A stretch of DNA of 64,000 nt from Eremomyces bilateralis CBS 781.70 (GCA_010015585.1 ML975154.1); one strand, 5' to 3'; shown: positions 1 to 64,000, counted from the first letter of the stretch. Notes: a model not told the origin generated them from the sequence alone. Program-made: numbers and translations.

Positions 1-871
1 TAGTTTATCTGTTTGGCTTGACTCTGAGAACTGAGGATCGCTAGGCACGTTATGCCGATGAATCCGACGCCACCGATGCTAATATCAAAGTCCGCCCCGG
101 CACATGTGATCGGTGAAATCCTGCCCACCCCATTTAGGATCAATAGAATATGGAGTACGTTGGGTCCTTGGGGCATACTTATACTGTAATAGATCATACC
201 GGTCAAACTAAGTATACTTCCGTACGGGACAGTACCAATATCAAAATCAACTAGAATCTCCAGGAGGATCTATCGTTGTCTTTCATGGTTGGGGCATCTC
301 CAATCGGCATTCACCAACCAGGACAGCGAAGCAAGTGAGACACCGAGGAACGGACCTACCGATTTGCAGCTAGTGACGATAATACCGTACAGACTACGGT
401 AGCTGACAGAACCACTTCCCGATAACCCGTCTCCCCACCACTCAGCTGTCAAATAGCGAACCTGACCTCAAGCGCTAACGTCCTCAGATTTGGGCGCTAT
501 TCACTCCGGGTTTAGCCCATTCTTCCACTCCCCAAGCTTTCCTGAAAAACGTGGAAATGTCCTGGTCTAGATTCGGTATGGGTTCGGTGCTGCAGAGCTC
601 GCTGTTCCCCTGTATCCAAGCCGCCTGGGGGGTTCCGATCCAGAGCGTTCGGATGGTAGGTAGCAATACTTCTCGTACAGAAGTCCAAGGCAATTGAGGA
701 AATCGGGGACCGGCTCGTCTGGCACGACCACAGATCAGGATGGTGAACGTGAACGTCAAGGTGACTTGTTCGGTTGTTCCTCAGTTGGCTGGTCGGGCGG
801 CGTCCACGTCAGGAACGCAGCGTTCCCACTCGTTGCGCCGGCTGGGACCTTGACTTGGTGGCCCTCCACCG

Positions 872-914
872 TACACACTACACACTACACACTACACACT
901 ACACACTACACTAC
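872..914. repeat. (TACACAC)n microsatellite, 5 full copies plus a partial, followed by a CA-rich tract to about 1100
   Basis: ACACACT occurs at 873, 880, 887, 894 and 901. ACTACAGGCACC is duplicated near 976-999. Confidence 0.9.
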
Positions 915-1528
915 AATGCACACCACACACCACCCACGGACTGTACCTCTGTAGTCTGTACTACCACCAGATCCACTACAGGCACCACTACAGGCACCAC
1001 TCCACCCACCACGGCATCCACCATCCACAATCAGCCTCTTGTCCACGACACCTCGCCAAAACACTTGCATACTGTACCTACCTATCTACCTACTGCTTAA
1101 TCCTGTCGCACCACATCGCTATCCAACGGTACTCACCACCTCCACACCGTTGAACTTGGTGTTCCCTCGCCTTGATTGAACTCGACCGCGCTCCCTTCCA
1201 ATCGATCTCCGTCTAGATTCCCCTCGGTGTGCTGGCTGAGTGTTGGTCGCATCTCCGCATGTCCCCGCCACCCATCGTGCGACACGACTGACAAGCGACA
1301 TGCCTGCCGCCGCCTCTTGACTCTCCTCAGTCCTCACCTATCGTTCGCCTACCTGGATCGGGAATCCCCTGATAGGATATTAGGGCAGCACGCCGGACTT
1401 TCGATCCGCGGACAAATCCACAAGAGTTGACATGACTATCAAGAGCGCCCGCGATCGCTTCCAACCCTCTCCGATTTGATTGAGAACGTATATATTCAGT
1501 AGCTTGTTCCCGGATCTTGGATTTCGTC

Positions 1529-4500
1529 ATGGCCACTCGGGCTCAGCAGATGCAGAGAGCCCGCCCCGGCGACATCCTAATCGTTATCCGTACGTACGGC
1601 CCAATATCACCGTGGCGGACCCGAACGCCAACCCCACTCCTCAAATCTTGAGCGCAACCGGTGTGCTGACTTCCTGGGTATGCAGATGACTTCGAAGCGC
1701 GAACACCGGACGAGCTCGGTCTGTCCAAAGGTGATAGGATAGAGTTGCTCGTGCGGGACGATGATTTTGGAGATGGCTGGTTCCTGGGGAAGCACACATT
1801 AAACGGCTTAGAAGGGCTGTTTCCGGAGGGTAAGCGATCCGATTATTGACGGAGTCTTTGCGGTCCTGACGAAATGTCAAAGTCTATACAACTCCTTGGC
1901 CAAGCCAGCAGGTCACTCGAAATAGTCTTCCACCCCGCAAATCCGAACCCGCAGTTCCGGCAGAAGATACCGATAGCCACAACGAGAAGACGTTGCCGGT
2001 GCCACCGGAGGATACCCACCAAGATACAAGGGCTTCCGTAATGAGCACAGCTTCCGCTCCATCGATGAGCGGCGCATATCGGACGTCAACTGCCTCATCA
2101 ACACCTCGAAGCATGGGATTGGCGCTCAAGGGACAGCTGAACAGCCCTGTGATGGATCAGACGCTGAGCGTGATCGACGAGCACATTACGGACATGAGCA
2201 CTCCCAGGCACAGCTTAATCGGACGGGAAAGAAGAACAAATGATTCGGAAAGCGAATACAGCGCACGACTAGACCATCGCCTATCCTATATCAACGGCCA
2301 CGAGACCGATGAGGAGGAGCACCCGGGCTATACAGCACAAGAGGTGTTGAATTGGTCTCCCGAGCGGGTTGCAGAGTATCTCGAAGACGTTGGGGTTGAG
2401 AAGAGACATTGCGAAATCTTTCAAGAGCAAGAGATATCCGGCGAAGTTCTGCTGGGGATGGATCAATCATCTATTTTCCTAAAAGAATTCGAGCTCGGAT
2501 CCGTGGGAAAGAGACTGAAGACCTGGCATAAGATCAAAGCTATGCAAGAGGAGGTTTCACAACCAAAACAAACGCTGGCGGCTCCTTCAATCAACACACA
2601 ACGCAGCATCTCCGATTATGGCACAACGGACGATTCAGTCGATAGCGACCGACCAAGGAGCATATCGACAAGTGCCGTTCTTCCCAGGATTCCGAGCGTA
2701 CATGAAGGGTCGCCAAATCGACACCACCCATTCACACAGCCCTCTCAAAGGCCCGATCTCGCAACCCCCACCGGTCGAGGCGAGCACCATCGCAGGCCCT
2801 CCGCTGCCTCCGTCCGAAACATGAACCACAACCGGAGGCATTCGTCGATTGACTACGCTTCCGGAACTCCTCCTACGCCGGGAACACCCACACTCAAATC
2901 TGGTCTGGGATACAACAACATTGCTCACAAGAAACAAGGGTCCTTGGACAGGACTTGGACTATGAGCAGTCAGCAAACCCAATCGAGCACAGCGCTCGGA
3001 CCCAGATCCGCAACTGCTGCGAGTCACGTCCACTCCGCTTCCACAGACGGGGCACCGTATGATCCGCTTCGCGAACTAGACATGACCGTTATGAGCGCTG
3101 GTGAATTAGATCGCGGTTACTTTTCGGGCGGTGATGTCGAGGGCCGAAAAGCCCGGAATGTCCTCCGAAAGCGAGAGAGTCCGTCGCATTCGCGTGTCTC
3201 CAGCTTCCAGTCTCAAGCCGGGAAAGCCACGAGAAAACGAAGCGAATCTGCACGGCAGGATCGATTTGGAAGCACCGACGACTCGTTTCTGGATTCCCTT
3301 GCCATGACGGCGCCAGCGATAAACCGACGTTTCTTCGGACCCAAAGCACACAAAGGCGAGATGGATTTATCGAAGCCAATGATCCCGGCCAGGGACACGA
3401 GGTCTCCCACCGTGACGAAGTTGGAGTACGGCGACTCCCCCAGCATCGATGCCATCGCCGCGTCCTCCCCCGTAGCGGAAAGCGACAACTCCTCCTTGGA
3501 CAAAACGGTTCCCTCTCCTGCGACCTTCCGATCCAATTTCAATCGAATTAGGGTCACTGGTTTGCGTGCCATTTCGGACGCTGTCACTGGCAGCGAGAGG
3601 GCACTGGCGACATCCCCGGATAAGGTCCCTTCACCTCGCAAGGAATCTCCGCTGTCCCCTCGAACTGAAGCCAGCACGCCATCGGGGACGGGGAAATACT
3701 TCGATTATGACGATGTCTTAGCACAGAAGGCTTCCAATGATTCCTCGGGTGCTGGGACTCCGATACCCGTTCTCAGACCCCGTCGCAAATCGAAAAAGGA
3801 GACCAGCGCTTACAGTCGAGGACTGGAGAAGAAGTCGCCGGCCGAGCAGGTGGCAGGCTGCGATTTCAGCGGCTGGATGAAGAAACGCAGCAGCAACCTC
3901 ATGACGACGTGGAAACCTCGCTTCTTCGTGCTCCGGGGCCGACGCCTCTCGTACTACTACTCCGAGAATGACACCGAAGAGAAAGGGCTCATCGACATCT
4001 CGTTTCACCGCGTGCTACCCGCCAATAATGAGCGCCTTACCGGTCTACACGCCACCCTTACCGGCGCCACCCACTCGCCTACCTCCCCTAATCATTCTCA
4101 CCACCCATCCATCGACGCCAGCGACCCCACCAACCAGTCAACCAGCGCCCCCTCCACCAACTCTACCCCCACCATCGCCACCCTCGCCGCCGCGACCGTC
4201 TCCTCCCCCGCCTTAAAAGACCCCACCGGCACCTTCATCTTTAAGCTCGTCCCCCCCCGCTCCGGCCTCAGCAAAGCCGTCAACTTCACCAAGCCCACCG
4301 TCCACTACTTCGCCGTCGACAACCTCGCCACTGGCCGCCTCTGGATGGCCGCCCTCATGAAAGCCACCATCGACCGCGACGAGACCGCCTCCGTCGTGAC
4401 GACCTACAAAGAGAGCACCATCAGCCTCTCCAAGGCGCGCGCAATGCGGCAGCGACCGCCGGCGCTGCGCGATCTTGAGGAGGGCGCCGAGAACAACGTG

Positions 4501-4740
4501 GACCCACCGACGGTCGGAACCGAGGGCTCCAAGCAGAGCATGGAAGGCGCCAGCGTTGCAGGCGACAGCAGCAAATCCAAGGTCGACTCCGGCGCCGGGT
4601 TGGGGATCGGAATGTCGCCGGGGACGCCGGGGACGATGACGGATGAGAAGGGGAGTATAACGACCGATGGGGCGAGCGTGGGGAGGAAGTCCGGGGAAGG
4701 GAAGAAGAGCGCGAGTTTGAGTGGACAGGAAGCGGGGTGA
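1529..4740 (+). CDS. BOI2: Polarized-growth scaffold protein, Boi1/Boi2/Pob1 family (SH3 + SAM + PH)
   Basis: Exons 1529-1589, 1686-1829 and 1883-4740. Splicing gives an SH3 (HDFEARTPDELGLSKGDRIELL...DGWFLG...EGLFPEVY) in frame with the 915-aa ORF, which carries a SAM (WSPERVAEYL...FQEQEISGEVLL...LGSVGKRLK) and a PH domain (SGWMKKRSS...WKPRFFVLRGRRLSYY). Confidence 0.9.
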
Positions 4741-5063
4741 TTCTACGGGATGCTTCGGTACCGGTCGATGCGTTTGAGAACGCCTGGCTGTTTTATACCC
4801 GATGTGCAGCTGTCCGCAGTCGCGGTCCCTCAGGGTGGGGATTGAGTCGGCTTCAAGTATCTGTCTCCCGTGGCGAGAGAAGCAGCGGCTTCTAGGAGTG
4901 GGATGGCGAGGATACGCACCATGCCTCGGCAAAGGACATACGACCGCAAAGATTTCAAGCGTTGTAAAGCTTCAAGAGATTATCACATCTATACCGCATC
5001 CGGGATGCGGCTAATCTAGTCCACAATCTATCAACAATTAAGATGCTGTGGTCCTCCCGCTCA

Positions 5064-5921
5064 TCATAACTTCACTAGCATCCTGCTCTTATCTGCAATG
5101 ATCTGATCCAACTCGTCATCCCACGGTAGCCGAACCTCCCCCGGCGGCGGGAAGCTCAGTTTATGATGTTCCACCGTGCAATAGATCTCCTTCCCATCCA
5201 AGCTCGTCAACTCGCCCCGCACCATCGCCGCCGACTTGCCGAATTGCATGACCTTAGCTTCGATGCGAACCTCGCCAGTGCGGGTGACGGGTTTCAGGAA
5301 GGATATGTTAATGACACGGGATATGCCGTGTGGAGCCCTTGGACAGTTAGCGACATGCCTGGTGTCAGACGTTGTGGGTACTCACGGCCAGAAACCGGGC
5401 CTCGAGACTGTTGCAATCGCGTGGCCAGTCGCGATGTCTATCCACCATCAGATTTCTTCTTTATGTAGTTGAATCGGATGCGCATTACCCATCACACTCG
5501 CCAATGCTCCGCCGAATGCGCTACCTGCTTCTTCTTAGCCTCACGCGCGCGGATGAATCCAGGGGTTCGCCCATACCGGCCAGATTGAAGTGAATCCCTT
5601 TAATCGGTATATGGAAGACCACTCGCATATGCTCCGCTTCAACGGGCTCTAGGTCTTGGAGCAACGTATGGTCGACATGCTACGGGTTCTTGCGCTCAGT
5701 CCCCGGTGGTCTTTCGGAATCCATCGGACCCGCTACTCACCTCCTCCCCGCCGTTTGCTTTCTGTTGGGCTTCGGCGATCTGTAATCTGGCGATGGTGTT
5801 AGGGGCTTCCCGTTCGTTTCTCAACCGGTTCTTGGAACGGGGATGGAGCGGCGACTTGCCTCTCTATCGAGGCTTTGACAGCTTTCATGCATTGTTCGGG
5901 GGTGAGTATTAAATCCTTCAT
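5064..5921 (-). CDS. Hotdog-fold acyl-CoA thioesterase (PaaI/ACOT13-like)
   Basis: Six exons join to MKDLILTPEQCMKAV...HFNLAGSAFGGALASVMDIATGHAIATVSRPGFWPAPHGISRVINISFLKP...EAKVMQFGKSAAMVRGEL...YCTVEHHK, matching the N-x-x-G...GG...D thioesterase pattern. The first intron appears to be GC-AG. Only the last exon is in the ORF track. Confidence 0.8.
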
Positions 5922-6787
5922 GGTGGGAACTGGAGACTCTGGAGCGGATTCAAGGAAATTTCAAGACGTGGACGAGGGTAGAAGTAACGAACGCGCTGCA
6001 AGGCCAATGAAGTGTATACGAAAAGACAAGATACACCAACGTAAGACAGGCGGAGACAGGAAACGAAACAGGTACCAATTGCATGGCATCGACTACACCG
6101 TCGTCCTATAAGAAATCTGGCCATTTATTAAGGATCCACACTGAATGAACCGCTAGAAGCAGCCAAACCCTTCTTACTGAGCCGACTTTTATATAAAGAT
6201 TAGCCATCTTTTACTATCCTGGCTCGGCTCTAGGGGGTGCCGCCTCATCTGATATAAGCCGCTCAGCAGAACCTCCTCTAGGGCGCCGGATTCTAATAAA
6301 GCAGATATACGCATTTATGGTTGGGAGCTAGTACAAATGAACTAACTGCTTATATATAAAGGCAGTACGCAATGAAGATGGTGAGACCCATAGATCAGCC
6401 TCCGTGGACGGGAGTTGTTTTCGGGCTGAGGTGAGGTCGAAAATTGGAAGACAAGGTATCAAACAAGAGATTAAATCCGAGGTATCGGCAATTCGATGTT
6501 TTCGAGAGCTCGAGGGAGGAGACTGTAAGATTCAGGAAATATCGTGAACAATACTCGTGATGATTGACAATGAACGTCATGGCTCAGCTGGAGTTTCTAT
6601 TGGTCCAGGCCCTTGCATGTCTTCCAAATTCTAGAAGCTCCCCGGAAAGAGAAAAGAGCGCCTAAAACCAGTGCGCATGCAATACTACACATGCAATACT
6701 GTACATCCCATTCACTTCGTAAGCCTCCGAGTACCCGGTTAAGGATCTTACCTGTATCCTCCAGTCTTTATCATCCGGGTGTCAGAA

Positions 6788-7755
6788 ATGGATGTGATTA
6801 CCATTAATGCATCACCGTCGGCTGAGGAATTTACCCCGCTGACGGAGCATCAATCACAAACACCTGTGGCCTTCTATGGCAGCAAACCAGTCTTGCACTA
6901 TAGCTCAAGCGGAGCCGTGGTGTTGATACCGCAGTCGGTTCTCTTCAAGTTCGACCAATTCGCCGCGCTCAACGATGGAGTATCAAGTGTCAGTCCCGTG
7001 GCCAACGGTGATGCGCAAAACGGGACCACAGAAGATGTCGAGACGAGAATACAAGACTTGGACATTTGGGTGACTTCGGAGTACGTGTACATGCGGTGAT
7101 CGACCGATCAATACTAACCATGCTCTGCAGATCGTTGATCATATGGGCTCCCGCCACCAGAAAAGGCGTCTCAATCCCATATCCCACCATCGCCCTACAC
7201 GCCCTCCAACGCGTCTCAGACCCCCCCAGCGCATCGCAAGGCGTATACCTTAGCCTTCACACCGTCGACATCAACCAGGCCGACATGGGCGAAGATATCG
7301 AGACCATCGACTTCACGCTCATCCCGTCCAACCAGAGCCCTTCAACTGCCGATGCATCCTCAACAGGAGCCGCATCACCGTCCGCCGCCGAGTCGCTTTT
7401 CGCGGCGCTCTCCACGTGCGCCGACCTCCATCCCGACCCTTCTCCAGACGATGAGGCAGAGCCGTCTATAATAGGCGGAATGGGCGGACTGGGGGGACTG
7501 GGCGGGATTGGCGGGCCACCAGGGGACGGTGGATGGATCACGTCGGAGAACATTGGGCAATTCGAAGACGCGGATGGGAACTTCGTGGGCTTTCAAGGGA
7601 GTGGAGGGGCGGCTGTTGCGGGCACCGTGCATGGCCGAGGTGACGAGGAAGATGAAGGGTTTGAGGAAGACGAGGCTGGAGAGGGAGCCGGAGAAGGGAT
7701 GGAGGGTGGTGATGCGGGGAATAGGGGCGAGACAAAATGGAGGCGGACGGAGTGA
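6788..7755 (+). CDS. ICln/Voldacs (regulator of volume decrease; LOT5/pICln-like) protein
   Basis: Exon 1 MDVITINASP...FTPLTEHQSQTP..., intron about 7081-7129 (GTACGT...CTAAC...CAG), exon 2 with GVSIPYPTIALHA and LFAALSTCADLHPDP, then an acidic Gly-rich tail. Confidence 0.8.
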
Positions 7756-7885
7756 AACGGGGCGTGTATGCCTCTCAAAACTGTTTACAAGGGATATGGT
7801 TTTGGGATGACTGGTTTGAAATATCGAGCGCTATGGGGGCGCTTCAAAGGTTCATGTCTAGATACCCCAAGTCTCGCAAATGGCA

Positions 7886-9150
7886 TCACAACGGCCTATA
7901 GAACCCCTTCCCCTCATCAGGTTGGACAGTGTCGAACTTCCTCTCGTCAGGTTGGATGGTGTCGAACTCATCAGGTTCGACGGTGTCGGACTTCCCCTTA
8001 TCCGGTTTGACCACGTCGAAATCGACAGTTCGCACATTACCGCTGTCATCGCAGTCTAAGCCCGATGCTTGCAAGGCCGCCCACCGCACGCCTGCCATTC
8101 CCAGGAATTGACCCTTGGGACCCGCGGTCATGGCGCTGCACGCGAGGATGTCGTCCATCGCCTTCATGCCGCCCGGCCCGTCTTGTAGTTCTCGCACCTG
8201 CTCTTGGACCATGGTGATCTTCTTTCGAAGGTCCGTCGTCAACGCCTCGGACGTATTGTCCCCGAACCAGGAGTTTCTTCCCGGAGGGAGCAATCGATCC
8301 ACTTTGGAGAGGACGATCTGGTGCGGGACGTTCATCTCGTACAGAAGCTGAAGCAGATGCAAATCGGATTCCATGAGGAGTTCCTTGCTGCTAACCAGGA
8401 CGAACACTCTCCGAAGCCTTGGTGGATCAGCTATTAGCACACTTCTCATAGAACATCCGGAACCATGAACACGCACTGTTTCCTCTGCTTCAAAAACTTC
8501 AATATCTCCCCTCCCCACGCATCGCGACTCCCAAACCCATAACCCGGCATATCCACCACTACCAGACCCCCCCTCCCAATCCACCTCTCCTCCACTAACT
8601 TCGGCGCCTTCCCCTTCCTATCAATCCACTTCCTCCTGGTCCCCCCCGCATCATCTCGATCCCCTCCCCTCCCCACCTTAAAGAAATTCATCTCCTTCGT
8701 CAACCCCGGCCGCTTGCTCACCTTCGCCAACGCCGTCTTCGCCGCCGCCGGGCCCGGTGGTCGGCGCATGAGCGCGTTCAGCAGCGACGATTTCCCAATA
8801 TTGCTGCGGCCGAGGAAGGCGATCTCAGGGGCCAGCGAGTCGCGCGGGAGGGAGAGGAGTGACGTCGAGGCGAAGAGGAACGAGGCGGGTTGGCGGAAGA
8901 ATTTGTTGACGTAGGTGAGTTGCGCGGCGTTAGGCGGGGTGGTATCGGTATATAGGCCGATCGACTCAGCGGTGACGGTGGGGTTGAGGACTTTCGGCTC
9001 GGTGGATTGCCGACTCGAGCGCATGGGTCGATAGCGGGCATGGAGGAGGTTGGACGTGTGGAGCGGGCGGCGCTCATGGAGGTTGGTGGGTGGATGGGGG
9101 GGAAAAGGCCGGCGGAGGATGCGCGCAGACCAAAGACGCCATGTTGTCAT
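7886..9150 (-). CDS. EngB/YihA-family GTP-binding protein, probably mitochondrial (MRX8-like)
   Basis: G1 EIAFLGRSNIGKSSLLNAL, G2 SKRPGLT, G3 VVDMPGYG, G4 SKVD. Intron 8418-8476. The N-terminus MTTWRLWSARILRR resembles an Arg-rich presequence. Confidence 0.85.
7915..7994 (-). repeat. Three imperfect 21-27 bp coding tandem repeats (DT-x-[QE]-PDE) in the GTPase C-terminus
   Basis: Protein reads SDTVEPDE-FDTIQPDE-RKFDTVQPDE. TCAGGTT...GTGTCG occurs three times on the + strand. Confidence 0.8.
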
Positions 9151-9383
9151 GTCTCGGGCAGATGGAACCCGCTTCAGACAGACATTGAGTACGCCTGAAG
9201 AGACATGTAATGCTAATGATCGTTCCGTAGACGAGAAGAAATAGTCGTGGTGACTGGTGAGTCCAAAGATGATGTCGAAATATCTGAGGTCCGAGCTCGA
9301 ATATCGGAACTCATCACTCCTCTCACGACTCACGCGCCAGGACCACTCATTTACGGAGTACAATAATTGAAAATGAACATTTC

Positions 9384-10470
9384 ATGAGTTCGCAATTCCC
9401 TACAAAGCGCATCGCCGTCCTCACAGGACACAATGGTAAAATACGTCATTTGAAAGACCTTGAACTCAGTTCTAATCAGTACATCAGGCCCCGTCCACGC
9501 CGTCACCTACTCCTCCGGACTAGGCCAATACGTACGTCTTAATCGACTACAGCAGCTTATACATAATTTTAACGTCCCCCAGATTCTCACCGGCTCTTCC
9601 GACCGCCTCGTCCGCCTCTACAACCCCTCCACCTCCCCCTCACCTGGCCCCATCCAAACCTACCACGCCCACGGCCACACCGTCCTCGACCTCTCCATCT
9701 CCACCTCCAACGCCCGCTTCGCCTCCGTCGGCGGTGACCGCCTCGTCTTCCTCTGGGACGTCGCCTCCGCCACTACCCTCCGCCGCTTCGGCGGGCACGT
9801 CGGGCGGGTCAACGCCGTCGCGTTCGCCGGCGACGACGACACGGTGCTGGCGAGCGGTAGCTTCGACGGGACGGTGCGCCTGTGGGACTGCAAGAGTAAT
9901 AGTTCGCGGGCGCTGATGACGCTGTCAGAGGCGCGGGATGCGGTGGTGAGTGTCGCGGTGGTCGGGGCGGATGTGTATGCGGGAGGCGCGGACGGGCGGG
10001 TGCGGGTGTACGATGTGCGGATGGGGATGCAGTGCACGGATGTGGTGGGGGCGGCGGTGACGCATGTGGAGCCGACGAAGTTGGGGGAGGCGTATTTGGT
10101 AGGGAGCGCAGATTCGCGGGTGCGGTTTATGGAGCGGGGGTCGGGGAAGTGCTTGATGAGTTATAAGGCGGAGGATTATAAGAGTGAGGGGCTGCGGTTG
10201 CGGTGCGCGTTGGGTCCGGGGGAGAGAACGGTGGTTGCTGGGGGTGAGGAGGGGAAGATTTGTGTATGGGATACGATGGAGGGCACGCTGTTGCATGTGC
10301 TGGAGCATGAGGGACCGGAATCAAAGGCGAGCAAGAAGATTTTGAGCGAGACTGCGCAGAAAGAGAGGAAGGTGGTTAGCGCAGTGGCGGTTTGCAAGAG
10401 TCAGAGCAAGAAAGAGTGGTGCAGTGCCGGTGGGAATGGCGAGGTTGTAGTTTGGGGCCTTGGGCGGTGA
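9384..10470 (+). CDS. WD40 repeat protein WDR83/MORG1-like
   Basis: Exon 1 MSSQFPTKRIAVLTGHN, two short introns, then WD repeats (ILTGSSDRLVRLYNP; FASVGGDRLVFLWDV; GHVGRVNAVAF...LASGSFDGTVRLWDCKS). Confidence 0.85.
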
Positions 10471-10710
10471 TGTCAAAAAGAGCGGCCGAGAGTTCAGTGA
10501 TCACACTGAGAGGTTGTCGCACGCGAAGATAAGATATCGACTTCATAATTCTTTGAAAATGACCGTGTCCAAGGTGACGGAAGTATGGAACAATTCCTCC
10601 TGATCCATCGAAGAAGCTGCTAATATCTCTAGATCTATGGGTGTCCAGTTCCCGGCTAAACCATAAGCCATACGCAAGAAATAAGGAGTCAAACTACTGC
10701 AGTACCACAT

Positions 10711-11963
<1,253 letters not shown>

Positions 11964-13639
11964 TTTGACGGATGGAGGGGTAGGTCAAGATACTTGGAGA
12001 GTCTTGTTGATGAGGGGTAGGTATGGATATGGACTGGTACCTGACCGAAGCTGTTTTTCGAAGATAGAAAGAAAGTGCAATGGCAATTGAAAAACAGGAT
12101 CCTAATATCTTGGAGGGAGAAGCTGGAGTTTAAGTAAGTTTCGATCTGGATAGGTGTCTCCTGCCTCCGATCCACCGATTAAGTCATCGCACCGGACGGA
12201 TTACAGATTTACAGACCTTGGGAATGTCGGCGAGAGCAATAGTCATTCGTGCAAGGTTGCCATTGGAACCTCGAAGGCATGGCCCGTTTTAGGGTCCAGT
12301 GTTAATTTGATCGGCTTCCTGATCGAGGGGAGATACAGAGGGGCATACAGAGGGGCCATTGGGTGCTGCTCAGCGAGTTGAGCCGAGTCCTGGCTCCTGA
12401 GCTTGAGGAGGCGGGCCGATTTAGGTATCGTGAAGCGATTGAGTCTGGGCTAGCCTATTGACTCGATGGGTCCCCCTCATCAAGCCAGGACTTGCTAGGA
12501 GGGCAGGATACGAAAATAACGAAATCCCTTTACTATCACATTGCCATCGGATGATATGACGCGTTTTCTGTATGGGAGACTGGAGTGGGAGACTGAGGCT
12601 TGGATGGGGTTGGGGCTCGGCGGCTCGCTCCGTTGCTGACTCACTGGCCATCCCCAAGTTCTCAACATCTCCTCCCATAGTGTTGGCGTCAGATTATCCA
12701 ACCACGATGCGGAATACTTACCGAATCGCCTGTCGTGAGCTGAATAATTGTACTAGGGATGATTTGTGAGTCCTCATGGAAATACTCCGTGTCAACCCAA
12801 AATGGCTGTTGATAGATATTTCGTTCCTATTCTCTCCTCATCATCATATTAGAGTCATACCTATGCGCGTCGCTGAGTAATGCTTAATTAGCTGCTGCCT
12901 GCTGGAATGTTGGGTTTCTACATCATGACAAAGTCCTTGGCTGCACAAATTGCATATTTCAATCTATCTCCATCGTCTGCGGCGGTTCTCAGGTTGTCAG
13001 TCTCGAAGGTTTTGGTCTCGAAGGTTCTCGGCGTCCGACTACTGACCGAGAAGCGAGAGTATCAAGGGATGTTCTAGCCCCGCATCCATCCAGAAGAGCT
13101 GTGAAAAGTACCGGTACTCCCAGACAGGAGGGATACTTTGATGCGGAAGACACTATCGTCAGTGTAGATGATAGTACTAATAAGCCAGGTCAGCTATCTG
13201 TAGGGTCTAGGTAAGATCAATGCCAGAAGAGAGGAGTTCAAGGGGAAGATGGCTTGCATTCCTTTCCAGTTCATCCCTCTCCTCACGTCGTATTGACCAG
13301 CCTCGTACTGATGCTCTATACATTCCACTCATTGTTTTGATTTTATACATGCCAGAAAAGTCGGGTGATTGTACGTCCATCACCACTTTTCCCATTGTTC
13401 TCTGGGATGGGCATTTTCAACTTCATCTTTTATTCTCACAGTCATTACCAGGTCAGGACAACAACACTGAAAGATTGGTTGAAGAGGATCCACGCTCCTT
13501 TCTTTTGAGATCCTTGAAGATTTGTCCCCTTTTTAGCCCTATTGTACATACATTGTGGAGATTGAGAATATTGCGCAATCTCTTAAACCTTCAAGCGAAT
13601 ATCACGAAACTGTTGTTTGTCTCTTAGTTCAATGCAGTC

Positions 13640-16600
13640 ATGGCGCCCTTGGTTTTCCGTCAGGAGGACCACTCCAGACCAAGACTCCAAACCGGAGCAA
13701 TTGCAGGAATCGCTGTCGTAGGGAGTGTTGTCTTTCTGCTAATCCTTGGGTTGCTTTTCCTACTTCTGAGGGCGGTGAGGGCGCACCGAAAGTTACTAGA
13801 AGACCTAGAAACGAGGGGCATCAGTATCACGCGACCGAACGTGCGCCGAACGGCAGAAGACTTCAACCCAGGGAAACCCTCGGTTCTGATGAAGCATGCT
13901 TTCATCCCTTATGGAGCTGCAGATGGGTGGAGGGAGTTGCACTCTCGAGAGGATGTCAAGGGCCCGATGGAGGCTCACGGTGAAGGTCTGGTTTCCCCGA
14001 CTACGATGGGAAGATCCAACTGGAGACGGATTCCTTGGCCCTTCTCAAGACGCGGACCAAACGGGGGTGCGCCAACGCAGCATGACATGGAGTTGGACGC
14101 AGCTTGTTTGCCGGTCATCACTGGGGGGCCGCGTGCGCCACTGGAAACCTTCTCTTTGGTCATCCCCGAGCCACTTCTGGATGGCCAGCCAACAGTAAGA
14201 GCAGCGCACACAGAAAGCGCATCTCCTGCCCCATCGCAAACTGCGGACCGGTCAGTGGAACCAGGAACGGACAGGAGTCGCCTGAGCCGGGGGCCTTTCT
14301 TGGTCTCGGATTCGACCTCTAATTTGAGACCACATCCGCTCTATATAAGGAAGAGCATGGAGCAAGTTAATACGCCGGTAACCAAGTTCCATCGGCCATT
14401 ATCAACGCCAAACATTCCTTCGACACCTTCTAGAACCGGAAGTAGCCGGGATGAGCGTGTTCCTCGGTCACAGACGCGCAGCCGATCGGTCAGTCTGGGC
14501 AGCCAAAAGTCGGGACACGCTCCATCAGGTCCAGTCCCTCCACTGCCTGCCATGGCCGCGAAAATCGATTCAAGTGCACACCCGAAGAGCTATGCCGACC
14601 GAGCCCTATCAAGAGGGTCTATGTCGAGCCTAGCGTCCGTCAGCAGCTCTGTTCTTGTGTCATTCAATAGCCCGGCACCGCAATCGGACCAAACCCCGCG
14701 ATTCAAAGAAGGCGCAAACAGAGAATGGAAGAACTCATTGATATTAGGACCGCGGCAGATTAGAGATACTTTCCAATCGTATGGCCATCTGAACAACAGT
14801 ATCTATTATATCAATCCTTCCCAAGGCTCGATTAAAAACCCAACACGACACAGTGTCGACAGTTCCGGAAAGATTTCAAGATCGAACAGTTTCAGCTCGG
14901 TGCCCTTGGGCTCAAGAACGATTCACAGTCATTCAGAATCGCGGCAACCGATGCGCCAAACTATGACGCCCTCCACTGCTTCTATCCAGCTCTTTGCTAC
15001 CCCAAAGCGCAACTCCCGCTTCCAGGTCAACGCCAATGGATCGCCAGTCCACAAACCCCCGGTTTCAATATTAAAAGATGTTGTGATGAAACAGAGGATT
15101 CCGACACGGCAATTGTCGCAGGCATCTTCCCGAAATTCCTCGGGAAGCAGCAACGGCAATCCCTTCCAGTGGGATCCATCCCCGATGCAGTCAGGCAAAC
15201 CGTCCGCCCTTCAAAGAAGCCCCAATGCGCGCAAAGGTCACAGGAGACAAAATTGCGTAAGAATATCTCTTGACACACCCACGATACTGGGTGGAAATAG
15301 TCGCTCTCTGAGCCCGGTAATGCATGGGATTCAGGAGGAAGCGTCCGAGTTCGAAGTCCCGAAGACCTGGTTTGCATCGCCAGCACCAGCATGCGCATCG
15401 AGACCACTTCCAAGTCTTCCAGATACATCCACTTGTGAACCAAGGCTAAATACGGCAACTTTGCGCACCTCACTGATGCCGAGCTCTCCTACGCTGTCTC
15501 TAGCGAACTTTTTCCAGGAGCAAAACCGACTATCCGGCCCGGCTGCGGGTTCGTCTTCGATCCGCCCGTCGCCGCAAAAGCATCTATCAAAGAGTTATAC
15601 CGCTGCAGCATCTCTGGGTACGATCCCAGCTTTCCCCAGTCCGGTGCGATCATCGCAGGCACAGAGCATTCTCACCCCGGCTCTGTCAGTGTCAAAGTCC
15701 TCAACGGAGATTACCTCTAGCACTTCTTCCCCTGATACTTCCGATTTGATATCGAAAAACTCAATCAGCCACGAGCCCCCACCTAAAATCAAGCCAAGCC
15801 CAGACAAGACGTCTCCACGACGTTGCGTAGGTCGGAAGCTGGACACCGTTCAGTTCCAAGCATTTGTTTCTACCACGCAGTCCATGAACGAGAGTAAGCT
15901 CGAAACAATGGACATACTTAACAGGAACATTTTCAATCTTGCCATTTTCGGACCCAGTCATAGAACTCGTGGGGAATCGCTGGTGGGCTCCTCACCTGCC
16001 TGTTCGCCCAAGTCGACACCACTACGGAAAGACAAGCAAGGAGTGCAAGTGCCCACGCCGCCCACAGTGGAGAAAGCGAGCGGAAATGAAGTACCTCTTC
16101 CTGGAAGTCACAGTACTGCGAGTTTGTTGCCAATAAATGACGTGCTTGGCGACCCTCCTTTGGCGCAAAGTGTCCTCGCTCTCCGACGCATGAACTCCGA
16201 CGTAAACGATCTCTGGCGCTCCGACCGACGATACCGTCGCATGAAACGCGAGGAAAGCCCGGCGCTGGAAGTGGAAAAAGCGGAACAAGATACAGGGGCC
16301 AACTGGATCGGTCCCGTCGAAATCAACGAAGGTGCCACCAACGTGGCCGCTGGCAAGGAGAGACTCCTCGAGATAAAAGAGGAAGAACCTTCCGACAACA
16401 TTCTGATAGCGAAAGACCGTGCAACCGCTCTCTCGGAACTTACTTTCCCCGATGCCTTGCGCAAAGCCACAAGCGAAGGCTCCGCCATAGAGCGACGGCT
16501 GAATCCCGCCGTTTTCGACTCCCATCGACAATCCAAACCCATCCACCGCACCATCTGGGAAGACGACAAGAGTTTCCGGCCGGGCAACCACCCACCCTCC

Positions 16601-17014
16601 GCCGATTCTGTCGCCATGCCCGTGCAATGGCTGCGGAACCCGACCAAATCCCCCCCGCACCTCCGACCCATGGCCCGGCCCTCGCTCGCAAACCGAAAGT
16701 CCTCCGCCACGCCGGCGAAGCAGCCCATCAGCCCGGATCGTCGTGAGGCAAGCAAGGAAAACCAGCCGCCTAACGCGCCGAACGCACCTGTGGGCGGGGT
16801 GAGCAAGGATTTAGAGCGGAGCGAGGTGGCGCGACGGCGGGAGAGGGATCGGATGATCAAGCCGGTGTTTCATGGCACGCCGAAGCGATCTAGCTTGATG
16901 CGAAAGAGCGCGATGTTGACGGCTCTTACTCAGATGGAGGGCGTAGAGGCAACGGAGAAGGAAGTGGGAACGCCGGGGAGTTTGTATGATAGAGAGGGGT
17001 TTCTGGTGTGCTGA
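13640..17014 (+). CDS. Uncharacterized 1124-aa protein with one N-terminal TM helix and a long Ser/Pro-rich disordered tail
   Basis: Single uninterrupted ORF. Hydrophobic GAIAGIAVVGSVVFLLILGLLFLLL followed by basic RAVRAHRK. Ends TPGSLYDREGFLVC. Confidence 0.8.
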   Translation: MAPLVFRQEDHSRPRLQTGAIAGIAVVGSVVFLLILGLLFLLLRAVRAHRKLLEDLETRGISITRPNVRRTAEDFNPGKPSVLMKHAFIPYGAADGWRELHSREDVKGPMEAHGEGLVSPTTMGRSNWRRIPWPFSRRGPNGGAPTQHDMELDAACLPVITGGPRAPLETFSLVIPEPLLDGQPTVRAAHTESASPAPSQTADRSVEPGTDRSRLSRGPFLVSDSTSNLRPHPLYIRKSMEQVNTPVTKFHRPLSTPNIPSTPSRTGSSRDERVPRSQTRSRSVSLGSQKSGHAPSGPVPPLPAMAAKIDSSAHPKSYADRALSRGSMSSLASVSSSVLVSFNSPAPQSDQTPRFKEGANREWKNSLILGPRQIRDTFQSYGHLNNSIYYINPSQGSIKNPTRHSVDSSGKISRSNSFSSVPLGSRTIHSHSESRQPMRQTMTPSTASIQLFATPKRNSRFQVNANGSPVHKPPVSILKDVVMKQRIPTRQLSQASSRNSSGSSNGNPFQWDPSPMQSGKPSALQRSPNARKGHRRQNCVRISLDTPTILGGNSRSLSPVMHGIQEEASEFEVPKTWFASPAPACASRPLPSLPDTSTCEPRLNTATLRTSLMPSSPTLSLANFFQEQNRLSGPAAGSSSIRPSPQKHLSKSYTAAASLGTIPAFPSPVRSSQAQSILTPALSVSKSSTEITSSTSSPDTSDLISKNSISHEPPPKIKPSPDKTSPRRCVGRKLDTVQFQAFVSTTQSMNESKLETMDILNRNIFNLAIFGPSHRTRGESLVGSSPACSPKSTPLRKDKQGVQVPTPPTVEKASGNEVPLPGSHSTASLLPINDVLGDPPLAQSVLALRRMNSDVNDLWRSDRRYRRMKREESPALEVEKAEQDTGANWIGPVEINEGATNVAAGKERLLEIKEEEPSDNILIAKDRATALSELTFPDALRKATSEGSAIERRLNPAVFDSHRQSKPIHRTIWEDDKSFRPGNHPPSADSVAMPVQWLRNPTKSPPHLRPMARPSLANRKSSATPAKQPISPDRREASKENQPPNAPNAPVGGVSKDLERSEVARRRERDRMIKPVFHGTPKRSSLMRKSAMLTALTQMEGVEATEKEVGTPGSLYDREGFLVC

Positions 17015-17586
17015 AGCGCTGCTGTTAGGCGATACCCAGCTCTGAGGTGCCTTGTAAACCATGGAGTGGAGGATTTCTATTTGTGACTGGTACCAGTTTC
17101 ATATAATCCTGATAATGAGGTGCAAGGGTGTTGGAGGGCGTAATGTGTAATGGTGAATGCTTGTGAAGCATTGTATTTCGGGTCTTTTGTCTGTACTACG
17201 TCTCCGATGGGTGGATGCGCATCGAGGAGGCAAGACAATACCCTACTCTTATAATACCCTTAGTATAGTGGTTAAAGCGCAATTTGAAATTGATTTGGCA
17301 ATTCCGAAATGTCTGTGCCGTCTATCGGCTATCTGAAGATAGGTCCAATTACCACTGACTGATACCCAACATACCTATATCTGGGCGACTGCTGGGTAAT
17401 CGGTGATGCTGCTTCATTATGCGGACCCCGCCTATCCACTGAGATGGATGAGCCAACATTAATTCCCAAAGGAATGATATAGGACTGTGTCAATCGACAA
17501 AATGGTGCCAGGTAATAACCGACGCCCTCTGCAAAGAAATCCGAGTGGGCCTCGAATTCCCATCCCTCGTCCCCAAGCGCATCCAC

Positions 17587-20500
17587 TCACGCCCCAAAAT
17601 CGTTTCCCCTCAAGGCACCCACCCGCCCACCAAGTCCTCCCGGCATTGGACTCGCCGCCCTGCTCCCCGAATTTGCCTGCACCCGCGGACTCCTCGGCGT
17701 CGCGGCCCTTGTCACGATGCGGTTCTGCTGGCCGCGCAGCCCTGTAATCTCCTCGTCCCTCCTCCGCACTGTCTTCATCAGCTCCTGAATTTGGAACTTT
17801 AGACCGTGGATCTCCTCGCGTTGGCTGGTCTGCTGCTGTTCCTTATTGATGGCATGGATCCGGACGCTGTTCTCGTCCGCGCGCTTCTTCAGGATCACAT
17901 TCTCGGCGGTTAGGACGTCGTTTTCATCTTTTAGTAAGGAGGCTTGGGAGCTCGCGTTGTTGTATTGGTCGCGGAGGAAGTTGAACGTGACTTCCTGACT
18001 CTGGAATCGGCTCACTGCGCTGTCGCGCTGTTCCTTGGCTTCTTGAGCCGCGATGCGGAGGGTTTCGCGGTCGACCGCATCGGTGTTGATAGAGGATAGA
18101 ACGGTATTAGATGCCTGCTGAGCGGCTTGTCGTAATTCTTGGTTCTGTTCCTGATCTCTAGCATTTCTGGCCTCGAGGTTGGCTATGCGCTTTTGAAGCC
18201 GCTCATTCTCTTGGGCCAACTGTGCGTTCTCCTTCTTTGAAATCCCATACAGCGTCCGAAGCTCTTCAACTTGGCCCTGAGACACTTCAAATGCATATTC
18301 AAGTTCCTGGTATCGTTTCGCGAGCTGGTCGGCCCCTAGAGGCTCGGACTCGAGGATAGTTGGCTTCGTGGGGAGAGGGGTTGCCAGTGACGACGGCTCG
18401 ACCACAGAATTGCTGATCCGAGTGTCGTTGTGCTCTGCCGTCTTTTCTTGTGGCTCGGTGGGTACAACTGCATTGGCCTAATCGAGCATTAGAATTGAAT
18501 TCTCTCGCATTGTGCGCAAAGGACAAGTCCATGAGTTTCGCAGGGTCCGGACTCACCATTTCAACATCATCCTGCACTTCTTGAGTTGATTTCAAGATCT
18601 TGACAGCATCATTTTCCGGGAAGGGCCACTCAGCGTCCTCGACTCCGGAGACTTCGGTGGAAGCCTGATCACTTGTTTCGATGAAGTCCAACAACCGCTC
18701 GATGACGACATCGTCCCCTCCCCAACCGCGAGGCAGCTCCCCTACTGCATATGAATAATGGATAGCAGCTCGCACGAGAGACTTGAGACTATCCAATTTG
18801 CCATAGCCGTCCGGCAAGCAGTGCTCAAGATGGTCCACACTTTGGGAGATGAGCAGAGAGACGGCGAAGAGTTGTGAACCAATCTGTTTGGACAAGTTCA
18901 GAATTTGCGTGATGGCCTTGTACTCGGCCTCAAGCTCATAGCCGAGGCAGAGGACAAATCGTAAGCTCCCCGATATATGCGCGATATATTTTCGGGCATC
19001 AAAGATGGTAATGCGGATGGGAGCGGCGTCGAAATTGGGTGGTCGCGGTTCGCCAGCGATACAAAATGCGACGCTTTGATTGCCCAACATTTCGGGCGCG
19101 GCGTCCAAAAGGAGGCGAACCATCGCAAGGGGATGATCGGGGCTCGCTACGATCCCAAAATGCATCGAAATCTCTCGGCTGGCAACTTCGGCCAGGAACA
19201 AGGCCAGAAACCCAATCTTGGTAGACGTGGCCCTATAGAACGATGCCAGGGCTACGGAATTGGTGGTCCCATCGGTGAGGTTTCGCTGCGCGTGCGTGTT
19301 TTCGAAGAGGTCGTCGTGAAATGCGATCTTCTTGCAGTCTTCCACGATTCGACCGAAGAAATTTTCCAGCTTTTGTCGTTGCTCGGGGGCCTTGGGGTCC
19401 GCATACAAGTTGGATTCGATGTCATTGATACGGTCTCGGAAATACTTTCGGTACGTGTCCTTCGGGGCGCCCCCGATTTGAAGTAGGACGTACTTGTGCA
19501 GGTCATTGACTCTTCTCAAAGTCGGCTCGGAAGACTCTTGCTCAATAGCGAGACCATGATCCACAGATTGCTCCGGGGTTGGGGTGTCAGCGACCCTTTG
19601 GTCCTGCAACTGCTTGCCGGATGTATCGACCTGGTGCTCATCTGTTGGAGGTATCGCCGACGGAGACCGTCCTGGAGTGTCCGTGGGGGGTGGCCGAAGG
19701 GATCCGGAAGACATGGTGGAATCGTCTGCTTGGTGCTCTTTTCCGCTCGACCAGCGAGTTTCGTTTGCAATGAAATGCCCTCGTTCGGTGTCGGTCGCCA
19801 CCTCTGTTGGCAGTAGATCGCTTGTGCGCTCAAGTTGGCTCGAAGACTGGTCGTTCAGACTCGGGACAAGGTGGTTCAACGCTTGCCACTCCCTGCTATC
19901 CTGGATACTGATCGAATCTATCGTAGACTGGCTATGATACGACTCCTGCGATGATTCACTGATGCAATCTCGAGACGGATTTTTCCGAGCGCTAGGTTGA
20001 GTGAACGCAAAGTCGTGGGTAAGGTAACCTGGGTCCGGGAATTGAATAGGAGAAACGCTGCGTGGAGTTCGAACTTCCGAGTTTTCTCCACTGCCCAAAT
20101 ATATAGCTTCGTCCTCTTCTGCAACGAGCCGCGAGCTGTATTGAGATGGCTGAGAAAGTTCTTTCGATCCTTGAGTAAGAGGAATGTATGAATCCGCAGA
20201 AAGTTGTGAAGATTTTCCGATCCCGTTAGAAGAGTTGACGAGTTGTGTGGCCAATGACCTGATAAATTGGGAGGTTTGTGAATGACTCGGATTCACTTGG
20301 GCCGACTCAAGTGAATGGATTCCTTTCTCTTTTGAATTTTCAGCTTCCCAAAGCTCCCGCAGCTTATCATTCACGTTGCGTTTTGGTTCCCACGTCGGCT
20401 CCCACTGAACCAGATAACATCTGTCGCTTTCGGCAAGAATCCTTTCGACTGGATACTCGTTATCGCTATTATCCGACAACTGGACCTTAGCAGAGACCTT

Positions 20501-20620
20501 CTTTCTGCGCTTCCTGGTGCTTTGTTGGTGGGTGGGTGCAATTGATATCTCCCCCTCAAAGTCTTTGCTTTCTCTCAGCCGTTTCAAGTCTACTCTTGTG
20601 CTCGACCGAGTATGTGGCAT
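17587..20620 (-). CDS. Chromodomain protein with central helical domain and C-terminal coiled coil (resembles fungal Chp1-annotated / HDA1-complex-subunit-like proteins)
   Basis: EYPVERILAESDRCYLVQWEPTWEPKRNVNDKLRELWE is chromo-like. Intron 18478-18556 (GTGAGT...CTAAT...TAG) joins the 794-aa and 272-aa ORFs. Long heptad-rich tail. Start chosen at MPHTRSS. Confidence 0.7.
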
Positions 20621-21705
20621 TATGAGGCCATAATTCAAGGCACTCTGAACTGCTCCTAAATTTGTTAAAGCGGGGAAATGCAAGGGGTCGTAGATGATGA
20701 ACTAGCTAACGACGAGAAATCTTATAGTGTTACTAGTCGGTATTATCAAAAAGATCTGGCACCAAGTGAAGCTCAGAAGTGAAACTTAAGTGATAGGAGG
20801 TTGATGATGACAGCGACCGGAAGATGATTGGGTGATGTTGGTGCCTTGGTGGGCGATGGTAGGTCACGTGCCACCCATCCATATGTCCATGTCCAGGGGC
20901 AACCGGTCACGCCAGTCGCTGAGAACCATGGAACTGATCGGTCTCAACAACGACAAATTTCAGGTCTTTGCTGGGGAGAATGGCGCGGATACCTGGATAA
21001 CTACTACCAATTCCCCTTCGGCCTGGGGCGCTCGGAATGTGACCTGTCTCATCGCCAATGTCTTGGACGATCAGTGAGACGCTAGAAATAGCACAGAAAG
21101 CCAAAATGCATGGCTGAGCGGGCTTTTACTACCAAGGACTAAGGAGAGTGGACCTTCAATGTCATTCATGTCATGAATTCCAGGCGAAACCTAAATTCTC
21201 CCAATGTGAGGTGTGTCAATGAAGGCCGTGAGACAGGTCAAGTTCTGGAATATCGGATGTGTCTTGAGACAGTATAACCTATCACATCGTAATTCTGGAT
21301 TTAACGAGACCACCTATCAGATCTAGACATCCTCCTTCCAATAGGCAATATATTAGCTGTGGTTACTACTACCGTGTGAACTCCTGGCTAGGTATAGACG
21401 TATAGTTCGCCCTCCCGAGTGAGCTAAATTGATAATCCGGATGGATGAGAATCATGAGAATGAGATGGTGGGAGAGATGCACGTGACTTCGCGTTGAAAT
21501 AGGCGCGTTCAGCTCCTGTCGTCAGCCGAAGAGTTTCAGGTGCTGCGACGCGACGGCCGACACTCCGACAATGGAAGACCCACTGTGGCGGTTCATTGTC
21601 GATAAATGATAACTCCGCCATTTGATCCACATCCGCGTCGACACTCCACTCCATGCGACAACAGCACTAACTTACCAAATATCGACACGTTCGTTACCCA
21701 GTAGC

Positions 21706-24700
21706 ATGGCAAGTTCTTTAGGTCCAAATCCATCTGTCGAAGATATTGAGGATGAAATCATCCTGCTGGATAGCCTTCTCGAATCGCTCGAATCGGGATC
21801 AATCGATTACGACCGACTCCAGTGGAAATACGAGAAAGAACGACAAGAGCTGTTGAATTTGCTATCCGAAACAGAGAACCAAGATGCAGAAAGTAAGTCT
21901 AAATGCAAGATAATGCGCATTGTTTTAACTAATTCCACCTCAAGTAGGCAATCCTCGGGCCACTGCATCGCCACACCCGCCCAGCACAGAGCAAACATCC
22001 AGGAAACGCTCGCTAGATGACGACGACCGCTCTATACCCGGTGCCTACCCGGTCTCGAAATCAAGAAGAACGTCTGGAGGTAGCTCAGGAGCGAATTCGC
22101 CGACTTCGGTAGATTCGTTGGGGTCTATTCCTGGTCTTCGACAACCTGGAACTCCAGGCAGCCAGCGGGCACTGCAGCGGCAACGAGACCGCTTCGAGTC
22201 TGCGGAGAAAGGTAGGCTTCAAAGACGGCTTGATGAGGAGTTTGCAAAAAGTCTACAATCGGAGGATATCAGGGCGAGGAATGGCGGGGACTCTCATCCA
22301 GGCGCAACCACAACCCCGGGTCCTCATATGGCCATACAAGATTGGGCTCGCCCTCCGCCTCGCTCCTTTGATGACCCCTTCACCGATCTTATGGAGCTTC
22401 CTAATAGGCAAGGGCAGACGGATCGCAACACATATCTCAACGTTTACCCCCCTCCACCACCCCCACAAGACACCCCGTTTATCCGTACATCCGGAGGATT
22501 CATGAATCCCTCGGATGCGATACACACCCTTGTGAATCGAGCACCCTCCTTAAAGCAAGAGAATCCCTGGGCGCAATATCCGAATGCAGCTTCAAGCTCT
22601 CGTAACGACCCACCATGGCCTCCACCAGACTACGATCCTTATGGCCGCGGCATGCTCCCTTGGCAGCGCGAGATTCACGATGACCTCTACGGAGCCGCGC
22701 AGGTCAATTCTGCAGAAGAGCAGAAGCATCTCCAAAGCCTCATGGGAAACATCGAGTCGATTGATGATGTTCCTATTCATGATCGAGATCAGACCCCGAG
22801 GGAGATGGACTGCACGCTCTACGAACACCAGAAGATCGGGTTATTCTGGCTGAGGAAAATGGAAACGGGTTCGAATAAAGGCGGGATCCTTGCTGATGAC
22901 ATGGGTTTGGGGAAAACGATTCAAATCATCGCTCTCATGGTGACCCGACCCTCGGATGATCCAGCACAGAAGACCAATCTTATCGTGGCGCCTGTCGCCC
23001 TGCTAGAGCAATGGAAAGGTGAAATCGAGCGTCTCGTCAAACGTCGGTTTCGGCTTAGTATCTTCATCCACCATGGTCAAAGTCGTGCGAAGAGTTTCGA
23101 AACTCTTCGGTCCTATGATGTTGTGCTGACCACCTACGGCCAATTGACCGAAGACCGGAAGCGGTTGCTGCTACGGCAAAAGGCCCTCGAAAACAACCCA
23201 CGAGTGAAGCTTACCCCCCAGGCCACCCCAGTCCTGATGGGTCCTAACTGCAAATGGTATCGAATTGTTCTGGACGAAGCGCAAAATATCAAGAATAAAG
23301 ATACGAAGGCGTCAATTGCCGCCTCGGAGCTTCGCGCACGGTATCGTTTCTGCGTCACTGGAACTCCAATGATGAACCGGGTCTCCGAGGCATACAGCTT
23401 GATTCGGTTTCTGCGAATTCCTCCCTATGACCAGTGGAATAGCTTTAAACTTGCCTTTCACTCCAAGCTGCAGTTGGGAAATTGGGACAGCACTGTCATG
23501 GAACGATTTCAAGCCGTCCTCCGAGCCATGCTGTTGAGAAGGACCAAAAAGACCAAGATTGATGGAAGGCCGATCGACGAGACCCTCCCGGACCGGGTGA
23601 TCCATACCGACCACTTTGTGTTCCGAGATGATGAAAAGGAGTTCTACAAGAATGTGGAGACGCATAACAAGGAAAAATTTCAGGGCTATATGGACCGAGG
23701 CGAGGTGGAGTCCAATTATATGGCCATCCTGGTCTTGCTCTTGAGGTTGCGTCAAGCCTGCTGCCACCCGCTGTTGATTAAGGACTTGAGTTTCGAGCCT
23801 GCCACCGATCTCTCGGAGGAAGACTTGGCGACATTCGCGGCGAAGTTGACACCAGAAGCAGTTCAGCGAGTAAAAAATTCTAACGGCAACTTCATTTGGT
23901 GTGTACTACCCCTGATAGCAATGCGAGACATGACACTAACCAGATGAAAAGTCCAATCTGTCTAGATGCGACGCGCAACCCAGCTCTTCTTGTCCCGTGT
24001 GGCCATGAAATGTGTTCCGATTGTCTCTCGAAGTTCGTCGCAGATTCCAACAGCACGGATGATGAGGATGTGAACGTACTGTGTCCACAATGTAGAATCA
24101 GCTTCAATCCGAAACAAGTGACAGACTACGGCGCCTTCCTGAAGGAGTATATGCCGGAAGAACCTCCTCAAGACACCGCTGCGCCGATTGGTTCAGACGA
24201 TGACGACTCTGATGAGAGCGATGATGAGTCGGGGACGAACAGCTTGGACGGGTTCATCGTGCCTGACGACGAAGATGACGGAGATATTGACGAGGAAGCG
24301 AAAGGGCGCAAAAATAAGGGAAAGAGCAAGAAGAAGGGAAAGTCGAGGGCTTCGAAGAAGAAGCTCAGGGACATGACGCTCGGAGAGCTTGCCAAGGAAT
24401 CCCGCCGCAACGCACGAGCCAAGTCGAAGTACATCCGCCGGCTTCGCAAGATGTGGCGGACCAGCTCCAAAATCGAGAAGACGCTGGAGATCTTGACGGA
24501 AACCTACCAGAAAGACCCCACGGAGAAGACGATTATCTTCTCTCAGTGGACGAGTCTTCTCGACCTGTTGGAGATCCCCCTCAAGGATCACGGCTACCGA
24601 TACCTGCGATATGATGGAGGGATGACCTCCACGGAGCGAGCGACTACCATTTCCAAATTTATGCGACGGGACGATTGCAACGTCATCCTCGTCTCGCTCA

Positions 24701-25051
24701 AGGCTGGTAATGCCGGGCTCAACCTGACGCGGGCCAGTCAAGTCATCATTCTCGATCCGTTCTGGAACCCGTTCATCGAGGAGCAGGCCATCGACCGTGC
24801 CCATCGGATTGGGCAGAGGCGGGTGGTTCATGTCCACCGACTCCTGGTGCAGGAGTCCGTAGAGGACCGCATCATCGAGGTGCAGGAGCAGAAGAGGGAA
24901 CAAATCAACGCCGCGCTGGATGAGAGAGCAGCGAGCAAGATTCCACGGCTCGGAAGACGGGAGCTAGCGTACATCTTCGTAAGTCATAGACGGCTCTGTT
25001 CTCGCCCATTACATGCTAACCGTCTTTCAGGGTGTCACTGATGGAATTTGA
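21706..25051 (+). CDS. SNF2-family helicase with inserted RING finger (Uls1/Ris1/Rad16-like)
   Basis: GGILADDMGLGKT, IVLDEAQ, TGTPMMN, LLRLRQACCHP, RING CPICLD...PCGHEMCSDC...CPQCR, SLKAGNAGLNLT and QAIDRAHRIGQ. Introns near 21893-21945, 23899-23951 and 24979-25030. Confidence 0.92.
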
Positions 25052-26690
25052 GTCAGCGTCCCATTCCCATAAAGCTCTCTCTCGGAGCAGGGTTTGTGGG
25101 CAGCTGTGTTTTCGGCCAGTCATGGGGATAGCAATCGCATTATGTGGGAAACGATAGAGATGATACATGTCCTCCCGTAGAGCAATACAGTCATGTTGCA
25201 TGCCACACAGCCAGCGTAAATGAAGTCTCACCGTGTGTCATGCTGCCCAACAATTGCCTCTGTCACTAGATTCTCTTATCATCATTCCCATCCATGTTAG
25301 AGGAACTCATCGCAGTGTACGGTAGGCATAAGAACACAGCGCAAGCCTTATATGAGATACTAGAGGCGCATCATCAATCCTCGAGAGAAGCCAGTTGAAG
25401 GGATTGCTGATGGGTCGGCCCCTTGACTGAACTCACTGAGTACCCCAGGTGGATAGGGGTAGACATGAACTTTGCTCTCAAAGGGCCGCTGCCATCCACA
25501 GCAAGTGTCCTATAAATATACAATGGAGAGGACGGGTTTCGAACGTGGGTAGATGTGTGTTGTAGGCAGATGTGTGATGGGGTTGCAGGGCTCCATTACA
25601 TGCAGTTGAGTAGGCATGTGTTAGGAGGTGAATTACCCTCCCTAACCTGATGATTTAATTATGCAGTATATAATTCATTTAAGCAGAGGGGTTTCCAACG
25701 GGATGGTGGAGTGGTGCAAGTGAGAGCGAAATGCCTTCTTAATAGATTTCATAGAGCGTTAATAACACTACACGTGTCGTGTTGCGCTCGCCAGTATACT
25801 CAACGTATTCCCCAGTTCCAACAAACCTTGATGATATCTGCTGTCCAGTAGGTTTGGTAGTGTGTCACCCCTAGCAATGGCTAGCTGCTGCCCCTCGACT
25901 GGAATGTAGTGAAATGAGAGGTTTCCCAATGGCAGGCGGCGCCTTTGGATTTTGCCATTTATTAGTCCTGGGTTCAATCCTTGCTTCAGCCGTTCCTTTT
26001 CATTTCCTTTATCAATCGGTTAGACAAGTCTCATGATATAGAATAGCCTTTGAGTTAGAAAAGTTATAGCTATTATTGCTTTACCTACGAACTATGATGT
26101 AATTTCTCTAGATTATGGAAAGACTAGTTATAGTACTGGTTCAAGGGTTATCAGGGTAGATGAAATTGATGATATAATGCTCCTGATACTCCGTCAGCCT
26201 ACATAATGGTTGAGATACACCAATCTCGTACACTAAGACGAATGCAATGTACATCATATCTTGATCGCTCTATAGAGGCGAATAAAGAATGAAACAGGTA
26301 ACAGGAGATTTTGAAGCACTGGGGGAATGCTTCAGGGTCGTTTAGGGAAGATGAGTTTGACAGCACGGAACCGACAAAGTCCTCCTCAATCATAAGTGTG
26401 TAGACGGAGACTCAGATCAATTGCCTAATTAAAAGGAGCATAAAACCGATTTCAAATCCCGGGGTATGCTTCGATGCTAAAATTTCATCGGTGGCCAATG
26501 CCCAATATATCTTCACGGCCGGGGGAGCACTGCAACAGTCACAAGGAAAAGGAAGGCTACCTTCGTTTGTAGAACAAATTTGTTCTGGAACAAGATCAAT
26601 GACGAGCGCAGCGTTTGAAAGGTGAATGGAATAAATCCAGAGGTGTGCGCTTAAGACCCGAAGTCGGTTCGACCTGCCACCACCCGCCTT

Positions 26691-26813
26691 TCTTGTACAC
26701 ACACATAGCAGGAAACCAACACACAGAGAGCGAGAAACCAACCGCTCGTCTTGTACACACAGATAGCAAGAACCCAACCATTCTTCTTGTACACATAGAT
26801 AACAAGCAACCAG
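26691..26813. repeat. Degenerate minisatellite, about 36 bp unit, 3-4 copies
   Basis: TCTTGTACACA...ATARCA[AG]G...CCA occurs at about 26691, 26749 and 26785, plus a partial copy. Confidence 0.75.
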
Positions 26814-28114
26814 CGAGCCGCCGATTCTACGGTAAAATGATAGATAAGATGCCAGGACAATGTTTCAAGCTGGCGGATCGCGCCGACTGGGGAGGGATCG
26901 TAGCATATTTGGCGGCCAACGACCTGACCTACGAGCATTTTCATGCGTCTTTTATCAATCACTGCATGAGAACCGCCATGGCAGAGAACCAGAACCAGTC
27001 CCTATCAAAGATGCCATCAAGGGGAGGATAGTACATGCGTGCTCTGAGAGAAAAACTTCCTCTCCCGAGACTGAAGTAAATCGACGTGTTGGAGATATTT
27101 CGCACGACACGAGAGTAGTTTCCAAGACCAAGAAGGACCACAACACGTTGAAATCGATCCAGGAAGGAAACATTGTGAAAGGGCAGATCAAAGTCTCAGA
27201 TGCTTGGTATGCAATATTGCCTTACTTGTTGCGCCTCCACTGACATAGCTGGCTGACCAGGCTCATAAGGATGCCCAGAAGCGGGTCTATGCCCGGCTCT
27301 ATAGGAGCACGCCCATCCGTTCGAAAGCGAACGCCAACAATGCCGAGAACGAGAAAAAGAAGGAGACGGACGAATCGGGCGGCGTCTCGCTGCCAATCCG
27401 AGAGAAGCATTGAACAGAGAAGTGGGGGGACGGAGGGAATAGCGGGCGGGGTGACCCGGAAAATTCTACAGAACGCAATAGATCATGAAGAGGCTGGAAC
27501 AAGACCTACTTGAATGCTCTGTGATGAAGCCTAGCTATCACTCGTGCTTATGAATACTTGGGATGTTGGATCCCTCTGACACCGACCAAACAATCTTGAG
27601 TGCGTGGCCAGTTCTTATGGGATCCTATGAACTTCTTCTACGCGTCGCTGAATCACAAAACAGCAATGAAATGCCAAATACAAGCCAGCAAAATGCTGGA
27701 TGTACGGCTGCTGAAAAGTACTGTCTAAAATGGACGCGGTTGTTATCGAAAGAAAGTTGAAGTCAAGCGGAAAGAAAAAATGCTTTATGGACGAGAGGGT
27801 TCATGTTGTTCGTACATCCCGACTAGCGGAAATGTGGAACTCATTTGGGCAATGTACAAATAGCAACATGCCACTGTCACAGCCACTGTCATCGCCCAGG
27901 AAGTCATGAGTGAGAGATGGAACCTTGAATTCTAGACTTTACTGTTGGACGACCTCCGTGCGCCCATTTCCCTGAGTAATTGTTTGAAGTTGATATCGGC
28001 AGGCCATAATATCTCTCCAAGAGCCAACCCCGCCCTGATCTCCCGACATGCTCAGTTAACAAACTCCACACGACCCAATTGCTGCAACTGTTCATCGATT
28101 GCACGCATACAACA

Positions 28115-29991
28115 ATGGCTTCTGCGCTATTCTTCCTCGACCTGAAGGGCAAGGTAAGCTCGCCGTATTCGAGGCGATTGCGCGCGAAGGCTGACAAGGT
28201 GGTAGACCCTTTTGGCGAGGAACTACAGAGGCGACATTCCAATGTCTGCCGTCGAGAAGTTCCCCATTCTCCTTTCAGAGGCCGAAGAAGAGAGCTCCGC
28301 AGTGCCTCCATGTTTTTCGGATGATGGGATCAATGTATGTGCTTCTGTGACCAGTTCACATGCTTAACATACGTTGGCTTGAGCTTACCATCCATGGGTT
28401 CTAGTACCTATACATCCGCCACAACAACCTTTACCTCCTCGCTCTCACAAAACGCAACAGCAATGCCGCCGAGCTCCTTCTCTTCCTTCATAAAGTTGTT
28501 GAGGTATTCACGGAGTACTTCAAGGAGCTGGAGGAGGAGAGTATACGGGACAACTTTGTCATTATCTACGAACTGCTGGACGAGATGATGGACTTCGGCC
28601 ATCCGCAGATCACGGAGACGAAGATATTACAAGAGTAAGGACTGGCACAGATACTGGCTAAAAATGCTGCCACGAATAACATCCTAACTTGCTATTCTAG
28701 GTACATCACACAAGAATCACATAAGCTTGAGATCCAGGCTAGGCCTCCAATCGCAGTCACAAATGCCGTCAGTTGGCGAAGCGAGGGTATTCGATACCGA
28801 AAGAACGAAGTTTTCCTCGACGTCATCGAGTCACTCAACCTTCTCGTGTCGTCAAACGGCAATGTCCTGCGCTCGGAAATCCTTGGCGCCGTCAAGATGA
28901 AGTGCTACCTGTCGGGAATGCCGGAGCTACGGCTCGGATTGAACGACAAGGTCATGTTCGAAACAACAGGAAGAGCAACAAGAGGGAAAGCTGTTGAAAT
29001 GGAGGACGTCAAGTTCCACCAATGCGTACGGTTGAGTAGATTCGAAAACGATCGAACAATCAGCTTTATCCCGCCCGATGGCGAATTCGAGCTGATGAGC
29101 TACCGGCTTAACACCCAAGTCAAACCCCTCATTTGGGTGGAATGCGTGGTCGAGAGCCACTCTGGAAGTCGCATAGAATACATGTTGAAGGTTTGATGGC
29201 ATCGAGTCCAATATTTCAAAGGTCGAGACGCTAACTGAACTCTCTACTTGCAGGCGAAAGCCCAATTCAAGCGACGAAGCACCGCCAACAACGTCAGCAT
29301 TTCAATACCTGTTCCCGATGACGCCGATACGCCGCGCTTCCGCACCAACATCGGCACCGTCCACTACGCGCCCGAGACCTCGTCAATAGTCTGGAAAATT
29401 AAGCAATTTGGCGGTGGCAAGGAGTTCCTCATGCGAGCCGAGCTCGGTCTCCCATCCGTACGGGGCGACGACGAAAAAGGCGGGGGCATGATGGGTGGCT
29501 TCGGTGGAAGCATGGGTGGGGTCTCTGGCGGCAAAGGGAAGCGACCCATTTCCGTCAAGTTTGAGATCCCATACTTTACGACTAGCGGAATTCAGGTGCG
29601 GTACCTGAAGATTAATGAGCCCAAGGTATGTTGCGCTGTTCGCTGTTGGCGTTGTGGTGGAATTGTGGGTTTGATTGGTGCGACGATGTTGCCTTGCTGC
29701 ATTGTGTGCGGCCTCACGCCGGGACCGGGCCGATGACCAGGGCGACAGTTCCAGGGCGTTCGTCACGATGCACTGGAACTACTAAGCGTCCCATCTTGCC
29801 CGGGACATGAGCGCTAAGGTCGCCTGCGACACCTATACCCACCCATCCAACTCTAAATTGACCTCAAATCCGCCTACGAAAAGTCCTTTTACTGACCTTG
29901 GTACTATCAGTTACAATACCCCTCGTTGCCTTGGGTCCGATACATCACCCAGTCTGGCGATATCGCGGTGCGACTACCAGATGTACAGTAG
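28115..29991 (+). CDS. APM1: AP-1 clathrin adaptor complex medium (mu) subunit
   Basis: MASALFFLDLKGK|TLLARNYRGDIPM, RDNFVIIYELLDEMMDFG, VSWRSEGIRYRKNEVFLDV, FHQCVRL, SFIPPDGEFELMSYR and last exon LQYPSLPWVRYITQSG. Five introns. Confidence 0.96.
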
Positions 29992-30325
29992 ACGGGGTTT
30001 TCTGATTGGTTTGGCCGATGCGGGCATCTATCTAAGGGCGATCGAGCCTACAAATCCCTGGGGCACTCAAACAACTTAATTTGGCATTTGCATCATGGAA
30101 TGAGGCTATAGAGCGACTTTCTTAGCATATATGAGCCATGCCAATAATGAGATGCTACAATGTCGGTAAAGCAATGCATTCAAGGATATCTGTGTAGGAG
30201 CCATGATCATTCCAGGTGTTTCGATCCCCCTGTGTTCCTCATAGCCGCGCCAAAGTTAGCTGGTCTGCTCAGCACGTATTGTGGGCAATGAATAACGTAA
30301 AGAACGTAGTATGGTAGGGCACAAG

Positions 30326-31214
30326 TCAATGGAAAATTTTCCCTTCTGCGACGGTTCCATCCTCGAAAAGTCGGAGCGGAGTCGTGTCCTCCGAAAGAGT
30401 GAATACTTTGACGAGAATGCCGCGGCGCGATGTCCCTGCACAGCATTAGAAGGACTTTGATTCAAGCTCACTTTGGGCGGTTGCTTACACCCTTCATCTC
30501 TTGGAAGCCCATGGCTCGTCCAGGTCAGACCTCTCATGCAATTAAATAATGCAAGATGAATATTCCCGTTTGGGACGGACAAGGCAATCAGTGCAATGAG
30601 TATGGCCACTTCCCCCTTCAGACCGCCAAGGCCAGAATTCTGAGGGCTATCATCATGGACATGGTGGGGGCGGTAAATGCAAGGGAGAAGCTCCTTTGCC
30701 CATACCTGACTTGGTCGAAGGAGCGTCAACCTCGGGACACCTCCTTCATGGAAGACGGCGCGTGACACGTATGATTGATCATTCTCGTGCACAAATGCCA
30801 GGCACTTCCAACCAATATCCATCACTTCCAACGGGGGTTCATGAGGCTCTGGGGTGGGCGGTTCAGTAACGTCCTCGCCGCATCCATATATCTGCCCCTC
30901 GTTATGGTAGACGGATACCTCACCAGCGTTGTGAATCGCATCCATAGGGAAGGAGCCGGGTGGATACAAATGAACTGTGCTGCCATCAAAATAGAAAAAC
31001 GAATGTTCGTCGAATATCAGTTCCCAGTCATTATCACGAAATGTTTGAGGAGGAATCCAGGCTCCCGTTCCGTAGCGTGTATGCTGGTATTGTGGATCTC
31101 GCACGTCATTAAGCTCATATATCTGGAACGCAAACGGAGGCTACAACTAGGTCAGCATCGATAAAGTACCGTTGCAGACGATCTTACTCCAGGTGCTCCA
31201 TTGCCTGTAGCCAT
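30326..31214 (-). CDS. Hypothetical fungal protein (3 exons)
   Basis: Exon 1 MATGNGAPG with GTAAGA donor, a long exon 2 in the 282-aa ORF frame, intron GTAAGC...CTAAT...CAG, and last exon WTSRRGILVKVF...GKIFH*. Splice signals are clean but I recognise no domain. Confidence 0.65.
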
Positions 31215-34200
31215 AATGCGCCGAGAACTTGGATTGCGACTCTGAAAGGTAAAACGGGGGGCAAGTTGCCAAAGGGCGACGCAGTAGCTTCAATCGCCCT
31301 TGGCCGTCATCTCATAGTATGAGACGATTCAAAGGGCAGAACACTGATAAAGGAATATTGCTAAGAAAGTCCTTCTCGATTGCGCAGAGGAGCAGCCGAA
31401 GTTATTTGAGATCGAGGAAAGGAGCTGTGAAGGCAAAGTGTGACGGCGGCACAGCAGTGATAAGGAAACGAATCGCTCTTGCCGAGCACGAAACAAGGCT
31501 ATACGTAAATATCTACCTGCGGCTATTCGTCTTCCCATCAGAACCTCAGGGTCTGGGGCAACCATGTCGTATTCGTGGGTGGGTCGCGGATTGTGGTCCT
31601 GTTCTTGCCGGAATTCCGCAAGTTGCTGTTCCGATGCGAAAAAGGGAGCCGTTAGATCCAATGGAACCCTCCAAACCATCGCGAGGTTTATTTGGAAACC
31701 CCGCATCCAGTTTAGCGCTTGATTGCAGCATATGTCTGCACGCCGAGATTGATGCTATGACCAGCATCGGGAGGTCATACGGGCAAACTCACTCGCAGTA
31801 GCTCCGTCATCTCATCCAGTCTTGCGTCGCCAACGAAGCGGACAGGCATTCCAAGAGCTGTCATAGATGACTCCGCACCAGCGCATCGGACGAAATGCTC
31901 CTCGGATGCCGACCATAAACTGGTCAAAGACGTGGCATCCTGAACGACCACGAGGCTCTTCGGTGGTTCTTGATTCCGTGTAAAGGAAGTTGAACAATCG
32001 TACTATGTCCATGGGACAGCTCATGGGTAATGGAGGTTCCCTAGCGCCTTTGTCCAGGACAGGAGCCGCAGAGTTGACACCGAAGTGGAAGTCCAGTCAC
32101 GTGACGGGCCATTTCCTGAGCCGTTAGATTTTGGAGAGATGCGGCTCAAAATCCAGCGTGGGTGGCCAGCCAAGTATATAGGTGGGGCGTTCTCATGGTG
32201 TCGGCCGCGGAGGTGAGCAAGGCAACGGGTGATTTCGAGTTCGGCTTGCCCGTTCGCCCGCCGGTGCGCTGCACGTGTCTTGGGCAAGGTACTTTCACTG
32301 AAGTACCCCTCGTTCATGTCGTTCCGCGCCTTCGATTCCAGATGCGGAAGTCGACCATTCTACCGGGTCGTACGGACAGCTAAGCGATTGCACATCGCAA
32401 AGCACATAAATTGCAGTGATATAAGTTTTTCGGCCCTTTGGAAGAAAAAATGAGCATGGATCTGGCTACGGAGGAGGAGGGCATACCTGAGGGCTAGCAT
32501 GGTGCGTAAAAAAGCGGCCTCCAAACCCCTCGCCACGGGCCCAGCTGACCGGACATCTAGCGCCTTTTGTACTTCGATTCTCCTTAACAAACAAGGCAAC
32601 GACTTGACACGCTGGATTGCATGTTGCCAACAGTTTGTTATCGCCTCAAAAGCCAATCGTTGGCTCATGTCCCCCTTTTGAACGGATCAAGGCAGTGCAA
32701 CCCCTGCGGTTGATCTGACCTCCACTAGGGTGGACGCCTCGTCCAAGAATCGAGCTAGCATGGCCATTTCGGTTGCTTGACTGTTGACGGCGTATGGTGT
32801 AATCAACTCCCGAGTATAACCCGAATGAGGAGTAATAACTAGGGTGGGCACGTGGAAGTACACATGACTAATTTGCCACGAAGTCATGATAAGAGCTGGA
32901 CGACTGGTTTGTCGGATCTGGGGCAAAACATCATTGCTGACAGACACTAAAAAGCACTGGAATCAACGGACACGGAGGCCGCTGCATGCTGACATGCCGC
33001 ACTATTGAAGGAATTCGATCAAACAACAAAGCGTGGCAGATGGGCACCTTATATACTTCGCCGAAAGATATATCACATGGAGGCACCCCCCCGGCACGAG
33101 CCGTCACTTGACCGGAACAACGAAATCCTGTCAGGTAACCGGCGAAATTATCCCTGAATACAATGTCAACGGCAGCATCTTATTGATCTGGACCAAACAT
33201 GTACGAGAAACTGGTGCCATTTCGGTACCATCGCTTCACCGGGTCGCTCTGGGTCAAGAAATGGACAGAAGACCCACAGTGGTTGTACACGCCACGGCCC
33301 ACGGTGAGACTCCCAATATGGTCACTGACCAATATGCGGAAATATTGCATCAGAAGCAACCACCTAGCTGCTCATTCCGCCTCTCGACCAGGTTATATGC
33401 TCACTTCAATATAGATTAGCGACTTGATGCGAGGACGGCAGAAGACGTACCTGACGACCAATGTACGCGATAGTGACCTTATCCAAAACGCAGGCAATGT
33501 GAGAAACTGAGAGAGACTCGACTGGAATGCGCGATGTAAAGACGGACGAGGATAACAGAGAAAAGACTTCGAGTGCGCTATGTGCTCTGCAACAATGCCC
33601 CTGAGGCACGTAACCAGGGCAAAATCCAGGTGTCATTGTTGCTGCAGACGCTGGAATTCAACCACTTGCTCTGGCAAGCTCCATTCGATGGCCGAGATCT
33701 GGTACCAGGTTATATCCACCAGGTATGCTTTCATATTGTCCCCAGCAAACCACGCAATGTTGTTCAGGTGTGGCATTCTTTTAAGGGGTACCTTCCAAGT
33801 CAGAATCATTCTGCTTCAATGGTTTCATCAAGGCATCAGCTGTTTGCCTCAGCTGGTCGACTGGGGAAAGTCTCAAATTTGCACGCCATAATTCCCAAGA
33901 ACTCCCAGATGCTTGCCGTTGGTATGAACGAGGGATGAGGGTGCCATGAGACCTTCAAATGAGTCCTGGTCATCGACTAACCCGCAAAAGCAGGCCCGAC
34001 CTGGGTTTCCCCCTTGAATTCTCTGGTCTAGTATGCATCGAGTTTAACGGTTCGGTTGCATGCGTCTGCGATATGAGTTATGCTAGGAACGGAGGCTTGG
34101 TAGCTTTGAATTGATCCATGGCTTTTCCGGACCTGTGTGCATCAGCATCGCTTCCGAATTCCTGGGACGATTGCATGAAGCTACCTATACTTACAGACAG

Positions 34201-35015
34201 CAAACCAGCTCAGATGAATCTGCCACAAGGGAAGACGACCTTCACCGGCGATCTTCGAACCGCAGCGGTAAGACTCTTGTAAGATTCAGCACGGATGCTC
34301 GAAGAGTGCCAAGCTGGTGTCATTAGGTGGTACGGGAAATGGGATCAAGAAGGGCGTCTGGGGCGCCCTTTCAGGTTGTTCATGTCATTCCAAGGACGAG
34401 GATGCTCCGCAAGCCCTTCAGGTTACGAAATAGAGGTGACTAATAGGCTAATTCGCATTTAAATGGACAACAATCGGCGTGCCTGCGACAATGAGGCTAT
34501 GACGGTTCGAATACCATAAGGGTGAACTGGGAGAGGCAAGCAGACCCGTATGCACGTGTTTTCTCCTGAAATGTGCAATCACGTTACCTGTGCTTCGTAA
34601 AATAATTCCGCAGATCGCAGGGCATCCTCGTGCTATTCAATCCCCTTTGTGTATTGCAATCTGTAGGAGTTGGAGTTACCTTAATACATCCAATATTCCG
34701 GTTTTGAATCTTCAATCCAACTTTGAATGGAGAGATTGACAAGTTCCAAAGTAACAAGCGAAAGAACGGTGTCACGTGATAATATTTACACTAAACCCAA
34801 TTTATTCGAAAATTACATAGCCTGGTCAATTTCAGTCGAAATTCGGAGACAAAATTTCCACGATTCGCCCAAGACCAGGACTTATCCACATCGTCGCAGT
34901 TACTCACGGAACAAATTTAAAGTTCCAGATTGTTGTGTCTAATTATATTGAATTGCAAATTGGGAGCTTTTCAAGGCGCTTAATAAGAGCTTGGTTGGAT
35001 CCCACAGACAACAGA

Positions 35016-36395
35016 ATGGACCCGAGAAAAATAGCACACACTCTCATCCTTGACGCGGGCCCGATCATCAAGAATGAGCCGTCGGTGTCAAGCCTGCTCG
35101 CACAAGGGGAGAGTCTTGTGACAACACCTACCATCATTTCCGAACTTAGAGACGAAGCAACAAGGACCAGAGTCGAGACCACCTTACTTCCTTTCCTTAC
35201 CCTTCGCAGTCCTAAACCGTCCAGTATCAAATTTGTCACAGAATTTGCCCGCAAGACCGGAGATGCTGTGGTCCTCAGCAAGCCTGATATTGAGCTTATT
35301 GCTCTTGCGTACGATGTGGAGTGTGAGCGCAATGGAGGAGACTGGCGGTTAAGAAATGCGCCGGGCCAGAAAGGCTTGAACGGCTCTCCACCACAGGCTG
35401 ATACTTCCGCGGCACAGGATTCAGGAGATGGCAACGCATCCGAAGATGTCCAATCAAGCCAGCAGGATGCAGGAGATGGCAACGCGTCCGACAGTGTCCA
35501 AGCAAGCCAGCAGGATGCAGCAGGTGGACCGGATGTTCAGCCTGAAGAGCCCAGCGAGCCTACAACGCAGATCGAACCGGAAATTGAAGACAAGGACGCA
35601 CAGGAGCTTGAGGAGTCTGTTCAAGAGCAAACCCTTGACTCCTTAGCAAAACTTGAAATTGATGCAACGAATCCAGAGCAAGAATCCGTTGTTGGTGGAT
35701 CAGGAGATGCGGTGGCCAATCCTACGCCGGAGACTAAAGAGGAGGACGACGATTCTGATGGATGGATCACACCGGCGAATATCTCAAAACATCGAGCGAA
35801 AGACTTGCAAAGCTCTTCGAAAGAAGGCGCAAGTCGCAAGCCTGTTCAGGCTGCAATCATAACTTCGGATTTTGCAATGCAAAATGTAATCCTGTCCATG
35901 AACCTCAACCTCCTCTCCGCCTCCCTTCAACGAGTTCGACAGATTAAGACGTTTATTCTCCGGTGTCATGCATGCTTCCTCCAAACCAAGGACATGACGA
36001 AACAATTCTGCCCTCGGTGTGGAGGCCCTACATTGACGCGGGTGTCATGCTCGACAAATCAAAACGGAGAGTTCAAGATCTTCTTGAAGAAGAATATGCA
36101 ATGGAATACTCGAGGCGACCGGTACAGCATACCAAAGCCGGTGGCTGGCTCTTCCAAGGGGAAGATCGCACAGGGCTCGAAAGGTGGTGGGAAAGGTGGA
36201 TGGGGTCAGGGGTTGATTCTTGCTGAAGATCAGAAAGAGTATACCAGGGCAATGGAGCAGGAGAAACGGCGGCGGCAAAGGGATCTCATGGATGAAGACT
36301 ATCTTCCGAGTATCCTGAGCGGCGAGAGATCCAAATCAGGAGGGAAGCCGAGGATTGGAGCCGGGAAGAACGTGAATTCCAAGAAGCGAATATGA
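35016..36395 (+). CDS. NOB1: 20S pre-rRNA D-site endonuclease Nob1
   Basis: PIN domain (LILDAGPII...FARKTGDAVVLSKPDIELIALAY), DDSDGWITP, TSDFAMQNV and Zn ribbon CHAC...FCPRCG. Confidence 0.95.
   Translation: MDPRKIAHTLILDAGPIIKNEPSVSSLLAQGESLVTTPTIISELRDEATRTRVETTLLPFLTLRSPKPSSIKFVTEFARKTGDAVVLSKPDIELIALAYDVECERNGGDWRLRNAPGQKGLNGSPPQADTSAAQDSGDGNASEDVQSSQQDAGDGNASDSVQASQQDAAGGPDVQPEEPSEPTTQIEPEIEDKDAQELEESVQEQTLDSLAKLEIDATNPEQESVVGGSGDAVANPTPETKEEDDDSDGWITPANISKHRAKDLQSSSKEGASRKPVQAAIITSDFAMQNVILSMNLNLLSASLQRVRQIKTFILRCHACFLQTKDMTKQFCPRCGGPTLTRVSCSTNQNGEFKIFLKKNMQWNTRGDRYSIPKPVAGSSKGKIAQGSKGGGKGGWGQGLILAEDQKEYTRAMEQEKRRRQRDLMDEDYLPSILSGERSKSGGKPRIGAGKNVNSKKRI
35415..35524 (+). repeat. 48-bp coding tandem repeat (about 2.3 copies) in the NOB1 acidic linker
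   Basis: CAGGAT recurs at 35415, 35463 and 35511. Protein reads QDSGDGNASEDVQSSQ/QDAGDGNASDSVQASQ/QDAAG. Confidence 0.85.
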
Positions 36396-36628
36396 CGATC
36401 CGATGGAACGTGGGAGGGTATATCATCACTCAAGAGACATGTTACTGAGTGATCAAGGGACTCTCAATTCATAGCTGCACTCCAATGGAGACCCTATTTG
36501 AAGCCATAACTATCCTTGATCTTGTTCCGCAAGTGCCCTATGAAAACGCCGGACACCATGCTAAGATTGCCACAACTGCCTGGAGAGGCTTTTCCGCTCT
36601 CTCCCTATCTCTCATTTCTTCAGTTGTC

Positions 36629-36959
36629 TCAAGCGGCGTTGTGGACCTCCCCAAGGAGTTTCTGGTCGGCTTCTATATTATTGTATGAGCGAAACTGTCT
36701 CCTTGTGATTCTTGATAAAGCAGCGACTCACTCTTCTGGGTCAGCAAGAGCCCATAGCGCCGTTTGAGGGTATATCGGTGCCTATTGTCATGGTTAGAGG
36801 GTGTCATCATCGGCGCAAAGGCTGCGTGTCGCACCTTGAGAACTTGTCGTCCGGAGAAAATCTAGCGGGATGTGCTGAGAAGGTGGCTTTGGCATCGACG
36901 GCCTTCTTGAGCGTATAGACTCGTTTGCCGTTGCTGTCAACGGAGTACATGAGATACAT
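36629..36959 (-). CDS. NOP10: H/ACA ribonucleoprotein complex subunit Nop10
   Basis: Manual translation across two introns gives [72 protein letters not shown], with the diagnostic [12 protein letters not shown]. Absent from the ORF track. Confidence 0.93.
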
Positions 36960-37463
36960 GATGGGCCTATGCCAGGAAGGTCAGTATCCACACGATCGCG
37001 GCAGTTCGAGGATTCATCATACAGTTGGGAGTGTTTCAAGCGACAGAGCTGAATTCGTTACTCTCAAAGTCTCGATGAATGCGTGAGGGTGGCTGGTAAG
37101 TGGGAGAAGATCTTTCGTCGGATATTGTGGGGGAAATATGAAATTGAAGATTTCTGGGACGCTTTACTACGGAGCTCCCATCCCGTCACATCCCTGCAAG
37201 TCTGTTAACCTCCACGAGTCCATGTTGTGCTGCTCAATGTAATCTGTAATAGAGCATTGCACTACCGCTGTCTAACTCTTGTCATACATTTATTGAAGGG
37301 AAATGACAAAAGATATGTGAACCAAGCACTCCACAAGGACATACTCCCTCATATTTGCCCCACCAGGCCGGGCGCATGTGGTCCCCTCGAGTCCCTGTCC
37401 TCCCTTAACCTCTAGAGTCCTCATGCCTCGCACCCACCGGCAATCCCGGAGTTCCTCGCGACT

Positions 37464-40400
37464 ATGTCATCTCCCTCGTACCGACAATCTGTCGATAGAT
37501 ATAGCTCCCCGACCTCAGCGACTTCACAACATGGTCAGTTTCCGTTTCCGAGCCCAGACTGGACCGCTGGGCGGCAAGGGTCGACATCAAGCCTTCGACG
37601 GGGTTCCGTTGCCAGCTCCATCGGCTCGATTGGAGGCTCCTTGGACACCATCGGTCAGCCGAAGGGCAATGCGATGACGGAAATTGGACAGAATGGTCAG
37701 TAGGAAGAGCATCTAGAGCCGACCACATCAAAGAAGCGGGCTCTAACCCTTTCGCTTAGCAATATCAACGCTCCTCCAGCCACCTATGCTTCGAACCGGA
37801 CTCAACCCACACATAACACCATCCACCTCACATCGCCCTCCTACCACCCGAGATATTCCTCCCGTCACATTGGCCAATATCCCTCGTGTGGATAACTCCG
37901 TGTTCAAAACATATTTAGCGCAAATCGCGCCTTTGGTCGAGTCATTCCAGAGGGCCAGGTTAGGGTCGGAAAAAGATCCGGGTCGCAAACACAAAGGATC
38001 ATCACAAGAAGAGCGCGTTGTGGATACGCTTGAGCGGAAACTGAGTCGAGATAGCCTAGGAGCCGAACTTCCCCGACGAGCCAGTTCAACCAGCGTTCTC
38101 TCCCCTGTTGAACCATCGGAAGGAAGACGGCGCTCCGGTGCCGGTTCGTCGAGGAGAGCGGCCGCGACCGTAGCGCCTCTCTCAACTATCCCGAGTGTAT
38201 ACTTCGATGGCAACTTTCAGCTGGAAAACCCGCGTACATTTGACGTAGTCAGCGAACGCTCCGAAGTAGTGCGATCCCCCTATCCATCCAAAGATGACGG
38301 GCAAGGCGCGAACGGACATCCGAATGGCGCCCCAGCACCTCCACGGAAGGCGCTTGCTACCAATGCGATTCTACAAGAGAAATTGTCGTGGTACATGGAC
38401 ACCGTGGAAATCCATCTAATTTCTTCAATTTCCACAGCTTCCGCGTCATTCTTTGCGGCACTTGGTTCCCTTAAAGACCTGCAGTCGGAGGCTTCGGATT
38501 CGGTAACCAAGATCAAGAAGCTGCGGGAAGATCTCGCCAAACTCGACCAAGACATGGCTCAAGGGGGTCTCGAGATTCTTTCCTTGCAACGACGGCGCGA
38601 GAATTTGCGGAAGCTTGGGCAGTCGATGATTCAACTGCGATGCATCATGGATGGCGCCACCCATTGCGAAGAACTGGTTGACAGTGGCGAGTTAGAGCTT
38701 GCAATCGACCGTCTCGACATCCTCGAACGATATGTGGCAGGGAAACTGCCCAGCGTTCAGGGCGAGGATTTGTCGTGGTTAACGTCCAATCCTGCGCAGC
38801 ATATCTATGACCTAAGAAGTCTCAAAGCATTAGAAGGGTTCACGAATGGGGTGAATCTGCTTCGGGACAGAGTTGGGAAAGGATTCGAAGCCAGATTCCT
38901 GGAGACTTTGCTTGCCGATCTACGGCAGCACGTCTTTACGGTGCCGAATAAAGAAACGTTACGAGGGTGGGCTTTCGCGTCTCAGCGTTCAAGAGGCGGC
39001 CACGGGCGCTCGCAGTCAGGATTTCCTGCCTACATGAAGACGGACGATAAGTTTAGAGAAGATCTACAGTCGATTTTGCATGGTCTCAACCGCTCACGAC
39101 ACACCGGACCAGCTGCGATTGCATTTCGAGAGGCAGTGATGCGGGAAATGAAGAGCTTAATCCGCCAACATCTGCCCAGCTCGTCCGATGACGATGCCGA
39201 GTCATTGGCATCGGCATCGACGCGGAACAGCCGAGCTTTGAGTCAACAAGAGAAGTCGGTGATACTTGCTCGTAATCTGCGCGCCTTAGATCCCGAATCC
39301 GCCGAGGACCTACTGGTGAAGACATACACTGCAGTGGGAGAGGTCCTTCGGCGGCTGGGCGTCCAGGTGAAGGTTCTCCTCGATGTGACGACCGGAATGT
39401 TCGTCCCTCCTCCCAAGTCGGATGTCTCGTCCCCGCCGCGAAGCCCGAGCATTCCCAGCATCGAGAAGACGATCGTCCCCGGCCGACATAGGGCGGACTC
39501 CAGTTCCGTACAAGAGGAAATCTCACAGAGCTTGGACATGTCCAGCCTTTTAGGGCAAGCTGTCGACGTCGCTTTAACGCACGTTACCAAAGTCCTAAAG
39601 GCACGCTCGGAGCAGACAGTCCGCCTTCCCATGGAGTTTTTCCTGCGATATTTCACGTTGAATCGGTTATTCACCGACGAATGCGAAGCAGTCTCGGGCC
39701 GATCCGGCGCATCGCTCAAGTCCGTGGTCAATATGCAGATCAAAGAATTTGTGACTTTGTTCGGGGAATCGGAAAGGCAAAAGCTGCAACAAGTGCTCGA
39801 TGCGGATCGGTGGGACGCCAAAGATGTTGGCGAGGCCGAATCGGCGGCTCTCTCGCGGATTTTGGAAAGCATGACATCGGACCCGCCTACATGGACGAAG
39901 ATCGCCGACCTGTGGGCAGATCCAGAGTCAAAAGAAGACGACGAACAGGGCGCCGAGGGAGAGACAAATGGCGTTAAAGAGACAGAAAAGGCCAGAAGTG
40001 CAGTCATTGACGAAGACAAGTACATATTGGTCGCGTCCACCATTCATCTCCTACGCACGGTCGAACGGTTCTGCATTATTCTCACGATTATCCCTCCAAT
40101 GAGCAACGAGATATCGACCTCGCTCCTCGACTATCTAAAACTTTTCAACTCCCGGTCTTGCCAGCTCATCCTCGGTGCCGGCGCAATTGGCACGGCTGGG
40201 TTGAAAAATATCCTAACGAAACATCTCGCTCTTGCATCTCAGTCCTTGAGCTTCGTCATCGCCTTGGTTCCTTACCTTCGAGAGTTTATTCGTCGGAGAC
40301 CCTCCACATCACCTGGGACTCTGGCAGAATTTGACAAGGTGAAACGCCTGGTTCAGGATCACCAATCGAGCATAGACGAGAAGTTCGTTGATATCATGGC

Positions 40401-40906
40401 CTTGCGCTGCTCGTCCCACATATCAGCAATGAAAAAGCTGGATTTCGATGCAGAGAAGGAAACACAGCGGAACGTTAGTCCATATATGGAGACACTGACG
40501 AAGGAGACCAGCACGCTCCAGAGAGTGCTCGCTAGGCACCTACCAGATGGAAACGTGAAGATGATCATGCTCCCCGTCTTCACCAACTACAAAGAGCAAT
40601 GGGGCAAGGCGTTCGCAGATGCCACGGTAACCACAGCACCAGGGAAAGCAAGGTATGGCCTTCGTCAACGAGAACTTCATGGGTGGTGCTAACCTGCGTA
40701 GACTTCTACGCGACGCCGAGTTGTTCGATACGAGGCTGAGCAAGATCGATGGATCTGGTGATATCGGCGCCTACGTCAAGGACATCGTGCACAAAAAGAA
40801 AGTCCAAGAGAAACCAGCGCCCGCCCCAACGGCTGAAGGTGACGATGACGCGGAGACGCCGAAGGACGTAGCCCCAGAGCCGGAAGAGAAGCAGTCGGAC
40901 TCGTGA
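37464..40906 (+). CDS. VPS54: GARP complex subunit Vps54
   Basis: PPTTRDIPPVTL, LQEKLSWYMDTVEIHLISSIS and FNSRSCQLILGAGA...GLKNILTKHLALASQ. Introns near 37697-37759 and 40653-40701. Confidence 0.93.
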
Positions 40907-41311
40907 ATTAGCGTTGGTCTTCGTTCGGGCGTTTCCTTTTTCCAACCGGACGACAACTTGAGTTGGATCGTCGTTGCATTGGGCGGAGTTCATGTGTTGA
41001 GGATCCATTTAGCGTGCGATGAGATCGTTTAACTATATGTACAAACTTCTAACAGATGTTTTACAGCCGCGCTTGGCGGAGGCACGGGTGGATTGGCCTG
41101 CTGTGCTGACTATCAGCATCAAACACGACAATACAAGTCCATTCTGCCTTCGTATGACTCTCCCGTGATGTCAATCCAACATCTCCATGTCTAGTAAACC
41201 GGTGCAATGCGATCAAAATGGGTACGAACGCTCAAGCCCGTAATCCATGCAAACCCAGTCTTTTGTCTCTTTCCGAATAACGCCATTCAATGCCATGACA
41301 AATCAACACGA

Positions 41312-42085
41312 TCATCTCTTGCTAGTCTTCTTCAACGTCGCGTTCGCGCTCGCCGAACCCAACGCAGCCCTCTGTTTGAGATAGTGCCTGACCACATTCT
41401 CAACGGATCCCTTGTCGTGCTCCGGTTTCCGGAGATACGTCAACCGCGCCCTTCTCGCCCGCTTCTCCGCCCGCTTCACCACCTCCATTCCGACCACGTT
41501 CGGACTGTAGACCTTGAACCACATCTCCACGCCGACCCTCGTCAATTGGCCGCGCAGCAGCACCGCCGTGTCCGTCCCTGCCCTTTTGATGCTGATCACC
41601 ACGCCGGCGAACGGGTCGCCGCTCCGTTGCCGCACGAGGAGAATGTCGCCGGGGCAGACTCGTTCGGGGTTGGTTGGCGCGAACAACCGCGTCCGCGTGC
41701 CGGAGGGATCGAGGTGCCGGATATGCGTTTCGGTGAGGACTTTGAGGGGCTCTTTGCATATCGGGAATGGACTCGGGGGAACTTCATGGACGCGGATTCC
41801 CAGATCTCGAAGTTTCGGACGAGGGGGACGACTGTTCAACGCTACAATGCTTCGTCAACATCCATCCGCCAGGCAGGTGAAGCACACGGCTCCAGGGGCG
41901 AACGTACCGGCATTGACCATCTTTGTAAGCGGTCGTCGTTTCCCGACCATGGGCGGAGGATACGATCGAGGCGGAGGCGGTCCCATGGCCACACGCGGCT
42001 GGACTTTGGGAGCTTTGCGCCATTTGAAAAACGACGCAAGTGACGGGACCTTTAAAGATCGCAGGGATTTTGTGATCGCGGACAT
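41312..42085 (-). CDS. IMG1: Mitochondrial ribosomal protein bL19m (Img1-like)
   Basis: PGDILLVR...FAGVVISIKRAGTDTAVLLRGQLTRVGVEMWFKVYSP...RARRARLTYLR. Intron 41842-41907. Basic N-terminal presequence. Confidence 0.88.
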
Positions 42086-42598
42086 CGTATCTAACAGCAC
42101 GGCAGCGCCGCGTCTAACAATTCGAGTCGTCAATGGGATTCCGATGTGGATTGTAGAAAGTTGCTGGCTTTTGGCTGGGAGTTGAAGGGTTCGGACGGTG
42201 GATGACTAAGCCAGGCATCCCAAACTTTGAAGTCCAAGACTGTAGGACCTTTATTAACGTACCTCCGTATCCCCTAGGTACTATATTATCAATGCTAGGA
42301 CAAGAATTCTCGGCCCTGGAGATATACGGTTGCACATGTGAAGCTATTGGGTAGATTGCTGAACCATTATTTTGATGGTTGCGATTGAGGTAGTGGAAAT
42401 GCCGCTTCAACTCCTCTGTGTGGTAGCAGCCTGGTAAACATAACCCGAGACCATAGGAACTTTTGTTGGTAAAAAAAGAAATATATGACCATGTACTAGT
42501 TCGCCTGTATACCCCCTATTTCCCGAGAATAAATTTGAGCCCGACGCCGAACCATGCTGACCGGAATCCCAGTATGCTCATGCCACAGGAATTGTTCC

Positions 42599-43789
42599 CT
42601 AGCATGCCGAACGAAAATCGGCGTCCTCCTCCTCCGGTATTCCACCAGAGTTTTCCTCCCTCTGTCTCAGCTCCTCCTCTTGCTTCTGCACTACGTCCTC
42701 CTCCATCCACCGTAGACCATTGGCGGCCTCTTCTAGGGGGAACACCTCGCGTGCGTATTCTTCCATGCTCCGGAACCCTTCCCATAGCTCTAACGCTTCC
42801 TCCAAGCACTTCTCTTGAAGGTCCGGCCCGAAGTACGGAGCTCGTTGGTTGCCGAGAACCTCTTCCAGGATCTCTAGGTGTTCTCGATATCCCGTCGGAA
42901 CAGGAAGAGATATCGTGATAGGGGCACGGACATAGTGAACGGGCCGATTCAGAGCCCTACTGAAGTCACGACAGACTTCAAGGGGAGTGAGATTCTGGAA
43001 CGCAAGGCAGACTCTGTGAGAAACAGTTAATATGATGCTCGGACACACGAGGGAAGTATTGAGCCACTGGGGGTGAATCGAACACCAAGTTCTCAAACCC
43101 AAATTATTCGCTTACCTTTCGCCATGCCATCTTTGCGGGCCATGTTTGAAAATCTGAAGAATTGCCGGGCCAACGTCATGCTCAGCGTCAAGCCATGGGA
43201 GCTTATCGTGCTCATGGAACGGAGCTCTCCACTCAAAGCTTCCATCGTCTAGCAACTCCATCCGGAACAGCGGGTAATCCAAGCTCGTAAAGTTGTTGTG
43301 GTATATCGCCGTATACACAAATGTCGCTCGAAGCCCGAGCTTTTTCACGTACTCTTCAATTTCTGCTTTGCGTGCCCAGAGTGGCAACGATTTCCATCCC
43401 TTTCGAAATCTTGAGTGGTCGGGCATCGTGCTATAGATATAGTGCTTCACACCGACCCGCTTCGCTTCGTCCGCCAATGCTTTTCCCACAGCAAATTCGT
43501 TACCCCAGTGCGTGGTGTTGATGAAGGCCAGGTCGACACCCCCGTTCTCCGTGCTGAAGAGTTCTGCAATAACGCCCGGCTCTTCCAGATCGCCTTCGAT
43601 CACGGTGACGTTGGGTAGGCTGCAAATCTCCTGCGCTACGATCCCTTTGCGATCGCGCATCTGCGCACGAACGTTCCAGCCAATGGCTGCCGCCACTCGC
43701 ACCACACTCGCGGCTTGACGACCACTGCTGTTAATCGTAACCAGGGTCTTGCCCGTCCGCATGGTTAGGGTTCTGATGGTGGACGGCAT
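42599..43789 (-). CDS. nmrA: Nitrogen metabolite repression regulator NmrA/NMR1
   Basis: INSSGRQAASVVRVA, LAFINTT, HYIYSTMPDH, FEWRAPF...LPWLDAEHDVGPA and EYAREVFPLEEAANG. One intron about 43014-43115. Confidence 0.9.
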
Positions 43790-44138
43790 TGGAGCGATAT
43801 GGCTAAAGGCCCCTCAGCCTGAGCGACCGGACCGATTGCAATATATTTCCCCCTTCTCCAGTATCGGCCGAGAGTTGAAGGGAGCAGAGCGGAAAACAAC
43901 CGATCGCAGCTTCCGTGCAGTGCGCGTTTTCGATGTCTGGACTTAGGATGACGATAGCTGAATTTTGGGAAAGGATTTTTGATACCAGAGCGTCGATGCT
44001 GTGATCGCAACCAGGATTAGGCCACCGCTATCGAAGCCTAGTCAGGTCAAATCATCAATATGAGTATAAGGCAACCGGTGGCAGAAATCGTCCGAAAGAG
44101 GATATCGATCAGCCAATAAGACTTTGCTAAGGATGCAG

Positions 44139-44437
44139 GATAAGGAGCTGATAAGTGATAACGCAGACGCAGTCGGACGTTTCGAGGTAAGCGTTTCCGC
44201 CGTGGTCAAGGTAGACTTCCACCGACAGGCCGACTTCAACGGGTTGAAACTTTGGGTGTTCTCAGTAGAAACTTGCGAAATATGACGTTATCAGCTGTTC
44301 AAGATGGGGGAGGCAGCCGAAGGGAATTTGGAAGGTCACTGCGGATGGTACGGGCACGGGAAGCGTACCGTACCTATATTCGGCGGTGATGACTAGGTAT
44401 TCTCAAGCAAGACAGGAGCACGCAACAACTTGATAAG
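44139..44437. promoter_or_regulatory. Cluster of GATA-factor (AreA/NIT2-type) sites upstream of nmrA
   Basis: GATAAG 44139, GATAAG 44150, GATAAC 44157, TTATCA 44288 and GATAAG 44432. Confidence 0.55.
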
Positions 44438-46644
44438 AATGCATAAGAGGCGGATGGGCAAAATATGAAGTCGCAGAATGTCCACAACCTGCCAGAAAAA
44501 GTTGACGATGTGCAGGCACAGGGTTCAAATGCAAGCCGGTGGACAGGGTCTTGGAGGGATAGGCATCGGGAAAAGGCAGTCCCATGGCGCTGGTGGTTGA
44601 TTCGCGTTACTTCGCGTTGAAACGGCTTCCGGAGGAATAGGGAAGAAGGGTTCGGGTTAGGGACCGACGACGAGAGGAGATGACAGGCCAAGGGGGCCAG
44701 GAATCATGCCAAAAATGAAAAATTACCGTAATTAAGCACCACGTGCGTGAAAGTCTGACCAAGGTCTGGGCCAGGCAGGCGCTGAGGAGATGAAAAAGTT
44801 ACATGTATTAGCAAAGATTAGCCAAAGGAGCAAGGTCCCCCGTTGGTGTCACGCATCTTCAACGCCATCCAGAGACCGTACGAGAGGACTTCCTATTACC
44901 TAATAATCGACTATCCTTGGCCGCCTTTTTCCAGTTAATAAACAGAGTGGACTGGTTCGGCACGCTTACAGCTTCACGAGACCACGAGAAGTTCGATCCA
45001 TCCCCGCCAGCGTTGGCTTGGATGTGGCCGGACGTTTGACGGTGAGCGGGACTGCGGGATACATGGTGAATTGTTGATCGTGATCGGATAGAATTCATGG
45101 AAAACTTGAACTGGTGAAGTCTCCCTACCGTTCTAACAGCGATCCTGTGTTCAATGTGTTGAAGAGTTGATACAGGTCTTCCCTCTAATACAGCATCCCT
45201 CAGCCAAGATTTGTGGGCTGATCATCATAATCCTTCGTCGTTGATTCCTCTACACGTCTACATGTTAGCCTCCTTGACAAGAACCAAAGAATGGTGACCA
45301 GCTACGCAGCAGATGCCCAAGTCGAGTCTCTCTTGAATCGAGGCCCCTCGCACAAGGCACCACCGCACCAGCGATCCGATATTTAGCTAAAAATTTCGAT
45401 ATTGCGGGGTACCCGGCCCCACTGCACACTTTGCTTCTGTTAGGTCTCAATTCTCCAAACGCTCAATTCTCATGCGGTCACGGCGTCATCCAACCGACGT
45501 GTAATATCTGATCGGCACTCTGCAGCCACGTTCTTGACTCCCAGGGCCTGCAGCAGTGCAGCTCCGTACTCGGCCGATGACGAGAGCTCAGAGCTCATGC
45601 TTGAAACCAGTCCTCCGGTTCGTCGGGATGACTGATGAGGGCATTAGGGCGGTACGGGAATCAGAGACAAGCGACCCCCGCCACTGGTAGATCGCGCCTT
45701 GGACTGCATCGTGCGATGCGTAGGATGTTGCATCTCCGGAGTCAACACACGTGATGCGAAGGGCGAGATTCCAAGATCATCGCCCTCTGCTTACCCACCT
45801 TAAGTGCTGAAGCCTGAAGGATGTTGCTGATGATACCATGGAGGCGGCATCGTGCGGCATCGCCTATTCCCCAGTTGTACACAGAACTCTTCGAGCCAGG
45901 CTCAATTTCTTTAACTTACAGAATAGATTGAACCAGAATTTCTTGAAGAATATCGGGTGGGTCCGCTGTGGTTAAACCCTGAACAGTGGGGAGCAATGTC
46001 CATTATTATTATTAATATTCAACCGAAGTTTGGTTAGACAGCGACACGGAGAAGGGAGAAATTCCCCTTTTGCTAAAAGGGTGGATCGGCTGCGCAAATA
46101 TTGATGAAAGGGAAGGATGCTTGGCATTCGAGCATAGCGACGCTGGGAGGAACAAGTTACTGGACTAAACTCTTCCTTTTCTTTGTAATTACGTTATGAT
46201 ATCCCAATTCGCATCAAGTAATCAACTGTCTTTGGTGGGAGAAAATTGCACCCACCGCAGAGTGCAGACCAGCCCATGTCACCGCAACCAACTTCCAAAA
46301 GGAGCTGGGAGTGAGAAAGACAAACTCGGTTGCCTTTAAGCACACCATCAACACCGGAAATCGATTCATAGAATGGCGAAGTATCACGCGATGCTGAAAT
46401 TTGTTTTGTTATCTGAACTTCTGTCGAAGCAGATCAATGAGTGTCGAACGGCTAAAGCTCTCGCGGCCATAATGAATGAATGGACACCCGAGCCCGATAC
46501 CTGTGAAAGGAGAAGACAGCAAGAATTGTCCTCACGCGAGTCAATCTGTTACCACTTTCCGTCCACGTCAATTCCTTCCACTCGCCTTTGCATGCAATTT
46601 TAGTCAGTCTTCTCCTTACACCCGATGGCATAAGCTCCCCCTTT

Positions 46645-49600
46645 TTAGGCAATTTGATTTCCTCCATCGAATCTAGCACCCTTTTCAGTACCTTTTTCAG
46701 CATCAATCACCACCGTCTTGAGATGTTTTCCACTCCAAATCCCAAACCGGCGTTTGATGGCTTTCCAGATCTCAATGTAGCAAGTGTATACGACCGTGCA
46801 GCCGACCACAATGCCCCACTCCCAGGTCAGACCTTGGTGCTTGAACACCACTCGGTTCATCACCGGGATATACACGATGGGAAAGCAGATGACGAATCCG
46901 GCCATCACGGACCAGAACAGGAATCGGTTCCGCCAGAGCGTGGAGAACACCGAGAACAGGCCAGTGTGGCGACTTGGGTCCATGTTGAACAACGATCGTG
47001 AAAAGTGCTTGACTTCCCACGCCGTGACGAGGAGCAGGAAGGTGAGCGTCGCATAGGTCGTCGCCCGAGCACGGTAGACCACATCACAACTGTCGTTGTA
47101 GCCTTCGTTGCAATCATGGCCGAGGTTTCCGCCGCCCGCACCATAGCTGACCGAGGCAAAGGAGACGAGACACAGGGAGCCTAGGAACACGCCATAGATG
47201 AACTTGTCGGTGATCAACTCCGCGGTAAATACCCCGACCTGCAAATTGGCAGGCGGGCGGTACATGATGTCTGGCTGCGCATCTTCAAGGCCAAGCCCAA
47301 TCGCCAAGAACGAGGACGTGATCAAGTTGACCCACAGGATCTCCAAGGGAGAAAGTGGGAATATGGAGACGCCATTGTCGTCCTTGAACGCGAGGCCGAG
47401 AAGAAGGAGCACGACTTGTGCAATGTTCGAGATCAGGAGGTGCATCAGGAACTACGTACAAAGTAAGCATGGACAAGATGAACGACGCGTGCAGACCTAC
47501 CTTCTGGATGTTGTCGAAAAGTCGACGGCCTTCCTCGATTGCTTTCACAATCGATGCGAAATTGTCATCCGTCAGGACCATGTCTGCCGCCTCTTTGGCA
47601 ACATCGCTACCGGATTTACCCATCGCGATACCTACATCAGCGCGCTGAAGAGCCGGGGAATCGTTGATCCCGTCACCCGTCATCACGCAGAAGACCTTGC
47701 GTCTATGCAATGCCTCTACCATCCGGACCTTTGTCGACGGGCTGCAACGAGCAACGACAAGAGGCAGATCCTCCATCTTATCCACTTCCTCATTGGTCAG
47801 CTTGTCGAAATCCGCCGCAAGCATGATCTTTCGATCCTTCCCGATTAAGTCCGCTGGTTTCAGAATACCAACCTCCTTTGCAATCGATGTAGCCGTCTTG
47901 ATGTGATCGCCGGTCAACATGTGCACGACAACTCCCGCGGTCTGGCATTTCTTGACCGCGCCGGCGGTTTCTAGACGAGGTGGATCGTATAGTCCGACCA
48001 GACCAAGGAAGTCGAGCTCAATTTCCATGCGGTCTCGATTGCCCCGTTGTTCTTCGCTCAATCCCGTGGGAATTGGTTTGTGTGCTACGCAGAGAACTCG
48101 CAAGCCTTCTGCAGCCAATTCCTCGACCTTCTCTTTCATTTCCTCGGCCAGCTCCGGGGAAATGTTCAGGAGCGGCAAGAGGACCTCGGCCGCACCCTTC
48201 GCATACATGTGGAAACTGCCATCGCCGTTGCGATAGATGACCGACATGCGCTTTAGGGCAGACTCGAAAGGAAATTCGACCGCCAGTGTGCTTCGCCCGT
48301 CTTCAAGTAGAGTCGGTTTGCCTAGGTTGAAACGCGTGGCCAGAACTTGAAGAGCAATCTCGGTAGGTTCACCAAGGGCGGTCCATGTGTCAGGTGCTGA
48401 CGCGGTATTTGCTGTGCTTAGTGACGCAGAGTCCTTCGACATATTTGTCACTGTCGCCAGATTGCAGAGGGCAACCGTTGTGAGGAACATCGTCAGGTGC
48501 GGGTCTTGATTGAAGGACTGCTCCGTGGTCACCCAGTTCGAGTCGTCCACAAATCCGCTTGTCGGATCAAAAGGAGTCGCGTCCTTGATGAAGAGGGTAC
48601 CGGATCCCGGTATCCAGACCTCCTTGGCTACCATTGATCCCTGCGTAATCGTTTGCGTCTTATCGGAACAGATATGGTTTGTACCTCCAACGGCCTCAAG
48701 AGCCGCAAGTTTTCGTGTAATGACATTGCTGTTTGCCATGGCTTTAGTAGCAACGGAAAATGTGATGGTCAAGACGGCGATGAGAGACTCCGGAATGACT
48801 GCCACCGCCACGCAGATCCCATAGATAAGGACTTCGCCATCTACTTCCCATTTGCTGACGGAGAAGACGATGATCGCAAGGAGGATTGCAAGACCGAAGA
48901 GCAGTAGGGCAAACTTGCTAAGTTTGACTTGAAGAGGCGTTCCCACCAGACCTAGAATGTGCTTGGCGGTGTTTCGGGCCTTTCGTAAAGCCTTGATGGC
49001 CTTGCTGCCGTCCTTAGCATTCCCGTTGGAACGTAGCATGTCTGCAATCTTTCCGACCTCAGTGTGCATTCCGGTGGCGATCACGACTCCTTTGGCACGG
49101 CCACGAGTGATGGTACTTGCAGAGAAGGCAAGATTGGTCCGATCACCGGTTGCAATGTCGAGGGATGTAAACAATTTCTCGGGAGTTTTATGGACTGGAA
49201 GCGATTCGCCCGTGAGCAAAGCTTCGTCCGCAGCCGTGTTGATTCCCTCAAAGAGTCGAACATCGGCAGGCACGATATCACCAGTCGTCAGCTGAATGAC
49301 ATCCCCGACCACGAGACTGAAAGCCTCGATGATCTTGGATTCCCCGTCTCGAACTACGGTGGTCTGCGGAGCAGATAGCTCAAATAGCGAGGCAATTGTT
49401 TGTTCTGCATTGTAATCTTGGTAGAATCCTACAATGATGTTCAGAGTGATGACTCCAGCGATAACAGAGCCTTCGATATAGTCGTCGATGATGAATGACA
49501 GGGTCATAGTAATGAGAAGAACAATGGTCAGACTATTCGAGATCTGTCTCAAGAATATCTGCCACTTGGATACTCCCTCAGCTGCTTTAATCTTGTTCGG

Positions 49601-49876
49601 CCCATGGTAGCGAAGACGAGCATCTGCTTCGGTAGCAGAGAGCCCATGGTGCAAGTTTACATCGAGAAGCTGGGCGACTTGCTCTGCTGAAAGCGTATGA
49701 GCCTTTTGGGCTATATCATCTGCGGTGAAATTCGGTGTTGGATCCTGTGATTCAGTGCTGAGATTCGATTCCGGACGACCCGAATCGTCGGTGGTGTGAG
49801 GATGTGGCGATTTCTTGGTTTGGCCACATATAGGAGGTTCGGAACTCTCCTCGGGGATGGGGTCTTCTATACCCAT
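46645..49876 (-). CDS. ENA1: P-type IID Na+/K+-efflux ATPase (ENA family)
   Basis: DEALLTGES, AVIPESL, ICSDKTQTITQG, GLYDPPR, MLTGDH, MTGDGINDSPAL and MHLLISNIAQV. Single intron about 47454-47500. Confidence 0.92.
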
Positions 49877-51039
49877 TCAATAATAAGCGTGAGGAACCTA
49901 GAGTAGTAGTAGAATCAACAAAGAGGCACCCAATCTCTTAAGCACCGGAAAGACAGGAAGGGAATTGGAATTTCCAGAAAGATGCACGAAGCAACAGGGT
50001 GGGAAACGCGGAGATACCTTATACCCCTCCCCCGTGGGTGAAGCAAGTGGGACTGCAGGCATCCTCACTTCTTGTGCAAGCGGCAAGCCTGAGTTGCAGT
50101 TGCAGTGAAAGAATCGCTGTCTTGGCTACAGCAGCAAGCATTAGTTCAGTTAAGCGAATGGCGAACACACATATGCCTAGTCACTCAACGTCATATTCCG
50201 CCAACGCCGAGCATACATGAGGCTCTTGGTGCTTGGACATGCGGACTTGGGGCGGACTAAGTTCATAGGTTCGGATTGCAGATCCAGCAACTTAGGTTTC
50301 TGTCCCTATTATGGTCGGTACTCGGAATGAATAATAATGGACCCATGGTCTGAATCTGATAGATATAAGAATGAGGCGACCAATTGAATAGATAGCATGG
50401 ATTCAGCAGCAACTAGTAATATTCCATAAGAGTCTTGGTCTCCTTGGAGCTCTCAGGAGATGGAAGGATTGAATGCAACTTTGCTCCATTCGTCACCTTC
50501 AGCGATTCAAAACCTCAACCATTATCAAACCAATAGCAATCACGTTCTTTGACTTCTTTCAGTGGCAATTGGGAGTGATTTGTCGTGAATGTTTACGGAG
50601 GACGTTGAAATTAAACTCGGTCCGAAGGTGATAATTGGAGGTCACGTGACTAGAATCTCTAACCTCTGGCCCCTGGCACGTGCTTGAGAGTTTGATTAAC
50701 GATTGACTGATGTCAAAGCAATCAATCTTCGTCTGTCTTCACAATTGAGTGTTTCCCGAACATGCTCATCAGAGAGTTCCAGCATCCAGCCATCATTAAT
50801 GCTACGTTGTGCAGCGTGTCGCCTTTCTGCGTTTGATTTGTGACTTGTGGCACGTCAACTTCGTTGGTGTCGCCAATATCATAGCCACCCGCATCAGGAC
50901 CTCATAACACGCTCATTACCACATCCCACATTCGTTTTGCGATTGCTACTGCCAGCTGCTCCATTAACGTACCTTCAACTGCTACGTGGCACTATACACT
51001 GATACGCCTAAGACCGATACCGGGGAACAGTTTGCGACA

Positions 51040-52259
51040 ATGTCCAGCCCTTCACCAACTCCCGACGTTCCGCGACACCGATTGCCTACCTTGTTCGAAG
51101 TGTTGGGACGAAGAACGCTAGCACCCGTGGATCTGTATTCATTCTACATATACATGAGGGACCAGCAGAGATCAGTGGACTATTTGGACTTCTGGTGGGT
51201 TATCCTGAAAAGACGTATATTGGACTCTCACTGATGAATTTTAGGCTCGATGTCTCACAACACATGTCCCTATGTCGACATTACGTCCGGGAACTACGTC
51301 GCTCCAACCTCATTGAAACCCCCGACCTAGATAAAGCGAGCAAGCGATCGTCCGCGGGTTACGACGCAGAGGGAGATGGTGCCGGTCCGTCCACCGAAAA
51401 GCCCATGTCCGACCAGCGACTCTCCGCGTTCCTCCGTTCCGAGAGCCCAAGCAAACACTCCCCGTCAAACAGCCATGGAAGCAACACGACGAATCAGAGC
51501 GCTACGGGTGCAGAACACACCGCCAGGCCTGGGCTCACGAAGTCCACCTCGCAGTCTCCTGCAACCGGAACTGATCGCTCTCCCCCGCATGCCTCTGATT
51601 CCCCGGGGCACACTGTGACGCGACAGGATTTGCGGGCATCGGCACAGCGGATCCTGTTCGTGTATCTTCTACCTGGGTCGGACCGCGAAATCATTCTCCC
51701 CCAAGGAATCCTCAACGAAGTCACCGCTGCTATCGAGGAGAATGGCCGAGAGGATCCCGAAGTGTTCGACGCCGCGAAGGACTACGTGTTCCAAGCCATG
51801 GAACGAGACGCATTCCCTGGGTTCCTGCGGTCGAAAGCGCTTGGAAACGTCGTCCCGCCAAGTATGATGTTTAGAGCGATCGTTGGCCTGATTTCTTTGT
51901 TCGGAGCGCTATGGACAGCGTTTGTCCTTATTTTCCTGGATTATAATCGCCAAACGAGGTGTTGGGTATGTATAGATGCAAGCATCTTCCGTTGCAGGAT
52001 AACCATGTCTGACAATCCACAGCTGATCCTCCCGTTCACCATCGGCGTTTACGCGCTCGCCTCCCATCAATATATGCTCGACCCCATCCTCGCACTCGTG
52101 GGGTATAGTGAATATACATTCATGAAATTCGCCCGAGTGAACGAGCCGTTCGTTCGAAAATTACTCGTCAAAAGATCGTGGAGCGTGCTAGGAGTGGTGG
52201 TGTTGATCGATGCAGCGCTTTGCTCTCTGTTCATCTTCGTTCCGGGAAAGAGGCTATGA
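51040..52259 (+). CDS. RAX1: RGS-domain membrane protein Rax1 (bud-site/polarity landmark)
   Basis: RLPTLFEVLGRRTLAPVDLYSFYIYMRDQQRSVDYLDFW|LDV, FDAAKDYVFQAMERDAFPGFL, three C-terminal TM segments, ends FVPGKRL. Two introns. Confidence 0.9.
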
Positions 52260-52755
52260 CATAATGTACGATTTGGTTTGGGAAATGCTTTTAGCGGAAT
52301 CGGTGTTCTGCGATGGCCGAATGAAGGCGTATTGTGGGTTAACTACAACTAATGGCCATGGAGTTGTACTCGTCTGGGCTGCTGTGTGTTTATCATGGCC
52401 GTTGTTCATGCCATCCGGGATGGCACTCGTGTGATTTTACTCTATCAGCATGTCTGATCCATCTTCTTAAGTGTGGTCTTCGGTGTCGAGTTGTCGTTCT
52501 TGAACATGTCACTCAGTGCGATATCTCTAGCTGCTCCCCGGAACAGCAAGCGAATGTGTCCTGTTTTCTGTTTGCTCCGGAGTAAATAATCTTGTCATTT
52601 GCGAACTAAACCATAAGAATCATATGCAATCATCAGGACGAATCTCAGCTATCCGATCTCGAGTCATTCACAGCCCAGCTGCTTCATTTCATCCATCCCA
52701 TCTAACATTGAGGCTCAATCCCCAAACGGACGAGCATGCGGAATACCCCCGCTGC

Positions 52756-53479
52756 CTAGTAGTTCTTGGGGCAGTTCCTCCACTGGATGTGAATCTCCTG
52801 CGAGTACTGGGTGTCGCTGGCTAGATCTTGAGCATCGATCGTGATTCGTCCAGGCTTATTCCGGTTGCCGAGCAAGTTGAGGTCTGTCATCATGTTCAGG
52901 ATGGACGACGTTTGGCCGCAGGGAGACCATGCGACGACGTCGGATTCGTCGACTTTGTCCCAATAGAAGTCGTAGTCTTCGTCTTTCGGACCCGTGGGAA
53001 TGGAGACGGACGTCCGGACCTGCTTTCGAGGTTACTTAAACAGCTTATGGAGTACGCGACCGTCGTCAACTTACCCTACCACGCTCTCCCGTGAACCAAT
53101 ACGTGGTCGAGCACTTCCCAGTCTGCCCCTTCTCCAGATGCCCACTCCCACGATAGATCGAGCTCACAATCGAATACGACAGCCCCTGCGGGATGACCAG
53201 CGGCACCGACAGCGTGCACGCCTTCCGCCAGTCCTCGGGCCCCTTCCCCGGCCCCGACAGCGCGAAGAACTTCTCGAAAATCAACTGGATTTTCGTCTTG
53301 TCGGTGGACGCGGCGAACTTGACGGAGCCCGTCGGGCAGCCGTCGCCAAAGATGATCATCTTGGAGGCATCGAACTGCACGTCGCGGGGGTTGGGTTGGC
53401 CGGTGGGCTCAGTGGAGATCTGGGGGAGGGCGAGGGCGCTGCCGGCGAGGGCGAAGAGAGTAAAGAGGGTGGACTTCAT
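52756..53479 (-). CDS. Small secreted protein, DUF4360-like
   Basis: Signal peptide MKSTLFTLFALAGSALA, GDGCPTGSV, RKACTLSV...P.GLSYSI...YRG and exon 2 AWSPCG...ILNMMTDL...IHIQWRNC. One intron about 53020-53074. Confidence 0.75.
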
Positions 53480-54747
53480 GGTGAAGGGGTTTGGGTTTTC
53501 CTGGGGCTGATTAACTGACTGGAAGCTGATGCGTGTTTGGGAATCCTCTGATGTCAATTCGGGGAAGACGACTGATATAGCTAGACACGGGAGCATGTCC
53601 AGTACATGTCCTCGGGGACATCAGTCCATATTCGAAGGATCCCATGCTATCCCAAGCAGTTCCGAGTCTGTTATCGCCAATTCAGCTTCGGATACGATAG
53701 TTGAAGGCGTCCTATTAAGCCTAACTTAAGCGAGTGATACAAATTACAAATCGCCCGAACTAGGCTGGAATGTTCCGATGATCGAATGTATCCATCGCAG
53801 AAAGGCTGAAGATATATTTGCTGAATCTTACGATTGATGCATTGAAAGCTCGTATGCTATGATGTCCTGGCTTTTGACGTAGAGCGGTGGATGCATGATG
53901 GTTACAGTTGCTAGGATTCTGCTTCAGCCCTTTCCACCTGGAATGAAGAGCGGATGGCCATAATTGAGCTTGGACGTGCCATATGTATTGAGCGATATAG
54001 GTGGTCATCATGTACATCATCTTGACTGGGAATGACATGCAGAATGGTGGCGGCACCACCGTTGAGTACGGCCTGGAGATGCATTGAGACCCTCGAGACT
54101 CCAGGCATTGAAGGATATGACGCAAATATCTAATACGATAGAATCTGGAGGCGTGATGGCCAAACTATTCGATGGAGTGATATTATCCGCGAGTATGATT
54201 ATTCCAGAAGCGAGCCAGCGCCCAGAAAGTACGAATAAGTATGGTATAATTAATCTCATGTATTGGGTTGAATGTCCGTGGGTATGGGGAAATTGGGAAC
54301 ACAACAGTGAGACTCGCCGACAACTCACGTCTTCATTCATCCTGCAGGAGCTTTTCGTCTTCAGTACCACTGCGGCACATCATCCCGAGCCGTCAAGCCT
54401 GTAACCGAACGTTGTGTATTAGACCTATCATAGAAGCATCTGGCACGCTTGGCATGATCCATCCAACCCATCAATTCCGAGGAGATACTGACCCGACGGA
54501 TTTTCCCACTCCTTCATTTCAAATACCTTGGGCTGAAAAAAGACGAGAGGAGATGTCATGCATTCTCTCCCTCATTTAGACGCTGTACACAAAAAGAACG
54601 CCCCCTTCCACGCTCGGCTGTCGGAGCCAGTCGCTGCTCATCCAATTCTCGTTTCGTGTCGCCATGGCAAAGGCATATCAGTCGGTCAGCGATGTGCGAC
54701 TTATAGACGACGCCTCGTCCTAATCTCCAAACGATCCCTCAGCTCCA

Positions 54748-56784
54748 TCAGCTCTGCTGCTCGGGCTGTCTCGTGGGCTTGCTTCGTCCCGAACCGGAGG
54801 ACCTAGTCGCAGTTAGCACGCGCAGCTAAGCCCTGCAGGGGAACGTCAAACTTACATGCTGATCCGCCGGGCCATGGTCGTCATCACGGTGTCGTTCTCC
54901 GCATCCTGACTCGCCCGCTCCAGCGCCTGGTTTCTGCTCTCCGCATGGTTCTTCCGTACATCCTCCTGGCTCGGTGGGAGCCGTTCATTCTGTAGATCCA
55001 CCTTGCGCGCGTCTTCGAAGCTGTGGATCGCTTTCTTGATGCCCTCGGCGCCGAGCATGAGCGTCCCCGCGGGGAGGCGACCGCCCGAGGCAGTCTTGAG
55101 CTCGGAGACGCGCTCGGATTCTTCGCGGAGGACCTGGAAGACGCGGGAGAGGCGGCCGATGGCGAGGATCTTTTTCTTGATGGCGCGGCGTTTGTATTCG
55201 ATGGATTCGGGGTCGGGAGAGCCGAGAGGGGGAGACGAGGGGCCGGAGGCGATGGAAGGGGTTTCGTCTTCGAGTTCTTCTTTCGAGCAGGTGTTGAGGA
55301 TGGCGATGAGCATGTCGGTGACTAAAGATATTAGTGATGGGGCGTGTTACAATGGATAAGATACGTACTCTTCTCTCCTACGAACGGGAGTGACCACGTG
55401 AAGACGTCCATGAAGTTTGGAAGCCAATACGGATGAGGTGTGCAATCTACAGCTCGGTCAGCGATGCTAAATGAATCTAGGGAGATCGGACATACTGAAT
55501 TGTCTGATGTTCATGACGTTGTTCTCATACTTCAAGACCGCCGCCTTGTTGTTGTAGACATCCAGATAATTCGGCGCGCTGAAGATTGTCATGACGCTAG
55601 GGAAGCCAGTCGTCCTCGTCTTGCGATACATACGATACCCGGCATCCTGGGCCTCGTGCGCGCGAATGATCGACAGCAAGCCGTTCTTTTCCAAAAACGC
55701 ACAGGCCGCCGGGTATGAGAAGAAGTAGGAGCACCCACGGACGTGGTTGTGGATGAAAAATTCGGCCGTCTTCTCTTGTCCAAATTCTTCGAGCGGATCG
55801 GCCCATAATATGTCGCACATGAGTCCCTGGGTTGGTGGCTCGCGGAATCGGTCAATCTGGTCTGGTTAGCAAGGTCATTGGTGAGATGGTCGCAAAACAT
55901 ACGCTCTTCAGATCTTCGAGGGTATGCAGCTCCGGGCTCAATCCACCGTGGATGCAGAGGAATTGCTTGTTCATCACCGCGGCGAGCGGTAACGCGCAGA
56001 ATGACTTCATGCATGCCTCGTAAACATCCTCGGAGTATTTGTGCTTGCACTCGAGCTTGAACGTGAAGTAATCGGTGAGATGCCGGCATTCGTGATTCCC
56101 TCGGAGTAGCCAGAGGGTATTCGGGTACCAGATCTTTAGAGACCACAGATACAAAACACACTGACGGATTAGTTACAACGACTAGGCGTGGGGACCTGTC
56201 CCGCTTACCTCTATGCTGAAATACCCTCGATCGACATAGTCGCCCAGGAACAGGTATCGCGTATCCGCGGGGTCACCACCGACTTCGAACAGCTTCATCA
56301 AATCGTAGTACTGGCCATGGACGTCGCCGCATACAGTGATGGGCGCGTCCATCTCCAGCATATTAGGTTCTTGCTCCAGTATCTCCGTCCCCTTGTTGAT
56401 GATCCATAATGCCTGCTCTTCGGTCAAGCGACCTTCGCGGTAGAAGTGCTGCTTGAGGAATTGGATGTTCGGTTTTTCCGGGTCATCGGGCGAGAAGAAT
56501 TGCTCGGGCGTCGGGGGGTGGAAAGCGGGTGCTTGAACGTCTGCAAAAAAAAGGGTCAACGTCATGCCTTCTCTCACGATGCGCCGTGTTCGTGCTCATC
56601 GCATATCCCAACCGGTCTCTGATAGCCTACCTTTGCAGACGCGCTCGAGGGTGCTCACTTGCTCGCCATCTTCCATGGTATGGAGAGTGAAATCGATCTC
56701 GGGCGCCGGCTTCTTATTGTGGACGGCGCGCAGAGCGGTGTCAATGTATTGACTCTGATCGAAGTTCTTGTTATTCGGATCCAT
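54748..56784 (-). CDS. cnaA: Calcineurin catalytic subunit A (PP2B)
   Basis: [68 protein letters not shown], CaM-binding [18 protein letters not shown] and autoinhibitory [17 protein letters not shown]. Multiple introns. Confidence 0.97.
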
Positions 56785-58964
56785 CTCGGGCGATTATTTG
56801 CGAGTGTCGAGTGAGTGTCGGGGAATTTCCAGTTTAGAGAAGGCTGTTCTGCCTGTGAGGACAGAAGAATCGCGAACGGCGAATGTGGCGATTTCGGCTG
56901 TCGTGATCTCACGGATCGCTTGGCGGGGTGAAAAAGGCGAGGGACAATGACGATCCAACGATAGTTGAAGACAATGATCAGCGTCGCGAGGTTCCTGGGT
57001 ACTTGCAGGAGTATGGGGTTTTCAAGGAGAGAGAGGCTCGACACCGGTCAAAGATGGAGGGAGGTTGAGGTATCCGGGCGAGGGGTAAGAATAGACTGGA
57101 GTGCGGTCTGGTATTGGGAGGCTAGGCTACCACTAAACGGGTGAGAGCAGAGATACTCGACGTTAAAGCCCCTGACAAACTCGTTTGAGATGCTTAATGT
57201 AATTCTTTGGATATTCGACCATGTATATGCTGTGTTGTCTATCGCGCAAGTCTTAGGCATCAGATGAATCGTGGGGTTTCTGGAGCTGAAAGAGCGATCT
57301 GATTTTGCAATTTTGGATCCGCTCCCCCAAGCTTTCGCCTGTCATAGAGGATGTGCCCACACCATCACACGTGTGATTACCTACCTCAGTAGCTACCTTA
57401 CCTAGTTAATAATACGACATGAACCTTACGAGCGTTGCGGTGCTGCCTATTGGAGCCTCAATTCCGACCCCAACTCAGGGAGTTCAGCCGTCAGCCTCAA
57501 ATTCTCAAGTATTCCCGGGGCATTATAGAATCCCTATCCACTTTAAGGTCGGATCCAGGGACTGCAGTATCGAGTGACTGGAGAATAGAGATCCCATGGA
57601 CTATTCGTCGGAACTCTGTTGTGGAGCTTAGAATGTGGGTTAGTGCATCGTGGTACCAGTAACCAGGAACAGGAAGTTCCATTGCGGAGTATGGCTGAAT
57701 GGCGAATGATAATGACGGGTAATTTAGAAGTTAGACCGAATTTATCTTGCATAATAATCAGTAATGATCCTATCGTTCTCAATGGTACAAACAGGGGGCC
57801 AATGGTTATTTATATCTGCTCCGTATATTCTGATGATAAGCTCGGTGGAGTGGACATTTGACATGAGGGGACTTGGAGCTACCAATTGATCTCCCCACCG
57901 AAGACGGTATTTCTCAAGGACGGAATAAGGTTGCGCAGTTGGACATTTTGGCCGTACTAATGGCCTTCTTCGATGAAATAGTTATGTCATACTCGTAAGT
58001 TCCTGCAAGTAATCCGCGGGTATTATCAGAACAAACATTTCGACCGATCGGTAACAAGAGTTCGCGAGTGTCAGCGAAAATGTGGACGAGATAGTGATGT
58101 TGGCTTTCTGTTCGCCAAGGAACAGCCGAATCAGGGGCAGAACTTGATGGAGTTTTAGATCTACTATCTTCGATGTCTCGATGGTGTGGAAAAAGAGGAA
58201 GCCAGGCTGCTGAAGGAGTTGGATAAGGCTCGGGAGAAGTCGGACGAGGAAGCTAGAAGTTCCTCCATTCCTGGGCGAAGTTAGAATCTCAAAGACGCAG
58301 ATTATAGGGCTCATGGCTCTAGAACTTGAGCCTGAGATTTGTCATGACACGAAATGGATGTTATCGGACTGCCTATGCAAGTGAACTGTTCAGCATGAGT
58401 GTATTGCCTCACTAACAGTATGGGGAAAGCTTCCATGGGCCGCATATGGGGCAATCGATAGATTGGCATTCTTGATCACTTGTGTCAAGTGACTGGTCAA
58501 ACTGATTCTGAGGTAGTAATAGTAGATACGGGCCTAACTAGACTACTGGAGGAGTACCTAATAAGTAATAACGGACCCCAGAGAGGGAGTTTAATGTTTA
58601 TGATTTCATGTTAACTAGTTATCAGTTGGTTGAGCTTACCATAGTAACTAAGTTAACTTAGTAGTAAGTTAGTTGGTCAAACTTCAGATTAAGCTTTGGA
58701 GCGGGCACAGGAAGTGGGGCTACCTACCCCAGAATTGAACTGAAGAAATATCACAGCATTTGAGCTGAGCTCAAAAATTGGCCGAACTTCGCAATCCACC
58801 ATCTCTCCCTCCCAACAATTGCCTTCCACAACATCATCCTATTGTATTTATCAAGGTATATACTATCTTGGAAACGATCCAATTGTCTCGTCTTTAACCA
58901 TCACACTACTTCTTGCTACAAGAACATCGCCGTTTAGCTTGTCACTTCCCCTCATCAACCCAGG

Positions 58965-60084
58965 ATGGATATCGACCAACCCCAACCAACCGTATTTTAC
59001 GAAGAGCTTAGTGAGCTTGAACATGAATTCGATGTCGCAGATCTCGAGATAAGTAAGATAACACTCTGTCCATATCCCACCCACACTCTGTCCCTAACCA
59101 CCCTCGCCAGTTCGCAAGCAATGGGAGCTCAACGCGCCCCTATACGCCAAGCGCGAAGCCCTCATCTCCAAGATCCCCAACTTCTGGGCCCTCGTCTTCG
59201 AGCAATCGCCCCCCGAATTCGACCAGTTCATCCAGCCCTCCGACTCCGAACTCTTCGCCGACTGCCTCCGCTCTCTCGCCGTCGACCGCTTCGAGCTTGC
59301 CGACTCCCCCCGCAGCATCAGCGTCAAGTTCACCTTCGCCCCGAACCAGTGGTTCGACGATGAGGTGCTTGAGAAGAAGTTCTGGTTCCGCCGCGCTCGC
59401 GACGGATGGACCGGCCTCGTCTCCGAACCCGTTAAGATCCACTGGAAGAAAGGGAAGGACCTTACCAAGGGGCTGACGGACGCTGCGGCGCAGGTGTTCG
59501 AGCGCGAGCGCAACCTGCTGGGCTCCTCGAACGGGGCGGGCGACGCGCCGCGCGAACCGTCGGCGGACTACGTGACGCTCGCGAAGAAACTGGAGTCAAA
59601 CGAGGATGGAATCGGGAGCTTCTTCACGTTCTTCGGGTTCGTGTCGGAGAAGCAGTACGTGAGCGCGGAGGAGTCGGCGGCGGCGAATCGGGCGGAGGAT
59701 GACCGGAGGAAGGCGAGGAAGGAGGAGGGGAAGGGCGAGGAGGAGCCGGAGGAGGATCTGGAGGATACGCGGCAGGATGTGGAGATTTGCCCGCATGGAG
59801 GCGACATCGCGGCCCTCCTTGCCGAGGATATCTGGGCGAATGCGGTCAAGTACTTCAGTAAGTGCCATTGAATCCGAGTGAATTACCGCGAAACCGGTTT
59901 AACGCTCGCCACAGCTTCAGCGCAGGAAATGGACGACGAAGAGCTGTCGGATATGGAATTCGAGGAGGGAGATTGGGACGTGAGCGACGAAGAAATCGAC
60001 ATTCGCGCGTTGGTCAAGGGCAAAAGGAAGGAGAAGAACGGCACTCCCGAGAGCGGCCCTCCTTCGAAGACCCAGAAGAGATAA
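58965..60084 (+). CDS. Nucleosome assembly protein (NAP/SET/Vps75-like) family histone chaperone
   Basis: PLYAKREALISKIPNFWALVFEQ, ISVKFTFAPNQWF...LEKKFW, SEPVKIHWKKGKDLT and SFFTFF, with an acidic tail and C-terminal NLS-like basic clusters. Two introns. Confidence 0.85.
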
Positions 60085-60751
60085 TCCCTCGTTCTACCAT
60101 TACCGCGATACCCTTTTCTTAGAATAAATGTCGGGAATACCAGTCGTGGATGATGAAACTTAAGAGTTCTAGAAGCTGTAATGTTGGGGATCTTGGCCAC
60201 TGGACAAGGATCCAAGTATTACAGGTACTTTCCACAATGGTGGCTTCGCAATAGGAGTTCAAAAGCATGAGGTACTTAGTTTCAGAAATCGATCCATTCT
60301 CTTTGGGCCATGACAATCGCTTTAGTCGTTGGAGGGTGAGTCCAAGGATCCGTTTCTAAAGACACTACAGGTACGGTATGTTCCTCCTAATGTCAAACCT
60401 CAAAATCATGCATGCTTTTCTCAACAAATGCATCAAATATTCCGTCGGGTTCACCTACGCCAGTCCTCGTCCCGCCGAGCACTAGGTATTACATTAAATC
60501 TTACCCGAAGACAATTGATCGCATAGCATCAGTTTGCAGCGCGTTGAAACAAGAGAATTACCTATCCAACTGGGGAGGCTAGAAGCGGCTGACATCTGGG
60601 GCAGTGCTGCAGTCGGTGAGTCTTCTATCGTCTTCTTCGTCTTCATCTTCATCTCCTAAAAGTTTCTTGCAATGACAATAACACGGTACTGGTATCTGTT
60701 AGAATAGTGTAAAGCTGCCTCCAAAAGGTAAACTTCCAATCCCCAAATCGA

Positions 60752-61984
60752 ATGGATACCATCCCTTCCACTCCACCACCCTGTCTCGTCGATGATAGGC
60801 GCTCCATCGTAGAGATCATAGTCAAGTATTTTGTCGTCCATCTCACCACCATTGCCGCGTTCGCCCATTCTCCGTCAAGAGGCCGTGGTCGGATGGAAAC
60901 TGGTCTACTACGTCCTTGCGCCCGGGCATTTCTCTTTCAGCATATCGCGGGCCTTGCTGCCATCGTTGCCATCGCGCTCTACAATGCTTTTCTACCCCGA
61001 CATCAGCGAACCGATGTCTGGGAAGTGGTGCATTGCCTATTTGGGATCGTGGACGATGATTCCCATGACGACCGACATGCCGACGATGGTCAACGGTTCT
61101 GGAAACGATTCGGAGAGCCGCTGCTGGCAATCGGCTTCTTGACGCAATGCTCGAGTAGCGTCTATCTGTATTCGCGTCGGCTCGCGTTCGCCCCCGACTC
61201 GTTGACGATTGCGGATCAGAAAGTGTTTGAGCTCGCGAGCAGCGGGCTTTTTGCGGGTTTTACGTGGCTGGCGTTGAAGGCCAACTTGAAGCCGTTCTCA
61301 GGAGCCGTACCCTGGAGGTTCCTGGACTGGACGCATGAATTTTAGGCAGGCATCACAGACAGTATCCTGCGCCTACACCATCGTCGGTTCTGACGAAACT
61401 GGAAGTCCTGGTCTGTTTGGCTCGTGACATGAGCATCGTATCACGGCTCCAATATCAAATTGGCCCCTACTCCGCCTTCCACATGATGTCCTTCATGAAT
61501 CATCTGTTCGTTACTCTGATATTGGCCTCCGCAACAGACCAGATCACCTATCTCGGATGGACCGAAAAGGCATATTGGTCATCATTGGCTACCTCTTACT
61601 TGCTGCACTTGTGTTCTACGTACTTTTCATATTCTGTTTGTTCGTCCCAATGACCGCTTTGGCTGAGTACCAAGGGCAAGTTAAGAACAACGGCACTAGG
61701 ACGTACGACAAGTCCCAGCAGCATCAAATTCGACCCGGCGATCAGCCAAAGTCTTACTTTTGGTACTTTGGAAACATTCTCAAATCCCTGTTTCCCAGGC
61801 ACTCGCCCTTTTACATCACTCTGACCGTCGTGAATGCGTTGGCACTTGCAGCTTCGGGGATATATGCCGGAGACTTCTAATCGTCGGGACTCAGCTTCGA
61901 GAATTAGCATCGTGGCCGGAGAATACGACCTGTCCATTGCTCTGGAGCGATAAAGCTGCAAATTGGGTATGGGCATTAGCATGA
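60752..61984 (+). pseudogene. Frameshifted multi-pass membrane protein gene (probable pseudogene)
   Basis: Hydrophobic coding-like segments continue across all three + frames (60752-61345, about 61365-61560, 61557-61880, to 61984 ending WPENTTCPLLWSDKAANWVWALA*). I see no convincing introns at the junctions. Confidence 0.55.
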
Positions 61985-62443
61985 ATCGAAGTCGTCAATA
62001 TCTTCTTATCCAAACCATCAGCGAGCCAAGAATTGATTGAGCATGCTGCCTCGCGGACGTCCCTAAACTTCGTGACCTTTGCGCAGTCAATGTGTGAATT
62101 CTGTATACATGATTCAGCAGGTATTTGATATTTCCCATTTGATGAGAATCGTAGGATGCGAATAGAAGAATCAATCGGGAAATTAACAAATGTTGATGGA
62201 CGTCAGTGTGACCAGTGGCGACCCACAGGGGGGAATCGCCTCTATCCGCTCGACTTCCATAAGGCCGAACACGAACACCATCAACTACGTTTAACCTCTT
62301 CACCACGCGCAGCATTCAACGAAATATTTCGTGCGAGTCGGCATTCCCACCACCTGCTCAATTATATATCATGAATTGGTGAATCTCTTTAAACATGTGA
62401 ATAGAGAGTATTGCAGTTTTTTATTCCGCTCCAAACGCTTCTA

Positions 62444-64000
62444 ATGGCGTCGAAACCATGCCAAAACCTGCTGCTCAGCAGCCGGTTCAGTCGACCAAGC
62501 TCCGTCTTGTCTCATAGACAGCCTATACGGTTGACGTCTCGATGTCCACGCCGATACTACTCCGATGGCTCCGACGAGAAACCGGATTTCAAGGGTCAAT
62601 TGTACGAGAGCACCGCTCTCCGCGTCAAGAGAGAAAAGGCGCAACAACAGCGTCATGCGGAGATGCGCGTGCAGCAAGCGTCTGAGAAAGCCGCAACCTC
62701 CCCATGGCAGTACGGGCTCCTAATTACGTTATGTACGTACCGACCGAAAACCCTCAAATGCCACCCCTTGCTCCAGAATATTTGCTAATTCCTGTGATAG
62801 TCACCCTCGCCGGCCTCGGTTTTGGGTATAACTATGGCAGCACCTCCAATCCTCCGAACTCCGACTCCTCGACCTTACCGCTCTCCGAAACGCGCCCTCC
62901 TGATTTGAATACTGATGCCACCTCCCTCCAAGCGGCCTGGGCTGAGATACGCAGCATCGTCGGCCCCGAACACATCTCCACCGACCATGACGACATCATA
63001 GCCCATGCCGGCTCGTACTGGTCTTCGCACAAACCCGAGGACCCCAATGCCGACAATCCGTTCATGATCGTGCGTCCAGCGTCCACCGAAGAAGTCTCCG
63101 CGATCATGAAGGTCTGCCATGCGCGTCGTATTCCGGTCACCGCATACTCCGGCGGCACGTCGTTGGAAGGACACTTCGCCGCGACGCGGGGCGGCGTCAC
63201 GGTGGACTTCATCCGTATGGACAAAATCCTAGCGTTGAATAAGGAGGATTTGGACGTGGTGGTGCAACCGGCCGTGGGCTGGGAAGCGCTGAATGACGTT
63301 ATCGGAGACGACGGATTAATGTTCCCACCCGATCCCGGTCCAGGCGCCATGATAGGCGGGATGGTCGGGACGGGGTGTTCGGGCACCAACGCATATAGAT
63401 ATGGAACTATGAGGGAATGGGTCTTAAGCTTGACCGTCGTCCTGGCCGACGGCACCATCGTGAAGACGAGGCAACGCCCACGGAAGAGCTCGGCCGGCTA
63501 CGATCTGACCAAGCTTTTTATTGGAAGCGAAGGAACGCTGGGTCTGGTTACCGAAGCAACGTTGAAGTTGACCGTCAAGCCACAGAACACCAGCGTCGCT
63601 GTCTGCAGTTTCGGAAGCGTGCGACAAGCTGCCGACTGCGTGTTCAGCGTGGTCGGTGCGGGCGTTCCCATTGCTGCGATCGAGATCCTCGACGACGAGC
63701 AGATGAAGTGTATAAACGACGCCGGAATGACGTCGAGGCAGTGGAAAGAGGCGCCGACGCTGTTCTTCAAGTTTGCGGGAACGTCATCCTCGGTCAAAGA
63801 GCATATCGCTATCGTACAGAAATTGGCGAAATCGACCGGCAGCAAGTCATTCGAGTTCGCCAAGAATGACGATGAGGCGAATGAGCTTTGGAGTGCAAGA
63901 AAGGAGGCTTTGTGGAGTGTGGTAGCAAAGAAGCGAAGCCTGGACGATCGAGTGTGGACGACGGACGTTGCGGTCCCGATCAGCAAACTAGCGACGATCA
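62444..64000 (+). CDS. DLD1: Mitochondrial D-lactate dehydrogenase (cytochrome), FAD-binding PCMH family; 3' end lies beyond the window
   Basis: Presequence-like exon 1, intron about 62733-62800, then PASTEEVSAIMK...AYSGGTSLEGHF, FPPDPGPGAMIGGMVGTGCSGTNAYRYG, RKSSAGYDLTKLFIGSEGTLGLVTE and TTDVAVP. The frame is open to the window edge. Confidence 0.93.

Follow-up and report, generated by a model that had tools for sequence, protein, structure and literature searches.

The last intron of the AP-1 mu gene of Eremomyces bilateralis is oversized, self-complementary and predicted to fold into a single rod

Why should the last intron of a gene be several times longer than all its siblings, and does the surplus encode anything? 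This question is raised by the gene for the AP-1 mu subunit on the plus strand (28115-29991) of a 64,000-nucleotide stretch of DNA from Eremomyces bilateralis CBS 781.70 (GCA_010015585.1 ML975154.1), which we analysed as a whole and refer to as the window. The original prediction was that this intron harbors a structured RNA built around a three-way junction, and that this RNA is either an intron-encoded non-coding RNA of an atypical H/ACA-like kind or an element that controls the splicing of the final exon in cis.

The identity of the host gene follows from the in-frame translation of exon 5, which shares 77-98% identity with AP-1 mu proteins of fungi in the database, and whose closest named matches are from Dothideomycetes (Delitschia, 96%; Alternaria, 94%). 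The 285-nt last intron is real and it is spliced. A transcript-like contig of 5950 nt from run X3 joins position 29625 directly to 29911, i.e., exon 5 to exon 6, and it skips five GT..AG stretches in AP-1 mu of 52, 70, 66, 63 and 285 nt, such that the predicted disparity between the last intron and siblings of about 50-70 nt is borne out to the nucleotide. Run X3 was classed as RNA by guess only, a class with which its splice joints agree, and a contig from a DNA run, possibly the source of the window itself, is colinear with the window. The splice signals GTATGT, TACTGAC and CAG, the last at the 3′ end of the intron, all follow the consensus. This single contig contains only the spliced form of the last intron, and X3 has no contig over 29640-29900, which has no bearing on small or unstable RNA. 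If retained, the intron would extend the reading frame of exon 5 by 36 codons before a stop. A nested intron (stwintron) was considered and rejected: the intron has internal CTAAG motifs but, judged by eye, no internal donor, and the contig skip is a single one of 285 nt. The only tandem repeat within the intron is a 7-nt unit present 2.6 times at 29629-48.

Two observations in the vicinity of the intron may be recorded here. Codon AAT at 29611-29613 specifies Asn five residues before the intron (...YLKINEPK), at a position where the relatives listed (n = 19) have Ile in 18 cases and Thr in one. Downstream, the X3 contig does not end at the stop codon of AP-1 mu but contains one more joint, at which approximately 53 nt are left out (30436-30488; within 30435-30489); under this extension lies an open reading frame of 282 codons on the minus strand (30256-31104). 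Since one contig covers both convergent genes, their 3′ ends probably overlap.

The strongest signal of the intron is its self-complementarity at the DNA level. Aligned with its own reverse complement, the intron scores 208, as compared to 91.4 +/- 18.1 for dinucleotide shuffles (z 6.45, 0/300). Because the two halves of the intron have opposite base skews, which could inflate such a score, the shuffling was also confined to blocks of 30, 48 or 95 nt, and the result was still 0/300 each time (z 4.3-4.9). The unusual self-complementarity suspected in this oversized intron thus withstands shuffles that preserve local composition. The alignment extends over 29636-29883 and has 78 complementary columns out of 113, namely 22/34, 19/34 and 37/45 from the outer through the middle to the inner third, which corresponds to arms that are about 69% complementary overall and 82% in the core. 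Among 2549 genomic windows of 285 nt, ten reach a score of 208; two of them are the intron itself and eight lie within 8626-9960. Outside this one low-complexity, compositionally skewed stretch, the intron ranks first in symmetry. The region 8500-9960 is peculiar in its own right, being C/T-rich and then G/A-rich; self-reverse-complement scores there reach 248, the maximum in the window, and folding energies are oddly close to zero. It probably represents two oppositely oriented coding regions with a strong strand skew.

The skews of the intron agree with the earlier description of a GU-rich 5′ and a CA-rich 3′ flank: G and T predominate in the 5′ part (GC skew +0.5, AT skew -0.4 to -0.64), C and A in the 3′ part (GC skew -0.35 to -0.61). 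The 35 non-complementary columns of the arms comprise four of the G.U type, five of the A.C type and 26 of the transversion type. Because G.U and A.C mismatches are balanced, albeit in small numbers, pairing of the sense-strand RNA is not visibly protected, and because most of the mismatches (26/35) are of the transversion type, the alignment of the outer two thirds of the arms may be partly compositional. We also considered whether the arms derive from the glycine-rich part of exon 5, but direct and inverted 9-15-mers gave no significant signal (182/300 and 138/300), and this origin was rejected.

With respect to the fold, all complementary segments named in the original prediction are present at the positions given for them, and their pairs are canonical throughout. 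The three-way junction is indeed the best fold when 29741-29824 is folded alone (-34.8 kcal/mol; -26.9 for the exact pairs proposed earlier). In a wider context, however, a single long hairpin wins: over 136 nt, the proposed structure together with its 5′ hairpin reaches -35.7, as compared to -60.6 for a single long imperfect hairpin. In the ensembles of the core, the whole intron and a 500-nt pre-mRNA context, the closing stem as well as the AGCG/CGCT and GTCCC/GGGAC pairings have P~0, and so does the preceding hairpin CGGCC/GGCCG, whose segments exist as described. The perfect 8-bp stem 29747-54/29773-80 is the sole survivor among the helices of the three-way junction, with P 0.95-1.0 in all contexts. 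The pairing of GTGGGT (29665-70) with ACCCAC (29837-42), which had been suggested for the flanks, is likewise predicted (P 0.83-0.86). The predicted fold of the intron interior is therefore one rod-like hairpin and not a three-way junction. In the minimum free energy (MFE) structure of the whole intron, the rod has 66 pairs spanning the centre, seven of them G.U. Its apical stem-loop is unique in the 64-kb window at up to three mismatches. The features are collected in Table 1.

Table 1. Features of the last intron of AP-1 mu and its flanking exons in the window
Feature	Position	Strand	Basis
Exon 5 of AP-1 mu, 124 codons, ends ...YLKINEPK	29254..29625	+	In-frame translation; X3 contig piece 29252-29623 covers the exon
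Last intron, 285 nt, phase 0, GT..AG	29626..29910	+	Exact 285-nt skip in the X3 contig
5′ splice site GTATGT	29626..29631	+	Sequence; contig joint
Degenerate inverted repeat (foldback), centre near 29763	29636..29883	+	Self-reverse-complement local alignment
Outer zipper-type stem, 5′ strand (predicted)	29651..29670	+	Pairs with 29837-29851; P 0.54-0.86
Core rod hairpin (predicted), ~41 pairs, small bulges and internal loops	29708..29823	+	MFE; most pairs P>0.9 in the whole-intron ensemble
Apical stem-loop (predicted): perfect 8-bp stem AGTTCCAG/CTGGAACT and inner helix 29756-60/29767-71	29747..29780	+	P 0.95-1.0 in every context
Outer zipper-type stem, 3′ strand (predicted), includes ACCCAC	29837..29851	+	Pairing with 29651-29670
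Putative branch-site heptamer TACTGAC, branch A 29895, 15 nt upstream of the 3′ splice site	29890..29896	+	3′-most CTRAY motif upstream of the 3′ splice site
Last exon LQYPSLPWVRYITQSGDIAVRLPDVQ, then stop	29911..29991	+	Sequence; X3 contig; comparison with relatives

We lean towards the explanation that this is an ordinary, constitutively spliced intron, which is oversized since its interior (approximately 29636-29883) is a decayed inverted repeat. An inverted duplication or the insertion of a foldback would have enlarged an old intron, and the arms would have decayed since. In the pre-mRNA, the two arms are predicted to zip into a long rod, composed of the core and the outer stem 29651-70/29837-51. 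We propose that, because the arms zip up, the spacing between splice site and branch point seen by the spliceosome would be near that of the 52-70-nt introns, such that the long intron may be handled like a short one, by analogy to the zipper stems of yeast. The rod might help splicing or might merely be tolerated, and it may have a structural role in cis.

The analogy to yeast concerns the outer part of the foldback, which possibly acts as a zipper-type stem. This stem has 15 bp (dG -17.9, linkers totalling 69 nt) and occupies intron positions 26-45 and 212-226, which satisfies the positional criteria for zipper stems given in PMC12350175. As with the zipper stems in the long introns of Saccharomyces cerevisiae RPS17B and RPL7B, for which that study describes an unconserved primary sequence among orthologous introns, the intron in the window differs in sequence from its orthologs. 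However, compared to the yeast stems as presented there (PMC12350175), the stem in the window is only the outer part of a foldback of the whole intron with 66 pairs, and its predicted stability is not clearly beyond that of shuffles. Some zipper stem occurs in 19/50 shuffles, and an equally stable one in 4/50; splice site and branch point are brought equally close in 19/60. A zipper stem is found in 1/12 of the other long orthologous introns, and the distance between splice site and branch point in these introns is not shortened beyond shuffles. A zipper role is thus statistically not distinct from shuffles.

How old is the intron, and when did it become long? We assembled 80 orthologous AP-1 mu loci from one metagenome scan, 74 of which contain both flanking exons. 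An intron at the same phase-0 position (K|LQYPSLPW) is present in 68 of these 74 relatives. Six relatives lack it; in 56 it is short (44-110 nt) and in 12 long (276-409 nt), and no length falls between 111 and 275 nt; two further loci end inside the intron after >211 and >213 nt. The other introns of the loci with a long last intron are approximately 51-137 nt. On a codon tree of exons 4 and 5, the long state requires three changes, a number reached by 0/500 label shuffles. In one clade, the window is grouped with L003, L005 and L006, all of them long (SH-aLRT 96), and a second clade unites the other 11 long loci with two short ones. The closest database protein, P0002 (exon-5 identity 98%), continues through 69 codons of intron without reaching the last exon, so that its intron, too, measures at least 207 nt.

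No counterpart of the structure or sequence of the intron was found in these 80 loci. Blastn of the intron against them gave a best E of 2.9; local alignment with strict gaps against 14 other long introns yielded none below 25/500 shuffles, and a similarity to L031 seen with lenient gaps (1/200) did not hold (128/500). A covariance model built from the single sequence retrieved only the intron itself from 370,724 nt of the relatives' loci, and with filters off the best score in sister loci was 8.8 bits (E 0.46). There were no 6-8-mers common to the long introns of ten lineages beyond shuffles. The read-through tails of 93 database open reading frames gave a best E of 0.016 against the intron, a value that is not significant when so many queries are searched against a subject of 285 nt. 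Six apparently compensatory pairs in the sister lineage are not evidence, since there were only two full sequences and MAFFT had mis-registered the middle. The folding of the long orthologous introns shows no trend relative to shuffles (z -2.48 to +1.69), and their self-reverse-complement symmetry is absent or weak, with the exception of L003 from the sister lineage, which is marginally symmetric (3-12/300) and whose intron sequence is unrelated to that in the window. Conservation, which had been put forward as a test of the original prediction, was thus not found; the lack of a counterpart is a weak test, because no relative exceeds 82.7% identity in exon-5 DNA, silent sites are saturated, and a neutral intron would be unalignable.

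The survey brought up several further observations. In L064 (2876-3169), L066 (2876-3171) and L069 (1560-1860), a block of approximately 33 nt (alignment columns ~213-245), which comprises a GGATC...GATCC hairpin around GGTGCGATGAGCCGCAGATCC, is nearly invariant, with the rest of the long introns divergent. In that clade the block may be under constraint, and nothing corresponding to it occurs in the window. Among 120 database proteins annotated as AP-1 mu, spliced models account for only 25, and 93 are open reading frames that continue past the end of exon 5 into the intron, such that the C-terminal tails of the 93 read-through records are translated intron and not protein. In P0001, a hypothetical protein of 246 aa from Verticillium longisporum, the C-terminal AP-1 mu part is present twice in tandem, with a restart at TNIGAVHYAPEQ... 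after ...LQYPSLPWVR; this is either an artefact of the gene model or a local duplication.

An alternative origin of the foldback, which we regard as unlikely, is that it represents one copy of a multi-copy mobile family. Such a family could consist of introner-like elements, of symmetrical introns that proliferate as in Hypoxylaceae, or of MITE-like foldbacks, one of which would have inserted into an intron already present. It was in Dothideomycetes that introner-like elements were first described, and this class also provides the closest named protein matches of the gene. Furthermore, the intron is longer than its siblings, has a stable predicted structure (core z -3.14) and is internally symmetric (0/300). 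These properties resonate with two studies, which report introner-like elements as longer, stably structured introns (PMC3609843) and the symmetrical (stw)introns of Hypoxylaceae as having terminal inverted repeats of 45-55 nt (PMC8469720). As described there, introner-like elements and the symmetrical sister (stw)introns are, like the intron in the window, several times longer than their neighbours, with canonical signals and a stable predicted structure, and they have in common with it an internal inverted-repeat symmetry able to make the intron RNA double-stranded (PMC3609843, PMC8469720). However, by the same accounts these elements exist in many near-identical copies at newly gained positions, whereas the intron in the window occupies an ancient position and has no second copy in the sequences compared, i.e., the 64-kb window and the 80 loci (PMC3609843, PMC8469720). 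With 68 of 74 relatives carrying an intron at this site, the intron is not a new gain. A second copy was found neither in the 64-kb window, which is small and affords little power (best blastn E 0.61), nor in the 370,724 nt of the relatives' loci.

Three findings count against the foldback being a mere relic and suggest that a functional reading may be kept alive. The sense strand of the core folds better than the antisense strand (z -3.14 vs -1.13), which would fit selection at the RNA level. The long state persists in two clades next to sibling introns of approximately 51-137 nt. Finally, L064 and L066, which belong to a clade other than that of the window, are more alike in the long intron (identity 0.83) than in three short introns (0.61-0.72). 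The persistence of the long state, together with the marginal symmetry of L003 despite its unrelated sequence, hints that something keeps the intron long and folded. We thus entertain, as a quite improbable reading, that the last intron has been kept long in at least two Pezizomycotina clades for a structure-dependent function, the rod either tuning the splicing of the exon for the final strand of the cargo-binding domain or feeding a small-RNA pathway, with the fold maintained while the sequence turns over. The 66-pair rod in the window and the marginal symmetry of L003 would then be two snapshots of one element.

It is conceivable, though in our estimate improbable, that chance suffices, and that a stretch rich in GC, whose two halves are skewed in opposite directions, simply happens to fold. 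The folding energies are ambiguous on this point. The core (29700-29835) has an MFE z of -3.14 and 29706-29825 one of -3.37, both with 0/200 shuffles as low and both picked after the fact, but the intron as a whole is not clearly better than its shuffles (z -1.04, 26/200; -1.6 to -1.81 under other shuffle schemes), and this is the outcome of the comparison with shuffled controls called for by the original prediction. In a 136-nt scan of both strands of the whole window, 21 of 7514 positions, spread over roughly a dozen further sites, equalled the core in folding relative to composition, and the outer-arm mismatches look compositional, too. Four of the scanned windows outfold the core for composition (residual z -4.8 to -4.1), at 35956-36091 on the minus strand and, on both strands, at 24447-24582, 12377-12512 and 60963-61098; the latter three look like inverted repeats, and none of the four has an Rfam match. 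What speaks against chance is the symmetry itself: it survives the local-composition shuffles (0/300 three times), the inner third is complementary in 37/45 columns, and the intron tops the genomic windows outside the one low-complexity stretch. If the rod is only the relic of a foldback, as we favor, thermodynamic z-scores alone can overstate a picked core and yet understate the symmetry of the whole element.

Very unlikely, in our view, is that the excised intron gives rise to a functional RNA, whether a lineage-specific, atypical H/ACA-like or other non-coding RNA or a rod that is a precursor of small RNAs. H/ACA snoRNAs have a hairpin-hinge-hairpin-tail architecture, with the H box ANANNA single-stranded in the hinge and the ACA three nt from the mature 3′ end, and box C/D snoRNAs have a C box (RUGAUGA) near the 5′ end, a D box (CUGA) near the 3′ end and a terminal stem. 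Like H/ACA and C/D snoRNAs hosted by fungal introns, the structure in the window lies within the intron of a protein-coding gene, and a well-defined, long imperfect hairpin of 116 nt is followed by an ACA. Both motifs of the original prediction exist: the ACA (29829-31) comes five nt after the last strong pair (29823), and ACATGA (29805-10) is the sole ANANNA of the intron. The better fold of the sense than of the antisense strand also sits well with an RNA product. Yet ACATGA falls within the 3′ arm of the rod and not in a hinge, and since it is only 18 nt before the ACA, a 3′ hairpin would not fit in between. Inside the outer stem lies a single rod (29708-29823), with no second hairpin 3′ of it; in the ensemble, the C+A-rich 3′ flank pairs back with the 5′ flank. 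A box scan of the intron detected no C box with one mismatch or fewer, its single CTGA (29892) falls inside the branch-site heptamer, and no pair of C-like and D boxes has more than three contiguous terminal pairs. Both an H/ACA and a box C/D snoRNA were therefore rejected.

Neither do RNA-family searches provide a home for the structure, in keeping with the original prediction, which could not assign it to a family. Rfam covariance models gave no match at the gathering threshold in the 64-kb window (rRNA included) or in 13 long-intron loci of relatives, and at E<=10 over 29400-30100 there was nothing in the intron and three weak matches, all of them in exon 5. Together with the missing conserved counterpart in 80 loci and arm mismatches that show no excess of G.U, this leaves the snoRNA-like interpretation unsupported; we found nothing showing that the intron encodes a known or conserved small RNA, and saw no discrete non-coding RNA gene.

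Equally remote is a regulatory switch, in which removal of the last intron would depend on whether the rod is folded or open, or on a protein that binds the rod; if retained, the intron would lead to a mu subunit without the 26 C-terminal residues. The in-frame extension of 36 codons before a stop, the long state that persists in two clades and the autoregulatory structures known from yeast introns are compatible with such a switch, but the one transcript-like contig has the spliced form only, GTATGT and TACTGAC are consensus signals, and no sequence, motif or structure is conserved among the long orthologous introns.

Returning to the decayed inverted repeat, the survey of orthologous last introns, in which the absent, short and long states are distinguished and the long ones cluster in two clades, is a usable comparative set. 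If the rod is only the relic of a foldback, it is an example of how a fungal intron becomes, and stays, five times longer than its neighbours. If close relatives were to show compensatory change, this would mean that zipper stems of the yeast type, or else a new intronic double-stranded RNA element, extend to filamentous fungi, and that they do so in a housekeeping trafficking gene.
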